Notes: generated by a model from the letters alone, not told the origin. Positions 1 to 64,000 are shown, counted from the first letter of the stretch. The stretch: DNA of 64,000 bases from Candidatus Levybacteria bacterium RIFCSPLOWO2_02_FULL_37_18 (GCA_001784115.1 MFPD01000009.1:7520-71519); one strand, 5' to 3'. Numbers and translations: made by a program.

Positions 1-11
1 CCGGTGTATAT

Positions 12-467
12 GTGAAGCAATGCGAAGATCAACTGACAAAAGGAAGTACTAGAAAATTCCTCACTCAGACGTACGGATATATTGGCTTGGCTTACTCTCT
101 TTCCAGAAAATACAAACTGGCAGTTTGTATGTTTGCTATGGCTAGTCACACTGCTGAGAAAATTTTCTCCCCGCCCAATCCTTATAATTTTTCCCACGTT
201 TTAAGTCTTGCGGAAATTGTATCTTTTTCCTACGCGGATGCTCTGCCTTTTTACCAACGCGCATTTGAGCTAAACGAAGGATTAAAAAATGAAGATTCGC
301 TCGATAAAGTTGAACATGAAATAAATCGTGAAAATATTATTGAAAGCGCAATTAATCACGGACTATTGGACTTTGCCAGACAAACGCTTTTAACAATTAC
401 CGACTTTCCTAATAACGGAGAAAAAGAAACCGCAAGACTCTGGATTTTTGACCGGTACCCCATATAA
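12..467 (+). CDS. hypothetical protein; the ORF track starts it at GTG 12 and the frame is open to the window edge, so it may be 5'-truncated
   Basis: 151-aa ORF from the six-frame track with no recognisable motif. It ends 360 bp before the next gene. Confidence 0.3.
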   Translation: MKQCEDQLTKGSTRKFLTQTYGYIGLAYSLSRKYKLAVCMFAMASHTAEKIFSPPNPYNFSHVLSLAEIVSFSYADALPFYQRAFELNEGLKNEDSLDKVEHEINRENIIESAINHGLLDFARQTLLTITDFPNNGEKETARLWIFDRYPI

Positions 468-834
468 TAAGACAAGTTTCTGAGAAAAAATGAGATAATT
501 AGGGGTACTATCAGTCAGAGAAAAATCATACCAAAAGAGATAAAAGGATTGTCAGGAAAAAAATATTCAAACTCTCAAAGAAGGTGGAAATCCAGATGTT
601 TTAAAAGCTCTTAAATATTTTGATCTTTCCTTTCCCAGAGGTCTTCCGAGAAGAGGAATTTTATTTGGAAGATAATCTACACGAGTTTCGCGTCCTCGAT
701 CAAGTCGAGGATGACAAGATGCGAAACCCGTAACCGGGAACGAATAAACTGATCAATATACAACGGTTACATTATAGGCTCTTGACAAATGCAGTAGAAT
801 ACATGTACGCTTCTTAAATAAGGCAGGCAATACA

Positions 835-3800
835 ATGCGTAAGAAACAATCGAGTATTGTCGTTTTTTGCTTTATTGCCGTTGTTTTTCTGCTCTTTATA
901 CAGAGAACTGCCTTTGCCTCACGAAGCAAATATTTTGATTTTGGCCCCTACTATAATAAACCTTACGTCCTTGGTGTTTCACTTTCTGTTTTAGAAAACC
1001 TTCCGGCAATTACCATACCAAAAGAAATCGTTCCTCCAAAAGCAACCGGCATTCTGCCGGGCAATCCGCTGCACGGACTTGAAACATTTGCCGAAAACAT
1101 TCAGCTCGGATTCACTTTTGATCCGGTTAAAAAAGAAGAACTCAGGTTGAATTTTGCGGAGGAACGCGTTGCCGAAGCGAAAACATTGCTTGAGGAAGGA
1201 AAAACAGAAGCAGCAAAAGAAGCAATGTATGAATATGACAACCACATTTCTACGCTCACCGACAATATCTCGCATTTGTCCCCCGAACAAAAAAAATCTC
1301 CTGAAAACCTTACCTTGATAAATAAAGCGGAAGAGGCTGCCGCGTCGCATGCAATACTCGCGCAAAGCCTAAGCACTAAGTCTTCTCCTGTGTATGCCGA
1401 AACGTGGAATCAAGCAGAAGAATCAAGCAGAAAACTTCTCGATACCGTTTCAGACATAAAAGGAGAACCGGCTGTGCCAGAGGAGCTAAAAACCGACATT
1501 CAAAAATTAAAAGAGTTCGGAATTGTTTCGGAAGAAGAAAGCAACAAACTTTACAGCTACAAAACAAGAAGTGAATTACGAAGTGAACTTGAAAAACTAT
1601 CAAGCTCCGGACAATTTCCTCTTTCTGAGCTGGCGAAACTCGACACCGGCATTGCCAAACGATATAAAGAATCGTACGATCAACAGCTCTCAAACCTGGA
1701 AGTCGTGGAATTAAAAACATATCAAACACTTGCCCAACCGTCTCAAGATATACTTGCGGATTTAGAAACTTGGAAAGAAGACACTTCAGTTCCGCCGCCA
1801 AACAATATACGACCCTATCTATGGTATAACCATGCACAAGATCTTGCAAAAGAAGTTGACTTATCAAACTTCTCTTCGGATCAACAGGCGCAGGTCGGAA
1901 AATTCTATCCTCAAGCCGTAACCGAAAATAAAACATACTCACCCCCGCCGGTTCCATCGGCAACACCAAGTCCAACACCCCCGCCGGTTCCATCGGGACC
2001 AACCCCATCGGTTTCGCCGACTTCCCCGTCCGTCTCTCCTTCTCCCCAACCAAGCGTTACGCCTGTATCCGCAGCACCTTATATCGGTGAAACAGCCGGA
2101 GCTATACCGGGTGATCCTGCATATTTTTTCAAACAATTTGGAGAACAAGCAAGATTCGCCTTTACTTTTGATCCTGCTCAAAAGGCAAGGCTTAAAATGC
2201 AAGAGGCGGATCGCCGTCTTGCCGAAGCAAGAAAACTGGCATACGATACAAAAAAAGCAAGTCTCTATGAAGCATCGCTTACCCGCTATCGGGAAACAAT
2301 CGTCGATGCCTCACGGTATCTTAAAAATATTTCCAATCCCCAAGAGGCAAAAGACGCTGCAGAACAGATGGAATCCCTTGCAGGACGGCATGAGATAGTT
2401 TTGGAAAAAGGACTCCTTCCTCCGCCCGCAAACAAAACAACTATTATTGGTGATATGATTCTGTCTGCAGAAGACGCAATGGATATAAGCGCTGACAAAC
2501 TCGACAAACCGGCGATTCCTCCTGCCCTTTCTCAGCGTCTCGATGATTTAAAAGCGCAAGGATTGATTCTACCAGAAGAAGCAAACGACTTAGTGATATC
2601 TTCTACGCGCCAACAAGCACGGGAGAAAATCAGAAAACTTGTTGACTTGGAAACATTTCCTCTTGCCGACGCGAAAAAACTTGACGAAGCACAAACGCTT
2701 ACCTCAACGTCTGACTACAATCAATTAGTTGAAGTACGAAAAATAGAAGAGTTGCAAAAACTGAGAGCTGCTCAAGCCGGATTTGCTCAAACTCCCTCCT
2801 TAAAAGCAAACGCACAAACGCTTTCACAACGAGAAATTATACTAACCAGCAGCATTGACACTTCTGTTATCAAACCCGGGGACTTGGCAGGAAGAGAAGA
2901 TCTTCTCAAGGTATATCAAACTATTTCAAAGAATGTCAAACCTATAAATAGTGGCCAGTTTGGTCCTGATGTAAAACCAGGAGTCACCCCAAGCGTAACG
3001 CCGACTCCCACGGGCACTGCTGCCCCGCGATCTTCCGATGCTGTCCTTACAACGTGTCCTATTGGAGCAACATTTAAGCAGTTTGAAGGTTGTGTATGGG
3101 AAGACGGTAAAAAAATAAATGACTATGATCAGTATAAATGCGGTGGTCCCAGACAATACTACTCGTTTGCGGTAAAAAAGTGTATTGCCTGGGAACCCGG
3201 GAAGGGATTTGGTGTTGATGCCGGTCCAATCTGTCCTGTCGGATACGCCTGGTCCTGGCAAACACAAAGTTGCCAAACCTCTCCACTTGTTGTTCCTACT
3301 CCTACAGCCCAACCCGAAGCAATAAATGAAAAAGAACGAAAAGAACGAGAAAAACAATGTCCGGAAGGTTCGACTTATAAATTCCCCGATGGATGCGTAT
3401 GGGACAAAGACGGCAAGTCTGTTTTAGATCCAAAAAGATACGACTGCCCAAGAGGACAATATTATTCGTTTGAAAAACTTGATTGTGTCCCATCGCCCAA
3501 AGAAGGACAACCGTACCCAAAAGATGCTGGTATTACGTGCAAGGAATCCAACGCTGTCTGGAGCTGGCCTGAGGGCGCCTGCAGGCCTATTACAGAACCA
3601 CAACCTCTTGCCCAGACAAAAGATTTTGAAGTCCCAAGACCATTTTTAGTTGCGCCCGACAGTCCGTTTTATTTTGTAAAACAACTTGGAGAAACGATCC
3701 AGCTTGCAACAGCGCTTACTCCGAAAGCAAAAGAAGAAGTACGAATTGCCCAGGCAAAAGAACGGCTAGCCGAAGGATATGATGCGATAATTAAAAAGGA

Positions 3801-6093
3801 TGAAACACAATTTAAAGAAAGCCTGTCGGAGTATACGACAAAAATGCAAGAATTATTTAACGATCTTTCAAAATCGTCACTCTCTTCCGAGGACAAAAAA
3901 AACGTAGGGCAACACTTAAGCAAGCAGGTTGTCGAACAAAACTTGCTGCTGCAAAATATTTCCGCGGTAGCAAGCGATGCGCAGGAAATAAGTATAAATT
4001 CGGCAGTATCTACCACGGTATTAGGAGTAGATAAAGCAGCTGATCTTTCCGGAGAGCCTCCCATTCCTGCTTATGTAAAAGAAAAACTGGAAGCGCTCCC
4101 TAAGGGAATGATTCCCGAGGAAGAAAAGAAAAAATTACTTAAAACGTCTTCCCGTGTTGAAGCAAGGCTCAAACTCGGAAGCCTTGTGTCAGACGGCGTT
4201 CTTACACAAACCGATACTGCTTTTCTGAATGATGATTTTGAAAAAGCTGATATCAACGCAAAAATCAAAACAGAAGAACTTAAAAAACTCGAAGAAATAA
4301 CAACAGTCACAAAACAAAAAGACGAAATAGAGAAAAAAGTTGAAAAGAATGAAAAGATTGTAAAACAGCTTGATGAGTTTGAAAAAACCTTTGAAGTTGG
4401 AAAAGAAGTGCCGGCTGACATCCGCCCGTATGTCAGGCTTACCCGAATCAACGAAATCGCGCAAACGATCCGCCCTGATATTGTAAAACTTGAAGACTTC
4501 TCCAATCGCAGGGACGTGATTTTGGCGGTTGCAACCTTACAGGAAGAGTTTAAGCCTACCAAACAAGCCTTTCAGCAGCTTGCCGACTTTAGAAGAAGAA
4601 ACCCGGGCGCCAGCTTACCTTATGATTTGGCCCGGATTGAGGCTCTGTCATATAGCCTGGGTGTAAGGGATCAGGCTTCTGCCTGTTACCTGCCCCCGCC
4701 CTTCCCGGCCTATACCCCTTGTCCGGCACCGGGGGCAGCCATTCCCATTGTCTCATATTTTGGGCCAGAGGCGGTAATAGCTGGCGAGTTCCGACCCGGC
4801 TGGCCGGGCTCAACTGGACCCAGCGGTCCTTCCGTTGACAAAGACGGCAAACCTTTTATTTACGGCCAAGGACCAAAAGCGGAGAGCTTTGGAGTTTGTG
4901 CCGAGGGCTTTCACTGGATGTACGACTCGGGTGGTTGGTGTATGAGCAACAGCGGCAGCTACACCTCATCAGGCAGCAATACTGCTTATGGCGGGCCGGT
5001 CGGCTCTGGTTATACTCCTTACAGCCCTTACTACAATGCCCCTGGAGTACCTCCTGCCAGTTATGGTTACCAAGATCCTGGCAGCTATCCAACCTATACA
5101 ACTGGTGGTAGCCCATATCCTTATCCACCGCCCAGTTACTATGGTGTGGCGCCAACAAACTATACAACAGATCCTCCTATCGGGACAGTGCCGGGAACAG
5201 GACCGGCTCCAACAGCATCAGGCCAGTGTCCTTCGGGATTTCACTGGATGCCGCCTTCTTATAATCAAGCTGGGTGGTGTATGGCAGACTCGGGAACCTA
5301 TGTGCCAGGCGGTCCTACCCCAACAGGACCTTATTCTCCAAATCTAAATCAAAGCAGTTGCGGTCCTGGATATTACTGGGATGGCCGGGGTTGTATTCGC
5401 ACAAGTCCTACCGATACTTATGGTTCTTGTAGTCCTCCGGGAGGCGGTTGCGGATACAATTCCTATTGGGATTATGGGAGCTGTTCCTGCAGAAGTTCAA
5501 GCATTTATACCGGCGGGGGTAACCCTACATCCGGTAATTCTTGCCAAGGAATCAGTTGTGGCGGAGGATCTTACTTAGACTACTCAACCTGCAGTTGCAG
5601 ATATTCTCCATCCGGACCTACCGGACCTAGTGGAATTGTCACTTCTCCCAATTGTTTCCCACCTGCTGGTGGATGCGGGTCAGGTTGGTTTGACAGCGGG
5701 TCTTGTTCATGTAAACAAGCTTCATCACAAGGATGCTACAACGTATCAGCCTCCAGTTGCGGAAGCGGATTTTATTGGGACTCTTCTGCATGTACATGTC
5801 GCTCAAGCAGCAGCACATCAACTTCAACAGGTTCTTCCGGCAGCACATCAACTTCTTCTTCTACTGGCTCATGTCCATCCGGATATCACTGGATGAGCGA
5901 TAATGGAGGTTGGTGTATGTCAGACGGGAGTTCAAGCAGCAGCACGTCTCCGCCACCTTCAACAACTACTACAACTACAACAGAATCGTCTCCGCCACCT
6001 TCAACAACTACTACAACTACAACAGAATCGTCTCCGCCACCTTCAACAACTGAAACAACCGCACCACCCCCTGCTCAGACGACGTCTCCATAA
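835..6093 (+). CDS. giant secreted modular surface protein (1752 aa). It has a signal peptide, three copies of a ~110-aa alpha-helical module, Pro/Thr/Ser linkers, two ~90-aa Cys-rich repeats, a Gly/Tyr/Pro/Ser-rich Cys-motif tail and a Ser/Thr tandem repeat.
   Basis: The N-terminus MRKKQSSIVVFCFIAVVFLLFIQRTAFA is a signal peptide. A module occurs three times (GFTFDPVKKEELRLNFAEERVAEAK / FAFTFDPAQKARLKMQEADRRLAEAR / FVKQLGETIQLATALTPKAKEEVRIAQAKERLAEG). A Cys-rich unit of the form CPxGxT(F/Y)KxxDGCVW...QYYSF occurs twice. The motif C(P/A)xG(F/Y)HWM...GWCM occurs three times, with several CGxGYYWD...C(T/S)C units. There is no LPXTG motif at the end. Confidence 0.75.
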   Translation: MRKKQSSIVVFCFIAVVFLLFIQRTAFASRSKYFDFGPYYNKPYVLGVSLSVLENLPAITIPKEIVPPKATGILPGNPLHGLETFAENIQLGFTFDPVKKEELRLNFAEERVAEAKTLLEEGKTEAAKEAMYEYDNHISTLTDNISHLSPEQKKSPENLTLINKAEEAAASHAILAQSLSTKSSPVYAETWNQAEESSRKLLDTVSDIKGEPAVPEELKTDIQKLKEFGIVSEEESNKLYSYKTRSELRSELEKLSSSGQFPLSELAKLDTGIAKRYKESYDQQLSNLEVVELKTYQTLAQPSQDILADLETWKEDTSVPPPNNIRPYLWYNHAQDLAKEVDLSNFSSDQQAQVGKFYPQAVTENKTYSPPPVPSATPSPTPPPVPSGPTPSVSPTSPSVSPSPQPSVTPVSAAPYIGETAGAIPGDPAYFFKQFGEQARFAFTFDPAQKARLKMQEADRRLAEARKLAYDTKKASLYEASLTRYRETIVDASRYLKNISNPQEAKDAAEQMESLAGRHEIVLEKGLLPPPANKTTIIGDMILSAEDAMDISADKLDKPAIPPALSQRLDDLKAQGLILPEEANDLVISSTRQQAREKIRKLVDLETFPLADAKKLDEAQTLTSTSDYNQLVEVRKIEELQKLRAAQAGFAQTPSLKANAQTLSQREIILTSSIDTSVIKPGDLAGREDLLKVYQTISKNVKPINSGQFGPDVKPGVTPSVTPTPTGTAAPRSSDAVLTTCPIGATFKQFEGCVWEDGKKINDYDQYKCGGPRQYYSFAVKKCIAWEPGKGFGVDAGPICPVGYAWSWQTQSCQTSPLVVPTPTAQPEAINEKERKEREKQCPEGSTYKFPDGCVWDKDGKSVLDPKRYDCPRGQYYSFEKLDCVPSPKEGQPYPKDAGITCKESNAVWSWPEGACRPITEPQPLAQTKDFEVPRPFLVAPDSPFYFVKQLGETIQLATALTPKAKEEVRIAQAKERLAEGYDAIIKKDETQFKESLSEYTTKMQELFNDLSKSSLSSEDKKNVGQHLSKQVVEQNLLLQNISAVASDAQEISINSAVSTTVLGVDKAADLSGEPPIPAYVKEKLEALPKGMIPEEEKKKLLKTSSRVEARLKLGSLVSDGVLTQTDTAFLNDDFEKADINAKIKTEELKKLEEITTVTKQKDEIEKKVEKNEKIVKQLDEFEKTFEVGKEVPADIRPYVRLTRINEIAQTIRPDIVKLEDFSNRRDVILAVATLQEEFKPTKQAFQQLADFRRRNPGASLPYDLARIEALSYSLGVRDQASACYLPPPFPAYTPCPAPGAAIPIVSYFGPEAVIAGEFRPGWPGSTGPSGPSVDKDGKPFIYGQGPKAESFGVCAEGFHWMYDSGGWCMSNSGSYTSSGSNTAYGGPVGSGYTPYSPYYNAPGVPPASYGYQDPGSYPTYTTGGSPYPYPPPSYYGVAPTNYTTDPPIGTVPGTGPAPTASGQCPSGFHWMPPSYNQAGWCMADSGTYVPGGPTPTGPYSPNLNQSSCGPGYYWDGRGCIRTSPTDTYGSCSPPGGGCGYNSYWDYGSCSCRSSSIYTGGGNPTSGNSCQGISCGGGSYLDYSTCSCRYSPSGPTGPSGIVTSPNCFPPAGGCGSGWFDSGSCSCKQASSQGCYNVSASSCGSGFYWDSSACTCRSSSSTSTSTGSSGSTSTSSSTGSCPSGYHWMSDNGGWCMSDGSSSSSTSPPPSTTTTTTTESSPPPSTTTTTTTESSPPPSTTETTAPPPAQTTSP
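5945..6052 (+). repeat. perfect 42-bp tandem repeat (2.6 copies) encoding ESSPPPSTTTTTTT at the C-terminus of the giant protein
   Basis: cgtctccgccaccttcaacaactactacaactacaacagaat starts at 5945, 5987 and 6029, giving a 42-bp period. Confidence 0.85.
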
Positions 6094-6121
6094 AAAACCG
6101 TTTGGGAGTTATCAAAGAAAA

Positions 6122-6201
6122 CGTCATCACGAGGTCGCCTGAGGCGACCGTGGTGATCTCGTAAGATTGTTTCTCCGCCAAATGGCGGATCCGCGATGAC
6201 G
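6122..6201. repeat. GTCAT-family palindromic element (gtcatcacgagg...ccgcgatgac) with an internal GC hairpin ggtcgcctgaggcgacc. It sits between convergent genes and is probably a bidirectional terminator.
   Basis: Inverted termini are visible in the sequence, and 15 or more related copies occur in this window. Confidence 0.7.
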
Positions 6202-6228
6202 CAGTTTTGAAACTCTTGGACGGTTACA

Positions 6229-7059
6229 CTATCTTGTATTTTTTCCACGCCCCTTAAGCCTGTACGTAACAGTTACCAAACCGGCGGCGGTCGCTACGAC
6301 TGCCGCAGCTACCACAGGATGATCTTTCATTACGGTCCATGCGGTTAATGCTCCAATCTCAAAGGGGTACAAGATTCCTTTCTTGTGCATTGTTTTTAAC
6401 ACTTTCTCCCAGATAATGGGCATGTTGAGTTGTATTAAAAGTTCCAGACGAACTTCTTCTTTTGTTTTAATAATCTCTGCTTGAGTCAGAGAGATTATTG
6501 GAATTGCTGCATCGGAAAACGTAACTGCGTGTATTGCCTCTGCAAACGGATGACCTACAAATTCACTGTTTTTTCGTAATGTTTTCTGTAGATGTTCACC
6601 AACTGCATGAAGTGGAGCTTGCATTGCGTTTGCACGTGCCTCGACTAATCTAAGTCCGTCTTCAAATGAGAGAGCCCCGGCAAAGACCAGAGCACTAATA
6701 AAGCCCACTCCTTGTTCTCCTGTTATGACTTCCGGAGTTTTATAGTCTATATTTTTTTCATTCAAAAAAAGACTGCCGACGTTATAAATAAATCTATTGA
6801 GATCCCGAAACAGAAGCTGTCCTTGATACTCTTTTGACTCGCTAAAAGCCATGTCGGCAAGGGGAATCTGTAAAAATCTCTCTGCCCTTTGATATATACC
6901 AAAAAATTCATGAGAACTTGCGTGTAGTGCTTTTGCTTTTTCGGTTATATCCTCGGAGCTTGGAATAATAAAACCTACCCGTTTTATTCCCCGCTCCGTA
7001 GTAACTACAAACGTTTCTGTTCTACTCGAAACAAAAGTCTCTCTTAAGCTTCGTGCCAT
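6229..7059 (-). CDS. FabD-like acyltransferase-fold protein (malonyl-CoA:ACP transacylase family) whose GHSxG nucleophile motif is replaced
   Basis: [34 protein letters not shown] aligns to FabD [33 protein letters not shown]. The catalytic Ser of GHSLG is absent (GEQGVG) and the N-terminal GQGSQ motif is degenerate. Confidence 0.4.
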   Translation of the reverse strand: [276 protein letters not shown]

Positions 7060-7120
7060 ACGTATAGTGAGAGGTATTATATAGAATCAAGGAAAATACT
7101 CAAGACTAAATTCAAAATGC

Positions 7121-7235
7121 TGGCCCTGACCCATTGTCCCCCGAGTCAGACTCGGAGTATCGTAGGCGCTGAGCCGTTTTACTTCTGAGTTCGGAAAGGG
7201 ATCAGGTAGTTCCAACTCGCTCAAAGGACCAGCAA
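7121..7235 (-). rRNA. rrf: 5S rRNA
   Basis: The reverse complement contains CCGAACTCAGAAGTAAAACGGCTCAGCGCC (the classic CCGAACTCAGAAGTGAAACG box). Its ends pair (gctggtcc...ggccagc). It lies directly downstream of the 23S. Confidence 0.7.
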
Positions 7236-7255
7236 AAACGACTTTTCTTTAGAGA

Positions 7256-7333
7256 ATGTCGTCCTGAGGAACATTGCGACGAAGGATCTTTAAAAAGATT
7301 CTTCGTTCTGCTTTTCAGAACTCAGAATGACAT
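7256..7333. repeat. GTCAT-family palindromic element (tgtcgtcctgagg...ctcagaatgaca)
   Basis: inverted termini; located in the 5S-23S spacer. Confidence 0.65.
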
Positions 7334-7535
7334 TGTGTTATGAATAGCTCCTTGAAAGTGAAGAGAAAGGTCCTGCAGTGCAGGATTTGATCTTTATAGA
7401 AAAACTACTCTTTGACCATTAGTACGGGTAGGCTTAACACTTTACAGTGCTTCCACCGCCCGCCTATCAACGTCGTAGTCTACAACGGGTCTCTCCCCCG
7501 ATTAAATCGGGGAACGAGATATTATCTTGAGGTTT

Positions 7536-7566
<31 letters not shown>

Positions 7567-7787
7567 AGTTAGGAATATAGCTACTCAGCGCTGCCCTTGT
7601 AAGGAACAACTGACACACCAGGGATTCCTCCAATCCAGTCCTCTCGTACTAGGATCGGATCCTCTCAAATCTCGAACGGTTATCCAGGATAGAGTCCGAA
7701 CTGATTCACATCGTTCTTAACCCAGCTCGCGTACCGCTTTAACGGGCGAACAGCCCGACCCTTGGAAGCTTCTCCACCTCCAGGATG

Positions 7788-8619
7788 CGATGCACATACT
7801 CTTTTGTTTCCAAAAGTGCAGACTATATCATCACCCCGAGTTACTCTCGGGGGTTGGCATATGATAACTCGTGTATTTTTTTATCTTGAGCTATCTCATC
7901 CGTCAGTTGACGGATTCAGTCGTTACGGGGTCAAGCTCTAGAAGACAGATGACAGAATACAGAAAACCTGCCTACCGACAGGCAGGCAGGACAGATTGCA
8001 GATAAAACAGATCAAAAACAGAAATTCTTAATAGGAGTATGTTTTCCAGTTTTTAATAAATTGCTGAAGTTGTTTAGATTCAATTTTATATCTATCAATC
8101 AGAATGTCACACAGCTTCTGATTAATACGACTAATTCTTTTTGCGAGAATTTTTACTACTTGAACATGAGTAATGAGTTCATCTGATGTTCCCATTGCTA
8201 TTTCAAGAAAACGCTTAAACTCTTTTTCAGATCTTTTTTTGCCAAATCCTTCAGCAATATGCGCTGGAATTGATTCTCCGCATTCGATTAGTTGACCTTT
8301 TAGTTTTCTATGACTCTCTGGAATTTGATTTGCTAAGTCATAAACTAGTGGCAATGCTTCCAAAGCATTCTTGTAAACTTGAAGATCTGTTACCTCTCGA
8401 ATCATGAGAATAGCGTATCATACTTCCGTACTTTCTGTTCTATCCGTTATCCGTCTTCTGTTCTCTGTCATCCGTCCTCAAAAACCGACTTCCCACGGTA
8501 TTGTCCATTGACTTTATCATAACTAGAGAAGATTCATTTAGTCAAGAGGAGTTCACCGTTATTAGCCAAATTTGCTTCAATAATTACTTATTGAAGGGCC
8601 CAAACGCTATTTGCGTTTT
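7788..8619 (-). mobile_element. group I intron-like insertion in 23S (832 nt) carrying a four-helix-bundle ORF
   Basis: Flanking exons read GATGTCGGCT | ... | CATCCTGGAGG, which matches E. coli 23S GTCGGCTC|ATCACATCCTGGGG. A group I S-element-like motif GATGATATAGTCTGC lies ~60 nt from the 3' boundary. Long ACAGAA-word inverted arms flank the ORF (7940-8000 and 8420-8480). Confidence 0.5.
8028..8405 (-). CDS. four-helix-bundle protein (TIGR02436, 23S rRNA intervening-sequence protein family)
   Basis: 125 aa with EALPLVYDLANQIPESHRKLKGQLIECGESIPAHIAEGFGKK...FKRFLEIAMGTSDEL, a family signature. It is encoded inside the 23S insertion. Confidence 0.7.
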   Translation of the reverse strand: MIREVTDLQVYKNALEALPLVYDLANQIPESHRKLKGQLIECGESIPAHIAEGFGKKRSEKEFKRFLEIAMGTSDELITHVQVVKILAKRISRINQKLCDILIDRYKIESKQLQQFIKNWKTYSY

Positions 8620-8867
8620 AGCCGACATCGAGGTGCCAAACCGCCACGTCGCTGTGAACGCTTGGTGGCGATTAGCCTGTTATCCCCGGGGTAGCTTATA
8701 TCCGTTAAGCTCCGTCGCTACCACTAGCGTGCGGAGGATCACTAACACCTGCTTTCGCATCTGCTCGACTTGTAGGTCTCGCAGTTAAGCTGGCTTATGC
8801 GTTTGCGCTATCAGTCCGATTTCCATCCGGACTTAGCCAACCTTTGTACAACTCCGTTGCAATGTAG

Positions 8868-9692
8868 GCAATATTGTTAAGAAAGTTAATCTAATTTGTA
8901 AAGAAAAGAAGTAACAATAAACGGAGATATCAACTTCTTTAGTCTACTAAAAGATGAGGCACGAATATAAATTTCTATACCATCAATTTGCCGTCTTGGA
9001 ATTGCTTCCAATCCAAACTTTTCTTTTAAAACCTGACAAAGAAGAGTAACCTCTTCGATGGTAAAATTATGAGTACATATCAATTTCCCCCAACACTCTT
9101 TTGATTTATACGATCCATCATCCATAAACCAGATAGCGAGTCCCAATTCTGTTAAAAGTTCATTTATATTTTTGGGTATTATCTTGGTTTTTGCTTGATA
9201 GAACAATTCTCTAAAGACAAGAAAGTCGGACAAGCTTAAAGTAGTGAAACCAAAACGCTCAAAGTTACCTCATCGGCATTTTTAATGCTATATTCTACTT
9301 TTAGTCTTGCTGACTTTCTATTTGGAGAAAGCTCGATATGACCATCTCCTAGAATAAGACCCACTAATACTTCCTTTTGTAAATTAGAAAGTTTTAGAGT
9401 CTTTTTATATTCTTCTAAGAGGGTTTGCCTCATCCTAGACACTTTCTATCCGAGCATTTCTGTCGGATTCTCATAGTCGCCTATGAGTTCAGACCATATC
9501 ATACTCTAGTATTAGAGCCCAACATATAGTCGTTGAGGGATCCTGCGCATTTAGCTGAAGGACTTCCCTGCTGATTAACTGCACCAGAAAGATTATCACT
9601 TCTATTTTATCAGAAGTACTTCTGGATACACCAGTTGTTCCAGCATATAGTTGGTTTGCAAATAGGAATTACTTCCTAATGGACCCATAATT
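8868..9692 (-). mobile_element. group I intron in 23S domain IV/V carrying a LAGLIDADG homing-endonuclease gene
   Basis: The 23S sequence is interrupted between GGGGAGGTTGACTCAA and CCTACATTGCAACGGAGTTGTACAAAGGTTGGCTAAGTCC. An S-element-like motif GTATGATATGGTCTGAAC sits at 9478-9495. The ORF lies in the 3' part. Confidence 0.55.
8886..9442 (-). pseudogene. LAGLIDADG homing endonuclease split into two ORFs (68 aa + 115 aa) by a TAA stop and a 1-nt frame change at 9233-9238
   Basis: Motif 1 LVGLILGDGHIE lies in ORF 9236-9442 and motif 2 LAIWFMDDGSYK in ORF 8886-9233. The two frames differ by one base. Confidence 0.7.
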
Positions 9693-9800
9693 GAGTCAAC
9701 CTCCCCAGTTAAACTGCCCGCCAGACACTGTCCCTTCGCCGGATTTTTATGCGGCAAAAAAGTAATGATTGCTCATTTCAAAGAGAGGTATTTCACTTTT

Positions 9801-9968
9801 GCTTGCACGAAGCAAAAGAAAATCCTAATTTCAAAATCCTAAATCCTAAATAAATTACACTTTCAAAAATCCAAATTTACAAACGTTTTAGAATTTTGAA
9901 CATTGTGATTTTGATATTATTTAGAATTTAGATATTAGTGCTTAGAATTTCCTTGTGCTCCGCACAAG
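9801..9968. repeat. AT-rich ~165-bp intervening-sequence-like insertion in 23S (L1-stalk / H76-78 region), copy 1
   Basis: gcttgcacgaagc...aaaatcctaatttcaaaatcctaaatcctaaataaattacac...atttagaatttagatattag...ccttgtgctccgcacaag. It is closed by hairpins and is almost identical to 11140-11298. Confidence 0.6.
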
Positions 9969-10149
9969 CTCCCTCCTATTCTCAACAGTTAAAATAAACC
10001 CTCAAATGCCAAGCTACAGTAAAGCTCCCGGGGTCTTTTTGTCCATGGATAACTAGGCCGCGTCTTCACAGCCATCTCAATTTCGCCGGGTAACAGATCA
10101 AGACAGTTATTCAGTCGTTCTACCTTTCGTGCGGGTCGGAACTCCAAAA

Positions 10150-10520
10150 GAAATTCAAAATTCAAAGTTCAAAATTGCAATGCAAAATTAAAAATTGAAG
10201 TACGTTTGTTTTTATACTCGATCGCTTTTTCAAGCCTCATAGTCGCCTATGAGTTCGGACTATATCATCCTCCACTTTATGGAATTCTGGCATGTAGTCT
10301 CTGAGGGTTCTCGCCTGAGGCGAGTCTTCCCTGCTGATTGACTCCACCAAACAGATTGTTACTTATCATCCTAGACTTAGATATCAGGATCTAAAGTACT
10401 GTCGGATACAGAGTAATTCCAGCATATAGCCAGATTTTGCACTTTACTTTTGTAGAACTCTTTCTCGACTGTTTTTGTTCTATTCCTAAGTGCTGTATCT
10501 TTCGATACATTCGGGCAAGC
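10150..10520 (-). mobile_element. compact ORF-less group I intron in 23S (1917-1931 region, CCTTGTCGGG...|...AGTTCCGACC)
   Basis: The rRNA motif CCTTGTCGGG (~10530) and AGTTCCGACCCGCACGAAAGG (~10120) are separated by ~370 nt. That stretch contains an R-like CAGAGACTACATGCC and an S-like GATGATATAGTCCGAAC (10255-10270) ~100 nt from the 3' end. Boundaries are approximate. Confidence 0.5.
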
Positions 10521-10562
10521 TTACGTGACCCGCAAACTTTTCGCCCGACAAGGAACTTCGCT

Positions 10563-10942
10563 CGATCAGATTGCCAAATCAATCTAAATGGACTATATCT
10601 TCCCCAGTTTTTATTGGAGTCTGACGTATAGTCTCTGAGGATTCTTAGAACTTTTGAGATTCTTAAAAATTGAGACAGAGAAACATCCTTCTCCATCAAC
10701 AAACCCTACAATCCAATTTGCAGTTCCAAGTCTTTCCTGCTGATTATCTCTACTGGTATCATTGTCACTTGGTGAACTCATCTATAATTCTAAGTTACCA
10801 TAGTAGATCCAGAATTGCAAGACTTTCCAGCATATGGTCAGATTTTCATTTTCATGCCTCGGCTAGACATGGGAAATGGAGGATTCTTCCACCAAATGGC
10901 GGACATACCTCACTATGGCAGCGGAGTTTTCTTTCAAACTCT
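10563..10942 (-). mobile_element. compact ORF-less group I intron in 23S, inserted at GGU|AGCGAAGUUCC
   Basis: Joining the 5' exon ...AACTGTTCTATGGT (ending in U) to the 3' exon AGCGAAGTTCCTTGTCGGG restores the conserved CTAAGGTAGCGAAATTCC. The intron ends in G (gatcg). It has an R-like CCTCAGAGACTATACG and an S-like GGAAGATATAGTCC (10590-10603). Confidence 0.55.
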
Positions 10943-11139
10943 ACCATAGAACAGTTATAGTTACTGCTGCCGTTCACTGGAGCTTTCGCCGCGAGCCTCC
11001 CCCTTGCGAGGGTCACCCACAACGATTAACTTACCAGCACTGGGCAGGTGTCAGCCCCTATACGTTAGCTTTCGCTTTTGCAGAGACCTATGTTTTAGAT
11101 AAACAGTCGCTAAATAAACTTTTGCTGTGGCCTCGCGCG

Positions 11140-11298
11140 GAACGCAAGAAAATCCTAATTTCAAAATCATAAATCCTAAATAAATTACACTTTCAAAAAT
11201 CCAAATTTACAAACGTTTTAGAATTTTGAACATTGTAATTTTGATATTATTTAGAATTTAGATATTAGTGCTTAGAATTTCCTTGTGCTCCGCACAAG
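11140..11298. repeat. AT-rich ~160-bp intervening-sequence-like insertion in 23S (helix 63 variable region), copy 2
   Basis: Near-identical to 9801-9968 and also preceded by CCTTGTGCGGAGCACAAGG on the rRNA-sense strand. The flanks match the E. coli ACTTCGGGAGAAGG...CTGTTTATTAAAAACA region. Confidence 0.6.
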
Positions 11299-11962
11299 GC
11301 AGGGCATCTCCCAAAGGTTACGCCCAGTTTTTTTGCCGAGTTCCTTGATCTGCTGTCTCCCGGTCGCCTTAGTCTTCTCGACCAACCCACCTGTGTCGGT
11401 TTACGGTACGGAATAAAAGAACACTCCTCACGAATCTTTTCTCGCGGACTGAAAGCTTAGAATGTTGTCCCCGCGTTTGACGCGGGAACTTCCCATCGCC
11501 ACTCAGTTAGACACTCTGACGGATTTTCCAATCAAAACTACTTTGTAACTTGGTGTCGCATATAGCGGCAAATCCTCTTCCACTCTGGTCAATCCTTGAG
11601 TTATAACGCATTCTCTTATGTAGTCGAATATCAACGACTTGTCCATCGGGTTACCCCGAGATTAGCTCGGAACACCCTTAGGGCCGACTCACCCTCCGCT
11701 GACTTACAGTGCGGAGGAAACCTTGGGTTTTCGGCGTCCCGGTTTCTCACCGGGATCTCGCTACTCATACCGGCATTCTCACTTCGTATCGCTCCACCAT
11801 GCCTTACAACACAGCTTCGCGGCAATACGAACGCTCCCCTACCGTCCGCCAAAGGCGGACCTCCATCTTCGGCAAAAGGCTTAATCCTCGTTACATTTTC
11901 GGCGCTACAAACCTGCCACGTTAGACGTGGACATCCTCCAGTGAGCTGTTACGCTTTCTTTA

Positions 11963-11993
<31 letters not shown>

Positions 11994-12226
11994 TTGTCTC
12001 TGGATTGTAACTTCCTTCAAAACTTAGCCTTTATTTAGAGGCCTTAGATGGGAGTCTGGGCTGTTTCCCTTTTGACTGATCAGCTTAGCCCGACCAGCCT
12101 GACTAGAACGAATATAATCTAGTATTCGGAGTTTGATTGGTTACGACAGCTTGCGCCGCCGAAGACCATTCAGTGCTCTACCCCTAGATCATTGTATCGT
12201 CCCGCTATACCAAAATATATTTCGGG

Positions 12227-12258
<32 letters not shown>

Positions 12259-12489
12259 ATTGCCTCTAACCTCAAGTCATCTCAACCCATTGCTACGGAT
12301 ACGAGTGCGGGCCTTCCCCCGACTTTCATCGGGGTTCACCCTGCTCAAGGTTAGCTCACCCGGTTTCGGGTCTATCCCAATGTACTAAGTAGCTCGGTTA
12401 GAGCTTGCTTTCACTACGCCTCCGCCAGAAACTGGCTTAAGCTTAAACGCACACTAAGATAACTCACCGGTTCATTCTTCAATAGGCAC

Positions 12490-12650
12490 GAGATCACCAG
12501 AGGACAGAAGACAGAATAACGGAAGACGGATATCAGATGACAGAGATACAAAACATCAAGATTTTAATCCTGATCTTCTGTCTTCTGTTTCTCTGCAATC
12601 TGTCCTCTGACTTCTGTACTCTGTCCTCCGGCTCTCTCTGCTTGTCAGCC
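12490..12650. repeat. helix-25-region IVS-like insertion made of ACAGAAGACAGAA / TTCTGTCTTCTGT words forming a long imperfect hairpin
   Basis: gaggacagaagacagaataacggaagacgg...ttctgtcttctgtttctctgcaatctgtcctctg, immediately upstream of the conserved CCCTCACGGTACTAGTTCACTATCGGTC 23S block. Confidence 0.5.
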
Positions 12651-12687
12651 GACAATTTCAGGTCTATTTCATCCCCCTCCCGGGGTG

Positions 12688-12726
<39 letters not shown>

Positions 12727-13364
12727 AGGTCTTGGTATTTAGTCTTGGAACGTGGTCGCCCCAGATTCCCACAGAGTACTTCCTCCATGGTACTTAGGTA
12801 CAAACTATCAGTGTCTTACATTTCGCATACAGGACTTTCACCCTCTATGGTCAGCTATTCCAAGCTGTTCTGCTATATAAAACACCAAATATCGTCTGCC
12901 CTGCAACCCCGAGCTGAGCTCGGTTTAGACTTCTCCCTTTTCGCTCGCCGCTACTTAGGGAATCTCTATGATTTCTTTTCCTCCGGGTACTTAGATGTTT
13001 CAGTTCCCCGGGTACCCTACCAAACACTATTATCAGCCAAAGGCTGAACTTTTATGTTTGGTTCCCGCGTTTGACGCGGTCGATTGCTCGATTCGGAAAC
13101 CGCCGGATTACAGGATTATGACTCCTACCCGACGAGTATCGCCGCCATATGCGTCCTTCCTCGGCCAAAACCTCCTAGGCATCCATTATCGGCATTATGA
13201 GTAGTCTTTTATAAAGACGCTCTACTCCATCCTGATTTCGATACTCAGGATGAAGTCCTTCTCTTCACTTGTCAAGGAGCGAATTGCGATAGCAATTCTC
13301 ATCTCTTTTATGTTTTTGAATAAACTCTCCTCAATACCAGGAGGGCTTGTTCAAAAACATAGGG

Positions 13365-13437
13365 TGGACCCGGGGGGAGTCGAACCCCCTACCTCCTCGT
13401 TGCAAACGAGGCGTTCAACCGGATAAACTTCGGGCCC
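13365..13437 (-). tRNA. tRNA-Ala (anticodon UGC)
   Basis: Reverse complement GGGCCCGAAGTTTATCCGGTTGAACGCCTCGTTTGCAACGAGGAGGTAGGGGGTTCGACTCCCCCCGGGTCCA. It has a 7-bp acceptor stem with G3-U70, a D-loop with GG, anticodon loop tTTGCAAa and T-loop TTCGACT. Confidence 0.85.
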
Positions 13438-13661
13438 GATGTATCCCGTTGAATCCACTAATTTACTTTTCAAACAGACCAAAAGAAAAACCGCTTTATC
13501 GAGGACACAGTAAGACCCTGCTAGGGTTTAAAGTGAACTATTGAGTAAAATTTCATCATAAAAACGATTTATCTTTAGCTGTAACAGACATCTTACCACA
13601 GGCTAAAATAGGTGTCAAGGCCTGAAAATATTGGTAACTGTTTACACTTCTGACACGATTT

Positions 13662-13746
13662 TGTCATCCTGAGCGTAGCCGAGTCAGACTCGGCGTAGCG
13701 AAGGATCTATTCGGTAAAAGTTCTGCTTTCAGCCTCCAGAATGACA
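13662..13746. repeat. GTCAT-family palindromic element (tgtcatcctgagcgtagccgagtcagactcggc...cagaatgaca) immediately 3' of rpoD; probably a terminator
   Basis: inverted termini plus a nested hairpin gccgagtcagactcggc. Confidence 0.7.
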
Positions 13747-13859
13747 ACTCTCTATCAGAACTGTGACCTATTACACGGCAATTGCTATACCAACCCAAGA
13801 TTAAAACACTTTGCAGAACTCCTTCGGGAAGCCGTCCATACTCTTTGAAGCCTCTTCAT

Positions 13860-15197
13860 TCATTCTCGACGGTACTCCTCTCTTAATTGATCCGTTTCTC
13901 TCGCCCGTCTTAGTTTTCTCAACGCCTTTCTTTCTATTTGCCGGGCCCGCTCTCCCGTAAGGCCTATTTTTTTGCCTATTTCCTCAAGTGAATGGGGATG
14001 CTCATTGCCTAAACCGAATCGGAGGGCAAGCACGGCGCTTTCATTTGGACTGAGTGTCTCAAACAAAGCCGCCAGTTCATCTTTTAATAATTCTCTGTCT
14101 GCAGCAGAAGGGGTATCCGCGCCATTATCCGCGATTCCGCCGATAATTTCCGAATCATCTTCATAGCTTACCGGTCGGTTGTACGAAACAACCGTTGTTA
14201 TTTGTAAGGTATACAACGCATCCCGCACCTGTTTCTCTGTACATCCTGCAACTTTCGCGATTTGCTTTGCCGTTGGACTTTGTCCCGATTTTGCCAGTTT
14301 TCTTTGCGCGCTATTTATTTTACTTACCATTTCCAAAAAATTAATAGGGTGTCGTATGGTTTTTGCATTGTTTGCAATCCCACGGATAATTGCTTGGAGA
14401 ATCCAATATGTCGCATATGTAGAAAATTTATATCCGCGTTGGTAATCAAACTTCTCAACCGAACGCATAAGTCCGCCATTGCCATCTTGAACAGCGTCTT
14501 TCAATGGAGAATGATTCGATTCGTATCTTTTAGCGATCGGAATTACCAAACGGAGGTTTGCTGCGATAATATGATTTTTTACCTCTATTCCTCTTCGAAT
14601 TGCCGCATCGACCATTCCTTCCAACATTCCTCTTTTTTCTCCTTCCGGCAAGGATTTTCCTGCCAAAAGACAAACTCCGGTAACGGTTTTTAGTGTTGCT
14701 CTTTCTGCTCTATGGGTTTGCCGGTCTTTCTGCACATCTGCAGACTCTTCTTCAATTGTAAGCATTACCAAATCACTTAGTCCTATCCTTGCAAGAAATG
14801 CCGTTGCGTCCTTTTCGGATACATGAGAAACCAATATGTCTCGTTCTTTTTTTTCTGGTTTTCCGTTTTTCCTCAAAAAGGTAACTTTAGTAACAGTTGC
14901 GCCCGGGTTATATAATTTTTTGACCATCAAGGCAGTTCTACCAAACGCGAGTTCTTGAAAAAGAACCTGTTCTTGCTCCGGGGTAAGAAGAGGGGTTCCG
15001 TTTATATCTCGAAGATACAATGCAAAGGTGTTATCATAAATACCTGCACTTCCTCCATCATTGTTTTCGATATCGGAGGCATCAAAAACAACTCCTCCCA
15101 ATGCAAATGCGTCATGATCCACAGGCTCGATTCCTTCACCTCGCCCATGCCTCCCGCGCGCTTGCTCCCGATCTGTTATTACCATAAAAGCAAGCAA
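13860..15197 (-). CDS. rpoD: RNA polymerase sigma-70 factor (RpoD-like)
   Basis: Regions 2-4 are present: IIAANLRLVIPIAKRY, FSTYATYWILQAIIRGI, SLEEIGKKIGLTGERARQIERKALRKLR. Confidence 0.85.
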   Translation of the reverse strand: MLAFMVITDREQARGRHGRGEGIEPVDHDAFALGGVVFDASDIENNDGGSAGIYDNTFALYLRDINGTPLLTPEQEQVLFQELAFGRTALMVKKLYNPGATVTKVTFLRKNGKPEKKERDILVSHVSEKDATAFLARIGLSDLVMLTIEEESADVQKDRQTHRAERATLKTVTGVCLLAGKSLPEGEKRGMLEGMVDAAIRRGIEVKNHIIAANLRLVIPIAKRYESNHSPLKDAVQDGNGGLMRSVEKFDYQRGYKFSTYATYWILQAIIRGIANNAKTIRHPINFLEMVSKINSAQRKLAKSGQSPTAKQIAKVAGCTEKQVRDALYTLQITTVVSYNRPVSYEDDSEIIGGIADNGADTPSAADRELLKDELAALFETLSPNESAVLALRFGLGNEHPHSLEEIGKKIGLTGERARQIERKALRKLRRARETDQLREEYRRE

Positions 15198-15330
15198 TTA
15201 TAGCACTTTCCTCTTTTTATTTCTTTTTTTGGGGATTTTTGGAAGGGTTGAAAAGGCAATACGACTTGAAAACGATCTTCAGTGACAGTGAGAAAAGCTA
15301 TGTCTTGGCACGAATTTTATTGCAATAAAA

Positions 15331-16254
15331 CTATTTTTTCTGATCAGATAACCAGCGCTCAAGTTCGAGTGCTGCCGCACAGCCAAATCCGGCTGCGGTA
15401 ATAGCCTGTTTGTATTGACTGTCATGAACATCACCTGCCACAAACACACCGGGAACATTAGTTAGATAATGATCGTGGACAACAATAAAGCCGTGGTCAT
15501 CAATGTGAATTCCCTTAAAGACAGCAGTATTGGGCACGTGTCCGATTGCCACAAACACACCGTCTGTTGGAAACTCACTTTCTCCTCCTGTTTGGGTATC
15601 TTTTAATTTTATGCCATTCACATTTTGATCGCCTAATATCTCTATAACTTCTTTATTGAACAAAAATTGTATCTTAGGATTATTCTTGGCTTTTTGCTGC
15701 ATTACCTGGCTTGCTTTAAGACTGTCTCGGCGATGGACAATAGTTACGCTCTCTGCGAAACGACTCAATACAAGCGCTTCTTCCATAGCAGAGTCCCCTC
15801 CTCCGACTACAACTACCTTTTTATTTCTAAAAAATGCGGCGTCGCATGGCGCGCACGAAGAAACACCACGGCCAATTTTTTCCATTTCTCCTTTTGCTCC
15901 AAGCCATTTTGTATCTGCGCCCGTTGCAATAAGTACCGACTTACTCTTGAATGTTTTATCTTCTGCATAAAGTGTGAATGGGTAAGAAGTAAAATCTCCG
16001 TTGGTAAAATCAACTTCTTCTATTATAGCTCCGTGTTTTTCTGCTTGTTTTCGCATCGCCGTCATTAAATCAGGGCCTTGAATACCTTCGGCAAACCCCG
16101 GGTAATTTTCAACAAGCGTTGTAAGCATGAGCTGTCCTCCCCATTTTCGTCCGGCAATGATGAGGGTTTTGAGATTAGTCCGAGTAGTATAAATAGCAGC
16201 GGTCAAACCAGCTGGACCACTACCTATAATAATTACGTCATATACTTGTTCCAT
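15331..16254 (-). CDS. trxB: thioredoxin-disulfide reductase
   Basis: FAD motif IIIGSGPAGLTAAIY, redox CAPCDA, NADPH motif VVVGGGDSAMEEA. Confidence 0.85.
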   Translation of the reverse strand: MEQVYDVIIIGSGPAGLTAAIYTTRTNLKTLIIAGRKWGGQLMLTTLVENYPGFAEGIQGPDLMTAMRKQAEKHGAIIEEVDFTNGDFTSYPFTLYAEDKTFKSKSVLIATGADTKWLGAKGEMEKIGRGVSSCAPCDAAFFRNKKVVVVGGGDSAMEEALVLSRFAESVTIVHRRDSLKASQVMQQKAKNNPKIQFLFNKEVIEILGDQNVNGIKLKDTQTGGESEFPTDGVFVAIGHVPNTAVFKGIHIDDHGFIVVHDHYLTNVPGVFVAGDVHDSQYKQAITAAGFGCAAALELERWLSDQKK

Positions 16255-16351
16255 AGTTTTAGTATAAACAAAAATGGCGAGTATACAATGCTGCCAAGTA
16301 CTAAGGTGAACTTTTGGACCGGCGACAAGAAAATTTCCGTATGCGAGCCAT

Positions 16352-16669
16352 TTAACTTGCTAGGACTTCATCTATTGCTTTTTTAAAATTATCTTTGCTT
16401 TGGGCTCCAACCATTGATTTTACCGGTTGTCCCTTTTTGAATATAAAAATACTCGGAATACTCATTACGTTATATTTTCCGGAATACTGTTGGTTGTCAT
16501 CTACATTTACTTTAACAACTTTAATTTTGCCTTCGTACTCCTTCGCAAGCTCCTCAATAATTGGACTTACTATTTTACACGGCCCGCACCAAAGAGCCCA
16601 GAAGTCAACGAGAACTGGAATCTCCGATTTAAGAACTTGTTCTTCAAATTGTGCGTCTGTAATATCCAT
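16352..16669 (-). CDS. trxA: thioredoxin
   Basis: WCGPCK active site, 105 aa. Confidence 0.9.
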   Translation of the reverse strand: MDITDAQFEEQVLKSEIPVLVDFWALWCGPCKIVSPIIEELAKEYEGKIKVVKVNVDDNQQYSGKYNVMSIPSIFIFKKGQPVKSMVGAQSKDNFKKAIDEVLAS

Positions 16670-16689
16670 ATAATAAATTAAAAATTTAA

Positions 16690-16800
16690 AGTTGAATTAG
16701 TTAGTTAGTTGGTTAGTTTATTATTAGTTCACTGTAGACTACTGTGAACTATGAACCGTGAACTAACTAACTGTGAATTAAACTTTGCAGTTTGCACTTT
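16690..16800. repeat. AGTTAGTT / GTGAACTGTGAAC word-palindrome element, intergenic copy
   Basis: tagttagttagttggttagtt...agttcactgtagactactgtgaact...aactaactaactg; the same words recur at 22855-22945, 24750-24815, 30780-30830 and 38215-38250. Confidence 0.65.
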
Positions 16801-16909
16801 TAATTTTAACTTTAAACTTTTACTTTTAACTGAGTATATTACAGGGTATCAAGAATATTTTTCCGGGTCAAGGGGAGATTTTGTACCCGTTTAGGATTTG
16901 ACAAAGGTT

Positions 16910-16992
16910 TGTCATTGCGAGGTCGCCTGAGGGGCGACCGAAGCAATCTCGAAAAAGAGATCGCCACGTCGCTTACGCTCCTCGCGATGACA
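16910..16992. repeat. GTCAT-family palindromic element (gtcattgcgaggtcgcctgaggggcgacc...ctcgcgatgaca)
   Basis: Inverted termini plus a GC hairpin. ORF 16839-17045 in the six-frame track is just a translation of this element. Confidence 0.7.
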
Positions 16993-17038
16993 AAATGAAG
17001 GGTATTTGGAAAATCTTGGGTGGGTACGAATCGACGTA

Positions 17039-17067
17039 TTGACAAACTTATTTATGTACTATATACT
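17039..17067 (+). promoter_or_regulatory. sigma-70-type promoter TTGACA-17-TATACT, about 9 nt before the Phd ATG (leaderless or near-leaderless)
   Basis: TTGACA at 17039-17044, a 17-nt spacer, TATACT at 17062-17067, ATG at 17077. Confidence 0.5.
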
Positions 17068-17076
17068 GTACTTTGT

Positions 17077-17370
17077 ATGCAACAGATAGTAAATATTACC
17101 CAAGCACGAAACAATCTGGCAAAACTGGTAGAAAAAGTAAAGACTACCAAGCAACCTGTTGTTATTGTCCAGGACAGCTTTCCCTCTGTTATCCTCTACC
17201 CCTATGATGAGGCGATAAAACAGGAAGAACAAAGGGAAAAGCTTTATAAAAGAGAACTCGAAGACCTCCTTCGGGAAGGAAAAAAAGCATTTAAGAGATA
17301 CCTCAAAAAAAAGGGTATAACCAAAAAATTAACAGAAGAGGAAACCTACGATATTATCAAGAATGCGTAA
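17077..17370 (+). CDS. Phd/YefM-family antitoxin
   Basis: MQQIVNITQARNNLAKLVEKVKTTKQPVVIV. It overlaps the downstream PIN gene by 8 nt. The track start at 17020 lies upstream of the promoter. Confidence 0.6.
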   Translation: MQQIVNITQARNNLAKLVEKVKTTKQPVVIVQDSFPSVILYPYDEAIKQEEQREKLYKRELEDLLREGKKAFKRYLKKKGITKKLTEEETYDIIKNA

Positions 17371-17743
17371 GGTTATTTTAGATACAAATGTCTTTCTCTC
17401 AGGCATTCTTTTTGGCGGGAATCCAGAAAAACTATTGAAACTTTGGCTTGAAAAACGCTTCATACTTTGCTTCTCCCCTATCTTAAAAGCAGAAATTATT
17501 CAAAAGCTTGAACTTAAATTTGAATTTGCAAAATATAGTATAAAAACCATTTCTCAAACTATTGACATGTTTTCAAAAAAATATATTCCAAAAAAGAAAG
17601 TAAAGATTTGCAAATATCCAAAAGGTAACTTTTTACTTGAACTTGCCCAAGAATCTCATGCAAACTATTTGGTTAGCGGAGATAAAACAGTTTTAGAGTT
17701 AAAAGAATACAAGGGAACTAAAATCCTATCTCCAAAAGAATAA
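17363..17743 (+). CDS. PIN-domain toxin (type II TA system)
   Basis: VILDTNVFLSGILFG at the N-terminus, acidic residues, and SGDK near the C-terminus (TIGR00305-like). Confidence 0.6.
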   Translation: MRKVILDTNVFLSGILFGGNPEKLLKLWLEKRFILCFSPILKAEIIQKLELKFEFAKYSIKTISQTIDMFSKKYIPKKKVKICKYPKGNFLLELAQESHANYLVSGDKTVLELKEYKGTKILSPKE

Positions 17744-17745
17744 TT

Positions 17746-19398
17746 CTACTCCAACCCTTCCCGCTTGGCGTGGAGGAATAAAAAGAGCTGTTCAAAGAAT
17801 GCGAAAATGCCTTTGAATGGAGTTTCGATAATAAAATCAAAGATAAAAATGAGAATATTTATCTGGGCAATGCCATCGGTCAGATGTCTGCCTACCCGAA
17901 TAATCGGCATAAAGAAAAAATCCACAATCGGCGTATTCCACCCTTGCCGTTCTTCAACCGTATACACTTTACTCATGAGCCCAATTCTGTATGACAAAAA
18001 CGAAACAATAGCCAAAAAGAAAATAAATACCCCTTTACTAATAAAATTAAAATGAACTTTTTGCAAAACCCACACAATTGCGCCAAATGTGACAAAAAAC
18101 GCAAAAAACCAAAGAAATCTAAACACTATATCCATGTTTTTATTTTTGTCACTTGATTTTTTTATAACAAACGGGTCACCAAGCCCAGGATTTTCTTCAA
18201 ATAATACTTTTTTAATATATTCCAAAATCCGTTTGGAATTTGCTTTTCTTGGCACTTTAATAAATAACCCTACAATAATCATTAACAACGGAGGAATTGT
18301 AATATTTACTATCATCGAACTCCACAGTACTGACCCATAGAAATAGTTTTCAAATGTGCCTTCTACGGCAAATGCAAAAAAAGCTTTGGTCAGAAGCAAA
18401 AATATAACACTTCGAATAATTGCGCGCCGTACTTTTGAAGAAATACTAGCATACCGAGACTCACACGCTTCCATGACGACTCGTTCCAGCTCTTTTTCAT
18501 TGGTTAACACTTCCCTAACCTTACCGGTACTAAAACGGGTAATGTCCTCAAGAATTAAAAATACGGCAGTTTTGCTTTTTATATACCCAAAAATGGCTTC
18601 TTTTTTTGGGTGGTTAAGCTGTTTTTGAATTTCTGAATAAATAGAAAAAAAAGATGATGAAATCTTTTCAAGATTTTTGGAAGTTACCGTGTCAAAAAAC
18701 TGAGAAAATAAATGAAACCGCAAAAACGCGATATCATCTTTGGCAAAAGCGCGTCTTATAGCTATAAAAACTTGGACATTTTTAGTTTGTTCATCCATTT
18801 CAGCTATCTGAATATGGTCTTTAATAATTTCAAACATAAATGCTCCTATCATTTCTTTTTCCCGCTGCTTGTTAAGCATGTGTTCTATGTCAGAAGACAG
18901 TAAATGATATATCCATTCGTTAATATTACTTTCCGAAAGAACCTCAACAGACAATAAATTCTCCCGCAGGCCAAGATAGAGATCAATTTTTTGAGAAACT
19001 GTTTCAATACTCGACTCTGACAAACTGTCTTCTTTAAAATACCTCGCCCAGGCAAGTTCCCGAATCAAAGGGCTGGCTATGGTTTTTCCTGTTCCGCCGA
19101 ATAAAATTCTTCTTTTGAGAATTCGCTCTATTGCTGCCCGAAGCACGACTTCTTCTTCTCTGTAATCCATTGCATTTCTAAATTTTTCATACCACGTCGC
19201 AACGCGGGAAATAAGGGGATTTACTTTTATCTTTTCGTCAACTGGGGCTGTATGATCATACTCAAAAGCTTTTACAAGCGAATTTGCTATTGGAGAAAGC
19301 TCCCGAGGAACAGAATCTTCTTTTGCTTCCTCTTCAATATGCACAGGAACACCAACATTAAGTTGTTGCCCGGATGAAGCGACATCGTGCTGTTGCAT
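17746..19398 (-). CDS. hypothetical polytopic membrane protein (550 aa)
   Basis: A soluble N-terminal half and four or more C-terminal TM helices. No motif recognised. Confidence 0.5.
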   Translation of the reverse strand: MQQHDVASSGQQLNVGVPVHIEEEAKEDSVPRELSPIANSLVKAFEYDHTAPVDEKIKVNPLISRVATWYEKFRNAMDYREEEVVLRAAIERILKRRILFGGTGKTIASPLIRELAWARYFKEDSLSESSIETVSQKIDLYLGLRENLLSVEVLSESNINEWIYHLLSSDIEHMLNKQREKEMIGAFMFEIIKDHIQIAEMDEQTKNVQVFIAIRRAFAKDDIAFLRFHLFSQFFDTVTSKNLEKISSSFFSIYSEIQKQLNHPKKEAIFGYIKSKTAVFLILEDITRFSTGKVREVLTNEKELERVVMEACESRYASISSKVRRAIIRSVIFLLLTKAFFAFAVEGTFENYFYGSVLWSSMIVNITIPPLLMIIVGLFIKVPRKANSKRILEYIKKVLFEENPGLGDPFVIKKSSDKNKNMDIVFRFLWFFAFFVTFGAIVWVLQKVHFNFISKGVFIFFLAIVSFLSYRIGLMSKVYTVEERQGWNTPIVDFFFMPIIRVGRHLTDGIAQINILIFIFDFIIETPFKGIFAFFEQLFLFLHAKREGLE

Positions 19399-19417
19399 AA
19401 AGTGGGAGTATTATATA

Positions 19418-19753
19418 TCAAATGTATTGTTTTCGGTATAGGCCAAGGAATTGAAGTATTTTTTTAAGCATTCGCATGATTACTCCTGGTTTTTTTTCTC
19501 CGTGAGTCAAAGCTTCTGTGACAGTATCTCCATCAGGATTGCCAGCTTCTTGTTGCTCCATGAGAAGTCTTTGCCGAGCAGCCAGCAGCGCTGGTGTTTT
19601 CTGGTTGGTTGGTTGAGACTCTCTATCAACTTGTTGGAGAGTTTCATTGGAAACTACTTGAGGTATGGCCTCATGAGATTCTGGGACAGGACGGGGATTA
19701 ACCGAGGCAACTTCTGCTGACCCTGGTTCGTTCATAGACCTATTGTACCACAC
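19418..19753 (-). CDS. hypothetical protein (111 aa, low complexity)
   Basis: ORF only. Confidence 0.3.
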   Translation of the reverse strand: MWYNRSMNEPGSAEVASVNPRPVPESHEAIPQVVSNETLQQVDRESQPTNQKTPALLAARQRLLMEQQEAGNPDGDTVTEALTHGEKKPGVIMRMLKKILQFLGLYRKQYI

Positions 19754-20463
19754 TACTCTGCTGTTGCTTCGGGACCTTTATTGTGGAAAGCGGCAATAAA
19801 TTCTTTAATTTTTTCCTTATCAAGACTTTCTAATTTCTCTATTTTCCCCCAAGCAGTTACGGCAATAGGAGCGTCTAAATTTAGACGAGGAACAATAATA
19901 AGCCGCTTCCAATCTTTTAAGAAACTCGATAATTCAGAAACCAGTTTTTTACACTCGTTGGAAGAAAATGAACTGGGTAATTCTACTTCTTTTGCTGGAG
20001 GATTCTCTGGCGTAAATGCACTCATGGTTGGATCTTTTAACTCAATGTTCATCCTATGCAGTGGTGCAGCTGACTCTGTTGCAGTAGGATTGTTTTGAAC
20101 ATCTTCTCCTTCATGAGCATAAGCATTTGAAATTGGAAATTTGAAATTGGAAATTTGAAATTTCTTTTCGCAATTATAAGAAATTACAACGTATCCATGC
20201 TCCAAAGAATGAATTAAGTATCCATCTGATAAAACCCTATCATACACTCCCGGTTTTGCCCAGATGGGAAAATGTTTCCCGGACGTCGGCGGGTTTGAAT
20301 TATATTTTATACCTGAAATATCCGAAACATGATCTCGACCTATATCGGAAATCGCTTGTCCTGGAAGCGGTTTATTCGACTCAGTTATTGCCCACCACAA
20401 AATTCCTACAATGAAGAGAATACCTACAACACTTGCTATAATTATTTTACTACTCGTTTTCAA
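19753..20463 (-). CDS. DUF3105-family membrane-anchored protein with an in-frame GAAATTTGAAATT repeat insertion
   Basis: PPTSGKHFPIWAKPGVY, SLEHGYVVISYNC, RLIIVPR, IAVTAWG. The segment EKKFQISNFKFPISNAYAHE is encoded by the 20110-20170 repeat. Confidence 0.6.
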   Translation of the reverse strand: MKTSSKIIIASVVGILFIVGILWWAITESNKPLPGQAISDIGRDHVSDISGIKYNSNPPTSGKHFPIWAKPGVYDRVLSDGYLIHSLEHGYVVISYNCEKKFQISNFKFPISNAYAHEGEDVQNNPTATESAAPLHRMNIELKDPTMSAFTPENPPAKEVELPSSFSSNECKKLVSELSSFLKDWKRLIIVPRLNLDAPIAVTAWGKIEKLESLDKEKIKEFIAAFHNKGPEATAE

Positions 20464-20699
20464 TTTTGAATTTTCAATTTTGAATTTTCAATTTCTTTTG
20501 CATCATACCCTACCCTTTTTATTATTGCAATAATATGTTTGGGAGAAATTTTTTGCGGGTCGAAAGCAACTTCTGTTTGTTGTCTGGCATAGCTGGTGTT
20601 TGAACTGAATACTCCTTGGGTATCCTCCAATTCCCCATCGATATTCATCGAACAACTGACACAGTGCATACCGATAATGTTTAAATTAATTTTATTCAT
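20460..20699 (-). CDS. copZ: heavy-metal-associated copper chaperone (CopZ-like)
   Basis: GMHCVSC metal-binding motif. The C-terminal tail EIENSKLKIQN is encoded by the word repeat. Confidence 0.75.
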   Translation of the reverse strand: MNKINLNIIGMHCVSCSMNIDGELEDTQGVFSSNTSYARQQTEVAFDPQKISPKHIIAIIKRVGYDAKEIENSKLKIQN

Positions 20700-20758
20700 A
20701 TATGAACAACTTTTAATTTCGAGCTATAGTTTTGAGTTTTGCCTTTTGAGTTTTGAGT

Positions 20759-21805
20759 TTATATGACGCGGATGCGTCCTTTGTACATCCCCATTCCGCA
20801 CATAAACGCGATTTCTGTAGTATTTGTTGGCGCAGTAAACTGTACTGTGTCAGAATTTCCAGGCGTAACTATCTTTTGAATTCCGAGTGTTGGAATGGTA
20901 AATGCCTGTGCGCATCCTCCTCCGCCGTTATTTACTAAATGTAATGTCACTGTCGAACCGGACTTAACCGCAAAATCATTCGGCGAATACCCGTCCGATC
21001 TAATAGTAATCGTTACATCGGAAACCGCAGAACCTTCAACTCTATTTTGAGCAAACGCCAAAGAATCACTACAAAATGTAATCGAGCAATATACGTCTTT
21101 TGCCAGTGAGTCTAACGTAATTGTACTTCCCGATAAAGCAAGTACATTATTAATGTTAAAAACTGTCAGAAGCATGATTGAGTATGCGGCAATTTTGGCA
21201 AATTGATGCGCAAACACCTCTCCAAGTCGCGTTGTAAAATACCCAAGGAGAAAAAATACAGGCGTTGTCCCAAGGGTAAAAGCAAACAAAATCAGAGCTC
21301 CTGTGATTGGACTGCCGCTGGCAATAGAAAGTGCCATCATGGCTTGCGTTGTTCCGCATGGAATAAAAACAGTAAATACACCCAAAAGTGCCGGCGCAAA
21401 CAAACCGGAACTTCTCGATTCTTTTCTGACAAAACGAGTAAGCAACCGCGGGGGTTGAATAACAAAGTACCGGAAAATTGGATGAACATGGAGCAAATTA
21501 AGCGCAGTCCCAACCATAAAAATTGCAACCGTAATCTGCAGAATTACCTGAGTCTTTAAAGAAAGCTGGAAAAACGAACCCAGATACCCTAATAAAAATC
21601 CAAGAATCGTATAGCTTATAAGCTTAGCTGCTAAAAATGAGACTATGGGAAGTGCGTGTCCTCCTGATTTTGTTTTTTCAACCAACTTTTCTTGCGTTCT
21701 CTGGGCAATTGTAGATGCCAAAAGCCCGCCCTGGATTGCCATACACGTCAAACCGCCTGTAAACAAACCGGTCAAAAACGCGGAAACAAATGGCAGATTA
21801 TTCAT
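20759..21805 (-). CDS. polytopic membrane protein (DsbD_2/CcdA-like TM region) fused to a C-terminal cupredoxin-like domain
   Basis: TM region with FIPCGTTQAM. The C-terminus VTITIRSDGYSPNDFAVKSGSTVTLHLVNNGG...FTAPTNTTEIAFMCGMGMYKGRIRVI resembles the Cupredoxin_1 family. Confidence 0.55.
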   Translation of the reverse strand: MNNLPFVSAFLTGLFTGGLTCMAIQGGLLASTIAQRTQEKLVEKTKSGGHALPIVSFLAAKLISYTILGFLLGYLGSFFQLSLKTQVILQITVAIFMVGTALNLLHVHPIFRYFVIQPPRLLTRFVRKESRSSGLFAPALLGVFTVFIPCGTTQAMMALSIASGSPITGALILFAFTLGTTPVFFLLGYFTTRLGEVFAHQFAKIAAYSIMLLTVFNINNVLALSGSTITLDSLAKDVYCSITFCSDSLAFAQNRVEGSAVSDVTITIRSDGYSPNDFAVKSGSTVTLHLVNNGGGGCAQAFTIPTLGIQKIVTPGNSDTVQFTAPTNTTEIAFMCGMGMYKGRIRVI

Positions 21806-21826
21806 ACGTTTAATTCAACAGCTTAT

Positions 21827-21909
21827 CGTCATTGCGAGGAGCTTGCGACGAAGTAATCTAATCCAATTTCAGAGATTGCTTCTCCCGCTGAGCGGGATCG
21901 CAATGACAA
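21827..21909. repeat. GTCAT-family palindromic element (cgtcattgcgaggagcttgcgacgaag...cccgctgagcggg...cgcaatgaca)
   Basis: inverted termini; lies between copA and the downstream gene. Confidence 0.7.
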
Positions 21910-21915
21910 TTGCGA

Positions 21916-24393
21916 TTATATTTTAATCCTTACTCTCTTTAATTGCAATGAGTTTAAGACTACGGAGATAGAACTCATTGCCATAGCAGCTGATGCAAAA
22001 ATCGGGTTCATAAGAATATTAAAAAATGGATACAGTGCGCCCATGGCAACGGGAATAAGGATAATGTTGTATCCAAATGCCCAAAACAGATTAAGTTTTA
22101 TTGTCCACATTGTTTTTTTAGACAACTCAATTGCGGTGGCAACAGATCGCAGATCTTTATTAATTAACGTTATATCTGCCGCCTCAATTGCCACATCTGT
22201 CCCCGTCCCCATTGCAATTCCAACATCTGCTGCTGCCAAAGCCGGAGCGTCATTAATGCCATCACCTATCATCGCAACGACATGTCGTTGCTTGGAATTT
22301 CCAATTTCCAATTTCCAATTTCCAATCATCAAATTTGTTGATTTGTTGATTTGTTGATTTGACATTTGTAATTCTCTAACGATCTTTTCTTTTTCCTGAG
22401 GCAGTACTTCCGCATACACCTTTTCAATCTCCACTTGTTTTGCGATTGCTTCTGCGGTCCTTTTATTATCTCCCGTTATCATAACCGGTTCTATTCTCAT
22501 CTTTTTGAGAACCACTACTGCCTCTTTTGCAGAATCTTTAATTGTATCTGCAACCGCAATTAAACCTGCTAATTCTCCATTTACCCCTAACATCATTACT
22601 GTCTTCCCTTCGTTCTCCAATTCTTCAATCTTCAATCTTAAATCATCAATCTTTAGACTTTCTCTCTCCATCAATTTCCTATTCCCAAACACAACTTTTA
22701 ACTTTGAATTTTGAACTTTTAATTCTCCTTCCACTCCGTGTCCGGGTATGGCTTTAAATTGTGTAATTGGTTGAACTTTTATATTCTGTTCCTCTGCTTT
22801 TCTAATAATTGCTTCCGCTAAGGAATGTTCTGAACCCTTTTCTAGCGACGCAGTAATCTGTAGAATTTGATTAGTTAGTTGGTTAGTTCGTTTATCGTTC
22901 ACAGTAGATTTTTCTTTACTGTGAACTGTGAACTGTGAACTGTGAACTATATCCGTCACCTCTGGTTTCCCCTTAGTCAGCGTCCCTGTCTTATCAAAAA
23001 CCACTGTATTCACTCTATGCACAGTTTCCAAAGCCTCTGCATCTTTAATCAAAATTCCATTTTCTGCTCCTTTACCAGTCCCCACCATAATTGCCGTGGG
23101 AGTGGCTAGTCCCATGGCGCACGGACAGGCAATTATCAAAACCGCAATCATGTTTAAAAGCGCAAACAAAGGCGATCCAAAAATGTACCAAATAACAAAT
23201 GTCAAAATTGCAAGCATAATAACAATTGGAACAAAATACGAAGAAATCAAATCAGCCATCCTCTGGATGGGCGCTTTACTCCCCTGCGCTTCTTCAACCA
23301 GTTTTATTATCTGAGAGAGCATTGTATCTTTCCCAACTTTTGTAGCTTTATATAAAAACGTTCCGGACTTATTTATGGTAGCCCCAATTACCATATCCCC
23401 TTTTGCTTTATCAACAGGAATACTTTCTCCGGTTACCATTGATTCGTCAATTGAAGATTCTCCCTCGATAATCTGCCCATCAACCGGAATCTTCTCCCCC
23501 GGCCGAACCCGAATAACATCTTCCACCACAACTTCTTCGATCGGAATATCAACTTCAGCATACTTCTCGTCATTGCGAGGAATCCCGCAATGGCGGGATG
23601 ACGCGGCAATCCCATCCAATTTTAGAGATTGCTTTGCTCCGCTCGCAGTGACAGACGAGCGAAGCACTCGTGCAGTCCGCGCTTGGAGACCAATCAATTT
23701 TTTTATTGCCTCGGAAGTCCCAGCTTTTGCTTTTGCTTCAAAATATCTTCCCAAAATAATAAGACCAATAATAATTGTGGAGACATCAAAATACGGCTCT
23801 GGTTTTATTCCTATACGCTCGACTATAAATGGAAATAGCGTTACAAATGTTGAATAGAAAAATGCAACGGTTGTTCCCAAAACAACAAGCGTATCCATGT
23901 TCGCGTTTCTATGCCTTATAGCAAGAATTGTTGCCTTATAAAACATAAGACCTGCCCAAAACTGAACAGGAATCGCTAGTATTAGCTGAATATAAAAGTT
24001 TTGGAGAATTTGAGGAGATGTATTCATGATTCCAGGAAAACTCCCCCACACAATAAGCCCTCCTAAAAATAAACTGACAAACACTTTTTGCTTGAGCTTT
24101 TGAAGTTCTTTTTGTTTGTTCTCCGAATCCCCGCTCAGCGGGGCGAAGTGGGATTTTTCTTCCTCAAAATTCGCCTCATATCCAACAGACGAAATCGCTT
24201 TCGCAAGATCTTGTTCTGAAACTTCTGATTCCTGTTGAATCGTAGCTTTTCCGGTTGCCAAATTCACAACCGCACTACTTACTCCTGGAACTTTTTTAAG
24301 TGCCCTTTCTGTCACCCCCACACAACTCGCACAATGCATACCGCGCACTTGAAAAATGCGCTTTGTTAGTTTGTTAGTTCGCTCATCGTTCAT
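21916..24393 (-). CDS. copA: Cu+-exporting P1B-type ATPase carrying about five in-frame palindromic-repeat insertions
   Basis: N-terminal HMA GMHCASC. Conserved motifs: TGES, CPC ([12 protein letters not shown]), [17 protein letters not shown]. Repeat-derived inserts: TNKLT (N-terminus), [92 protein letters not shown]. Confidence 0.9.
23568..23653. repeat. GTCAT-family element inserted in-frame inside copA (between the actuator-domain KTARV and PIEEV motifs)
   Basis: cgtcattgcgaggaatcccgcaatggcgggatgacg...gctcgcagtgaca; translated as [31 protein letters not shown]. Confidence 0.75.
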
Positions 24394-24444
24394 CGTAAGG
24401 AATTTTTTAACGCACTGATCATACGTGCTAATTTATTACATGTT

Positions 24445-24774
24445 TCATAGGCTTTCTTGAATTCTTCTTCTGTTATGTAATTCCTTTATGTAATTCCTTT
24501 TTAAACCAATAGTTAAAATTGCAACGCATTCATAACAAGACCCTCTTGAAAGATCCAAGAAGTGTCTGAAATCCTTTTTAGTTCTACTACTCCCTTCTGC
24601 AATTGCAATATTAAGAACAATTAAAACAACTGCTCTTCTCAACTGGCTAATTAAAGCGAAAATCTCATCTTTTGGCCATTTTTGAGTAAGTAGATAGATC
24701 GTATTAACAAACCCTAGCCCTTCCTGATAAACTCGTAATTTTTCGAATTTAAACATACTGTGAACAGTGAACAA
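24445..24774 (-). CDS. four-helix-bundle protein (TIGR02436 family; a second, non-rRNA copy)
   Basis: KFEKLRVYQEGLGF...ISQLRRAVVLIVLNIAIAEGSSRTKKDFRHFLDLSRGSCYE. The N-terminus MFTVHS is supplied by the GTGAAC word repeat. Confidence 0.6.
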   Translation of the reverse strand: MFTVHSMFKFEKLRVYQEGLGFVNTIYLLTQKWPKDEIFALISQLRRAVVLIVLNIAIAEGSSRTKKDFRHFLDLSRGSCYECVAILTIGLKRNYIKELHNRRRIQESL

Positions 24775-24820
24775 ACTAACTGCGAACTAATAACTAGTCA
24801 CGAATAACTAGAATCCTTTA

Positions 24821-25090
24821 TTATTTCCAACGATTATAAAGCCAAATCGCTGCATACGTTGTTACCCATGTCATTGCACTTATGGTAATAAGTCCCCAAA
24901 TCGCAGAACCCATCGAAATTGCTGTTTTTACCTGAAGGCTCTCTAAGCTTAGGCTATGCACCCATGACTGCGCGATTCCAAACAACAAATCCGGCGCAAC
25001 GTACGAAATTAACAAACAAAGTATATAAAATACCGCTGTAACCGCAGTTACAGCATTTGCAAACGCTTTTGCATTAAGCATGTTTTCCAC
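24821..25090 (-). CDS. small membrane protein, hypothetical
   Basis: two TM helices; motif VAPDLLFGIAQSWVHSL. Confidence 0.45.
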   Translation of the reverse strand: MENMLNAKAFANAVTAVTAVFYILCLLISYVAPDLLFGIAQSWVHSLSLESLQVKTAISMGSAIWGLITISAMTWVTTYAAIWLYNRWK

Positions 25091-25274
25091 CCCCTTTTTC
25101 TGTATCTTTATGTTTATGATGATCTTTCATCATAAACAACATCATAAGCGGACAAATAAGAAACACTGCAAAAGGCAATATGCCCGGAAGATTGTTGCCT
25201 TGGGTAAATAGCACTATCAAAAGCGCAAATGCAATTCCTGCCCACACCTGCCACATTGTCAAAAATTTCTTCAT
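25074..25274 (-). CDS. DUF2933-family small membrane protein with a His/Lys-rich C-terminal tail (family often linked to metal resistance)
   Basis: FLICPLMMLFMMKDHHKHKD. Confidence 0.55.
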   Translation of the reverse strand: MKKFLTMWQVWAGIAFALLIVLFTQGNNLPGILPFAVFLICPLMMLFMMKDHHKHKDTEKGGGKHA

Positions 25275-25290
25275 TTTCTCACCTCCCAGT

Positions 25291-26127
25291 CTATATCTTT
25301 TTCCCTATCTTATAAAGAACAAAAAGAATAATGAACACAAAAACACTATTGAGCATAAGGTTTCCTCCGACATACTGATTAACAGAATAAGCAGTCCCTG
25401 TAATTACTTTGGTGAATCCATACACATCACCCATTCCGAGTTTTCCAATGGCTTTTAGATACAAAATCATCAATCCGGTCAAAGCAAAAATAATACCGGC
25501 TATTACATTACTCACAATAATAGTTCTTTCCTGACCTAAAAACTTAAAACCAAACAATGGTTTTCGCAAAAACATAAATCCCTTCATCTTTCCTGCAAAA
25601 AAAACAGCAATAAACAAAAGCGGCATAACCATTCCCAATACGTACATACCCCCAATTGCTAAAGCTCCAAAAAAATTAGGAGAAAGAAAAGTCAACGTGA
25701 GTATTCCGATAAGAACCGGAGCGCAGCAGGCGCTTGTAATACCTGAGAAAATGCCTAATGTAAACACGGATGCTATGTCTGTCTTTTTTGCTGTATCATG
25801 TCCGGGAAATTGCGGCATGGGAAGCTTTATTCCTAAAAATGTGATAGCTGCGACAATCAGCATGACTATTCCGCCCAAAACATAAACAGTGTCGTGATAG
25901 ACAAAAAGCGCTTTTGATAAAGCCGCCACTCCCAAAACAGCAGGCAGCATCACGACAAAAATTCCCAGCCCAAACACCAACGTCATAAAAACAACTTTTT
26001 CTTTTTCCTTAAATACGTTTCCTAAATAAGCCGGAAGAAGAAACGAAATACAACATGGCGCAAACAGAGCCACCATTCCGGCAATGAATGCGGCAATGAG
26101 TGACGTTTGAAACAAAAGTCCTTCCAT
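25291..26127 (-). CDS. CcdA/DsbD-like thiol-disulfide transporter (cytochrome c biogenesis TM region family)
   Basis: Six or more TM helices with FAPCCISFLLPAYLG and SACCAPVLIG Cys motifs. Confidence 0.6.
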   Translation of the reverse strand: MEGLLFQTSLIAAFIAGMVALFAPCCISFLLPAYLGNVFKEKEKVVFMTLVFGLGIFVVMLPAVLGVAALSKALFVYHDTVYVLGGIVMLIVAAITFLGIKLPMPQFPGHDTAKKTDIASVFTLGIFSGITSACCAPVLIGILTLTFLSPNFFGALAIGGMYVLGMVMPLLFIAVFFAGKMKGFMFLRKPLFGFKFLGQERTIIVSNVIAGIIFALTGLMILYLKAIGKLGMGDVYGFTKVITGTAYSVNQYVGGNLMLNSVFVFIILFVLYKIGKKI

Positions 26128-27071
26128 TACGTACTACAACCTCCTCCCCGAATGTTAAAACCAGGCAGGTTTTGTACTGCAAGGCTTATTTTTTGAGAAC
26201 CGGCAGCCGAAGAATATTCTGCAGATAAAGCACGTTTGGGATCAACATGTTTCCATTCTATTTTTTGTTTGTTCATATACGCAGCCAACTCTACATATTG
26301 CTTCGGAAACCAAAAAGAGTTAAGCATGAGGATATCCTTATATATTTGCTTTTCGGAAATTCCCTGAGAAACGGCAATCTCGATATATCCGAGTGCTGCC
26401 ATACCGTGATTACAGTCAGGAAACTCGGTTGAATTATTGCAACAGGGCCGAAATACATTTTGAGCTATTTTTTCAACGAGTTCTTGTTGTTTAGTGCTTA
26501 GTTTTATAAGCTCTTTTGAACTGTAAACTTCTCGTGTTGATCTTTGTCCCAGTGTCCATCCGCCAGTTGAGGCATATGTCATTGGGTTGCCTTTCCCATA
26601 GGTTGCCATTGATCCTTCCTCAAGTATTTTATTTTTATTTACCAGCCCAAACGCCCATAATGTATTTACCATAAAATGTGCATTGCCCTCATTAATCATC
26701 ATATGATCTTTGGAAGAAGCAGTAAGATACTTCATCATATCCTTACTCATCTTCTCATTTACAAACAATTGTTCATATTTTTGCTTGTCAATCACACCCG
26801 ATTCCAAAAGTTTACTGCCAATATCGCTCAAGGTAACGCCTAAAACATATCCTTTTTGCGGCAGAACCTGCTGTTTTAAAATCTGGACTAACTCATCGGG
26901 ATTTTTAGCGGTCTTGGCAAGCTTGATAATGTGATCATTAAAATTTCTCTTGAGTATATAGTACTCGATAAGGGAAGAAGCCATAACCGAATAAGCCATA
27001 AGCAGAATCACCATCCATAAGGGTATTGCTTTGGCACATGCTTTTTTCCAAGGAATTGATCTTTTTAACAT
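26127..27071 (-). CDS. membrane-anchored hypothetical protein with a Cys cluster (RPCCNNSTEFPDCNHG)
   Basis: N-terminal TM helix and a 314-aa periplasmic-like domain. Confidence 0.45.
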   Translation of the reverse strand: MLKRSIPWKKACAKAIPLWMVILLMAYSVMASSLIEYYILKRNFNDHIIKLAKTAKNPDELVQILKQQVLPQKGYVLGVTLSDIGSKLLESGVIDKQKYEQLFVNEKMSKDMMKYLTASSKDHMMINEGNAHFMVNTLWAFGLVNKNKILEEGSMATYGKGNPMTYASTGGWTLGQRSTREVYSSKELIKLSTKQQELVEKIAQNVFRPCCNNSTEFPDCNHGMAALGYIEIAVSQGISEKQIYKDILMLNSFWFPKQYVELAAYMNKQKIEWKHVDPKRALSAEYSSAAGSQKISLAVQNLPGFNIRGGGCST

Positions 27072-27073
27072 AA

Positions 27074-27568
27074 TTACTTAACCACTGTTCCGGTTACGGT
27101 AAAAGTGAGTTTGGGATTTGATTTGTCATTTGTTTCTGCCGAAACGAATCTGTTAATAGGACCTACTCCTTGCGGGCCGTGGAAAGCCGGATCAAAAATA
27201 ACAGTCAGTTGTGCTTGCTTGCCAGGCATAACTTCGCCTGTCCACGAAGAAACAGTGCTCATACCAAAATCAGGGCTTTCGGCACCTTCAATGCTGACTC
27301 TGGCTTTTGTACAATGGCATGAAGTTTTTATATTATAAAGTTTGAGAACATCTTTTCCCGTGTTCTGAATTGAAAATGTTTTTGTAACATTTCCTTTATG
27401 CATGGGAATATTTCCCCAGTCAAAACTGTTTGAATTTAAAAGCTGCGCTTTTGCATTTTCAGAAGCTGTAATTTGAGGACTATTGGTTGCAGACAATATA
27501 TAAACACCACCAATTAAAATAACAACTGTGGCAAAAATACAACCAATAATAAACCACTTTCCGCTCAT
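27074..27568 (-). CDS. DUF1573 domain protein
   Basis: FDWGNIPMHKGNVTKTFSIQNTGKDVLKLYNIKTSCHCT, with an N-terminal anchor. Confidence 0.6.
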   Translation of the reverse strand: MSGKWFIIGCIFATVVILIGGVYILSATNSPQITASENAKAQLLNSNSFDWGNIPMHKGNVTKTFSIQNTGKDVLKLYNIKTSCHCTKARVSIEGAESPDFGMSTVSSWTGEVMPGKQAQLTVIFDPAFHGPQGVGPINRFVSAETNDKSNPKLTFTVTGTVVK

Positions 27569-27589
27569 ACTTATAAATGTATAACCTGC

Positions 27590-27859
27590 CTATTTATTCT
27601 TCCGAAACACTTCCATTATCTCCGCAATTGCTTCTTCTCCTTTTCCTTCTTTAATTTTGTTAGTTGCGCAGGTCGTAAGATGATTTTCTAAGATAAGACT
27701 GTCTATCTCAAAAAGTGCTTTTTGAACCGCTTGTGATTGATGCAGGATATCGATGCAATACTCCTGCTCCTCTACCATTTTCAGAACCTTTTCTAGATGC
27801 CCCCTGGCAATTTTGAGTCTATGAACAGTTCTCTCTCTTGAATTATTAAGTTTAAACAT
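27590..27859 (-). CDS. csoR: CsoR/RcnR-family metal-sensing transcriptional repressor
   Basis: RLKIARGHLEKVLKMVEEQEYCIDILHQSQAVQKALFEI...HLTTC, giving a C-H-C ligand spacing. Confidence 0.75.
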   Translation of the reverse strand: MFKLNNSRERTVHRLKIARGHLEKVLKMVEEQEYCIDILHQSQAVQKALFEIDSLILENHLTTCATNKIKEGKGEEAIAEIMEVFRKNK

Positions 27860-27896
27860 ACTATCTTCCTCGTTATTTGTTTATTTGAAATTCTCG

Positions 27897-27944
27897 TAGT
27901 CCCCCTCCAGGGGATATAATAATATACTGAAGATATTTTGTCAA
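27897..27944 (-). promoter_or_regulatory. promoter of the csoR-led copper operon (TTGACA-17-TATTAT) with an overlapping GC inverted repeat, the putative CsoR operator
   Basis: Reading the minus strand: TTGACA (27944-27939), a 17-nt spacer, TATTAT (27921-27916). Then ATCCCCTGGAGGGGGACTA (27915-27897), containing the inverted repeat TAgTCCCC-tcca-GGGGAtAT, ~40 nt before the ATG. Confidence 0.5.
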
Positions 27945-28031
27945 GAGTGATACATAAGGTGAAGAAAACAAATTTTCGCACGTCGCAGATTTCAAGACAG
28001 TATAGTATGGTTGTATAGTGAAAAATTGGGA

Positions 28032-28061
28032 TTGACAACACATTGTTTAATTGCGTAGAAT
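28032..28061 (+). promoter_or_regulatory. sigma-70-type promoter TTGACA-18-TAGAAT ending 6 nt before the dsbA-like ATG (leaderless)
   Basis: TTGACA 28032-28037, TAGAAT 28056-28061, ATG 28068. Confidence 0.5.
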
Positions 28062-28067
28062 AAACCG

Positions 28068-28925
28068 ATGCCCGTACACAAAAAATCTGACACCATTGAC
28101 ATCGTCATCCCAAAACCGCAAAAGAAAGACAATTACACTTCCCTTCTGGTTATACTTCTTATCATTGCTTCTTTTTTGCTTGGAAGTTTATGGACTAAAG
28201 TACAGTATCTGGAACAATCTCCTAAAACAACTACTGCTGATACTACTGCTGGTACCGCAAACACAGCCCAGACTCAACAACCTGTTGCTGCTCAACCGCA
28301 AAAACCCTCAATCAGCCTTAATACTATCAAGGCACTTTTTAATGACAAAAATATCACCTTTGGCGATAAAAACAGTAAAAACTTATTCGTTGAAGTCGCG
28401 GATCCAAGCTGCCCGTATTGCCATGTCGCAGCCGGTTTAAATTCTACCCTTAATAATCAGCTGGGACCGCAGTTTAAACTGGAAAAAGACGGCGGCACGT
28501 ATATTGCGCCGGTTTTAAAAATGAAAGAACTGGTTGATTCTGGAAAAGCTGCTATGGTCTGGATTTATACCAGAGGCCATGGCAACGGAGAAATGGGCAC
28601 TAAAGCTTTATACTGCGCTAATGAAAAAGGTAAATTCTGGCCCGTACACGACAAACTCATGACCAACGAAGGTTATGACATGGTCAATAATACTGTTAAA
28701 AATGACAAAGCCAAATCTGGTGAATTGTCTGATTTTTTAGCAGACGTATTTGACAGATCAGATTTAAAAAAATGCTTGGACAGTGGAAAATATGACGCAA
28801 AAATTAGTGAAGATGTAGCTCAAGCTTCAAACTTGGGAGTCAATGGCACACCCGGATTCTTTATAAACACTACTAATTTTGCCGGAGCGTATTCGTGGAA
28901 AGATATGCAATCCGCTATTCAATAG
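28068..28925 (+). CDS. DsbA-family thiol:disulfide oxidoreductase, membrane-anchored
   Basis: CPYC active site, GTPGFFIN cis-Pro loop region, N-terminal TM helix, Thr/Ala/Gln linker. Confidence 0.75.
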   Translation: MPVHKKSDTIDIVIPKPQKKDNYTSLLVILLIIASFLLGSLWTKVQYLEQSPKTTTADTTAGTANTAQTQQPVAAQPQKPSISLNTIKALFNDKNITFGDKNSKNLFVEVADPSCPYCHVAAGLNSTLNNQLGPQFKLEKDGGTYIAPVLKMKELVDSGKAAMVWIYTRGHGNGEMGTKALYCANEKGKFWPVHDKLMTNEGYDMVNNTVKNDKAKSGELSDFLADVFDRSDLKKCLDSGKYDAKISEDVAQASNLGVNGTPGFFINTTNFAGAYSWKDMQSAIQ

Positions 28926-28934
28926 AGTTCTTTT

Positions 28935-29747
28935 TTATCCATGCTCTAAAAAGGAAACGACAAACCATATAAGAATAACCCCTAAAATAAGTAACAGACT
29001 TTCCAAAAAAGCGAACCCATGTCTTCTTTCGTGATGAATCTCCGGAATAAGATCAGAAAGAGCAATATAGATAAAAAAACCCGCAGTTAATGCAAGAAGG
29101 ACGGGTATATATCCTGTTAACAGGCTACCTAAAAAATACGTTAACAGCGCTCCAATAAACGAAACAGTAGCGCTTGCGACATTTACCCATATTATTCTTT
29201 TTTTTGAAAGTCCTTTACGAAGCATTAATCCAAAATCTCCTATTTCCTGAGGCACTTCATGAGCAAAAACGGCCAGAGCAGTAATTATTCCAAGCTGAGC
29301 ATTTGTCATAAAAGTAGCGGCAATCACAATTCCATCAATAAAATTATGCATCGTGTCTCCAATTATTATTAACGGAAGGGTAGATTTTGATTCTTTTGTA
29401 TGTTCGTGAAATTCTTCATGATGATGAAACCAATGAATAAAACGTTCTATAAGAAAAAACAGAAGAATACCAATAAGCGTCAAGGAAAAAACATTTATAT
29501 CCGATTCCTCTCCTTCATAAATTGCTTCAGGTAAAAGATCAAAAAATGCAGTTCCCAATAAAACTCCTGCGGCAAATGAAGCTAAAAAATGAGAAACTTT
29601 TAGAGCAACCTTTTCCCTAAAAAGAAGAATCATTCCTCCAATAAGAGCTCCTATGCTTCCAATAAAAGTAAATACAAGAATGTTAACTAATTCTGGCAAT
29701 TGCTGCATATTCCAAAAAACTATGAAACGAAAGACCCGATGCTCCAA
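28935..29747 (-). CDS. zupT: ZIP-family divalent-metal transporter (ZupT-like)
   Basis: HNFIDGIVIAATF, HEVPQEIGDFGLM, and a His-rich loop HWFHHHEEFHEH. Confidence 0.75.
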   Translation of the reverse strand: MEHRVFRFIVFWNMQQLPELVNILVFTFIGSIGALIGGMILLFREKVALKVSHFLASFAAGVLLGTAFFDLLPEAIYEGEESDINVFSLTLIGILLFFLIERFIHWFHHHEEFHEHTKESKSTLPLIIIGDTMHNFIDGIVIAATFMTNAQLGIITALAVFAHEVPQEIGDFGLMLRKGLSKKRIIWVNVASATVSFIGALLTYFLGSLLTGYIPVLLALTAGFFIYIALSDLIPEIHHERRHGFAFLESLLLILGVILIWFVVSFLEHG

Positions 29748-30096
29748 TTAAACCAACAGTTGGATGCTTATGAGTAGCGTATTCATCTTCATGAGCTGTA
29801 TGAATTATTGCAAGTTTTTCCAAAATATGAATGAGTAAAAACCCAAATACAACTGCTATGAGGGCCGGAGTAATATCAAGTTTATTTTCAAAAGTAAGAG
29901 AAAATATTTCTGGCAGAATTTCAAAAAAACAAACTGCGATTAAAACTCCTGCAGTAAAACTCATGATCATGTGCAGCTTATCTTTGAATCGAAGCGCAAA
30001 CAGACCTCCAAGGATAGTAGATAAAAACGTAGCTAAAGCTAATAGCAACACTTGCATAGTAAGGATTGTATCACATACCAATGTCAAACCCATCAA
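29683..30096 (-). CDS. ZIP-family N-terminal fragment (137 aa). Either a truncated tandem paralog or a possible pseudogene.
   Basis: Homologous to the first ~60% of the downstream ZIP gene (LLALATFLSTILGG..., HEDEYATHKH loop, GLIGASGLSFHSFLEYAAIA). It overlaps the next ORF by 65 nt. Confidence 0.4.
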   Translation of the reverse strand: MMGLTLVCDTILTMQVLLLALATFLSTILGGLFALRFKDKLHMIMSFTAGVLIAVCFFEILPEIFSLTFENKLDITPALIAVVFGFLLIHILEKLAIIHTAHEDEYATHKHPTVGLIGASGLSFHSFLEYAAIARIS

Positions 30097-30129
30097 ATTT
30101 TTGATGTGTGGTGTTCAATTTGACAAAAA

Positions 30130-30426
30130 TCATTTTTTTACTGATTTGATAGTGGTAGAATGTATGGCATTAGCGGTATTTTTGAGTTCTTTTACCTTCC
30201 ACATAAACAATGCTCCTTTGTTGCGAGCTTTACTGTCAACTACATACGAAAGGGCTTTTTCAAGAATGGATCTATGAACTGTTTTGGCTAACTTAATATA
30301 CAAACCTCTATGCTTGTAATCATTAAGCTCTTCCGCAAGGTACATACCAAACGACTGAAACTCCCGCGAAATATACTTATCCTCTATTGGATTAAACTTT
30401 TTTAGTATCTGTTTTACCGACCGCAT
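30130..30426 (-). CDS. hypothetical protein (98 aa)
   Basis: ORF only. Confidence 0.3.
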   Translation of the reverse strand: MRSVKQILKKFNPIEDKYISREFQSFGMYLAEELNDYKHRGLYIKLAKTVHRSILEKALSYVVDSKARNKGALFMWKVKELKNTANAIHSTTIKSVKK

Positions 30427-30439
30427 ATAATTTTTAATG

Positions 30440-31063
30440 TCATTTTGTATTACATTTATTCATTGCAGCATGCAGATCCTGCTCTAAGGCCAGTTGAATT
30501 GCCTTTGAAGTGTGAACAAGAAGCTGTTTCACTTTCGATCTATCTTGCCCAATAAAACTTCCCAACACATAATCCTCCACCCCTTTAGAATTTGAGATTT
30601 GAAATTTGAAATTTGAAATTTTTTGGGGTTTTCCTATTCCCATTCTAAATCTCCAAAACTCCCCTGTTCCTAAAGACTCTATGATTGATTCCAGCCCCCT
30701 ATGCCCTGCCGTCCCTCCCCCAAATCGAATTCTTAAAGTCCCAAGAGGTAAATCTATATCATCGTGTATAATCCAAATATCCGAACTATGAACTGAGAAC
30801 TGTGAACTAATAACTGATACTGCCATTCCCGAGTTATTCATATATGTCTTTGGTTTGGCAAGAATCACTTTCTCCAAACTACCATGATGAGGTTGCCATT
30901 CAAGCTCGGCAATATCGCTTTTGAATTTAACAGAATTTTCCCATTCTGTTTTTCTTTCCGGTTCAAAATCCTTTAAGAATTTCTCAACTGCCATAAAACC
31001 AATATTATGTCGTGTTTTTTCGTACTTAGAACCAGGATTCCCTAATCCAACAATCAACTTCAT
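30440..31063 (-). CDS. pth: peptidyl-tRNA hydrolase with repeat-derived segments
   Basis: MKLIVGLGNPGSKYEKTRHNIGF, catalytic His, LRIRFGGGTAGHRGL. ISNFKFQISN is inserted relative to E. coli Pth, encoded by 30590-30640. SSQFSVHSSD is encoded by the GTGAAC words at 30780-30830. Confidence 0.8.
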   Translation of the reverse strand: MKLIVGLGNPGSKYEKTRHNIGFMAVEKFLKDFEPERKTEWENSVKFKSDIAELEWQPHHGSLEKVILAKPKTYMNNSGMAVSVISSQFSVHSSDIWIIHDDIDLPLGTLRIRFGGGTAGHRGLESIIESLGTGEFWRFRMGIGKPQKISNFKFQISNSKGVEDYVLGSFIGQDRSKVKQLLVHTSKAIQLALEQDLHAAMNKCNTK

Positions 31064-31076
31064 ATCTGTATTATGT

Positions 31077-31706
31077 TTATCTCCTATCGAAAAGTTTTTT
31101 AACAGTTTCATCAGAAATTTGTGTGAATTCTTCATAAAACTGCCCCACAGCCCCAAATTCACTCGAAACCTCCAGAAAAACCATCCTATCAAAGTATTTC
31201 GATATACCTCTAAATGTATCATTTGATATAACCGGCACTGCTAAAATGAGTCCTTTTACTTTTTTCTTCTTAAGATACTTTGCTGAAACGAGCACGGTTG
31301 CTCCAGTTGCTATTCCGTCATCAACCAACAGTACGGTTTTATTTCTAAACGATGGCGCTTTTTTTTCTCCTCGAAGTATTTTCTCTCGCTCACTGCGCTC
31401 TTGATCTTTTACCCTCATCTCCTTTCTTCTCACTTCCCGACTCACGTCTAACCTCTTGCATAATTCCTCATCCCAATAAACTGTTTTCTCCGGTCCAACT
31501 GCTCCAATGGCAAGCTCTGGATTAATAGGTAAACTGATTTTTTTAACTACAATAATATCCAGAGGTAAAGAAAGCATGTCTGCAATAATTTTGGCAACAA
31601 CTACCCCGCCCCTGGGAATACCCAAAACCAACACATCTTTTTTATTTTTAAACTCAACCAGCTTTTCAGCCAGTAATTCCCCTGCTTCTTGACGATTTGT
31701 AAACAT
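31077..31706 (-). CDS. type I phosphoribosyltransferase-domain protein
   Basis: PRPP-binding loop VLLVDDGIATGATV. Confidence 0.65.
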   Translation of the reverse strand: MFTNRQEAGELLAEKLVEFKNKKDVLVLGIPRGGVVVAKIIADMLSLPLDIIVVKKISLPINPELAIGAVGPEKTVYWDEELCKRLDVSREVRRKEMRVKDQERSEREKILRGEKKAPSFRNKTVLLVDDGIATGATVLVSAKYLKKKKVKGLILAVPVISNDTFRGISKYFDRMVFLEVSSEFGAVGQFYEEFTQISDETVKKLFDRR

Positions 31707-31805
31707 CTTAGTTAATTTTTAATTCGAAATTTGTAATTTTTAATCAATTTATAATGTTTTAATTTTTAAACATTTAGTTTTGATTTCAAATTTAAAATTA
31801 AAAAT

Positions 31806-33248
31806 TTAAAATTCTATTCCCAGCTGTTCTTTCTTTTCTGTTTCTCTTCTTGATACCTCTGATACTTTTGAATCCTTTGATATCTCTTCGTGTTTCCATA
31901 TCTTTACTTTTCCATACTCTCCGTCAAACCCGGGATCAATGACAATATCGCCTTTTCTAACTAACAGAATTCCATGGGCAATTTTACTGCCGCCAATCTT
32001 AGATATATCTTCTATTGGAACTTTTAGAAGAATCTCTATCTCAGAACCCAATTCCAAAGTTAATTGTTTATACAACCCTTTAGTTTTAACACTAAAAACA
32101 GTTGACTCTAAGCTTTCTGCAACAATCTCCAAGAGCGGGACGAGTTTTACAAACGGCGGATGATTCTTTCGTTTATCCGTATACCATTTTATCTCCCTCG
32201 GGCTGATTTTTACTTCGAGCCTGTCGAGAAGTTCTTTATCGCATAACTGTTGAACGCGAAATAGAACTCCTTCTGTTAATCTTCTCTTGCAAATAGGACA
32301 TATATCTCCTTCTTTTTTTAATTCCTCCGGCCCTCTGACTACCCCGCAATTCCTATGTCCGGAAAAATGATATTTCCCTTCCTCGGGATAGAATTCAACT
32401 GTGTATTTAATCCTATTGTCATTGCGAGGAGCTTGCGACGTGGCAATCCCCTCTGGATTAGATTGCTTCGCTCCGCTCGCAATGACGGGGCGCTGAACTT
32501 TCTTTCTCATTATCGCTCTTCTGATATTTTCATAACTTGCTTCTGCAAGTTCAAATACCGTTGCCTCACGCCCCATTTTGGGTAATGAATGTGCATCAGA
32601 AAAGGATAGGATCGAACGATTCATAAGCTCTGGAATCTGCCAGTTCATTTCCGGATCCGATGAAAGCCCTGTCTCGATTCCATAAATACATGGAGTAAGG
32701 TCTTCGAATGCTTCTTCCAATGAATCATAACCAGAAGCCGATCCATAAATCCCAAAGTGAGGCGTCCAGGCATGACAGGGAATAAGCATACACCGCTCGT
32801 CTATTTCTAAGATCAATTGAAAAAGATTTTTTGAGGAAATACCAATTATCGGCCTTCCGTCAGCAGATAAATTTGCTCCTCGTTTTAATAATTCTTTTTG
32901 GATTTTTTCTGCTATTTCTAAATTCGGCGCGAAAACCAAATTATGAATTCTTCTTAGCTTCCCTTTTTCAGAATAAATCGAACTTATTTCTGTAGATAAA
33001 ATAAACAACGGTTCTTTTGTTTCGGATTTCGGATTTCGGATTTCGGATTTGAGGCAATAGAGTCCTTCTGTTGCCTCCTCCAACTGAGCTCGTATTTCCT
33101 TAAGCCAAAGAGTATGCGTCCAATCGCTTGCCGTTAAAATATCGAGTCCTTTTTGCTGAGCAGCTTTGGCCATTTGGGGAAGATCCATGTCTTTTGATAC
33201 AGCACGGGAATATTTGGAGTGTAAGTGGAAATCTGCAACGTAATCCAT
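31806..33248 (-). CDS. PHP-domain (polymerase/histidinol-phosphatase fold) protein with two in-frame repeat insertions
   Basis: N-terminal DFHLHSKYS. LKSEIRNPKSETK is encoded by the (TTCGGA)n repeat at 33020-33050. VIASGAKQSNPEGIATSQAPRNDNR is encoded by the GTCAT element at 32419-32487. Confidence 0.65.
   Translation of the reverse strand: MDYVADFHLHSKYSRAVSKDMDLPQMAKAAQQKGLDILTASDWTHTLWLKEIRAQLEEATEGLYCLKSEIRNPKSETKEPLFILSTEISSIYSEKGKLRRIHNLVFAPNLEIAEKIQKELLKRGANLSADGRPIIGISSKNLFQLILEIDERCMLIPCHAWTPHFGIYGSASGYDSLEEAFEDLTPCIYGIETGLSSDPEMNWQIPELMNRSILSFSDAHSLPKMGREATVFELAEASYENIRRAIMRKKVQRPVIASGAKQSNPEGIATSQAPRNDNRIKYTVEFYPEEGKYHFSGHRNCGVVRGPEELKKEGDICPICKRRLTEGVLFRVQQLCDKELLDRLEVKISPREIKWYTDKRKNHPPFVKLVPLLEIVAESLESTVFSVKTKGLYKQLTLELGSEIEILLKVPIEDISKIGGSKIAHGILLVRKGDIVIDPGFDGEYGKVKIWKHEEISKDSKVSEVSRRETEKKEQLGIEF
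32419..32487. repeat. GTCAT-family element inserted in-frame in the PHP-domain gene
   Basis: gtcattgcgaggagcttgcgacgtggcaatcc...cgctccgctcgcaatgac. Confidence 0.75.
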
Positions 33249-33263
33249 TTCCTGGTTATTGTA

Positions 33264-34013
33264 TCACACCAGTTCTATACTCATTCCATCTTCTACTGCA
33301 ATGGTATTTGAAAAAATTGTCTTTGCTGCTTTTTCCGCTTCTTTTCTTTGCTCAAATGAGCGATATTGATTTGCGTCAAAATGAGTTAGAACAAGCTTTT
33401 TAATTCCTGCATCTTTAGCAAGCCTTGCTGCCTCTGTGGGGCTTACATGTCCCCATTCTTTTTCATCTTTTTGACCCGGAAGAAGTGAACATTCATGAAT
33501 TAATACATCAGCGTTTTTAAACAATGAGTAGCTATTATCGCAAACTCCCGTATCTCCAGAGTAGCAGATTATTTTTCCCTCTAATTCAAACCGATATCCA
33601 AATCCACGATACGAATGAAAGAGCTCCAGACACGTGACTTTCAACGGAACCGTATACTCTCCTTCTGAAAGCTCGTGGATATCAACCCGCATTCTGAGTT
33701 TGTTTGGCGCAATGGTAAAAGGAGGAGCAACCAATAAGTCAAATGCTTCTTTTTTTATTTCCGGCACATAAATATCCAAACCTTGTTTAAAATTGAACTT
33801 GTTAAGAACGTGGAATCCGGAAACATGATCTATATGAAAATGGCTGATGAACAAATAGATTGGCTTGTCTTCTTTTATAAACGAATCCAGTTTATACAAT
33901 CCATTCCCCGCATCAAACACCACATACTGATCTTTACTATCAATTAAAATACACGGCGTATCCCCTGTCGGACTACTAAACCATCCATTCGTACCAAGAA
34001 AATACATTTTCAT
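33264..34013 (-). CDS. metallo-beta-lactamase-fold hydrolase (RNase Z-like)
   Basis: HFHIDHVSGFH matches HxHxDH; 249 aa. Confidence 0.6.
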   Translation of the reverse strand: MKMYFLGTNGWFSSPTGDTPCILIDSKDQYVVFDAGNGLYKLDSFIKEDKPIYLFISHFHIDHVSGFHVLNKFNFKQGLDIYVPEIKKEAFDLLVAPPFTIAPNKLRMRVDIHELSEGEYTVPLKVTCLELFHSYRGFGYRFELEGKIICYSGDTGVCDNSYSLFKNADVLIHECSLLPGQKDEKEWGHVSPTEAARLAKDAGIKKLVLTHFDANQYRSFEQRKEAEKAAKTIFSNTIAVEDGMSIELV

Positions 34014-34072
34014 TCTTTAAATTCTATCACAAAATTGGTATAATATAGGTATGAGTGAGACATAATTCACAT

Positions 34073-34155
34073 TGTCATGCTGAATTTATTTCACCGAGTC
34101 AGACTCGGTTTCAGCATCTCCATTTTATAGATTCTGAATCAAGTTCAGAATGACA
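34073..34155. repeat. GTCAT-family composite palindromic element (gtcatgctgaa...ccgagtcagactcgg...ttcagcatc...ttcagaatgacat)
   Basis: nested hairpins, intergenic. Confidence 0.65.
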
Positions 34156-34378
34156 TTTATGTCCCAGTCATAATATATTTGTATGGGAATGACAAACGTT
34201 ATTTTAAAAGTGAAAATCCCCGGAATCCCCTCAAAAAATTTGAAGGAATAGAGCGTGCAGCCCCTGTTTTATTTGGCGAAAAAGGCGATAGCTTACTTTT
34301 GGGCGCTTTTACCCTCGAAGCACTTGGCTTAACCTTATATCCCTTCCAGAGAAAACTCTACAAAGCCATTCTCAGGCT

Positions 34379-36217
34379 TTAAGCTAAAACTCTATACTTC
34401 TTCCCCTGCTGCTGGTACATCTTAATTAACTCTTCGACAGTTGTGGCATCTTCTGCCCTGCGGTCGGAGGTTCGAAAGGAAACTAAGCGCGGAAAGCGGA
34501 GTGCATAACCCGATTCTTTTTCGCCCGTTGAACTAACTGAGACGCCGGCTGTATGAATTGGACTTCGGGTAATTTCGTCCGCCAAAACTTCAATAACAAT
34601 CTTTGGCTCTACCCATTGAGTCGGCTCTATCAAAGAACAAACTCGTGCCGGCTTACTTTTCACTTTTAACTTTTCACTTTTAACTTTTATTTCCCGCCAT
34701 TCTTCATCAGATAATCCCGTACCGATTTTAGAAACGCTTACAAACATATCCTTTTTTTTATCATACACCCCTACCAATAGCGCTCCTGCCCCAAATGCAG
34801 TCCGCTTTCCTTTCCCGGAAATATATCCTAAAATCACACAATCAATTGTGTCTTGGAGCTCTCCTGCGCTGTGTCGCTTTAATTTTACCCAGTTAAAATT
34901 CCGTCCGCCTGCTTCGTACAAACTATCAAGTCTCTTTATTACTACCCCTTCCAAACCTTTAGAAATTGCATCTTCCAACAAAAGCCCTAGTTTTTTTGGA
35001 TCCGAAACAGTATAATTTTTAGACGGGATAAGAACCCCATCTTCACGAATGGTTTCCTTTAAAATTTTTATTCGTTCTTCCAAAGGATTGTCTATTAAAG
35101 ACTCACCGTTTTTATACAAAATGTCAAAGACAAATGCTTTAAGAGGCAACTTTTTTGCCATTTCTTCAATACCATGCTTTCGCCTCCGTTTGGTAGTTTC
35201 CTGAAAAGGCAAAAATTCTTCGGATTCCACATTATATGCTAAAGCTTCGGTATCTAAAATCGCGGTTTTTGCTTTTACTTGAACTCTTGTTGCCTCGATT
35301 AATTCAGGAAACATATGTGTCATATTTTCTAAATTGCGCGAGAACATCTTCACCTCATCTTGACCTACGAGGTTTTGTGCGTTCAGCCCCGTAGGTCTAC
35401 GATCCAAGTGTATTTGAACTCTGAATCCATCGTATTTATACTGCACGTCAACAGTACCCATTTTTTCAATAGCTTTTTCTGGTGTGGGGAGTCGTTCACA
35501 GAGTTCCGAACGAATTGGTTTGCCGACGGCAACTTTGAGATGTTCGACTGCACCAATTCCATGTTCAAATAATGTCTTTGCAATCAATCCAAGATCCGAC
35601 GTACGATTATAAGCTCCCTCCAACAATTTCCGTTTGCTTTTGTTTCCCAATTTAGCCATTGCCAGACCGTCAAGAATCGTCGGGTCTCCAATTCCCAAAC
35701 GAAGATTTCCCAAAGGAATTCTGACAATAAATTTAGCTGATTTCTCGTCTGCCTTTTGTAAAAGCTGGCATAAAAGGGTTATTCGTTTCTCAACCGTCCC
35801 CTCCCCGCTTGTTTTTGCAATTTCTGTCATAATTTCGAACACACTTAAAACTGTCATTATGGCTTGTCCAGAATCCGTCTTCTTAGAGATTCTGGAGTCG
35901 CTACACTCCCCAGAATGACGATCGATTAGTTGCTCCGCAACTAATCCCATATCTCCCTTTTTTTGATAAAGCTTTAAAACTTCATCTTTTGTTACTCCAT
36001 AAGCAAGAGCAATTGCCTGCGCAACTGTTTTGTCAGCCATTCCGATTTCAAAAGAAGAAAAAAACGGCGCAATTCGGCCTTGGGTTAGATATACCACCTG
36101 CTCTATTTCTTTATTTGAACAATGTTTAAACAACTCTGAAAGTATATCTATCAGAGCAAGTCTCGAAGAAGTCGCTTCCAATTTCTCAAAATACTCACTA
36201 AGCTTTGAAAACGTCAT
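34379..36217 (-). CDS. ATP-dependent DNA ligase with an in-frame AAAAGTGAAAAGTTAAAAGT word insertion
   Basis: Adenylation motif KYDGFRVQIH. SEKLKVKSKPAR is encoded by the 34653-34695 repeat. Confidence 0.75.
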   Translation of the reverse strand: MTFSKLSEYFEKLEATSSRLALIDILSELFKHCSNKEIEQVVYLTQGRIAPFFSSFEIGMADKTVAQAIALAYGVTKDEVLKLYQKKGDMGLVAEQLIDRHSGECSDSRISKKTDSGQAIMTVLSVFEIMTEIAKTSGEGTVEKRITLLCQLLQKADEKSAKFIVRIPLGNLRLGIGDPTILDGLAMAKLGNKSKRKLLEGAYNRTSDLGLIAKTLFEHGIGAVEHLKVAVGKPIRSELCERLPTPEKAIEKMGTVDVQYKYDGFRVQIHLDRRPTGLNAQNLVGQDEVKMFSRNLENMTHMFPELIEATRVQVKAKTAILDTEALAYNVESEEFLPFQETTKRRRKHGIEEMAKKLPLKAFVFDILYKNGESLIDNPLEERIKILKETIREDGVLIPSKNYTVSDPKKLGLLLEDAISKGLEGVVIKRLDSLYEAGGRNFNWVKLKRHSAGELQDTIDCVILGYISGKGKRTAFGAGALLVGVYDKKKDMFVSVSKIGTGLSDEEWREIKVKSEKLKVKSKPARVCSLIEPTQWVEPKIVIEVLADEITRSPIHTAGVSVSSTGEKESGYALRFPRLVSFRTSDRRAEDATTVEELIKMYQQQGKKYRVLA

Positions 36218-36474
36218 CAGTAAATACTCCCCCTATAATCAATGTTCCAAATATAGATAATTTTTTGTGTATTATCAATCTCAAAAATGGCTCTTATATC
36301 CCCGGTCCGAAGCCTGAAGCTGTTTTTTGTATTAACTAAATGTTTGATATCAAGATTTGTATCTTTGGGATTCTTGGAAAGAAGTTCAAGTTTATTAAGG
36401 ATTCGTTTTCTGTCATTTTGATGAATTCTCTTAAGCTTTTTTAAAACCGAAGGATGATATAAGAGCTTATGCAT
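36217..36474 (-). CDS. RelE/ParE-family toxin
   Basis: RLRTGDIRAIFEIDNTQKIIYIWNIDYRGSIY; 85 aa; overlaps the upstream antitoxin. Confidence 0.6.
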   Translation of the reverse strand: MHKLLYHPSVLKKLKRIHQNDRKRILNKLELLSKNPKDTNLDIKHLVNTKNSFRLRTGDIRAIFEIDNTQKIIYIWNIDYRGSIY

Positions 36475-36751
36475 TGTTTATGCCAGTTCTTTTTTTAAGA
36501 TTATCCGAAGAAACCCATTTCACCTTTTTTTTGTCATAAGACTCAAATTCCTGCGCTTTAAAACTATCCATATAATCTTCTGCCATATCTGCAAGTTTTT
36601 GATACTCTTCAAGACTCAAAAGCACAGCCTGAGGCTTTGAGCGATATAAAATAAACAAAGGACCATAAGACGACTGAACCTCTTTTAAAAGCTTTTTTGC
36701 ATTTTCTCGCATATCGGAAATAGTTTTAATGTTTTTCGCTGATGGAATCAT
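36467..36751 (-). CDS. Phd/YefM-family antitoxin
   Basis: 94 aa, 8-nt overlap with the RelE gene, typical architecture. Confidence 0.55.
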   Translation of the reverse strand: MIPSAKNIKTISDMRENAKKLLKEVQSSYGPLFILYRSKPQAVLLSLEEYQKLADMAEDYMDSFKAQEFESYDKKKVKWVSSDNLKKRTGINNA

Positions 36752-36839
36752 ATTAGCCTATTTAATCTTACCTTTTTATACAATTTATTCTTAGATTTGT
36801 CAATATAAAGACATTATAGGTTGATTTCTTCTTTGAACG

Positions 36840-37469
36840 ATGGTAGAATTTCTTTCTATGACAGAACAAACACCAAATTCAGAAGAAAGACAACCACAAA
36901 GAGAAACAATTCCTCCTGAGATCGCAAGACCAATTTGCTGGGGGCTAAATCAAATGTTCGGAAAACCTCTTGAGGGAGCACTTCTTTTGCTAGAAATTTT
37001 CGATCTTCCCAATTATGCGCTCCAAAACCAAAAAGATCGAGAAAGAATTGAAAGAGCAAGGGCTGGCCTTACCAAAATGCAAGAATTTCTTTCCGGTATT
37101 GCCACGGCACAAACAGTAGAAGTAGAGACAGATAGAACAGGAATGTTTATAGCTAAACTCGTTTATTCCGGGAAAGATAATACTTCTCCTTCTCAAGGAG
37201 CATCTTTAAGTGGGGATTTAAAAAGAAATTTCTCGCTAGGACTTATGCATGAGGCAGGAAACGCGCTTGCTCCAACGACAGAAATGGAACTGTTAGCAAC
37301 AGCATCAGGAAACCTTATGATAAAAGGCGTTGCTAATCAAGTTTTTCAAAAGACGCAGGCTATTTCTATAACAATTAAAGAACTTGCTCTTGCTCCCCGG
37401 CTTGACGCCACTGTAAATGAAGACGGAACTATAACTCTTACTCCGGTTGATACTAACGCACAAACATAA
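36840..37469 (+). CDS. hypothetical protein (209 aa)
   Basis: ORF only; located between the TA pair and the fic gene. Confidence 0.4.
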   Translation: MVEFLSMTEQTPNSEERQPQRETIPPEIARPICWGLNQMFGKPLEGALLLLEIFDLPNYALQNQKDRERIERARAGLTKMQEFLSGIATAQTVEVETDRTGMFIAKLVYSGKDNTSPSQGASLSGDLKRNFSLGLMHEAGNALAPTTEMELLATASGNLMIKGVANQVFQKTQAISITIKELALAPRLDATVNEDGTITLTPVDTNAQT

Positions 37470-37473
37470 AACC

Positions 37474-38526
37474 CTAGGCAATAATATATTTTGTGCCTTT
37501 GGTGACGCCGTGTTTTTTAATAATCCCTGCTTCTAACAAAGGCTTCAGCTCATTTAAAATAGTATCCTCAGAAATCATCGGAAACAGACTTTCAAATGCC
37601 TGGTTTTGTAAATAACCTGTTTTTTGAATATATTCAATAATTTTCAACTGGCGCTCACTCAACAGTATCGGCTTACCGCCCAGCTTTTCTTTAATCTTGG
37701 CATCAATTGATATTTTTTCTACCTTTTCTTTGATCTTAGACAGCTCAATACACAGCCCTTCGGTAAAATATTCCAGCCACTGCGTTAAGTCCCATTCTCT
37801 TTTATCTACACTTTGCAAGGCTTCATAATATCTATCGGCATTAGTATCAAAATGTTCTTCCAAAGAAAAGAACTTTCTAATATCATACCCCTCTTTAAAC
37901 AAAATTAGAGTCGATAGCGCCCGTGCTACCCTGCCATTTCCATCTAAAAAAGGGTGAATTCTCACCAATTCGTAATGAACAACACCTGACTTCAAAACTG
38001 GATGTATATCTTGACTTTCTAAGCTGTTTATAAATACCAATAAACTCTTTATTTGCACATGAATAGAGGCAGCAACAGGAGGCCTAAAAGAAACCTCCCC
38101 GGTTCGGCTATTTTTAACTACCACCTGGGTAGTTCTATAAACTCCGCTTTTATCCTCTCCTAAAATCTTATCAACTGTTATTTTATGAAGAGTTTTTATC
38201 GTCCCCTCATCAACTGTGAACTGTGAACTGTCAACTATGAACTTACTTATATAATCAATTACCTTTCTATAATTAATTACTTCCTGAATATCTCTATCCC
38301 TGGCTACCACTTCCTGCCCCATTAAAACTTTTTCTGCCTGAGAAAGATTTAGTTCATTTCCCTCAATATGAGTTCCATGATGAACAGTACGCACCATAGC
38401 ATCTTTACGGAATTCTTTTTCGTAGTAAGGCAGAAGCGGAGCGTGATCAATAACTTCCTTACAAGCCTCAATAATGCCGATATTTTTAAGAATTTTGTTG
38501 GTGATGGTGAATTTGGGAACGTACAT
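37474..38526 (-). CDS. fic: Fic/Doc-family protein (putative AMPylator) with a C-terminal winged-helix domain and one in-frame GTGAAC-word insertion
   Basis: Fic motif HPFLDGNGRVARAL. VDSSQFTVDEG is encoded by 38215-38250. Confidence 0.75.
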   Translation of the reverse strand: MYVPKFTITNKILKNIGIIEACKEVIDHAPLLPYYEKEFRKDAMVRTVHHGTHIEGNELNLSQAEKVLMGQEVVARDRDIQEVINYRKVIDYISKFIVDSSQFTVDEGTIKTLHKITVDKILGEDKSGVYRTTQVVVKNSRTGEVSFRPPVAASIHVQIKSLLVFINSLESQDIHPVLKSGVVHYELVRIHPFLDGNGRVARALSTLILFKEGYDIRKFFSLEEHFDTNADRYYEALQSVDKREWDLTQWLEYFTEGLCIELSKIKEKVEKISIDAKIKEKLGGKPILLSERQLKIIEYIQKTGYLQNQAFESLFPMISEDTILNELKPLLEAGIIKKHGVTKGTKYIIA

Positions 38527-38575
38527 CTTGTATCAACTGCTTCACTTTTGAACTGTTCTGTAGTATTATACAGCT

Positions 38576-38848
38576 ATGGCTAAAAAACCGCAAAAAAAAC
38601 AGGAGAATAAACAGCTACACGTTGAGGTCATTAAGCAGATGGTCACACTCTCTACCTCTGGTTTTGGTTTAGTAGCAGCTTTGGCTTGGAATAGCGTTAT
38701 CCAGGAATTTATCAATGAATATATCAAGAAATTCCTTCCTCAAGGCAGCGGAATTATTTCGCTTTTAATGTATGCTCTTGCTGTTACTATTTTAGCTGTA
38801 TTTGTAACTTACCAGTTAGGTCAAATAATTGATACAGAAAAAAAATAA
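38576..38848 (+). CDS. small two-TM membrane protein, hypothetical
   Basis: 90 aa with a Lys-rich N-terminus. Confidence 0.4.
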   Translation: MAKKPQKKQENKQLHVEVIKQMVTLSTSGFGLVAALAWNSVIQEFINEYIKKFLPQGSGIISLLMYALAVTILAVFVTYQLGQIIDTEKK

Positions 38849-39042
38849 ATAAAATATGGTGTTTTTGAGAGAACATTTTAGAAGAGGGCTACATTTTGTT
38901 CCAAAAACAATTACAAAAGAACCAGAAGCTGCCAGAAGCGGGGACGGAGATACTGTAATATTTGTACCTCAAAACGTAGGAGAAGCCTATCAGACAGTAG
39001 AACAAGGGTATAAAAATCAATTTTTCATCACTTCCTAAATTT

Positions 39043-39171
39043 TCATTTTTTCGAAGACCTTTTGCGGGTAGCCCAAGAGACATAGATCAGTACTGCGGCA
39101 CTAATGATCATCAATGATGTTGCAATTGATGCTAAATCAACTCCTTTTAACCATAATTGTGCATCACTCAT
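39043..39171 (-). CDS. unannotated 42-aa single-TM membrane peptide preceded by a strong Shine-Dalgarno sequence
   Basis: GGAGG four nt upstream of the ATG. Encodes MSDAQLWLKGVDLASIATSLMIISAAVLIYVSWATRKRSSKK. Confidence 0.4.
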   Translation of the reverse strand: MSDAQLWLKGVDLASIATSLMIISAAVLIYVSWATRKRSSKK

Positions 39172-39360
39172 TTTTCCTCCTTAAAAAAATATAATGATAT
39201 AACTAATGCACTTACCATATTACCTATAAACTCATTACAGTCAAGAGATCAAGGTCTGAAGATAATTTTGGAACAACAAAAAGCCCAATAAACCACGCAA
39301 CCGCAATATTATTAAAGAATGTAGAAAGCGCTTTCTCTTGATCTGAATTGAGAAAAAATC

Positions 39361-40389
39361 TCATTGAATAATAATCAACTCTTTCAAAACCTTCGGAATC
39401 TCGTCGCAGAGATCAGAAGCATTAAAATAGGGACCGACTTTTCTAAACAAGTTGTCTCCGGCTTTTTTGTTGATAAAACTCCCTGCCTTGGCAGCCAAAA
39501 ATACATCATTTTTACAACTCAAGGCTGCAACAAGACCAGCGAGTACATCTCCCGTACCTCCTTTGGTCATCCCCGCATTCCCCCCTGCTACTTCTACACA
39601 CTCCGTTGGCGAACATACAACATCCTTTTCCCCTTTGAATAAAATCACGCAATTATATTCTCTTGCTACTCTACTTACGATGTCGTTGCGAGAGCGGACT
39701 GAACGAAGTGAAGGAGCTCGCCTGCTTGACAGGCATGTGGGCGAGGCAATCTCTTTTTTGTCATTCCGAACTTGATTCAGAATCTCCTGAGATTGCTTCG
39801 CCAAGTACCGTATGGTACCTGGCTTCGCGGAGTTTACACTGAGCTTGTCGAACGTGCTCGCAATGACAATGTCGAACAAGTTCTCAAACTCTTTATCATG
39901 AGGAGTAACAATGGCATTTCCATGCAACTGTTTTAGCCACTCAGGATCCATAGTCTGAAGTGAACCCGCATCGATAACCCATTTTTTATTGGGAAATTTT
40001 TCAAGAAGTCTGTGGGTCAATTCTCTGGTTGGTTCTTCATCTTGGCTTTTTCCATCTTCTCTTGTAAGTCCGGGACCAATTAAAACCGCGTCAGATTGTT
40101 TTATGTATTCTTCAACATTTTCTCTCGGAACTACAATGCAATCAAAAAACTGTTCTTTGAGTTTTTGAGCAATTGCATTATTTTCCTCAACTGATGAATA
40201 AAAAACCATGTCAACAATTCGGGAAGCTATTTTCAATGCCCATAATGATGCCCCGTGGAATAAGTGAGAACCGCCTATAATTGTCAGCTTACCACTCATC
40301 CCCTTGTGAGAATCAGGAGGCGGAATATAGAGATTCTTTAATTCTTCTGGATTAAACTGTTTCGTATGAAATTTAATTTTTAGATTCAT
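39361..40389 (-). CDS. nnr: NAD(P)H-hydrate dehydratase (YjeF C-terminal / Nnr2 family) with a ~190-bp in-frame composite repeat insertion
   Basis: GGTGDVLAGLVAALS motif. The insert ...AKPGTIRYLAKQSQEILNQVRNDKKEIASPTCLSSRRAPSLRSVRSRNDIVSR is encoded by 39682-39869. Confidence 0.7.
   Translation of the reverse strand: MNLKIKFHTKQFNPEELKNLYIPPPDSHKGMSGKLTIIGGSHLFHGASLWALKIASRIVDMVFYSSVEENNAIAQKLKEQFFDCIVVPRENVEEYIKQSDAVLIGPGLTREDGKSQDEEPTRELTHRLLEKFPNKKWVIDAGSLQTMDPEWLKQLHGNAIVTPHDKEFENLFDIVIASTFDKLSVNSAKPGTIRYLAKQSQEILNQVRNDKKEIASPTCLSSRRAPSLRSVRSRNDIVSRVAREYNCVILFKGEKDVVCSPTECVEVAGGNAGMTKGGTGDVLAGLVAALSCKNDVFLAAKAGSFINKKAGDNLFRKVGPYFNASDLCDEIPKVLKELIIIQ
39682..39869. repeat. composite GTCAT-family, CCTGCTTGACAGGCA-palindrome and GTCATTCCGAACTTGATTCAGAATC element, in-frame inside nnr
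   Basis: Termini tgtcgttgcgag...ctcgcaatgaca with nested hairpins. Confidence 0.7.
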
Positions 40390-40461
40390 TGCTACATTGC
40401 TCTATTGCTACATTGCTAAAAACTATCAAACAATTTAACAATCTAACAATGAAACAATTGG

Positions 40462-41544
40462 TTATTCTTTTATCAATTCTATCACACTCATTTGTTTTTT
40501 AATTTTTTGCGGAATAAATTCCTCATGGGTGGTTGTGAGAATTGTTTGTTGCTTACCCAGCAAATTCAAAACATGAATAATGTGCTCCTCATCCAATTCC
40601 GAAAATATATCATCAAGTAAAAAAAGGGGGGGTTGTTCTAAAGATTTTTCTACAAACAACAATTGCAACAGTTTTAACTGCAACACAACCAACCGCTGCT
40701 GGCCTCTTGAGCCGAATGTTTTGACTTCGTGAGTTGTTTGCCTGGAGTTGTTGTACAAACAAACCGTAAAATCATCTCTATGCGGTCCGACCAATGTCAC
40801 TCCTGCTCCCTCCTCTGCTTTTTTATATTGCTCCAGGCGATCATGCGAAATTATACTCTTGTCATACAATAAAGCACAATCAAACACTTCTTTTGTCTCG
40901 TTATTTAAAAATCGAATACATGCTTCTCTTTTTTTTGTAATAATCTGCCCGTTTTGAATAAGCAGATTATCCCAGTATTCAAACTGTTTTTCCTGATACT
41001 TACCGGTTTGCCTAACCAACTCAAGCAACGCATTTCTTTGTCTTAAAGCTTTTGCATACGAAATACCCGCTAATCTATAATCTCTATCTGTTTGTTCAAG
41101 TACGTTATCTAAAAACTCTCTTCTGATTCCCGGTGAACCGGAAATAATCTCTAAATCTAAAGGAGAAAACAAAACTGTTACTAAATTACCCGCAAAATCA
41201 ACTCGCCTTTTTGGAACTTTATTAACCAAAAACTTTTTTGACGGCTGCCTGCCTTCAAACTCCCCACTTGAAATAACTACTTCAAGGTTGATTTCATTAT
41301 TGGTCCCGATTGAATCGGGATTGGTACTAGCAGAGGCGCGTCCAACCTGTTTTTCAAACATAATCATGTCTGTATCTTTTTGCGTTTTAAAACTTTTTCC
41401 GGTGGATAATAAAAAAATAGCTTCAATAAGATTTGATTTACCGGATGTATTGGGACCGATGATAACTGTAGTATTCTCAGAAAAAGTGAACTCAGATTTC
41501 GAATAGCTTCTGAAGTTTTGGAGAAAAAGATGGCCAAGTATCAT
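40462..41544 (-). CDS. recF: DNA replication and repair protein RecF
   Basis: MILGHLFLQNFRSY start, Walker A GPNTSGKSNLIEAI, C-terminal LLDDIFSELD. The track ORF runs to 41580; the internal start at 41544 is preferred. Confidence 0.8.
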   Translation of the reverse strand: MILGHLFLQNFRSYSKSEFTFSENTTVIIGPNTSGKSNLIEAIFLLSTGKSFKTQKDTDMIMFEKQVGRASASTNPDSIGTNNEINLEVVISSGEFEGRQPSKKFLVNKVPKRRVDFAGNLVTVLFSPLDLEIISGSPGIRREFLDNVLEQTDRDYRLAGISYAKALRQRNALLELVRQTGKYQEKQFEYWDNLLIQNGQIITKKREACIRFLNNETKEVFDCALLYDKSIISHDRLEQYKKAEEGAGVTLVGPHRDDFTVCLYNNSRQTTHEVKTFGSRGQQRLVVLQLKLLQLLFVEKSLEQPPLFLLDDIFSELDEEHIIHVLNLLGKQQTILTTTHEEFIPQKIKKQMSVIELIKE

Positions 41545-41669
41545 GTAAATCCGAAATTCTAATATCGAAATTTGAAACAAATTCTAAATTCGAGTATCCA
41601 AATATTTAAAAATGTTTTGTATCTTTGTCATTTGATATTGTTTCGTATTTCGGATTTTGTGCTTCGAGT

Positions 41670-42377
41670 TTATTCAATGACCGTCCCTACAAACTCCTGA
41701 TCATGAAAGAACTTAAAGATATTATCCAAGTTTTTGCCATTTAAAACCGCTACTTTAAGTCCCAATTCCTGAGCTTTTTTTGCCGCAATCGGATCAAATG
41801 GCACATTCATGCCGGGATCCCATGTATCTCCTACAATCTTTCTAAAGTCAACCCAGGAAATTTTATCAATTGGTTTTGCGTCGGAAAACTCCCCTGGATC
41901 TTTATCAAAAACCTGGTCAATGTTGCTTAAATTTACGATCTTTTTAACTCCATAATCTTCTGCTAAGAGTACCGCGCAGTAATCTGTTGACCATCCCGGT
42001 TTCCATCCGGCAGCCACCACAACCTGCTCTGTAACTTTTCGGATAATTTCATAATGTTTTAAAATAAATGGATGTGCTATGTCTTTAAAAATAGTCCTGA
42101 CAAGCTGAGCGTTTAAACGGGTTGCATGAATCCCGAGCCAATCCAAGTCATCGGCAGAAAGCGCGTGTCCCAAAACTGTTTCTCCCGCATCTCTATATTT
42201 TCGAGCAGTTGATCCCCCTCCCACGACTAAAAAAAACTGACGTCCTTTATGGTACGTCAGTTGGTTTTTCACAAACCCGTTAAGGTTAATAAGAAAGTCT
42301 GTATCAATCCCGTCATTAGGAACAATTAAAGATCCTCCTACGGAAATAATAACCTTATCCGGATATGTGGTACCCAT
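41670..42377 (-). CDS. pyrH: UMP kinase (amino-acid-kinase family). The internal start MGTTYP is preferred over the track start at 42641.
   Basis: VIISVGGS and FFLVVGGGSTARKY motifs; ~235 aa from the internal start. Confidence 0.55.
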   Translation of the reverse strand: MGTTYPDKVIISVGGSLIVPNDGIDTDFLINLNGFVKNQLTYHKGRQFFLVVGGGSTARKYRDAGETVLGHALSADDLDWLGIHATRLNAQLVRTIFKDIAHPFILKHYEIIRKVTEQVVVAAGWKPGWSTDYCAVLLAEDYGVKKIVNLSNIDQVFDKDPGEFSDAKPIDKISWVDFRKIVGDTWDPGMNVPFDPIAAKKAQELGLKVAVLNGKNLDNIFKFFHDQEFVGTVIE

Positions 42378-42419
42378 TACGTGTAATAGTATCACACAAC
42401 CTGACAAAAAAACAACAAA

Positions 42420-43274
42420 ATGGTAATTTTGCATTTTGGCACGGTTTTGTGTATTATTGCCCTCGTGGTCGCCGAAACAAAGACTAATCAACCTCCTTCT
42501 GTGACAACTCAAGGCCATGAGATGCTTGCTGCATTCCGCAATGGAATTGCAGATGGTACAATAACAGTTCCACCAGGTCTTACACGTACAAAAGCAGAAT
42601 TTCTTATCTTCTCTCTTTCCCTGCTGCAAACACAAGAACATGGCTTATTGCCTCCAAAACCCAAACTCAGAAGTCCCAATGAATATTTGGAAGAAATATA
42701 CCGGCTTAGAATGGACTATATTGATAGTATGGAACGACCATACATGCATTCCCTTTCCACGAAAGCAGATCAAGCGATTGCTTTCTACGTGGAAAAATTT
42801 GGCGCGTTGCAAAAAGCAACAGCGGAAAAAATTCGCTCTGACCCGCAGGCAATTCACCAACCTTCGGGGACTATTACAATAACAATTCCGGCAGGCTCAG
42901 ATGAATCTCTTGATATCGAGCTTTCCACTGCGGAAAATAAAGACAAGGTTACCGTCTTCTATCACAAACGACAGAAAAATTACGCCGGTATTGTCGATCT
43001 AATTGATCACGTTTCCATAGACGCAGCAGGCTCAGCTTTTATAAAACGGGTATTTTGGGATATTCCGTCTGGAAGATTTATTCCAACAGCAGGATATCTT
43101 CCGCGAAATGATAACGACCACAGGGCTATGACGGAAAAAGAAGCTATGTATACAGAAAACCTTTTTCTTTTTTACCTTGCAAACAGGCAGAAAAATCCTT
43201 ATGCTCCAAGAAAAGATGATTGGGCTATTCCCGACACCTGGATCAAAAGCAGGAACTCCTCACGCCGATTTTGA
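42420..43274 (+). CDS. hypothetical signal-anchored secreted protein (284 aa)
   Basis: N-terminal hydrophobic segment, no motif; divergent from pyrH. Confidence 0.4.
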   Translation: MVILHFGTVLCIIALVVAETKTNQPPSVTTQGHEMLAAFRNGIADGTITVPPGLTRTKAEFLIFSLSLLQTQEHGLLPPKPKLRSPNEYLEEIYRLRMDYIDSMERPYMHSLSTKADQAIAFYVEKFGALQKATAEKIRSDPQAIHQPSGTITITIPAGSDESLDIELSTAENKDKVTVFYHKRQKNYAGIVDLIDHVSIDAAGSAFIKRVFWDIPSGRFIPTAGYLPRNDNDHRAMTEKEAMYTENLFLFYLANRQKNPYAPRKDDWAIPDTWIKSRNSSRRF

Positions 43275-44435
43275 TTCAATAAAATTTTTAATTTCCTTCT
43301 TAAACCGCTCTTTGGAGAATTTTTGAGCTTGTTTTTTGCATGCAGCAGTCATGCTTCGATGATTCGAATCATCGAAGTGTTTGATTGCGCTGATCAAACT
43401 TTCCTCCGTGAGCTCGTCAAAAAACACTCCTGTCTTATCCTCTACTACCGACTCCAAAAGCCCACCTCCTCTGTACGCAATCACAGGAGTACCCACACTC
43501 ATTGCTTCAACCGGCGTAATACCAAAATCTTCATCAGTCGCAGCAAAAATATACGCTTTCGAGTTTTTCATAAGCTCAAACTTCTCTTCATCCGTTACCT
43601 CCCCAAGAAACTCGATATTGTCCAAACGAAGTCGAGAAGTGTCATTCTGAACTTGTTTCAGAATCTGCTCGTATCCAGCGAATCCTTTTCCAAAAATTTT
43701 TAAAGGAACACCTAATTCGCCACAGGCTTTTATAATTAGGTCAATATGTTTCGGCCGCGCCAACCTACCGCCGGCGAGAAAATAGGCATTAGGTATTAGG
43801 TATTTCGTATTAGGTATTTTTTTGTTCTTTTCCTTAATACTTAATACTTTATACTTAATACTTTCCGTGTCGACTGGCGGATATATTACTGTCGAATCAC
43901 GGTTATAGAGCTTTTTTATCCGTGACGCTACCTCCCTCGAGTTGGCGATAAAATAATCTACATTTTCACTGCTCTCAACATCAACTCTCCGTAAAAATTG
44001 ATTAAGAACCGTTCCCAGTATGTTAAATAGCGGGTTTTTCTTCCATTCTCTGGCAGTTTCATATCCATATAAATACCTCGGCGGCGTATGACAATAGCAG
44101 GCCTGCAGAGCAAACTTCTTGTCAATCATATTAGGAGAATAAGCTCCTGTGGCTGAAACTATTACAACGTCATATTCGGAAAAGTCAAAGGATTTAAAAA
44201 GTAAGGGACTTAAGAGACGCAAGGGACTTATCAATTTGTGTCTAAATGGAACCCATCTTGCCCAACTCTCCCTTATCTCCCAATTCTTGAACCTTTCTCT
44301 ATGCGGCCCTAAAAACTGAGGTAAATATACAGTTGTGTAAACCGGCGCATCGGGATACAATTCATGCAATACCTCCAACACCCTTTCTGCGCCCCCGTAC
44401 TCTTTGATGTAGTCGTGAACTAAAGCTATTCTCAT
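43260..44435 (-). CDS. GT4-family glycosyltransferase with two in-frame repeat insertions
   Basis: EDFGITPVEAMSVGTPVIAYRGGG, the GT4 EX7E region. ESIKYKVLSIKEKNKKIPNTKYLIPNA is encoded by the TAGGTATT/AATACTTA palindrome at 43780-43870. QILKQVQND is encoded by 43641-43667. Start at MRIALVHDY. Confidence 0.7.
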   Translation of the reverse strand: MRIALVHDYIKEYGGAERVLEVLHELYPDAPVYTTVYLPQFLGPHRERFKNWEIRESWARWVPFRHKLISPLRLLSPLLFKSFDFSEYDVVIVSATGAYSPNMIDKKFALQACYCHTPPRYLYGYETAREWKKNPLFNILGTVLNQFLRRVDVESSENVDYFIANSREVASRIKKLYNRDSTVIYPPVDTESIKYKVLSIKEKNKKIPNTKYLIPNAYFLAGGRLARPKHIDLIIKACGELGVPLKIFGKGFAGYEQILKQVQNDTSRLRLDNIEFLGEVTDEEKFELMKNSKAYIFAATDEDFGITPVEAMSVGTPVIAYRGGGLLESVVEDKTGVFFDELTEESLISAIKHFDDSNHRSMTAACKKQAQKFSKERFKKEIKNFIESKSA

Positions 44436-45163
44436 AAACTGTTTACAAACTCTGTAACTTCTCTCGAAAGAACTTCGACATCTACCTTCGACCAATTATG
44501 ACCTCCGGGCATGATTTTGAGTTGCGCTTTTGGATTCAGTTTAACAATTTTCTCCCCCACTTCTTTTGGCACTAAAACATCATCTTTTCCTTCAAGCACA
44601 AGAATTGGCATTGAGAGCTTCTCTATTATTTTTGACAGATTTATTTTTAGCATAAACCGAACTTCTCTGAATAGTAAGTGAGGATAGAAAAGGATATGAA
44701 AGGTAAAATCAATTGCAATTCTTCTTAAAGACTTTACCGGGTACCTATTCCTACCTACCAAAAGAGTTAATACATGCCGAAACCATGTGATCAGCCAGAC
44801 AAAATTGGATCTTCCAAAATCAATTCCAATAGTATCGATTAGCACAAGCGCTTTTACTTTTTTTGGATAATAATAGGCAAGTCCGGCTGCCACAATCCCT
44901 GAAAACGAATGTCCTAAAACGACTGCGGAAGAAACCTTTTGGGCATCCATAAATTGAGCAAGGGTATCACTCGAAGCCTTTAAATCGTCAACGCCTTGTA
45001 TGTATGGAGCTAAAACATGAAAATGGCTGCTCAATTCTTGAATGCTGTCTTTGTAAGTAAACGGGCTCACTCCCCAACCATGAATAAACAAAAACGGCTC
45101 TTTGCTGGAATCACCGTACTCAGCGTACACAAACTTTCTCCCTTTGTACTCAATAGTTTTCAC
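44432..45163 (-). CDS. alpha/beta-hydrolase fold protein
   Basis: GHSFSG nucleophile elbow, 243 aa. Confidence 0.65.
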   Translation of the reverse strand: MKTIEYKGRKFVYAEYGDSSKEPFLFIHGWGVSPFTYKDSIQELSSHFHVLAPYIQGVDDLKASSDTLAQFMDAQKVSSAVVLGHSFSGIVAAGLAYYYPKKVKALVLIDTIGIDFGRSNFVWLITWFRHVLTLLVGRNRYPVKSLRRIAIDFTFHILFYPHLLFREVRFMLKINLSKIIEKLSMPILVLEGKDDVLVPKEVGEKIVKLNPKAQLKIMPGGHNWSKVDVEVLSREVTEFVNSL

Positions 45164-45240
45164 CTCGTTTGATTATACGTTCTTTGTTTTATTTTTACTA
45201 TTCGTAGAAACTGCAAAATATTGTTATTACTGAGCCTAAA

Positions 45241-46311
45241 TTACAATAACCCCAACTGTTTATCCTCCGAAGCCTTCGGCGAAGGAGGACTCTTCTCTTG
45301 TTTCTTGTTACTTGTCTCTTGCTGCTTTGAAACTCGTTTCAAAAGGCTATTGAATCCCAATTCCTCAAAAAACTCCTTTGCCTTATTTACGTCAAAACCT
45401 TTTATATTACACTTTTCTATATCTAACCGAATAGGGGCATCGCAGACAACAGTGGCTAGTTTTTTAGCTAAACTTGCTTGCTCTGTATCGGTTGCCAAAC
45501 GCTCTGAAATTTTGGGAGGCAGTTCTCCTAAGTTTTTATACAGATTTTCAAATGTTTTATATTTCTTAAGCAAATTACTTGCAGTCTTTGGCCCAATGCC
45601 AGCAACCCCAGGATAATTATCCGAAGCATCCCCTACTAGTGCTTTGTAATCTACAATCTGCGAAGGTTTAACTCCATACTTCTCCTCCACCTTCTGCTCA
45701 TCATACAAAACAGTATTTGTTAATCCTACTATTGGCGCTAACACTCGAACATGAGAGTTAACTAGTTGCAACAAATCCCGATCCCCTGAGACAATAATCA
45801 CCTCCAGAGGACTGAGGACAGAGGATGGAAAACTGATAGCAGATAAAACAGAAGAAACAGAATCTGTCTTATCTGTAATTTCTGTTTTTCCGCTGTCTGT
45901 CCTGCCTGCCGGCAGGCAGGTCTTCTGTATTCTGTATTCTGTATTCTGAAAAGCCTGAAAAGCTAATGTCCCAATCAAATCATCCGCCTCATACCCGTCT
46001 AATTCAAAAATCGAAACCCCCATTTTTTCTAAGGCATCGTGAACCAAAATAATCTGGGGCACAAAATCATCTGCCAGTTTTGGCCTGGTTGCGTGATACC
46101 CAACGTACATTTCTTGCCGAAATGTTGGTTTTGCCCTGTCAAAACACACGGCAATGTGCGCTGGTTTTAAGTCTTCGATAATTTTTAAAAACATGGAGAA
46201 AAACCCATAGACGGCGCTTACTACTTCTCCAGATGAACTGGTTAGAGGAGGCAAGGCATGATACGCCCTGTGAAGTATTGCGTTGCCGTCAATTAATATA
46301 AATCTTTCCAT
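45241..46311 (-). CDS. 5'-3' exonuclease (Pol I N-terminal / FEN-like domain only) with a ~130-bp in-frame CAGAATACAGAA / CCTGCCTGCCGGCAGGCAGG insertion
   Basis: MERFILIDGNAILHRAYHAL, ...GYEADDLIGTLA, VSGDRDLLQL. The insert NTEYRIQKTCLPAGRTDSGKTEITDKTDSVSSVLSAISFPSSVLSP is encoded by 45810-45960. The C-terminus ASEDKQLGLL derives from the hairpin cctccgaagccttcggcgaaggagg. Confidence 0.75.
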   Translation of the reverse strand: MERFILIDGNAILHRAYHALPPLTSSSGEVVSAVYGFFSMFLKIIEDLKPAHIAVCFDRAKPTFRQEMYVGYHATRPKLADDFVPQIILVHDALEKMGVSIFELDGYEADDLIGTLAFQAFQNTEYRIQKTCLPAGRTDSGKTEITDKTDSVSSVLSAISFPSSVLSPLEVIIVSGDRDLLQLVNSHVRVLAPIVGLTNTVLYDEQKVEEKYGVKPSQIVDYKALVGDASDNYPGVAGIGPKTASNLLKKYKTFENLYKNLGELPPKISERLATDTEQASLAKKLATVVCDAPIRLDIEKCNIKGFDVNKAKEFFEELGFNSLLKRVSKQQETSNKKQEKSPPSPKASEDKQLGLL

Positions 46312-46547
46312 AAAAGTAAAAGTAATTGTTAAACTGTTTCCGCCTGTCCCGTACATTCGCCCCTTAAGTAGTCGGCGAGGAAATTATATCAGATTTCATA
46401 ATCTATATTCCCCCGAGGAGATCAAAAACGAAATATTGAGCTTTTATCTTGTGGGATAATAGGTCGGATTGCCTTCTTGGATACCTTGGCTTGAATTATA
46501 AGGAGCTTCCTTTTTGATATGAAGATACTGCACCTGCCTGACATAAT

Positions 46548-47258
46548 TTAAAACATAGCTCCCAAAGTAAAGATTTGGTAAAAAATAGTGTATAAAGCTA
46601 CAAGTGCAATCAGGGCAATTTTAATATTTTTATGATTCATGGAAATCCAAAAACTCGGATACGAATCATAGATTCCAACAAAATATAAAGAAGATGCCAA
46701 GTTAAGTCGATGCCAGTCTCTAATAAGCTCGTACATACTTTCCGGATATTTGCCGCTAAATAGTACGACAAACGAACTTCCCGCTACTCCTATAAATGTT
46801 ACATATTCAATAATCGTCATGTAGAAATAAAACGGAATAAGGAGTATAAGCCTTGCAAATCCTCCAAAAAGAGGTACTGCAAATAATCTATTGGGAGTTT
46901 CTGGCTTTGGGATATCAAGGGTAAAATCTCCATTTGTAGAAAGGTCAAATCCCGGATATGTATTGGTAAGTCCGAAAAAATACAAAGAAATTTTCATGCT
47001 CATAACTTGAACACCCACAACAAGAGAATATGCAGTGTTCCAATATTTCCCTGAAAACAAAACTACAAAGGGATTTATGATAAATACCACAATGAGAAGC
47101 GCAATTCCCAAGAAAAAAAGCATAATGTATTGCGGAATGCAAATAAAAAACTTAATCAAAAACCCAAGTATTGGAATTGCGTAGATGCGATTGGGGTTTT
47201 GAATATAAACAACAGAGAACGAAGGATACAGATCAGAAGGAAGCTTCATTAATTTCAT
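46548..47258 (-). CDS. polytopic membrane protein with duplicated FSGKY(P/W) motifs (DUF4389-like)
   Basis: Two internal repeats, VVLFSGKYWNTAYSLVVG and VVLFSGKYPESMYELIRD. Confidence 0.45.
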   Translation of the reverse strand: MKLMKLPSDLYPSFSVVYIQNPNRIYAIPILGFLIKFFICIPQYIMLFFLGIALLIVVFIINPFVVLFSGKYWNTAYSLVVGVQVMSMKISLYFFGLTNTYPGFDLSTNGDFTLDIPKPETPNRLFAVPLFGGFARLILLIPFYFYMTIIEYVTFIGVAGSSFVVLFSGKYPESMYELIRDWHRLNLASSLYFVGIYDSYPSFWISMNHKNIKIALIALVALYTIFYQIFTLGAMF

Positions 47259-47373
47259 TAATTTTAATTAAAAATTATTCTTCTCCATCTGTCAAGATGT
47301 AAATCTCGAGTCTGGTGCAAAACTCGTGGCGATGACAGATGTATGTCAGGAGTGTAAACAGTTATGTCGAGCA

Positions 47374-48009
47374 TTACGAAGATAGCTTGCGGTATACAGA
47401 AGCTGTGGCGACAATGCTTAAAGGAATCGTAATTAAAACTCCTACTCCAAATGCCAAAGCAGAAAACATTACAATTACCCCTAATAATAGAAAAAACAAA
47501 AATAAGTTCCACTTAACCCCTTGTGTAATTTTTGAGCTTATTTCAAACGCGCCAAAAGCTGTGGCTTTTTTCTCAACTATTGCAAATGGAAAAAATCTAA
47601 ATTGAATCGCCCAGATAATTCCGGGAATAATAAACAAGATCGTTCCAACCGAAACAATAGAAACATATAGAAAAGTCCCGATTAAAAACGAAAATAATAA
47701 AGCATAATGGGCATACAAATCAGAAAACTTTGGCTTTTTATCTTCAACTAATTTTAATGCAATCTTAATACTCCCGAGTAAAATAACCAATTGCACAACC
47801 CACGCTAAAACAAAAACAAGAAACGACAAAAATGGAGCTGTATCGTTAAAGGATTTAGCTAAGGCTTGTGAAACAAAGTAAATAACAAACACAATCCCCC
47901 AAACGCCTGAAATAAGCAGGAAATTTTCTTTTACCAAATTCCAACCGGTTTTAATTGCTTCTTGTTTAGAAAACGAGCGGGAAGATTGCAACACGAAATA
48001 ATACCTCAC
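47374..48009 (-). CDS. hypothetical polytopic membrane protein (211 aa)
   Basis: 5-6 TM helices. Confidence 0.45.
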   Translation of the reverse strand: MRYYFVLQSSRSFSKQEAIKTGWNLVKENFLLISGVWGIVFVIYFVSQALAKSFNDTAPFLSFLVFVLAWVVQLVILLGSIKIALKLVEDKKPKFSDLYAHYALLFSFLIGTFLYVSIVSVGTILFIIPGIIWAIQFRFFPFAIVEKKATAFGAFEISSKITQGVKWNLFLFFLLLGVIVMFSALAFGVGVLITIPLSIVATASVYRKLSS

Positions 48010-48107
48010 TATCAGTATTCCACAAAAAAATGGAGTTTGTCAAATGGTTTATGTCATTGTGAATGGCCTTTAGCCCTATGGCAATCTTTTATTCATCTTA
48101 GATTGCT

Positions 48108-49997
48108 TCACTTAGTTCGCAATGACGGTGAGCGGGAATTCTGTGCTTTTGCAAGAGCAAGAGCTTTTCCTTCCTTTGGCCCGATGAGTTTTATAAAGTC
48201 ATCGGATTCTATAGTTTCTCTTTTCAATAGTTCGGCGGCTAGTAAATCAAGTTTATCTCGAAGCTTTGATAAAACCGACGCTGCATTTTTATAACACATA
48301 TCAGTAATTTTTTTCACTTGCCCGTCGATTTTTGCTGCCATTTCGTCAGAAACATGCTGTTGTTCGTAATACATTCGTCTGTCAGATGCTTCCAAATTTA
48401 AAGGTCCAAGCTCACTCATACCGTATTCGACTACCATCATTCTCGCAACTTGAGAAGCTTTGGCAATATCATCGGATGCGCCTGTTGTCATTTCGGCAAA
48501 CACAAGTTGCTCTGCTGCTCTTCCGCCAAGCATAACAGCTACCTGCTCGAGTAGGTGCGTTTTAGTCTCGTGTACTCTTTCGATTTGCTCCATCATGGTA
48601 TGACCCAACGAAAGCCCCCTGCTCACAATTGAAATGCGGTGAACAGGATCAACATGAGGCATGTACCACGAAACCAACGCGTGTCCTGCCTCGTGATACG
48701 CAGTCATTTTTCTGTCCGCGTCTGATTGTAACCTCTTTTTTTCCGGACCTAATTTGACCTTTGTCGCTGCTTCTTCCAAATCTCTCATGTCGATAAACTT
48801 CTTATTGAGTCTCGCTGCTAAAATTGCAGCTTCGTTTAACATGTTTTCTAAATCAGCTCCCGAAAACCCAACAGTCCTTTTTGCAGCTTTCTCCCAATCA
48901 ACATCCGGGGCAAATGGCTTCCCTTGGGCATGAATATTCAAGATTGCTTTTCTTCCGACAACATCCGGCATATCCAAAGCAATTCTCCTGTCAAACCGTC
49001 CCGGTCGAATAAGTGCAGGATCGAGGACGTCAGGACGGTTTGTAGCTGCCATTACTATAAGTTGTTCGTTGGGGGTAAATCCATCCATTTCAACAAGAAT
49101 CTGGTTAAGCGTTTGTTCGCGCTCGTCATGTCCACCCATTAAGCCTACTCCGCGCTGTCTGCCGATTGCGTCAATTTCGTCGATAAAAATAATCGCTGGT
49201 TGAGCCTTTTTAGCGGTAGAAAAGAGGTCGCGAACCCTTGAGGCCCCGACACCTACCAACATTTCCATAAATTCAGATCCAGCCATTGAAAAAAATGTAA
49301 CTCCGGCTTCTCCTGCCGTACTGCGGGCCAAAAGGGTTTTTCCTGTTCCAGATGGGCCAATCATTAAAACTCCTTTTGGGGTTCGTGCTCCCATGGCTTT
49401 GTATTTTGCCGGATTTTTAAGAAAATCAACAATTTCTGTCAGCTCCTGTTTTGCCTCATCCACTCCTGCCACATCTGCAAACGTAACTTTTGGGCTGTCC
49501 TTGCTAAATAATTTTGCCCTCGACTGGCCAAAACTAAAAATATTTTCTTGCGCACCTCTGGCCTGCCGAAAAATAAAATAAAAAAACGCAATCATCAAAA
49601 CAACCGGCAAAATTGAAGATATAAGATTAATCCAATTCGTAACGCCTGATTCGTCTTTTACCACAACTTTGGTTTTTTCTAAAGATACTCCCGCGTCTTT
49701 AAAGAGTTGGTAGACATTAGAACCTACTTCTTTATTTGTATGAAGTGTTGCTCCCCGCTTGGTAGTAACGCTAATTTTGTTATCAACAATAGTAATCTGG
49801 GAAATCTCATCTTTTTTTACACTTTCGATTATTTCGGAAATCGGCACTGTTTTTCGATCTTCTAAAGGAGCGCTTAATCCAACCAAAAGAAAAAGGCTAA
49901 AGAGGAGTAAAAAACCGTATAATAAAATATTTTTCCAGGAGAGATTAAATTTAAACTTAACTATTTTTCGCTTATGCTTTTTCCCATTCGTAGCCAT
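48108..49997 (-). CDS. ftsH: ATP-dependent zinc metalloprotease FtsH. Its last ~7 codons are supplied by a half GTCAT element.
   Basis: Walker [15 protein letters not shown] region, HEAGHAL zinc site. The C-terminus SPSLRTK is encoded by tcaccgtcattgcgaactaag (48099-48128). Confidence 0.9.
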
Positions 49998-50008
49998 AAT
50001 GTATTAAA

Positions 50009-50045
50009 TGTCATTCTGAGTCATTCTGAACTTGATTCAGAATCT
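50009..50045. repeat. GTCAT-family hairpin doublet (tgtcattctgagtcattctgaacttgattcagaatc)
   Basis: seen in sequence. Confidence 0.6.
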
Positions 50046-50144
50046 AATTTTTGAATTTTGAGTTAAAATTGAGTATAGCACAACTTATATTCATTTCCAA
50101 GCATTTTTATCAAAACGTAACAGTTAACTCTTCTAACACGGTCT

Positions 50145-50228
50145 TGTCATTGCGACCCCGAGTGAATCAAGGGGGAAGCAATCTCACAAGATCGCCACGG
50201 TCGCCTGAGGCGACCTCGCGATGACAGT
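50145..50228. repeat. GTCAT-family palindromic element (tgtcattgcgacc...cggtcgcctgaggcgacc...tcgcgatgaca)
   Basis: Inverted termini and a GC hairpin identical to the copy at 6122-6201. Confidence 0.7.
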
Positions 50229-50309
50229 TTTATGTCAGAACCCTAAACAAAATTAAATACCCAAACTGACATTGCTTTTTTCTCTCAAATCTGATACTAT
50301 TATAGGCCT

Positions 50310-51170
50310 ATGCGAGAAGGACGACGAGCGGTTTTAACAGTTTTTACAGGTTTAAGTACTATTGCTTGTGGTATTTCCCCAGATACGCCAATGGGCGTTG
50401 CGCCTTATCCAACCTCAACAAGATCAATCCCGAGTGAACTCTCACCTGTACCCTCTGATCGAGAAGTTATTCTAAGCTACGTCTCAACACTTTCAATTCA
50501 AAAAGATCCTACCGAAGTAGGCCGTTGGGCAAATATTAGGTCTTTAAATCCTCCAATCCGAAAACAGGAAATAACTGATAATGATAAATCACTTGCCGAA
50601 AGACGTTTAGTTGCCGTCCTAAACGAAATGAACAGATCAAATATCAAGCCATTTAGAGACGCGCATGATGTTCTTACCTCTCACCGGAATAAAGATGCCT
50701 CTATCGGAGTATATAAGAATCTTTCGTCTGTATTGAAAACAGAAGATGCGTACCAAATGGTTGCTCTACCTTTGTATAAAAATGATTCCGTAGAAATTCA
50801 TATTGGATTAGACACTAAACATATCCTCGAAACAGATTTATTAGTACTTGCAACCGAGATTGTTCATGAAGTAACCCATCTTCAAGAATATCTTGGCTTC
50901 CTTACCGCTCTCGATCCTTCTCACGGTCCATTTGAGAAATTTATAGAACTTAAAGGAATAGAAACAAATGACCAGATTCGATTTGAAGGTGAACTTGTTG
51001 CATATAAAATTCAGGCCGAATCTTACATGCATGCAATTGCTCAAGGACATACTATTACTTCTCGGTTTGACGATGAATTAGCCGCTACCCTCATTCGCGC
51101 AAACGGAGACATACATACCCCTGCCTATCAAGAACTAATAAAAAAACTTTCTCCCGAAAGCCGAATATAA
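50310..51170 (+). CDS. hypothetical secreted or lipoprotein-like protein with an HExxH motif
   Basis: MREGRRAVLTVFTGLSTIACG signal/lipobox-like N-terminus. TEIVHEVTHLQEY. The ATG sits 8 nt after TATTAT, i.e. leaderless context. Confidence 0.45.
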   Translation: MREGRRAVLTVFTGLSTIACGISPDTPMGVAPYPTSTRSIPSELSPVPSDREVILSYVSTLSIQKDPTEVGRWANIRSLNPPIRKQEITDNDKSLAERRLVAVLNEMNRSNIKPFRDAHDVLTSHRNKDASIGVYKNLSSVLKTEDAYQMVALPLYKNDSVEIHIGLDTKHILETDLLVLATEIVHEVTHLQEYLGFLTALDPSHGPFEKFIELKGIETNDQIRFEGELVAYKIQAESYMHAIAQGHTITSRFDDELAATLIRANGDIHTPAYQELIKKLSPESRI

Positions 51171-51198
51171 CCCCTTTTTCTCTCGTACTTCTCTCATT

Positions 51199-52302
51199 TT
51201 GGAGTATGAAAAACTCAAACCTGATATAATAACTGCCTTAAAAGAAAAAGCTATGGCAGACCGAAAAGAAAACCCTCAGTTTACCCACAAGGTCCCATCT
51301 CCGAAAAGACCGGAAAATACACCCATGTATCTTCAATTTCTAGAATTGTACGCTCGATCGAGACAGCCCAAAGACGGAACACTGCAGGAACACATCAAAA
51401 AAGACCTAAATAGAATTGCTTCATCAGCTCCCAATCAAGCACTTACAACATATATTAAAGGCGATGTTGTATTTGATGCATCGCTAAATGGAAAACCGCC
51501 TAATCCAGAAACGCAAGAAAATCTTAAAAGACAATGCTCTATTAATACCCCACATGGACTCCTCATTTATAATCACAACACAAAAGAAGGAACTTCTCCA
51601 TTGTTACCAAAGAAGAAGAATACATTCTCTCTGTCAGAATATCAAGATAAACTATTTATGGTTTTTATAAGACATGCTCTTCTTGCAGAAGCTACGCAAA
51701 ACCCTCGTCATCTCATTATTGAGGAGGAGGAACTTAACGAAGCAATAGATGATGAAGAATCAGAAAAACCTCCCAATACAAAAGTTTTTGTGGCGCAAAT
51801 TAGAGAAAGATTAGGAGATCTGGGTAAAAAAGGTGATAAACGTTTTAAACACAAGCTTATCCAAAGAATACCAAACACAAGAAATTATTTTTTTCCAACA
51901 GAAGAATTCCCGGAGATTCCTTTTGATGAAGATTCTATGCTCACTTGTCCTACTCTTTTAGGTGAAGTAAAACTTGACCCTTTAACCAACAGCGCGTTTT
52001 CTCCTGCCAAGCCAGGAATCCCCATTCCTCTTTCTCCAAAAGAAGTAGAGATTATTCTTGATCTATTTACAGATCCGGGATATCACAAATTTGCTAACAA
52101 AACTAAAAAAGAAAAATCAGTAATATCGGTTCGGGTAAACAAATTGAACAAAAAATTTGGACCAAAGAAGATTAAGATTATAGAGAGTAAAAAAGGGCTG
52201 GGCTGGCGGTTTGTCCCGCCTAAAAAAGAAGCAGAAAAAGATTCACAATCAGATGTTGTATTCCTGACTTCTGTCACTAACCACACTCTAGCCTCAAATT
52301 AA
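51199..52302 (+). CDS. hypothetical protein with a C-terminal OmpR/PhoB-type winged-helix DNA-binding domain and no receiver domain
   Basis: LSPKEVEIILDLFTDPGYHKF...VISVRVNKLNKKFGPKKIKIIESKKGLGWRFV, compared with the trans_reg_C consensus LTPKEFxLL...VDVHIRRLRKKL...IxTVRGvGYRF. The acidic N-terminal part has no match. Confidence 0.5.
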   Translation: MEYEKLKPDIITALKEKAMADRKENPQFTHKVPSPKRPENTPMYLQFLELYARSRQPKDGTLQEHIKKDLNRIASSAPNQALTTYIKGDVVFDASLNGKPPNPETQENLKRQCSINTPHGLLIYNHNTKEGTSPLLPKKKNTFSLSEYQDKLFMVFIRHALLAEATQNPRHLIIEEEELNEAIDDEESEKPPNTKVFVAQIRERLGDLGKKGDKRFKHKLIQRIPNTRNYFFPTEEFPEIPFDEDSMLTCPTLLGEVKLDPLTNSAFSPAKPGIPIPLSPKEVEIILDLFTDPGYHKFANKTKKEKSVISVRVNKLNKKFGPKKIKIIESKKGLGWRFVPPKKEAEKDSQSDVVFLTSVTNHTLASN

Positions 52303-52557
52303 AGGTTTTTGGGACACTAAATGATACAAGTCGGGAATTATTTGTAATTCCTTAATACTTCTTTAATACTTCTTTGTCAAACCGTGTCTACCTGACACGA
52401 TCAAACCAACCCCATCTTTTCTTTCACTTATCTCATTGTCTACTAACAAAAACCATGATACGCTTTTTGTATGACTTTTAATATATCTGAGACCCTTAAT
52501 TCTAACTGAAAGGTGTATATGATCCACTAGCTCACCTACAAAAATATTTCAGAAGAA

Positions 52558-52677
52558 CTATGATTGACCTAACGCAAACTCTTGCTCAAGCACAAATCGC
52601 CTTCGCTTTGGCAGTAATCGCTCTTGCGGTTGTCTATTACGTTTTTGCTAAAAAACCCACACGCACCAAGCGCTAGA
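52558..52677 (+). CDS. possible 39-aa single-TM peptide
   Basis: MIDLTQTLAQAQIAFALAVIALAVVYYVFAKKPTRTKR; no clear RBS. Confidence 0.25.
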
Positions 52678-52689
52678 TTAGTCCCATCT

Positions 52690-52830
52690 TTTCGTAACAG
52701 GTCACAGTTCTAACATAAAACTGTCATTCTGAGACTGAAAGCAGAAGAATCTTTTACCGAATAGATCCTTTACTACGCTCAGGATGACGAGATCGTGTCG
52801 GAAGCGTGAACAGTTACAGTTCTTAGACAA
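52690..52830. repeat. ~140-bp GTCAT-containing repeat unit (direct-repeat partner of 54765-54995)
   Basis: atcacagttctaacataaaactgtcattctgagactgaaagcagaagaatcttttaccgaatagatcctttactacgctcaggatgacgagatcgtgtcggaagcgtgaacagttac. Confidence 0.7.
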
Positions 52831-52869
52831 ACTTTAAAAATAAATTCAGACTTGTTATAATATAAGCCT

Positions 52870-53766
52870 ATGTCTGGAGAAGAGCGCCAAAGAAAAGCTC
52901 ATTCAAGAGAATTTGCTCGCCGACCTCTTATTGTTGGAGGGGCAGTGGGCGCAGGAGCCTTAGGTACGCTCGCCACTCATTTTTGGGAAACTCGACCCAA
53001 ATCAGACGAACAAGTAATTCAAGACTATATTGATCATCTTGGACTAAAACCTAATACGCAAGAACAAACCCTATGGCAACGAACTCATCAAAATATCCAT
53101 TTTACAAATCAACCATTAACTTCTTCTGCTTTAAATAAAGGGACCGACAACGTACTTAAAGTTATACATGTCATTAAATCATCTAATATTGAAGACTTTT
53201 CAGAGTTGGCAACATTTTTTACAAATTATAAATCTGCTGGGCAACTATCTGCTGTAGTTCATCCAAGAGTTGATGCATTAGTTCCAGCGCGTACAGGTTC
53301 CGGTTTTAATCCATCAACAAACAAGACCGAATGGCAAATTCAAGTTTCTCCGCACCATATTCTTACAGATACAAACGCTTTAACGGTAGCAGTTAAACTA
53401 ACCGAACAATTAGATTTTGTCCAAAGTCTTTCTGCCTACGAACAGGGTCTTGTTAATCTTCACACTCCATTCGATAGATTTCAAGAAGTGAGAAAAAAAC
53501 TTGATAACGATCAAGAACTAACAAGATTACATGCCAAGGGACTTGGGAGGGCAATTCATGCCTATATTTACGCTTATGCTTTTTTGGGAAATATGCGCAG
53601 TGAAATAAAAATAGATATGAAAAAACATGCTGCAGAATTTATTAAACGTGGCGCTGATGAAACTTCTCCGTCATGGATTTTTTATTGGCTTTCGTACAGG
53701 AAAGAAATGCTTGCAAAAATCCCTCAACCGGCTCCCGGAAATCCTGGAAGAACCTCACAACTATAA
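52870..53766 (+). CDS. hypothetical protein with a twin-arginine-like N-terminus (RRPLIVGGAVGAGALG)
   Basis: 298 aa. The ATG follows TATAAT + 8 nt, the same start context as the 50310 gene. The same TTTTCTCTCGTACTTC(T/C)CTCATT block follows the stop. Confidence 0.45.
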   Translation: MSGEERQRKAHSREFARRPLIVGGAVGAGALGTLATHFWETRPKSDEQVIQDYIDHLGLKPNTQEQTLWQRTHQNIHFTNQPLTSSALNKGTDNVLKVIHVIKSSNIEDFSELATFFTNYKSAGQLSAVVHPRVDALVPARTGSGFNPSTNKTEWQIQVSPHHILTDTNALTVAVKLTEQLDFVQSLSAYEQGLVNLHTPFDRFQEVRKKLDNDQELTRLHAKGLGRAIHAYIYAYAFLGNMRSEIKIDMKKHAAEFIKRGADETSPSWIFYWLSYRKEMLAKIPQPAPGNPGRTSQL

Positions 53767-54738
53767 TCCCATTTTCTCTCGTACTTCCCTCATTGTCTCT
53801 TCTGCTAACTGCCTGCAAGCGTTGTTTGAACTTTCGATAACTTCATCTACTAATTTTGTATTTGCTTCGAATTCTTTTCGTTTTTCGGCAAAAGGCTTAA
53901 GTTCTTTAAAAATAGCATTTGCAAGAACCTCTTTTAACTCAGAGTACCTAATTTTTTTGTCCTTATAATCCTGCATAAATTTACTATACACTTCTTTACC
54001 TGCGAACAACCGCAGAAGCGAAAACAAATTCGCAACTCCACCACTCTCTGGGATATCTCCTCCAACTTCCCCACTATCCGTTGGCGCACTTGCTAATCGC
54101 TTTTGAATAGTTGCTAAATCATCTGTTAAGTTGATGAATGAACCCTCAATAGATTTACTCATCTTTCCAGTTCCAGAAAGTGAGGGAACATACTCTCCGG
54201 GTGTTTTGAACCGAACAGGTTCCGGGAATGTATCACCGAACATAGAGTTAAATTTTCTGGCAATTTCCCGCATTACTTCCAAATGCGGTTTCTGGTCTAT
54301 TCCTACGGGAACGAGTTCTCCTTTATATAAAAGCACGTCTGCTGCCATTAAAACCGGGTAATACAACAAACCCATATTCACATACTTTGGATACTGGGCT
54401 TTTTTGTCTTTATACGTTGGCAAATCTTCAAGACGCGAAACCGGATAAATGGTTGAGAGTAAATATGCAAGCTCTGTGTGTTGTGGAACTCGCGACTGAA
54501 TCTCGAGTAAGCACTTCTTTGGATCCAAACCTGCTGCCAGATAATCAAGAACAATATTTCGAATTGACACCCCAAGGGTGTCAGGCTCGTACGGAACAGT
54601 AATGGTGTGCAAATCAACAACAGAAAACACACAATCATATTTGTCTTGCAACTCAAGCATCCCTTTTACAGCACCCATGTAATTTCCCAAATGCAATCTC
54701 CCCGTCGCCCGTATTCCAGAATAAACTCTTTTTTTCAT
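53761..54738 (-). CDS. trpS: tryptophan--tRNA ligase
   Basis: Class I HIGH-type motif HLGNYMG and KMSKS. Confidence 0.85.
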   Translation of the reverse strand: MKKRVYSGIRATGRLHLGNYMGAVKGMLELQDKYDCVFSVVDLHTITVPYEPDTLGVSIRNIVLDYLAAGLDPKKCLLEIQSRVPQHTELAYLLSTIYPVSRLEDLPTYKDKKAQYPKYVNMGLLYYPVLMAADVLLYKGELVPVGIDQKPHLEVMREIARKFNSMFGDTFPEPVRFKTPGEYVPSLSGTGKMSKSIEGSFINLTDDLATIQKRLASAPTDSGEVGGDIPESGGVANLFSLLRLFAGKEVYSKFMQDYKDKKIRYSELKEVLANAIFKELKPFAEKRKEFEANTKLVDEVIESSNNACRQLAEETMREVREKMGL

Positions 54739-54764
54739 AACTCTTGATATTGTATCATAGTAAC

Positions 54765-54995
54765 AGATCACAGTTCTAACATAAAACTGTCATTCTGAGA
54801 CTGGAAACAGAAGAGTCTTTTACCGAATAGATCCTTTACTACGCCGAGTCTGACTCGGCTACGCTCAGGATGACGAGATCGTGTCGGAAGCGTGAACAGT
54901 TACAACATTGAAGTTATTGTTCGAGGCTACAAGCCGAGAACTACAAACACTGGAAACTTCTCGCTACGCCACGTCTGACGTGGCTACGCTCGAAG
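54765..54995. repeat. GTCAT-family repeat unit, a second copy of 52690-52830 with an extra nested hairpin (ccgagtctgactcgg) and a 3' extension carrying ctacgccacgtctgacgtggctacgc
   Basis: About 95% identity over the shared ~120 bp, and a 17-bp hairpin insertion. Confidence 0.7.
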
Positions 54996-55079
54996 AATAA
55001 AGTTTGTGTTAGAAGAGTAAACTGTTACGTAAATTCTTACCAAATTTTTTTAAGGTATTGTGATACAATAATAATCTTC

Positions 55080-56339
55080 ATGGACACACAAGCCCAAAAA
55101 GCCAGATACCCAGCGCTTACATATCGTGATTTTAGACTGCTCTGGTTTGGCCAATTTATTGCCAATACCGGTATTCAAATGCAGTTTGTAGCGGTTAACT
55201 GGCATTTGTACCGTCTTACAGACTCTCCTGTTGCTTTAGGACTTTTGGGTCTTTTTCGGTTTTTACCAATTATTATTTTTTCTTTAATAGGAGGAAACTT
55301 TGCCGATGCTCACAATAGAAAAAGAATACTCATTCTAGCATCTGCTTCTCTTTCGATTTTATCTTTTTTCCTTGCGTTTTCAACCCTCTCAGAAACAATA
55401 AATCCATTTATTATGTATACTGTTTCAATTCTTATTGCCGTTGCGTCTTCATTTGATATCCCGGCCAGACAAGCGTTTGTTCCTAATTTAGTCAAAAAAG
55501 AACACTTACCTAACGCAATAAGTTTGAATGTTGTCATGTTTCAAGCTTCTCTTGTCGTAGGCCCAGCCTTAGCAGGTATTCTTATTGCCCAATTAGGAGA
55601 AGGGTATGTCTATGGTTTAAGCGCAGTTTCGTTTGCAGGCGCATTACTAGCTCTTTTTTTGATTAAGACAACCGGCGAGCCAAAAGGAGAAAAACCGGAA
55701 ATTTCCATCGCAGCAATTGCAGAAGGTATTACTTTTATTAAATCACAAACTCTTATCTGGTCAACTATGTTATTGGATTTTTTTAGCACATTTTTTGCCT
55801 CTGCCACTGTGCTTTTACCAATTTTTGCCAAAGATATTCTTCATGTCGGGCCCCAAGGATTTGGCGTTTTAGCAGCCTCCCCAGCCATTGGAGCAGTTGT
55901 TGCCGGTTTTGTGTTTGCCCATTTTGGCATTTTACGAAAACAGGGTACTATTCTTTTAGTCTCGGTTGGTCTATTTGGAATTGCTACGATATTTTTTGGC
56001 ATCTCGAACTCGTTTTTGCTTTCGTTTCTTTTTCTTTTTATTGTCGGAGCCGGAGATTCAATCAGCGCAATTATTAGAAATACAATCAGACAAGCTGTAA
56101 CCCCGGATTACATTCGAGGCAGAATGAGCGCGGTTTCCATGATATTTTTTATGGGAGGACCGCAATTGGGAGAATTCGAAGCGGGACTATTAGCAGCGTG
56201 GATAGGGGCACCATTTTCTGTAGTATTAGGAGGAATTGGGACATTAATAGTGGTAGGCCTGGTAGCCTTTGGTATCCCAAAAGTAAGAAACTATCAGGGA
56301 CACGAGCACCTTATTCCCCAAAACGAAAAAGTAAAATAA
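55080..56339 (+). CDS. MFS-family transporter
   Basis: 12 TM helices; GGNFADAHNRKR loop 2-3 motif. Confidence 0.7.
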   Translation: MDTQAQKARYPALTYRDFRLLWFGQFIANTGIQMQFVAVNWHLYRLTDSPVALGLLGLFRFLPIIIFSLIGGNFADAHNRKRILILASASLSILSFFLAFSTLSETINPFIMYTVSILIAVASSFDIPARQAFVPNLVKKEHLPNAISLNVVMFQASLVVGPALAGILIAQLGEGYVYGLSAVSFAGALLALFLIKTTGEPKGEKPEISIAAIAEGITFIKSQTLIWSTMLLDFFSTFFASATVLLPIFAKDILHVGPQGFGVLAASPAIGAVVAGFVFAHFGILRKQGTILLVSVGLFGIATIFFGISNSFLLSFLFLFIVGAGDSISAIIRNTIRQAVTPDYIRGRMSAVSMIFFMGGPQLGEFEAGLLAAWIGAPFSVVLGGIGTLIVVGLVAFGIPKVRNYQGHEHLIPQNEKVK

Positions 56340-57767
56340 TTACCACACCCACTCTTTTTTCATCTTACTAAACTCTCCTTCCATAATTGCTTCTCTGATT
56401 TTTTTAACCAGATGCACAATAAAATACATATTATGATAACTTGCCAACCGATATGCGAGGAGTTCGTTTGCTTTGAATACATGGTTAACATAGCCTCGCG
56501 TGAACTGCTTACACACCTTACACTCGCAGTCTTTAGAAAGCGGTTGGTTACTTCTTACATAGATACTTCTATTTATATCGAGCCGAAACCTACCTTTTGC
56601 TTCTGATTCCCATGGAGGGACAAACACAATGCCGTACCGGCCAAAGCGCGTTGGAATCACACAATCAAACGTATCCATCCCACATTCTATTGCCGAAAAA
56701 ATATCATCAATTTCTCCAATACCTAATAAATGCCTGGGTTTTTCTTCGGGAAGAAACGGATGCACCCAGGAAAGAACGTCCCGCATTTCTTTTTTCGTTT
56801 CTCCAACCGAAACTCCCCCAATTGCAATTCCATCAAACGGAAGCGAACTGATAAACTTCGCCGACTCTTCCCGAAAATCTTTGCATACACCACCTTGAAC
56901 AATACCGTAAAGCGCTTGCTCTCTTCCCGTGTCATGCCGAACTTGTTTCGGCATCTCCTCACCGGCACTAGTAGATACCGAAACGCCTTGCCTGCTGACA
57001 GGCAGGAGTTCAGGATGACAGCGATAGAATTCAGCTAGTGATCTCTCCGCCCACTTATGCGTCCGCTCCATCGCCTCTTTTGTGTATTCACGTGTAGAAG
57101 GATACGGCGCGCATTCATCAAAACACAAAATAATATCTGCTCCTAATTTTTTTTGGATTTGAATAGATAGTTCTGGAGTAAGCTCGTGTAATGAACCATC
57201 AATATGAGATCTAAAAACAACTTTGTCGTTGGTAATCTTAACAAGAGAAGGATTTTTATCTATAGAGGATTCCTGATCATTCCCAGGAGAACTGAAAGTC
57301 GGCCTTGTATTTTTCTGAGTATTTTCATCCGGTGGCCGACTTTCACTTAGTGAGGACGGGAAAAAGTTTATAATTTTTTCAAAAGGTTGCCGAACGTCTC
57401 CTGAGGCATGCGTCAGGAATCCGCCGCCCCTTGCAGCAATTCTTTTTGCCAACGAAAAGACCTGAAACCCACCGCTGTCTGTTATAGTCGGCCCATACCA
57501 ATTCATAAACTTTCCCAAACCTCCGAATTCCTGTACCACGTCTTCTCCAGGACGCAAATGCAAATGATATGTATTGCCAAAGAGTAATTCAACACCAATT
57601 TCTCTAAGTTCGTCAGGGCTTAATCCCTTTACTGTTGCCTGTGTCCCAACCGCAACAAAAGCAGGAGTCTCAATATCACCATGAGGAGTATGAATCTGAC
57701 CAACCCGCGCTTTTGTTTTAGAATCTTTTGATATAACTTTAAATGAAAATGAACTATTTTTCTTCAT
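56340..57767 (-). CDS. tgt: queuine tRNA-ribosyltransferase with two long in-frame palindromic insertions
   Basis: DSGGFQVFSL; Zn site CxCxxC...H (CECKVCKQFTRGYVNH). The ~75-aa insert ...PSSLSESRPPDENTQKNTRPTFSSPGN is encoded by the palindrome GAAAGTCGGCC...GGCCGACTTTC at 57295-57345. VSRQGVSVSTSAG is encoded by CCTTGCCTGCTGACAGGCAGG at 56993-57013. Confidence 0.8.
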   Translation of the reverse strand: MKKNSSFSFKVISKDSKTKARVGQIHTPHGDIETPAFVAVGTQATVKGLSPDELREIGVELLFGNTYHLHLRPGEDVVQEFGGLGKFMNWYGPTITDSGGFQVFSLAKRIAARGGGFLTHASGDVRQPFEKIINFFPSSLSESRPPDENTQKNTRPTFSSPGNDQESSIDKNPSLVKITNDKVVFRSHIDGSLHELTPELSIQIQKKLGADIILCFDECAPYPSTREYTKEAMERTHKWAERSLAEFYRCHPELLPVSRQGVSVSTSAGEEMPKQVRHDTGREQALYGIVQGGVCKDFREESAKFISSLPFDGIAIGGVSVGETKKEMRDVLSWVHPFLPEEKPRHLLGIGEIDDIFSAIECGMDTFDCVIPTRFGRYGIVFVPPWESEAKGRFRLDINRSIYVRSNQPLSKDCECKVCKQFTRGYVNHVFKANELLAYRLASYHNMYFIVHLVKKIREAIMEGEFSKMKKEWVW

Positions 57768-57774
57768 GCAAACT

Positions 57775-57860
57775 CTAAATTCTAAATCCTAAATTCTAAA
57801 TAATTACAAAATTCAAAAAAGTGAGTTTTGGATTTAAGAATTGTGATTTATTTAGAAATT
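57775..57860. repeat. AT-rich CTAAATTCTAAATCCTAAAT...ATTTAGAAATTAGGATTTTAG palindromic element, related to the 23S IVS copies
   Basis: Shares the ctaaatcctaaat / atttagaatttag words with 9801-9968 and 11140-11298. Confidence 0.55.
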
Positions 57861-59295
57861 AGGATTTTAGTTTAAGAACTTCGTTCTTAAACTGTTCTCC
57901 TCTCACTTTATAATTCGGGAACATGTCAAAGCTTGAACATGCCGGAGAAAGAAGTACTACGTCTCCCGGCTCTGCAATTTTAGAAGCAGTTGTCACAATC
58001 GTCTTCATATCCTTAGCTCCCTCGATCATATACTTAATATTTGATACATGATACTTAATACTTTCTTTTATCCGTGGCCATTCAAGACCAATTCCTATAA
58101 TTGCTTTTATATTTTTTTTAGAACTGATAACTCGACCAAGTTCTGTAAAGTCCGAACCTTTATGCGCTCCGCCTAAAATTAAAATCTCGGGTTCTTTAAA
58201 CGCTTCTATTGCCGCAATAGCAGTTTCCGGAGTTGTAGAAAAAGAATCGTCATAATATTTTACTCCTCCAACTTCTCCAACCAATTCCAATCGGTGTTCT
58301 AATCCCCTAAATTCTCTAAGAACACTCACTATTGCTTTTGTCGACACTCCCGCAAGTTTAGCTGCCATCACTGCCGCACATACATTTTCCCAGTTGTATT
58401 TACCAAGCAGCAAAATATCCCTAGTATCTATAATTTCGACTTCAGAAAACTCAGAAGACTCAGTGGACCGGTAATTCAGAGATGTCTGATTATCAGAATT
58501 TCTGAGCTTCTGATTTACTGATGTGCCGAGTTTTCCGAGTATTCTGAGAATAACTTTTCCATTCCTCACAAAACAACCTTCTTCACATTCTCTTTCACGA
58601 CTAACTTGATATATTCTCCCCTTTGTGTGAGTATCTGATTCGTGCGTTGCAGGATAGTCTCTATTTAAAATGGCAAAGTCATCTTTGGTTTGAAACCGAA
58701 GAATGTTTCGTTTGGAATTAACATACTCTTCGAGACTCTCGTGATAATTTTGATCTGCCAGTTCTTTCTTGTCTGGCGCCAAATGTTCTTGTGTCACCAT
58801 AAGTATTACTGCAATATGCGGGCTTTTTGTAAGGTCTTCAAGCTGGTAACTGGAGAGTTCTAACACTACTTTTGAATGAGCATTTAGTGTGTCCAAAAAT
58901 TCAAATGGAGGCCTACCAATATTACCACCTATATAAGCATCAAAGCCTTGTTTTTTACACATTTCATAGATTAAAGCAGCTGTTGTCCCCTTTCCTTTTG
59001 TTCCAGTGATACCAATAATAGGACAAGGACATAAATCAAAAAAAAGTTTGGTTTGAGAGGTAATTGCTACTTCTTTTTGTTTGGCTTGAACAATTTGGGG
59101 TAGATTTCTCTTAATTCCTGGTGATCTGATCATCATGTCATACCCCTTAAGGTTCTTCAAGTAATCTTTCCCCTGATTTTGATCAAGACCGGTAACCTCT
59201 GCACCATGTTTTTTAAGATATGCTATACTTGATAATCCCTCTATCCCCATCCCAATTACCGCAATTTTTTTATCTTTTAAGTCAATCATATTCAT
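57859..59295 (-). CDS. murD: UDP-N-acetylmuramoylalanine--D-glutamate ligase with an in-frame TCAGAA-word palindromic insertion
   Basis: GITGTKGKGTT P-loop, DSFSTTPET. The insert TSVNQKLRNSDNQTSLNYRSTESSEFSEVEIID is encoded by 58441-58555. Confidence 0.8.
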   Translation of the reverse strand: MNMIDLKDKKIAVIGMGIEGLSSIAYLKKHGAEVTGLDQNQGKDYLKNLKGYDMMIRSPGIKRNLPQIVQAKQKEVAITSQTKLFFDLCPCPIIGITGTKGKGTTAALIYEMCKKQGFDAYIGGNIGRPPFEFLDTLNAHSKVVLELSSYQLEDLTKSPHIAVILMVTQEHLAPDKKELADQNYHESLEEYVNSKRNILRFQTKDDFAILNRDYPATHESDTHTKGRIYQVSRERECEEGCFVRNGKVILRILGKLGTSVNQKLRNSDNQTSLNYRSTESSEFSEVEIIDTRDILLLGKYNWENVCAAVMAAKLAGVSTKAIVSVLREFRGLEHRLELVGEVGGVKYYDDSFSTTPETAIAAIEAFKEPEILILGGAHKGSDFTELGRVISSKKNIKAIIGIGLEWPRIKESIKYHVSNIKYMIEGAKDMKTIVTTASKIAEPGDVVLLSPACSSFDMFPNYKVRGEQFKNEVLKLKS

Positions 59296-59315
59296 ACAAC
59301 TAATATACCAGTATA

Positions 59316-60165
59316 TTAGTTGTGATCCAAATTCACAGTTTCTACCATATCAATAAACCTAGACTCTATAAGCTTCTCTGCTATTATACTAAATGTATCT
59401 TTCTCTCCTGTTATGTAGAATCGATATGATGGAATCCCTTTAGATGCAATAACCCCTTCTGCACATAGAATTCTCTTAACTTGTTGTGCAATCGCTTCCC
59501 CGCTATCTAAAGTCTCAACATTAGTACCCAAAATTTCTTGAATCTGATTTTTTATGAGCGTAAAATGAGTACAACCCAACGCTATAGCGTTGGGTTGTAC
59601 TTTTATAAAAGGCTTAAGAACTTGTTTTAAAATATTTCTAAACTTATTGCTGTTAATTTCTGCTTTTTCAATAAGAGGAACAAGTTTATCTGTACCTATG
59701 TTTATTACCTCACAATCACTCGCAAACTGCTTAATTAAGTTTTTTTGATACTCCCCACTTGCCGCTGTTCGTTTAGTAGAAAGAATACCAATTCGTTTGT
59801 TCTCTGACCTTTCAACCGCAGTTTTTATAACTGGAACTGTACCCACAATGGGAATTTTGGGAAAATCTTCACGCAGTTGGTCTAAACAAGACACTGTAAT
59901 AGTATTACAAGCCAATACAATTAGCTTACAATGTTTTTTATGAGGAATTGAACTAATCCCCCCCCCTCTTAGCTAGAAAATATATTTCTTCCTCTGATTT
60001 GCTTCCATAAGGGCAATTTTTAGAATCAGCTATATAAATTGTTGATTCATTAGGCATTTGTGAGGCTATTTCTTTCCAAATGGACAAACCGCCAACCCCT
60101 GAATCTAGTATCCCAATCGGCTGATTATTATCTATCCTTGTCATCATAAACTGTGAAATTGTCAT
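59316..60165 (-). pseudogene. murI: glutamate racemase murI interrupted by a frameshift in a C9 homopolymer (59962-59970)
   Basis: The N-terminal ORF ([14 protein letters not shown]...[18 protein letters not shown]) ends at TAG right after G9 on the coding strand. Removing one G gives continuous ...[28 protein letters not shown]..., joining the 199-aa C-terminal ORF that carries the ACNT and GCTH catalytic Cys motifs. Confidence 0.6.
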
Positions 60166-60229
60166 CCTGAACTCGTTTCAGGATCTTTTTGAGGGGAAAC
60201 GAGATGCTGAACTAAATTCAGCATGACAT
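60160..60229. repeat. GTCAT-family palindromic element (gtcatcctgaactcgtttcaggatc...gctgaactaaattcagcatgaca)
   Basis: inverted termini. Confidence 0.65.
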
Positions 60230-60247
60230 GGAGAAAGGTTATTCTGT

Positions 60248-60504
60248 TGCGGGGTCGGTATCGAAACCGAACTGTGAGATTATGCAACTGTTTCTCTGAT
60301 TACTCAGAGTGTCGGACTATATCATGTCCGGTGTAACAACCGAACCTCAGCGTATAGTCTCTACGGTGTCCCCGATTAAATCGGGGTTCCCTCGGTGTTC
60401 TCCTCCAATTAAAGTAGGAATTCACCGATATAGCTGAGTTCTCTTTCATTATTACTAATAAAAGGGCCCAATTTGAGCCTCACGTGCACCTTACACTACC
60501 CCGC
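60248..60504 (-). tRNA. candidate tRNA (anticodon CAU after splicing; Ile2/Met type) interrupted in the anticodon loop by a ~191-nt compact group I intron
   Basis: 5' half GCGGGGTAGTGTAAGGTGCACGTGAGGCT (7-nt acceptor, D-arm, anticodon stem TGAGG, U33). 3' half CATAATCTCACAGTTCGGTTTCGATACCGACCCCGCA (T-loop TTCGATA; acceptor ACCCCGC pairs perfectly with GCGGGGT). The intervening 60285-60475 has a group I R-like TAGAGACTATACG and an S-like GACATGATATAGTCCGAC, and ends in G. The mature tRNA would be unusually short (~66 nt). Confidence 0.35.
60285..60475 (-). mobile_element. compact group I intron-like element of the same family as the ORF-less 23S introns
   Basis: Shared motifs CGGACTATATCAT and CGTATAGTCTCT with 10230-10300 and 10600-10640. 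Confidence 0.5.
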
Positions 60505-60616
60505 GTGTAATCTACATACTAACAAATTCAAAAACATTAGTCAATAAAAATTGCATAAAATATATAGTTAATAAATCCTTATTGACACATAGCACTATAA
60601 ATTTCATAATTAAAAC

Positions 60617-61015
60617 ATGCGTTATTCTCCATCGGTAAAGAATTCCGTCAGACAATTTCGTAGAAAAGGCTGGAGCTTAAACCAAATAAAGGCAGAAACT
60701 CGAACTCCGATAACAACTATTAGAACCTGGATTTCAGATATTGTCTTATCAAAAGAGCAGCAAGATATTTTGGAAAAAAGAATTCAAACTGCTCTTCAAG
60801 GAGGAAGAGCACGTGTTCAGACCTTATGGAAAGAAGAAAGGTTGCAGAAAGAAAAGATATTGCTTCAAAAAGGGAAAGCTAGTATTGCAAATTTAACTCG
60901 AAGGGAATTTTTTATTGCAGGAATCGCTCTCTACTGGGCTGAAGGGTTTAAAAATCTACATGAACGCCGGCTCGGCTTTTGTAATTCAGATCCGGAAATG
61001 ATTCTTTTTTGCTAA
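60617..61015 (+). CDS. HTH-domain protein fragment (possible remnant of a transposase or integrase-associated gene)
   Basis: N-terminal FRRKGWSLNQIKAETRTPITTIRTWI has a resolvase/IS30-like HTH pattern. It ends abruptly (MILFC), next to a tRNA gene. Confidence 0.3.
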   Translation: MRYSPSVKNSVRQFRRKGWSLNQIKAETRTPITTIRTWISDIVLSKEQQDILEKRIQTALQGGRARVQTLWKEERLQKEKILLQKGKASIANLTRREFFIAGIALYWAEGFKNLHERRLGFCNSDPEMILFC

Positions 61016-61321
61016 GAAAAGCACTTAGAATAAACAAGGAAAGCCTAATAGCGAGGCTTACTCTCAATGCGTCCTATAAATCATGAACTAAAGAGTTGGA
61101 GGAATATTGGTCTAATTTTACTGGTATACCATTACATCGATTTACAAAAACCTTTTATCAAAATACAGCATGGAAGAAACAATATAACACTAGAAACAAT
61201 ATAACACTGACAATTATCATGGTGTATTAAGAATTCATGTAAAAGATAGTCTTAATTGTTTATTAACAATGCGAGGGTGGATTCAAGGAATGAAATCTGC
61301 TAAAATGAGCAAGTGTGTTTA

Positions 61322-61393
61322 GCCAGGGTAGCTCAATGGTGGAGCAGAGTCTTCATAAGGCTACGGCTGTGGGTCCGAATCCCACCCCTGGTA
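61322..61393 (+). tRNA. tRNA-Met (anticodon CAU; elongator or Ile2 type)
   Basis: GCCAGGGTAGCTCAATGGTGGAGCAGAGTCTTCATAAGGCTACGGCTGTGGGTCCGAATCCCACCCCTGGTA. Cloverleaf with a 7-bp acceptor stem and anticodon loop TTCATAA. It lacks the initiator features C1-A72 and three G-C pairs in the anticodon stem. Confidence 0.8.
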
Positions 61394-61576
61394 CATAGTC
61401 CCGAGTGGCGGGGCGGTGCGAATATATGACGAAAACAAATAAACCCGTTACAATGTACATACATGAGCAAAACAAACACAATGATGGAAATGGTGCAACC
61501 CTCTTTTCGGAGGATTGTGATTTAGTTTCTAAACACTATTTCCCAAATCTCCTTTCAGGAGGTTTTTTATTGAAAA

Positions 61577-62359
61577 ATGAACAAAACAGTAGTTTTAATT
61601 TCAGATTACGGAGCTGGTGATCCTTCTTTTACCGAAGTAATTCTCAAATTAAGAGCTTTGCTTCCTGACGTGTATTTTATCCCTCACGCTACTCCGCCGT
61701 TTAGCACCATAAATACTGGTTTTTGGATTAATCAAATTGCTCTTGAATCTGGAATTGCACATACGTATATCTATTCCAATACTGCTCCGCGAAAAGAGAA
61801 TCCTCACGCCCAAAAAGAAAATGATGGAGAAAAACTCATGTACGTAAAACTTACCAACGGATTTGAGATTATGGCTGTAAATGCAGGCTATGTATTCTCC
61901 TTTGTCAAACCATTTATCAAAGAGTTTTATTATGTTAATGTCAACAACAATGGTTCACAATTCAGATCGAGAGATAATTACCCCATGGTAGTAGCCAAAA
62001 TGGTAAAAGAAAACATATCTTTTTTAGACAAAAAGGAGGAGAAAAGCATTATTCCCGACTATCCGGATAATATGATTGCTTCTATTGACGGATATGGCAA
62101 TATAAAAACAACAATCAGAAAGTCAAAGGTGAGTTTTAAATTTGGAGAAACAGTCACCATTACCATTAACAATAAAACCTTAAGCGCTATCTATTCTGAC
62201 GGCATATTTAACGCGGAAAATAGTATTCTCGTAGTTGCTCCAGGCTCTTCCGGATACGATGACAGATTTATCGAAATAGTATTTCTGGGCGGAAGCGCTG
62301 CTAAACTCTTTGACAACCCAATAGTTGAAACCCCTTTTATCCTCCAAAAAACAAAGTAA
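61577..62359 (+). CDS. SAM hydrolase / SAM-dependent halogenase family protein (DUF62; 5'-fluoro/chloro-adenosine synthase-like fold)
   Basis: VVLISDYGAGDPSFTEVILKL N-terminal motif and ILVVAPGSSGYDDRFIEIVFLGGSAAKLF C-terminal motif. Confidence 0.6.
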   Translation: MNKTVVLISDYGAGDPSFTEVILKLRALLPDVYFIPHATPPFSTINTGFWINQIALESGIAHTYIYSNTAPRKENPHAQKENDGEKLMYVKLTNGFEIMAVNAGYVFSFVKPFIKEFYYVNVNNNGSQFRSRDNYPMVVAKMVKENISFLDKKEEKSIIPDYPDNMIASIDGYGNIKTTIRKSKVSFKFGETVTITINNKTLSAIYSDGIFNAENSILVVAPGSSGYDDRFIEIVFLGGSAAKLFDNPIVETPFILQKTK

Positions 62360-62675
62360 CCCATTTCTGCCACGTTTGTATCTTAATTCGTTTTTTAGCA
62401 TTTGCTGCTTTTTGTTCTTGCGGGATTAAGATTTCTGACTCGTTTGGCTTTGCCATAAAGAGTTTATTGCGCGCCTGAGTTTCTATGTATTCTGTTTTTT
62501 TGACCTCTGAAAGCTGCTTTTTTAAGATTTCATTTTCTTTTTTCTCTTTTCCAAGCGTGATCCGCGCTTGAACAAATAAGTCCTGTTTTTTCCACAATGA
62601 ATAAATTGAAGTAACCAAATTATTAATAATAATTACGCACAAGATAAGGGTAAGAATTGAAAGGACTTTTTTCAT
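62337..62675 (-). CDS. FtsB/DivIC-like septum-formation protein (N-terminal TM helix plus coiled coil)
   Basis: MKKVLSILTLILCVIIINNLVTSIYSLWKKQDLFVQARITLGKEKKENEILKKQLSEVKK. Confidence 0.5.
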   Translation of the reverse strand: MKKVLSILTLILCVIIINNLVTSIYSLWKKQDLFVQARITLGKEKKENEILKKQLSEVKKTEYIETQARNKLFMAKPNESEILIPQEQKAANAKKRIKIQTWQKWVTLFFGG

Positions 62676-62721
62676 ATTGACTGCCAGCCTCATTTGTGAT
62701 ATTATAGGATAGTTATTTGAA

Positions 62722-63582
62722 ATGAAGCTGATTAGTATTACCGATGCCCACCAACAATTTAAAAACTACCTGACCCAAAACAACCATTCGGCCTCAACTA
62801 TTGTAGCATACAGTAAGGATATTGCCCAACTAGTTGCCTTTTTGGCTGAAATTAAAAAAGCACAAATAACCGAAGTTTCCAAGGAAGACATTGAAAGCTT
62901 TCTTGAAAAACTTTCTAAAACCGGCTATACTCCCAAGTCAATTTCACGCAAAATCAATTCAATTCGCACATTTTATAGGTTTTTAAAATCCCAGGATTAT
63001 ATCAATCAAGATCCCTCCCTTTTAGTTCCTCATCCCCGGTATGAACTTGCTCCCCCGCGCATTCTAACCCCAACAGAATATAGAGCGCTAAGGGATGCAG
63101 CCAGAAACGAAGCTAGAATGTTTGCGGTAATAGAACTGTTGCTCCAAACCGGCATTCGTATTGGGGAGCTTGCCAGCATTCGTCTTTCGGATATCCAAGG
63201 CGATGAACTGGTTATAAAACCATTTGAAAAACACGAGGAAAGAAGAGTTCCCTTAAATAAATCCGCTAAAGATGCGTTAGAACGGTATCTTAAAATAAGA
63301 CCTCAAGTTCCGGAAGAAAGAATTTTTATCACCAAATCAGGCAAACCGTTTTTAGTCAGAAATATTAGAACAGCAGTTGAAAGGTATTTCAGGCTTGCAG
63401 AAATCAAAAATGCTAAAGTCAATGACCTCAGACACACTTTTGTTGCCCATCACCTAAAACACGGCGTATCTTTAGTGCTTTTATCCAAAATCTTAGGCCA
63501 CAAGCGATTATCAACAACTGAAAGATACCTCGAATACGTCCCCGACCGTGGCAAAGAAACCTCAACCATGACGGAACTGTAA
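62722..63582 (+). CDS. xerD: tyrosine site-specific recombinase XerC/XerD
   Basis: R...HxxR...Y catalytic set: ELLLQTGIRIGELASI, HDLRHTFVAHHLKHG, LLSKILGHKRLSTTERY. Confidence 0.8.
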   Translation: MKLISITDAHQQFKNYLTQNNHSASTIVAYSKDIAQLVAFLAEIKKAQITEVSKEDIESFLEKLSKTGYTPKSISRKINSIRTFYRFLKSQDYINQDPSLLVPHPRYELAPPRILTPTEYRALRDAARNEARMFAVIELLLQTGIRIGELASIRLSDIQGDELVIKPFEKHEERRVPLNKSAKDALERYLKIRPQVPEERIFITKSGKPFLVRNIRTAVERYFRLAEIKNAKVNDLRHTFVAHHLKHGVSLVLLSKILGHKRLSTTERYLEYVPDRGKETSTMTEL

Positions 63583-63584
63583 CC

Positions 63585-63815
63585 ATGACAGCTGAATTTT
63601 CTCAACCTATCGATATAAGACAAACAATGGTAGGAAAAGTTCCGGATGATATTATCAAACGCTTAAATGAAAAAGGACTTCAATTAGATTATGGAAATCA
63701 CATTCCCTCATTTTTAGTTTTATCAGAGTATTTTGGTGGTAATCCCCGGTTCACCTTAGAATTTCTACATAGAGGTTTAAAAACAATTACCATGACCTAT
63801 ACTGACTATTGGTAA
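63585..63815 (+). CDS. hypothetical protein (76 aa)
   Basis: ORF only; follows xerD with a 3-nt gap. Confidence 0.3.
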   Translation: MTAEFSQPIDIRQTMVGKVPDDIIKRLNEKGLQLDYGNHIPSFLVLSEYFGGNPRFTLEFLHRGLKTITMTYTDYW

Positions 63816-64000
63816 GATCGGCTTTCAATCTATAACCAAAGGGCAGAAAAAATATACCACAAATTGATATTCCTAAAACTCTTCAAGTACTTACTGAATT
63901 TGAAGATGAAAAACATTTGGATGAAATTGCAACAAAATTAAAAGCAATTGCCCAAAAAGAAGATATTGCTAGTTCTGTTGAGGAAATTACCCGTCTTAGC

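Follow-up and report, generated by a model that had tools for sequence, protein, structure and literature searches.

The window (the whole stretch of DNA that was analysed, 64,000 nt) carries on its minus strand a tRNA(CAU) gene that is interrupted by a group I intron. According to the sequence, ARAGORN and an alignment of the family, the gene occupies 60247..60505 and runs from C1 to the discriminator base A73. Exon 1 (60476..60505, minus strand, 30 nt, CGCGGGGTAGTGTAAGGTGCACGTGAGGCT) comprises tRNA positions 1-33 with a 13-nt D arm and is backed by covariation of the cloverleaf. The intron (60285..60475, minus strand) is 191 nt long and has no ORF; it begins with CAAAUUGGGCC and ends with CAGUUG, the omega-G being at 60285, and is recognized by the Rfam model RF00028 (54.9 bits), by a model of its own family (213.6 bits) and by helix covariation. 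Exon 2 (60247..60284, minus strand, 38 nt, CATAATCTCACAGTTCGGTTTCGATACCGACCCCGCAA) comprises positions 34-73, has a T loop UUCGAU of 6 nt and is also known from an intron-less allele. The CCA end is absent from the DNA of the split gene, where the bases after A73 are CAG, and the exon boundaries give a mature spliced tRNA(CAU) of 68 nt. A preliminary description of the locus had the same 191-nt intron and the same inner exon borders; its outer ends have been moved out by one base on each side, to 60505 and 60247, and its estimate of about 66 nt for the mature tRNA is replaced by 68 nt.

A promoter-like site, TTGACT-17 nt-TAGTAT with a TG-extended -10 element (60516..60544, minus strand), ends 10 nt before the 5' end of the tRNA. 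The site matches the consensus at 9 of 12 bases, and sites of this kind are no more numerous in the region than chance would give. The arrangement TTGnnn-16..18-TAnnnT ending 3-20 nt upstream of the tRNA is found at 71 of 102 related loci, so that the site is backed by its position and not by the consensus count. On the plus strand at 61322..61394 lies a canonical, elongator-like tRNA(CAU) gene with G1.U72 (found by ARAGORN; 57.9 bits), which forms a conserved pair with the split gene. The genes around the split tRNA are bacterial and include those for TrpRS, an MFS transporter, Tgt, MurD, a split MurI, DivIC and an XerC-like recombinase. The MurD protein of the window is encoded in six assemblies, including GCA_001783775.1 (MFNN01000033.1), and the tRNA region is 100% identical across six independent assemblies; the unusual features of the tRNA are therefore no sequencing or assembly error. 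Among the relatives listed, those nearest to the locus are Levybacteria MAGs. An ORF upstream on the other strand (60617-61015) had been considered as a free-standing LAGLIDADG remnant on account of its motif FIAGIALYWAEG; this idea was rejected, and the ORF has neither a Pfam match nor similarity to the LAGLIDADG ORF in the intron of a relative (L071).

Gene calling depends strongly on how the intron is treated. ARAGORN without intron search lists a tRNA-Ala and the tRNA-Met at 61322-61394 in the window, and the split gene is absent; with intron search at default settings, no call is made on the unspliced region. Exons spliced by hand are reported as tRNA-Met(cat) at default settings. Cuts after U33 and after the terminal G of the intron (60285), as proposed in the preliminary description, yield the anticodon loop CUCAUAA, with the spliced junction predicted as GAGGCU-CAUAAUCU. 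Only the junction between U33 and C34 yields both U at position -1 and omega-G. At the relaxed threshold -ps80, ARAGORN calls a tRNA-Leu(caa) whose junction leaves A at position -1 and U at the end of the intron; the call was rejected for breaking the U-1/omega-G rule. The alternative junction arises because bases 1-2 of the intron (CA) are the same as the first two bases of exon 2. In the relatives, omega-G and U-1 are partly imposed by the search pattern and the parsing, and the partner G of the U.G pair is not imposed.

Intron-less forms of the gene also exist. A scan of metagenomes with the pattern GCGGGGTAGTGTA-N(4-7)-GCAC-NNN-AGGCTCATAATCT found the uninterrupted gene in at least 120 contigs, and a complete tRNA is present in 101 of the matches listed. 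One of these contigs (L190) carries at 961-1028 an uninterrupted 68-nt gene that is identical at 67 of 68 positions to the predicted spliced product of the window and fully identical to the spliced form of another split locus (L047). This gene scores 42.6 bits on the Rfam tRNA model (RF00005), for which the gathering score is 29. Genes for the same mature tRNA thus occur in close relatives both with the intron and uninterrupted, and the predicted junction, including both cuts as first described, is confirmed independently by the intron-less genes.

Related split genes were collected from one genome per species with the pattern GATATAGTC-N(15-45)-GCATAA-N(20-30)-CCCCGCA, which returned at least 119 loci. 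The same split gene is present in at least 105 species genomes, and the matches listed yield 81 different tRNAs after splicing and 105 different introns. Among the relatives listed, all but two introns are 166-253 nt long and one has 657 nt; the intron of L087, of 121 nt, owes its length to a real internal deletion. L071 is the sole ORF-bearing relative among the matches listed and encodes a LAGLIDADG protein. The exons are highly conserved and the introns have diverged; no species representative collected exceeds about 79% identity to the window intron. The relatives that bear a lineage name are almost all Microgenomates, the names being Levy-, Davies-, Gottesman-, Woese-, Shapiro-, Ames-, Roizman- and Blackburnbacteria; the records of a few relatives bear unrelated phylum labels. 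Many third-party MAGs with identical tRNAs, one of them a 615-kb chromosome, are labelled "uncultured Gammaproteobacteria", a label that is probably wrong. Four matches (L013, L034, L054, and L069), from records of Nitrosomonadales and of Methylophilaceae type, have no upstream intron and were set aside as chance matches, and six others (L015, L021, L038, L076, L097, and L113) were dropped as false positives of the pattern scan.

The cloverleaf was examined in 79 distinct spliced sequences, with the divergent L025 and L119 left out. It is 96.4% paired over this set, compared with 32-60% for slid controls, and nine pairs show two-sided changes; all five pairs of the T stem covary. The register obtained by comparison consists of C1xA72, the pairs G2-C71 to G7-C66 and a T stem of 5 bp, UCGGU/ACCGA. 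In all 79 sequences column 64 is paired to column 48 (CG in 62, GC in 10, and UA in 7); when it is set against U8 instead, 10 sequences are unpaired and no two-sided change is seen. The comparative register places the start of the gene at C60505, with C1xA72. A different register, with the acceptor pair GCGGGGU/ACCCCGC and a 4-bp T stem, is preferred by single-sequence minimum free energy (-28.4 vs. -25.4 kcal/mol) and loses on the comparative counts. That acceptor pair had been part of the preliminary description, as had a T loop UUCGAUA; the former gives way to the C1xA72 register favoured by the 48:64 pairing, and the loop becomes UUCGAU.

Several positions depart from the usual tRNA form in a conserved manner. 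Of the 79 sequences, 49 have CxA at position 1:72, 30 have U-A and none has G-C; positions 2-7/66-71 and A73 do not vary. In 69 of 79 sequences the anticodon stem is extended by a sixth Watson-Crick pair, 26:44; A29-U41 is kept in 77, and G30-C40 and G31.U39 in all 79. U11:A24 is likewise found in every sequence. The tertiary contact 18:55 alternates, without exception, between G:U(C) (42/79) and A:G (37/79). The tRNAs of the family are 68-70 nt long with D arms of 13-15 nt. In the window, the T loop has 6 nt and not 7, and the D arm 13 nt and not about 17; both features are conserved in its subclade. Within this subclade, the T loop UUCGAU occurs together with compensatory changes in the T stem (L010, L029, L047, L074, and L103), and a 6-nt T loop is also present in the intron-less genes L178, L190, and L193.

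The intron itself is matched by the Rfam model Intron_gpI (RF00028) at 60293-60485 on the minus strand, with 54.9 bits where the gathering score is 50 (E-value 5.5e-13, for 1 kb searched). Together with the tRNA-Met(cat) call on the spliced exons, this match bears out the original proposal that a group I intron interrupts a tRNA(CAU) gene here. In a run of the Rfam gathering search over the whole 64 kb, the filters missed the tRNA intron and two 23S introns were found. A hand-drawn P1-P9 structure laid on 46 relatives is 93% paired, compared with 36-47% for slid controls, and two-sided changes occur in 27 of its 50 pairs. A covariance model built from these relatives scores the window intron at 213.6 bits, and all of its modelled helices are made up of standard pairs. 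The predicted structure of the intron is that of a complete group I ribozyme.

Helix P1 (60465..60479; this and all following helices on the minus strand) consists of exon GGCU and intron CA, a loop AAU and the strand UGGGCC, and so joins exon bases G30 G31 C32 U33 to the internal guide sequence. The 5' splice site bears the U33.G wobble in 46/46 relatives, with 97.8% pairing for the exon bases of P1. P2 (60443..60464) has 9 bp, all with two-sided changes, and a GUAA tetraloop. P3 is formed by CUCAGC (60433..60438) and GCUGAG (60346..60351) and is 99.6% paired, with two-sided changes at three pairs. Comparative pairing places P4 (UCGGUG/CACCGA; 60392..60428) around P5 (UCCU...AGGA, 60401-60419); in the 46 relatives, P4 is 98.9% paired and P5 86.4%, the latter with three covarying pairs. 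P6 and P6a (60365..60391; GG...CC around CCCCGAU/AUCGGGG) follow, P6 being 100% paired; P6a is drawn from a single-sequence fold and is variable in length among relatives. The guanosine-binding helix P7 is made up of GACUA (60355..60359) and UAGUC (60315..60319), the latter placed by the alignment of relatives inside the conserved AUGAUAUAGUCCGAC; its pairing fits a helix, and covariation is uninformative here because the bases are invariant in 46/46 relatives. The P8 hairpin (60326..60345) shows two-sided changes at all six pairs with 76% of cells paired, a low figure that is due to poor MAFFT alignment of this length-variable hairpin. P9 (60294..60309; 6 bp) has a GUAA tetraloop and is 98.9% paired, with two-sided changes at five pairs.

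The same window contains group I introns in its 23S rRNA gene. The model of the tRNA intron matches this gene at 10221-10468 (70.9 bits), 9451-9703 (67.0 bits), 8450-8623 (42.5 bits), 10566-10731 (25.3 bits), and 7783-7920 (24.4 bits), and the third and fifth of these matches belong to a single intron, 8613-7793, of which each covers one half. On the generic Rfam model, the 23S introns score 63.8 and 51.6 bits. The tRNA and 23S introns have in common the core motifs, a start CAAnnAUGGG and a P2 with a GUAA loop; the 23S introns differ in being longer, in their host gene and, for some, in bearing ORFs (23S_rRNA_IVP and a LAGLIDADG_2 fragment). Since the 23S scores are similar to those of the generic model, the kinship is a loose one of shared core and similar P1/P2 design. 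The R/S-like core motifs that the preliminary description had seen in both are indeed common to them; its assignment to "the same family" is right as to the core and too strong as to close kinship, with 24-71 bits for the 23S introns against 213.6 bits for the tRNA intron. A special relationship with the 23S introns at 10150-10942 was likewise rejected, the tRNA-intron model scoring no better there than the generic one. The intron 8613-7793 is inserted between GAUGUCGGCU and CAUCGCAUCC; its guide UGGGCC and its target, GGCU before and CAU after the splice site, are both as in the tRNA intron.

The sequence suggests the following course of splicing. Transcription would start from the sigma-70-like promoter 10 nt upstream. 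In the precursor, P1 competes with the anticodon stem because it is built from G30 G31 C32 U33; these bases would leave the stem and pair with the guide GGCC/G to form P1, in which U33.G would mark the 5' splice site. The core P3-P9 would then fold, with the GUAA tetraloops L2 and L9 probably serving as a clamp, as they do in other compact introns of tRNA genes. An exogenous guanosine docked in P7 would cut after U33. The intron and exon 2 both start with CA, which allows an exchange from the P1 extension to P10: exon bases C34 A35 would take the place on the guide of intron bases C+1 A+2, with which they are identical, giving a short P10. With omega-G (60285) moving into the G site, the exons would be ligated to give the loop CUCAUAA, and end processing and CCA addition would produce the 68-nt tRNA plus CCA. 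The mature tRNA would be charged with methionine and, given C1xA72, G2-C71, C3-G70 and A73, presumably formylated and used in initiation. Splicing would have to work in vivo, since the gene appears to be the sole initiator-type tRNA. Patescibacteria tRNA introns of Asn and Asp have been shown to splice in vitro (PMC13011429).

The arrangement is already catalogued in the Microgenomates lineage, and the locus adds one more case. Nakagawa et al. (2026, mSystems) have listed two Microgenomatia genomes with an intron in Met (CAT) at 33/34 (PMC13011429 Table 1, Table S3). As given there, their members have the same exon family as the window (TGCGGGGTAGTGTACGGCTGCAC...AGGCT, then the intron, then CATAATCT...CCCCGCAA), the same insertion site, the same intron start (caaaatgggc...) and the same core motifs, and one of them shares with the window the ARAGORN miscall Leu(CAA) 36/37. 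The window differs in its organism, a Levybacteria-like MAG, and in its 6-nt T loop and 68-nt tRNA, compared with 70 nt. PMC13011429 names the tRNA Met and contains no discussion of its non-canonical shape or of initiator features. As for subgroups, 81% of bacterial tRNA introns are IC according to the same paper, with no Patescibacteria tRNA intron entered under IC; the subgroup expected of a 33/34 intron in a CAU tRNA is IA in Patescibacteria and IC3 in most other phyla. The core motifs of the window intron, AGAGACUAUACG and AUGAUAUAGUCCGAC, differ from the IC3 motifs GUAGAGACUUGAC and GAAGAGAAAGUCCAGACC in rows of Table S5 (PMC13011429).

Position 33/34 of tRNA-fMet is described as one of four classical types of bacterial tRNA intron (Williams 2020, 10.1101/2020.01.27.920355; PMC13011429). 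The cyanobacterial tRNA-fMet intron (fMet.2Ug), as characterized in these sources, resembles that of the window in its initiator-type tRNA(CAU) host, its site between U33 and C34, its U.G wobble and its omega-G, and resembles the window family in a sporadic distribution with intron-less alleles in close relatives. ORF-bearing cyanobacterial copies encode a PD-(D/E)XK endonuclease, whereas the relative L071 encodes a LAGLIDADG protein. Unlike classical tRNA-fMet intron hosts, the host tRNA of the window is non-canonical.

In Azoarcus the intron lies downstream of the anticodon, and its 5' exon ends in CAU. The 39-nt 5' exon of an Azoarcus construct (PMC13168695) is consistent with this position; the intron has 205 nt (PMC13168695), is of type IC3, as stated in a title cited in PMC3984707, and lies in tRNA-Ile. 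The preliminary description had regarded the split gene as a close analogue of this system. The initiator acceptor stem and the 33/34 site, which is the classical tRNA-fMet site (PMC13011429), argue against that view, and the likeness to Azoarcus is a general one. Both introns are compact and ORF-less, interrupt a CAU tRNA within its anticodon loop and have GNRA-capped P2 and P9. The window intron is the shorter of the two (191 vs. 205 nt); the host in Azoarcus is tRNA-Ile2, whereas the 5' exon of the window ends in GGCU and leaves the anticodon wholly in exon 2.

The identity of the host tRNA has to be judged from its own features and from the other tRNAs that accompany it. ARAGORN found 173 canonical G1-type CAU tRNAs in the 240 sources scanned, including that at 61322-61394 in the window, and no other tRNA of the CGCGGGG type in the 1.6 Mb made up of the window and the fetched loci. 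The acceptor stem of the split gene, CGCGGGG/CCCCGCA-A with C1xA72, contains the formylation determinants G2-C71, C3-G70 and A73, and with A73 it equals the initiator acceptor stem of E. coli and of bacteria at large. Complete Microgenomatia genomes with an intron-less homologue have two CAU tRNAs by ARAGORN, as tabulated in PMC13011429 Table S2, the program labelling every CAU tRNA Met. On the strength of the initiator acceptor stem, and of there being two CAU tRNAs only in complete Microgenomatia genomes, the other one being of the kind of the elongator-like neighbour, the split gene is considered likely to be functional and to encode the initiator methionine tRNA of a Levybacteria-like member of the Microgenomates. 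Two hallmarks of initiators are lacking: of the three G-C pairs 29-31/39-41 only G30-C40 is kept, and the family has U11:A24 in place of A11:U24. Both the anticodon stem without two of its three G-C pairs and the elongator-type U:A at 11:24 would suit a functional intron-containing elongator tRNA-Met, with the neighbouring or another CAU tRNA as initiator. The isotype models of tRNAscan-SE also label the intron-less homologues Met(CAT), not fMet (PMC13011429 Table S3), and Nakagawa et al. list the family as Met (CAT) 33/34. Against an elongator stand position 1:72, which is never a strong pair in the 79 sequences (CxA or U-A throughout), and the initiator acceptor stem with A73. The other CAU tRNA, both at 61322-61394 and among the 173 found, starts with G1, has the loop UUCAUAA or AUCAUAA and bears no initiator mark. 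A parcubacterial relative (L025) has a canonical initiator with A11:U24 that is split at the same site, and an elongator is regarded as unlikely.

Two further explanations carry far less weight. It is very improbable that the gene encodes a tRNA-Ile2, with CAU converted to a lysidine anticodon as a direct counterpart of the Azoarcus pre-tRNA-Ile: the anticodon is indeed CAU, but the stem has G4-C69 and G5-C68 along with C1xA72 and is missing C4-G69/C5-G68, the pairs used by E. coli TilS. Ile2 (CAT) genes with 33/34 introns are entered for Acidobacteriota in PMC13011429 Table S5; at the loci related to the window, however, ARAGORN found 71 tRNA-Ile(UAU) genes, which argue that AUA needs no lysidine tRNA, and the two CAU tRNAs per complete Microgenomatia genome in the tables of the same paper leave no room for an initiator, an elongator and an Ile2. 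The preliminary description had also suggested a decayed gene or tRNA-like integration target. The short D arm, the 6-nt T loop, the failure of ARAGORN with intron search at default settings and the internally deleted 121-nt intron of L087 are what such a relic, with an intron no longer splicing, might be expected to offer, yet all helices of tRNA and intron are intact in the window copy, the 6-nt T loop recurs in five relatives with compensatory T-stem changes and in intron-less genes, covariation is strong in both tRNA and intron, and the position of the promoter is conserved. Decay is also disfavoured because at least 105 species keep the split gene, with compensatory changes that maintain the cloverleaf and P1-P9, and the uninterrupted tRNA is present in at least 120 contigs; a relic is thus extremely unlikely. 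Judged from these patterns of sequence conservation, the locus is almost certainly a real, intact, functional intron-containing tRNA(CAU) gene.

The split gene is missed by standard tools and is mis-spliced as Leu(CAA) by ARAGORN at a relaxed threshold; a genome would then seem to have no initiator tRNA, and estimates of completeness for Patescibacteria would be distorted. The tRNA family, in which the same tRNA occurs with and without the intron, is for that reason well suited to studies of how such introns are gained, lost and spread by homing in nature. A literature search found no description of an unusual Patescibacteria initiator tRNA, and it may be the shape of the host tRNA, rather than its ordinary intron, that is undescribed so far; this non-canonical shape is the feature most deserving of specialist study. 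That Microgenomates use a reduced, non-canonical initiator tRNA is put forward tentatively, as a possibility that falls short of being the probable case. The intron and the weakened anticodon stem may have evolved together, as G30, G31, C32, and U33 have to alternate between this stem and P1; initiator selection on Patescibacteria ribosomes would then be relaxed in comparison with the 3-GC rule. An essential component of translation would depend on a ribozyme in a minimal-genome bacterium, and, should the host tRNA be the sole initiator, its missing G-C pairs would bear on how reduced ribosomes recognize the initiator.

The short tRNA(CAU) family shows strict covariation between the D loop and the T loop. 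In the family alignment of spliced sequences (A1, 79 distinct sequences), columns 17 and 54, which correspond to tRNA positions 18 and 55, covary with no exceptions. An A in the D loop is accompanied by G as the second T-loop base in 37/37 sequences, and a G in the D loop by U or C at that place in all 42 of the others. The T loop of the A-type members begins with CGC or UGC, not UUC. Both D-loop states occur among Levybacteria-labelled records. Dozens of third-party MAGs in the split-gene scan (loci L007-L125) carry the record title 'uncultured Gammaproteobacteria bacterium', a label that looks wrong, and their tRNA and intron sequences are identical or nearly so to those of Levybacteria and Woesebacteria. 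One of these MAGs, OZ246397.1, is a 615-kb chromosome.

The short tRNA(CAU) gene and a canonical G1-type tRNA(CAU) gene form a conserved adjoining pair (window 60247-61394; related loci L007-L245). ARAGORN, run on 240 sources, called the canonical G1-type tRNA(CAU) 173 times; close by, tRNA-Ile(UAU) is frequent (71 calls) and tRNA-Trp occasional (21 calls). Between the two CAU genes of the window lies an ORF of 132 aa (60617-61015, plus strand) with the LAGLIDADG-like string FFIAGIALYWAEGFK; it has no Pfam match, and is present in all six assemblies whose tRNA region is identical to that of the window. Directly downstream of the tRNA, on the minus strand, murI (glutamate racemase) is broken into a pair of ORFs, one at 59953-60165 and the other at 59316-59915, with about 37 nt between them. 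Two murI gene calls, with slightly differing boundaries, are likewise present in 6/6 assemblies.

The relatives of the tRNA intron differ in size. The intron of L071 (L071:504-1230, minus strand) reaches 657 nt, with a LAGLIDADG ORF of 150-180 aa inserted in P6 (PF14528, 28.8 bits; PF00961, 28.0 bits), and is the single member with such an ORF among the family loci listed. No similarity was found between this ORF and the one at 60617-61015. A published survey has reported other endonuclease types in tRNA introns, namely PD-(D/E)XK genes in cyanobacterial tRNA-fMet and HNH genes in tRNA-Asn of Patescibacteria, in contrast to the LAGLIDADG ORF of L071 (PMC13011429). At the lower end, the introns of L085 (166 nt, without P6a), L094 (176 nt), L124 (178 nt) and L052 (181 nt) are smaller than the reported minimum of 184 nt for bacterial tRNA introns (PMC13011429), and far below the 205 nt of Azoarcus. 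The intron of L087 (Amesbacteria GW2011_GWA1_47_20) is just 121 nt long; P5 joins straight onto GAUAUAGUCC, so that P6 and P8 are absent altogether, P3 and P4 lack their 3' strands, and P7 lacks its 5' strand. Either this essential tRNA gene contains a dead intron, or the assembly is in error here.

Group I introns, some four or five in number, interrupt the 23S gene (window 7400-10950, minus strand). The covariance model built from relatives of the tRNA intron matches it at 10566-10731, 10221-10468, 9451-9703, and 8450-8623 plus 7783-7920. The ORF at 8886-9233 encodes part of a LAGLIDADG_2 domain (86.5 bits), covering profile positions 74-167 only. The 23S rRNA intron at 7793-8613 (minus strand), inserted between GAUGUCGGCU and CAUCGCAUCC with the guide sequence UGGGCC, has an ORF at 8028-8405 that scores 63.8 bits against PF05635, the family of 23S rRNA-intervening sequence proteins. 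It shares with the tRNA intron the target motif GGCU|CAU, an identical guide and a similar P2 with a GUAA loop, and these likenesses hint that transposition by reverse splicing may have occurred between the tRNA and the 23S gene. Short repeats of the ACAGAAGAC/CAGAGGACAGA type are found in an expansion of 23S domain I (12510-12600, minus strand) and recur at 8440-8470 (minus strand), within a 23S intron just downstream of P6.

When Rfam was run at gathering thresholds over all 64 kb of the window, the tRNA intron (match at 60293-60485) went unreported; it scored above the gathering cut-off once the search was confined to 1 kb. The difference is therefore a filter effect, through which such introns would stay hidden in routine annotation.
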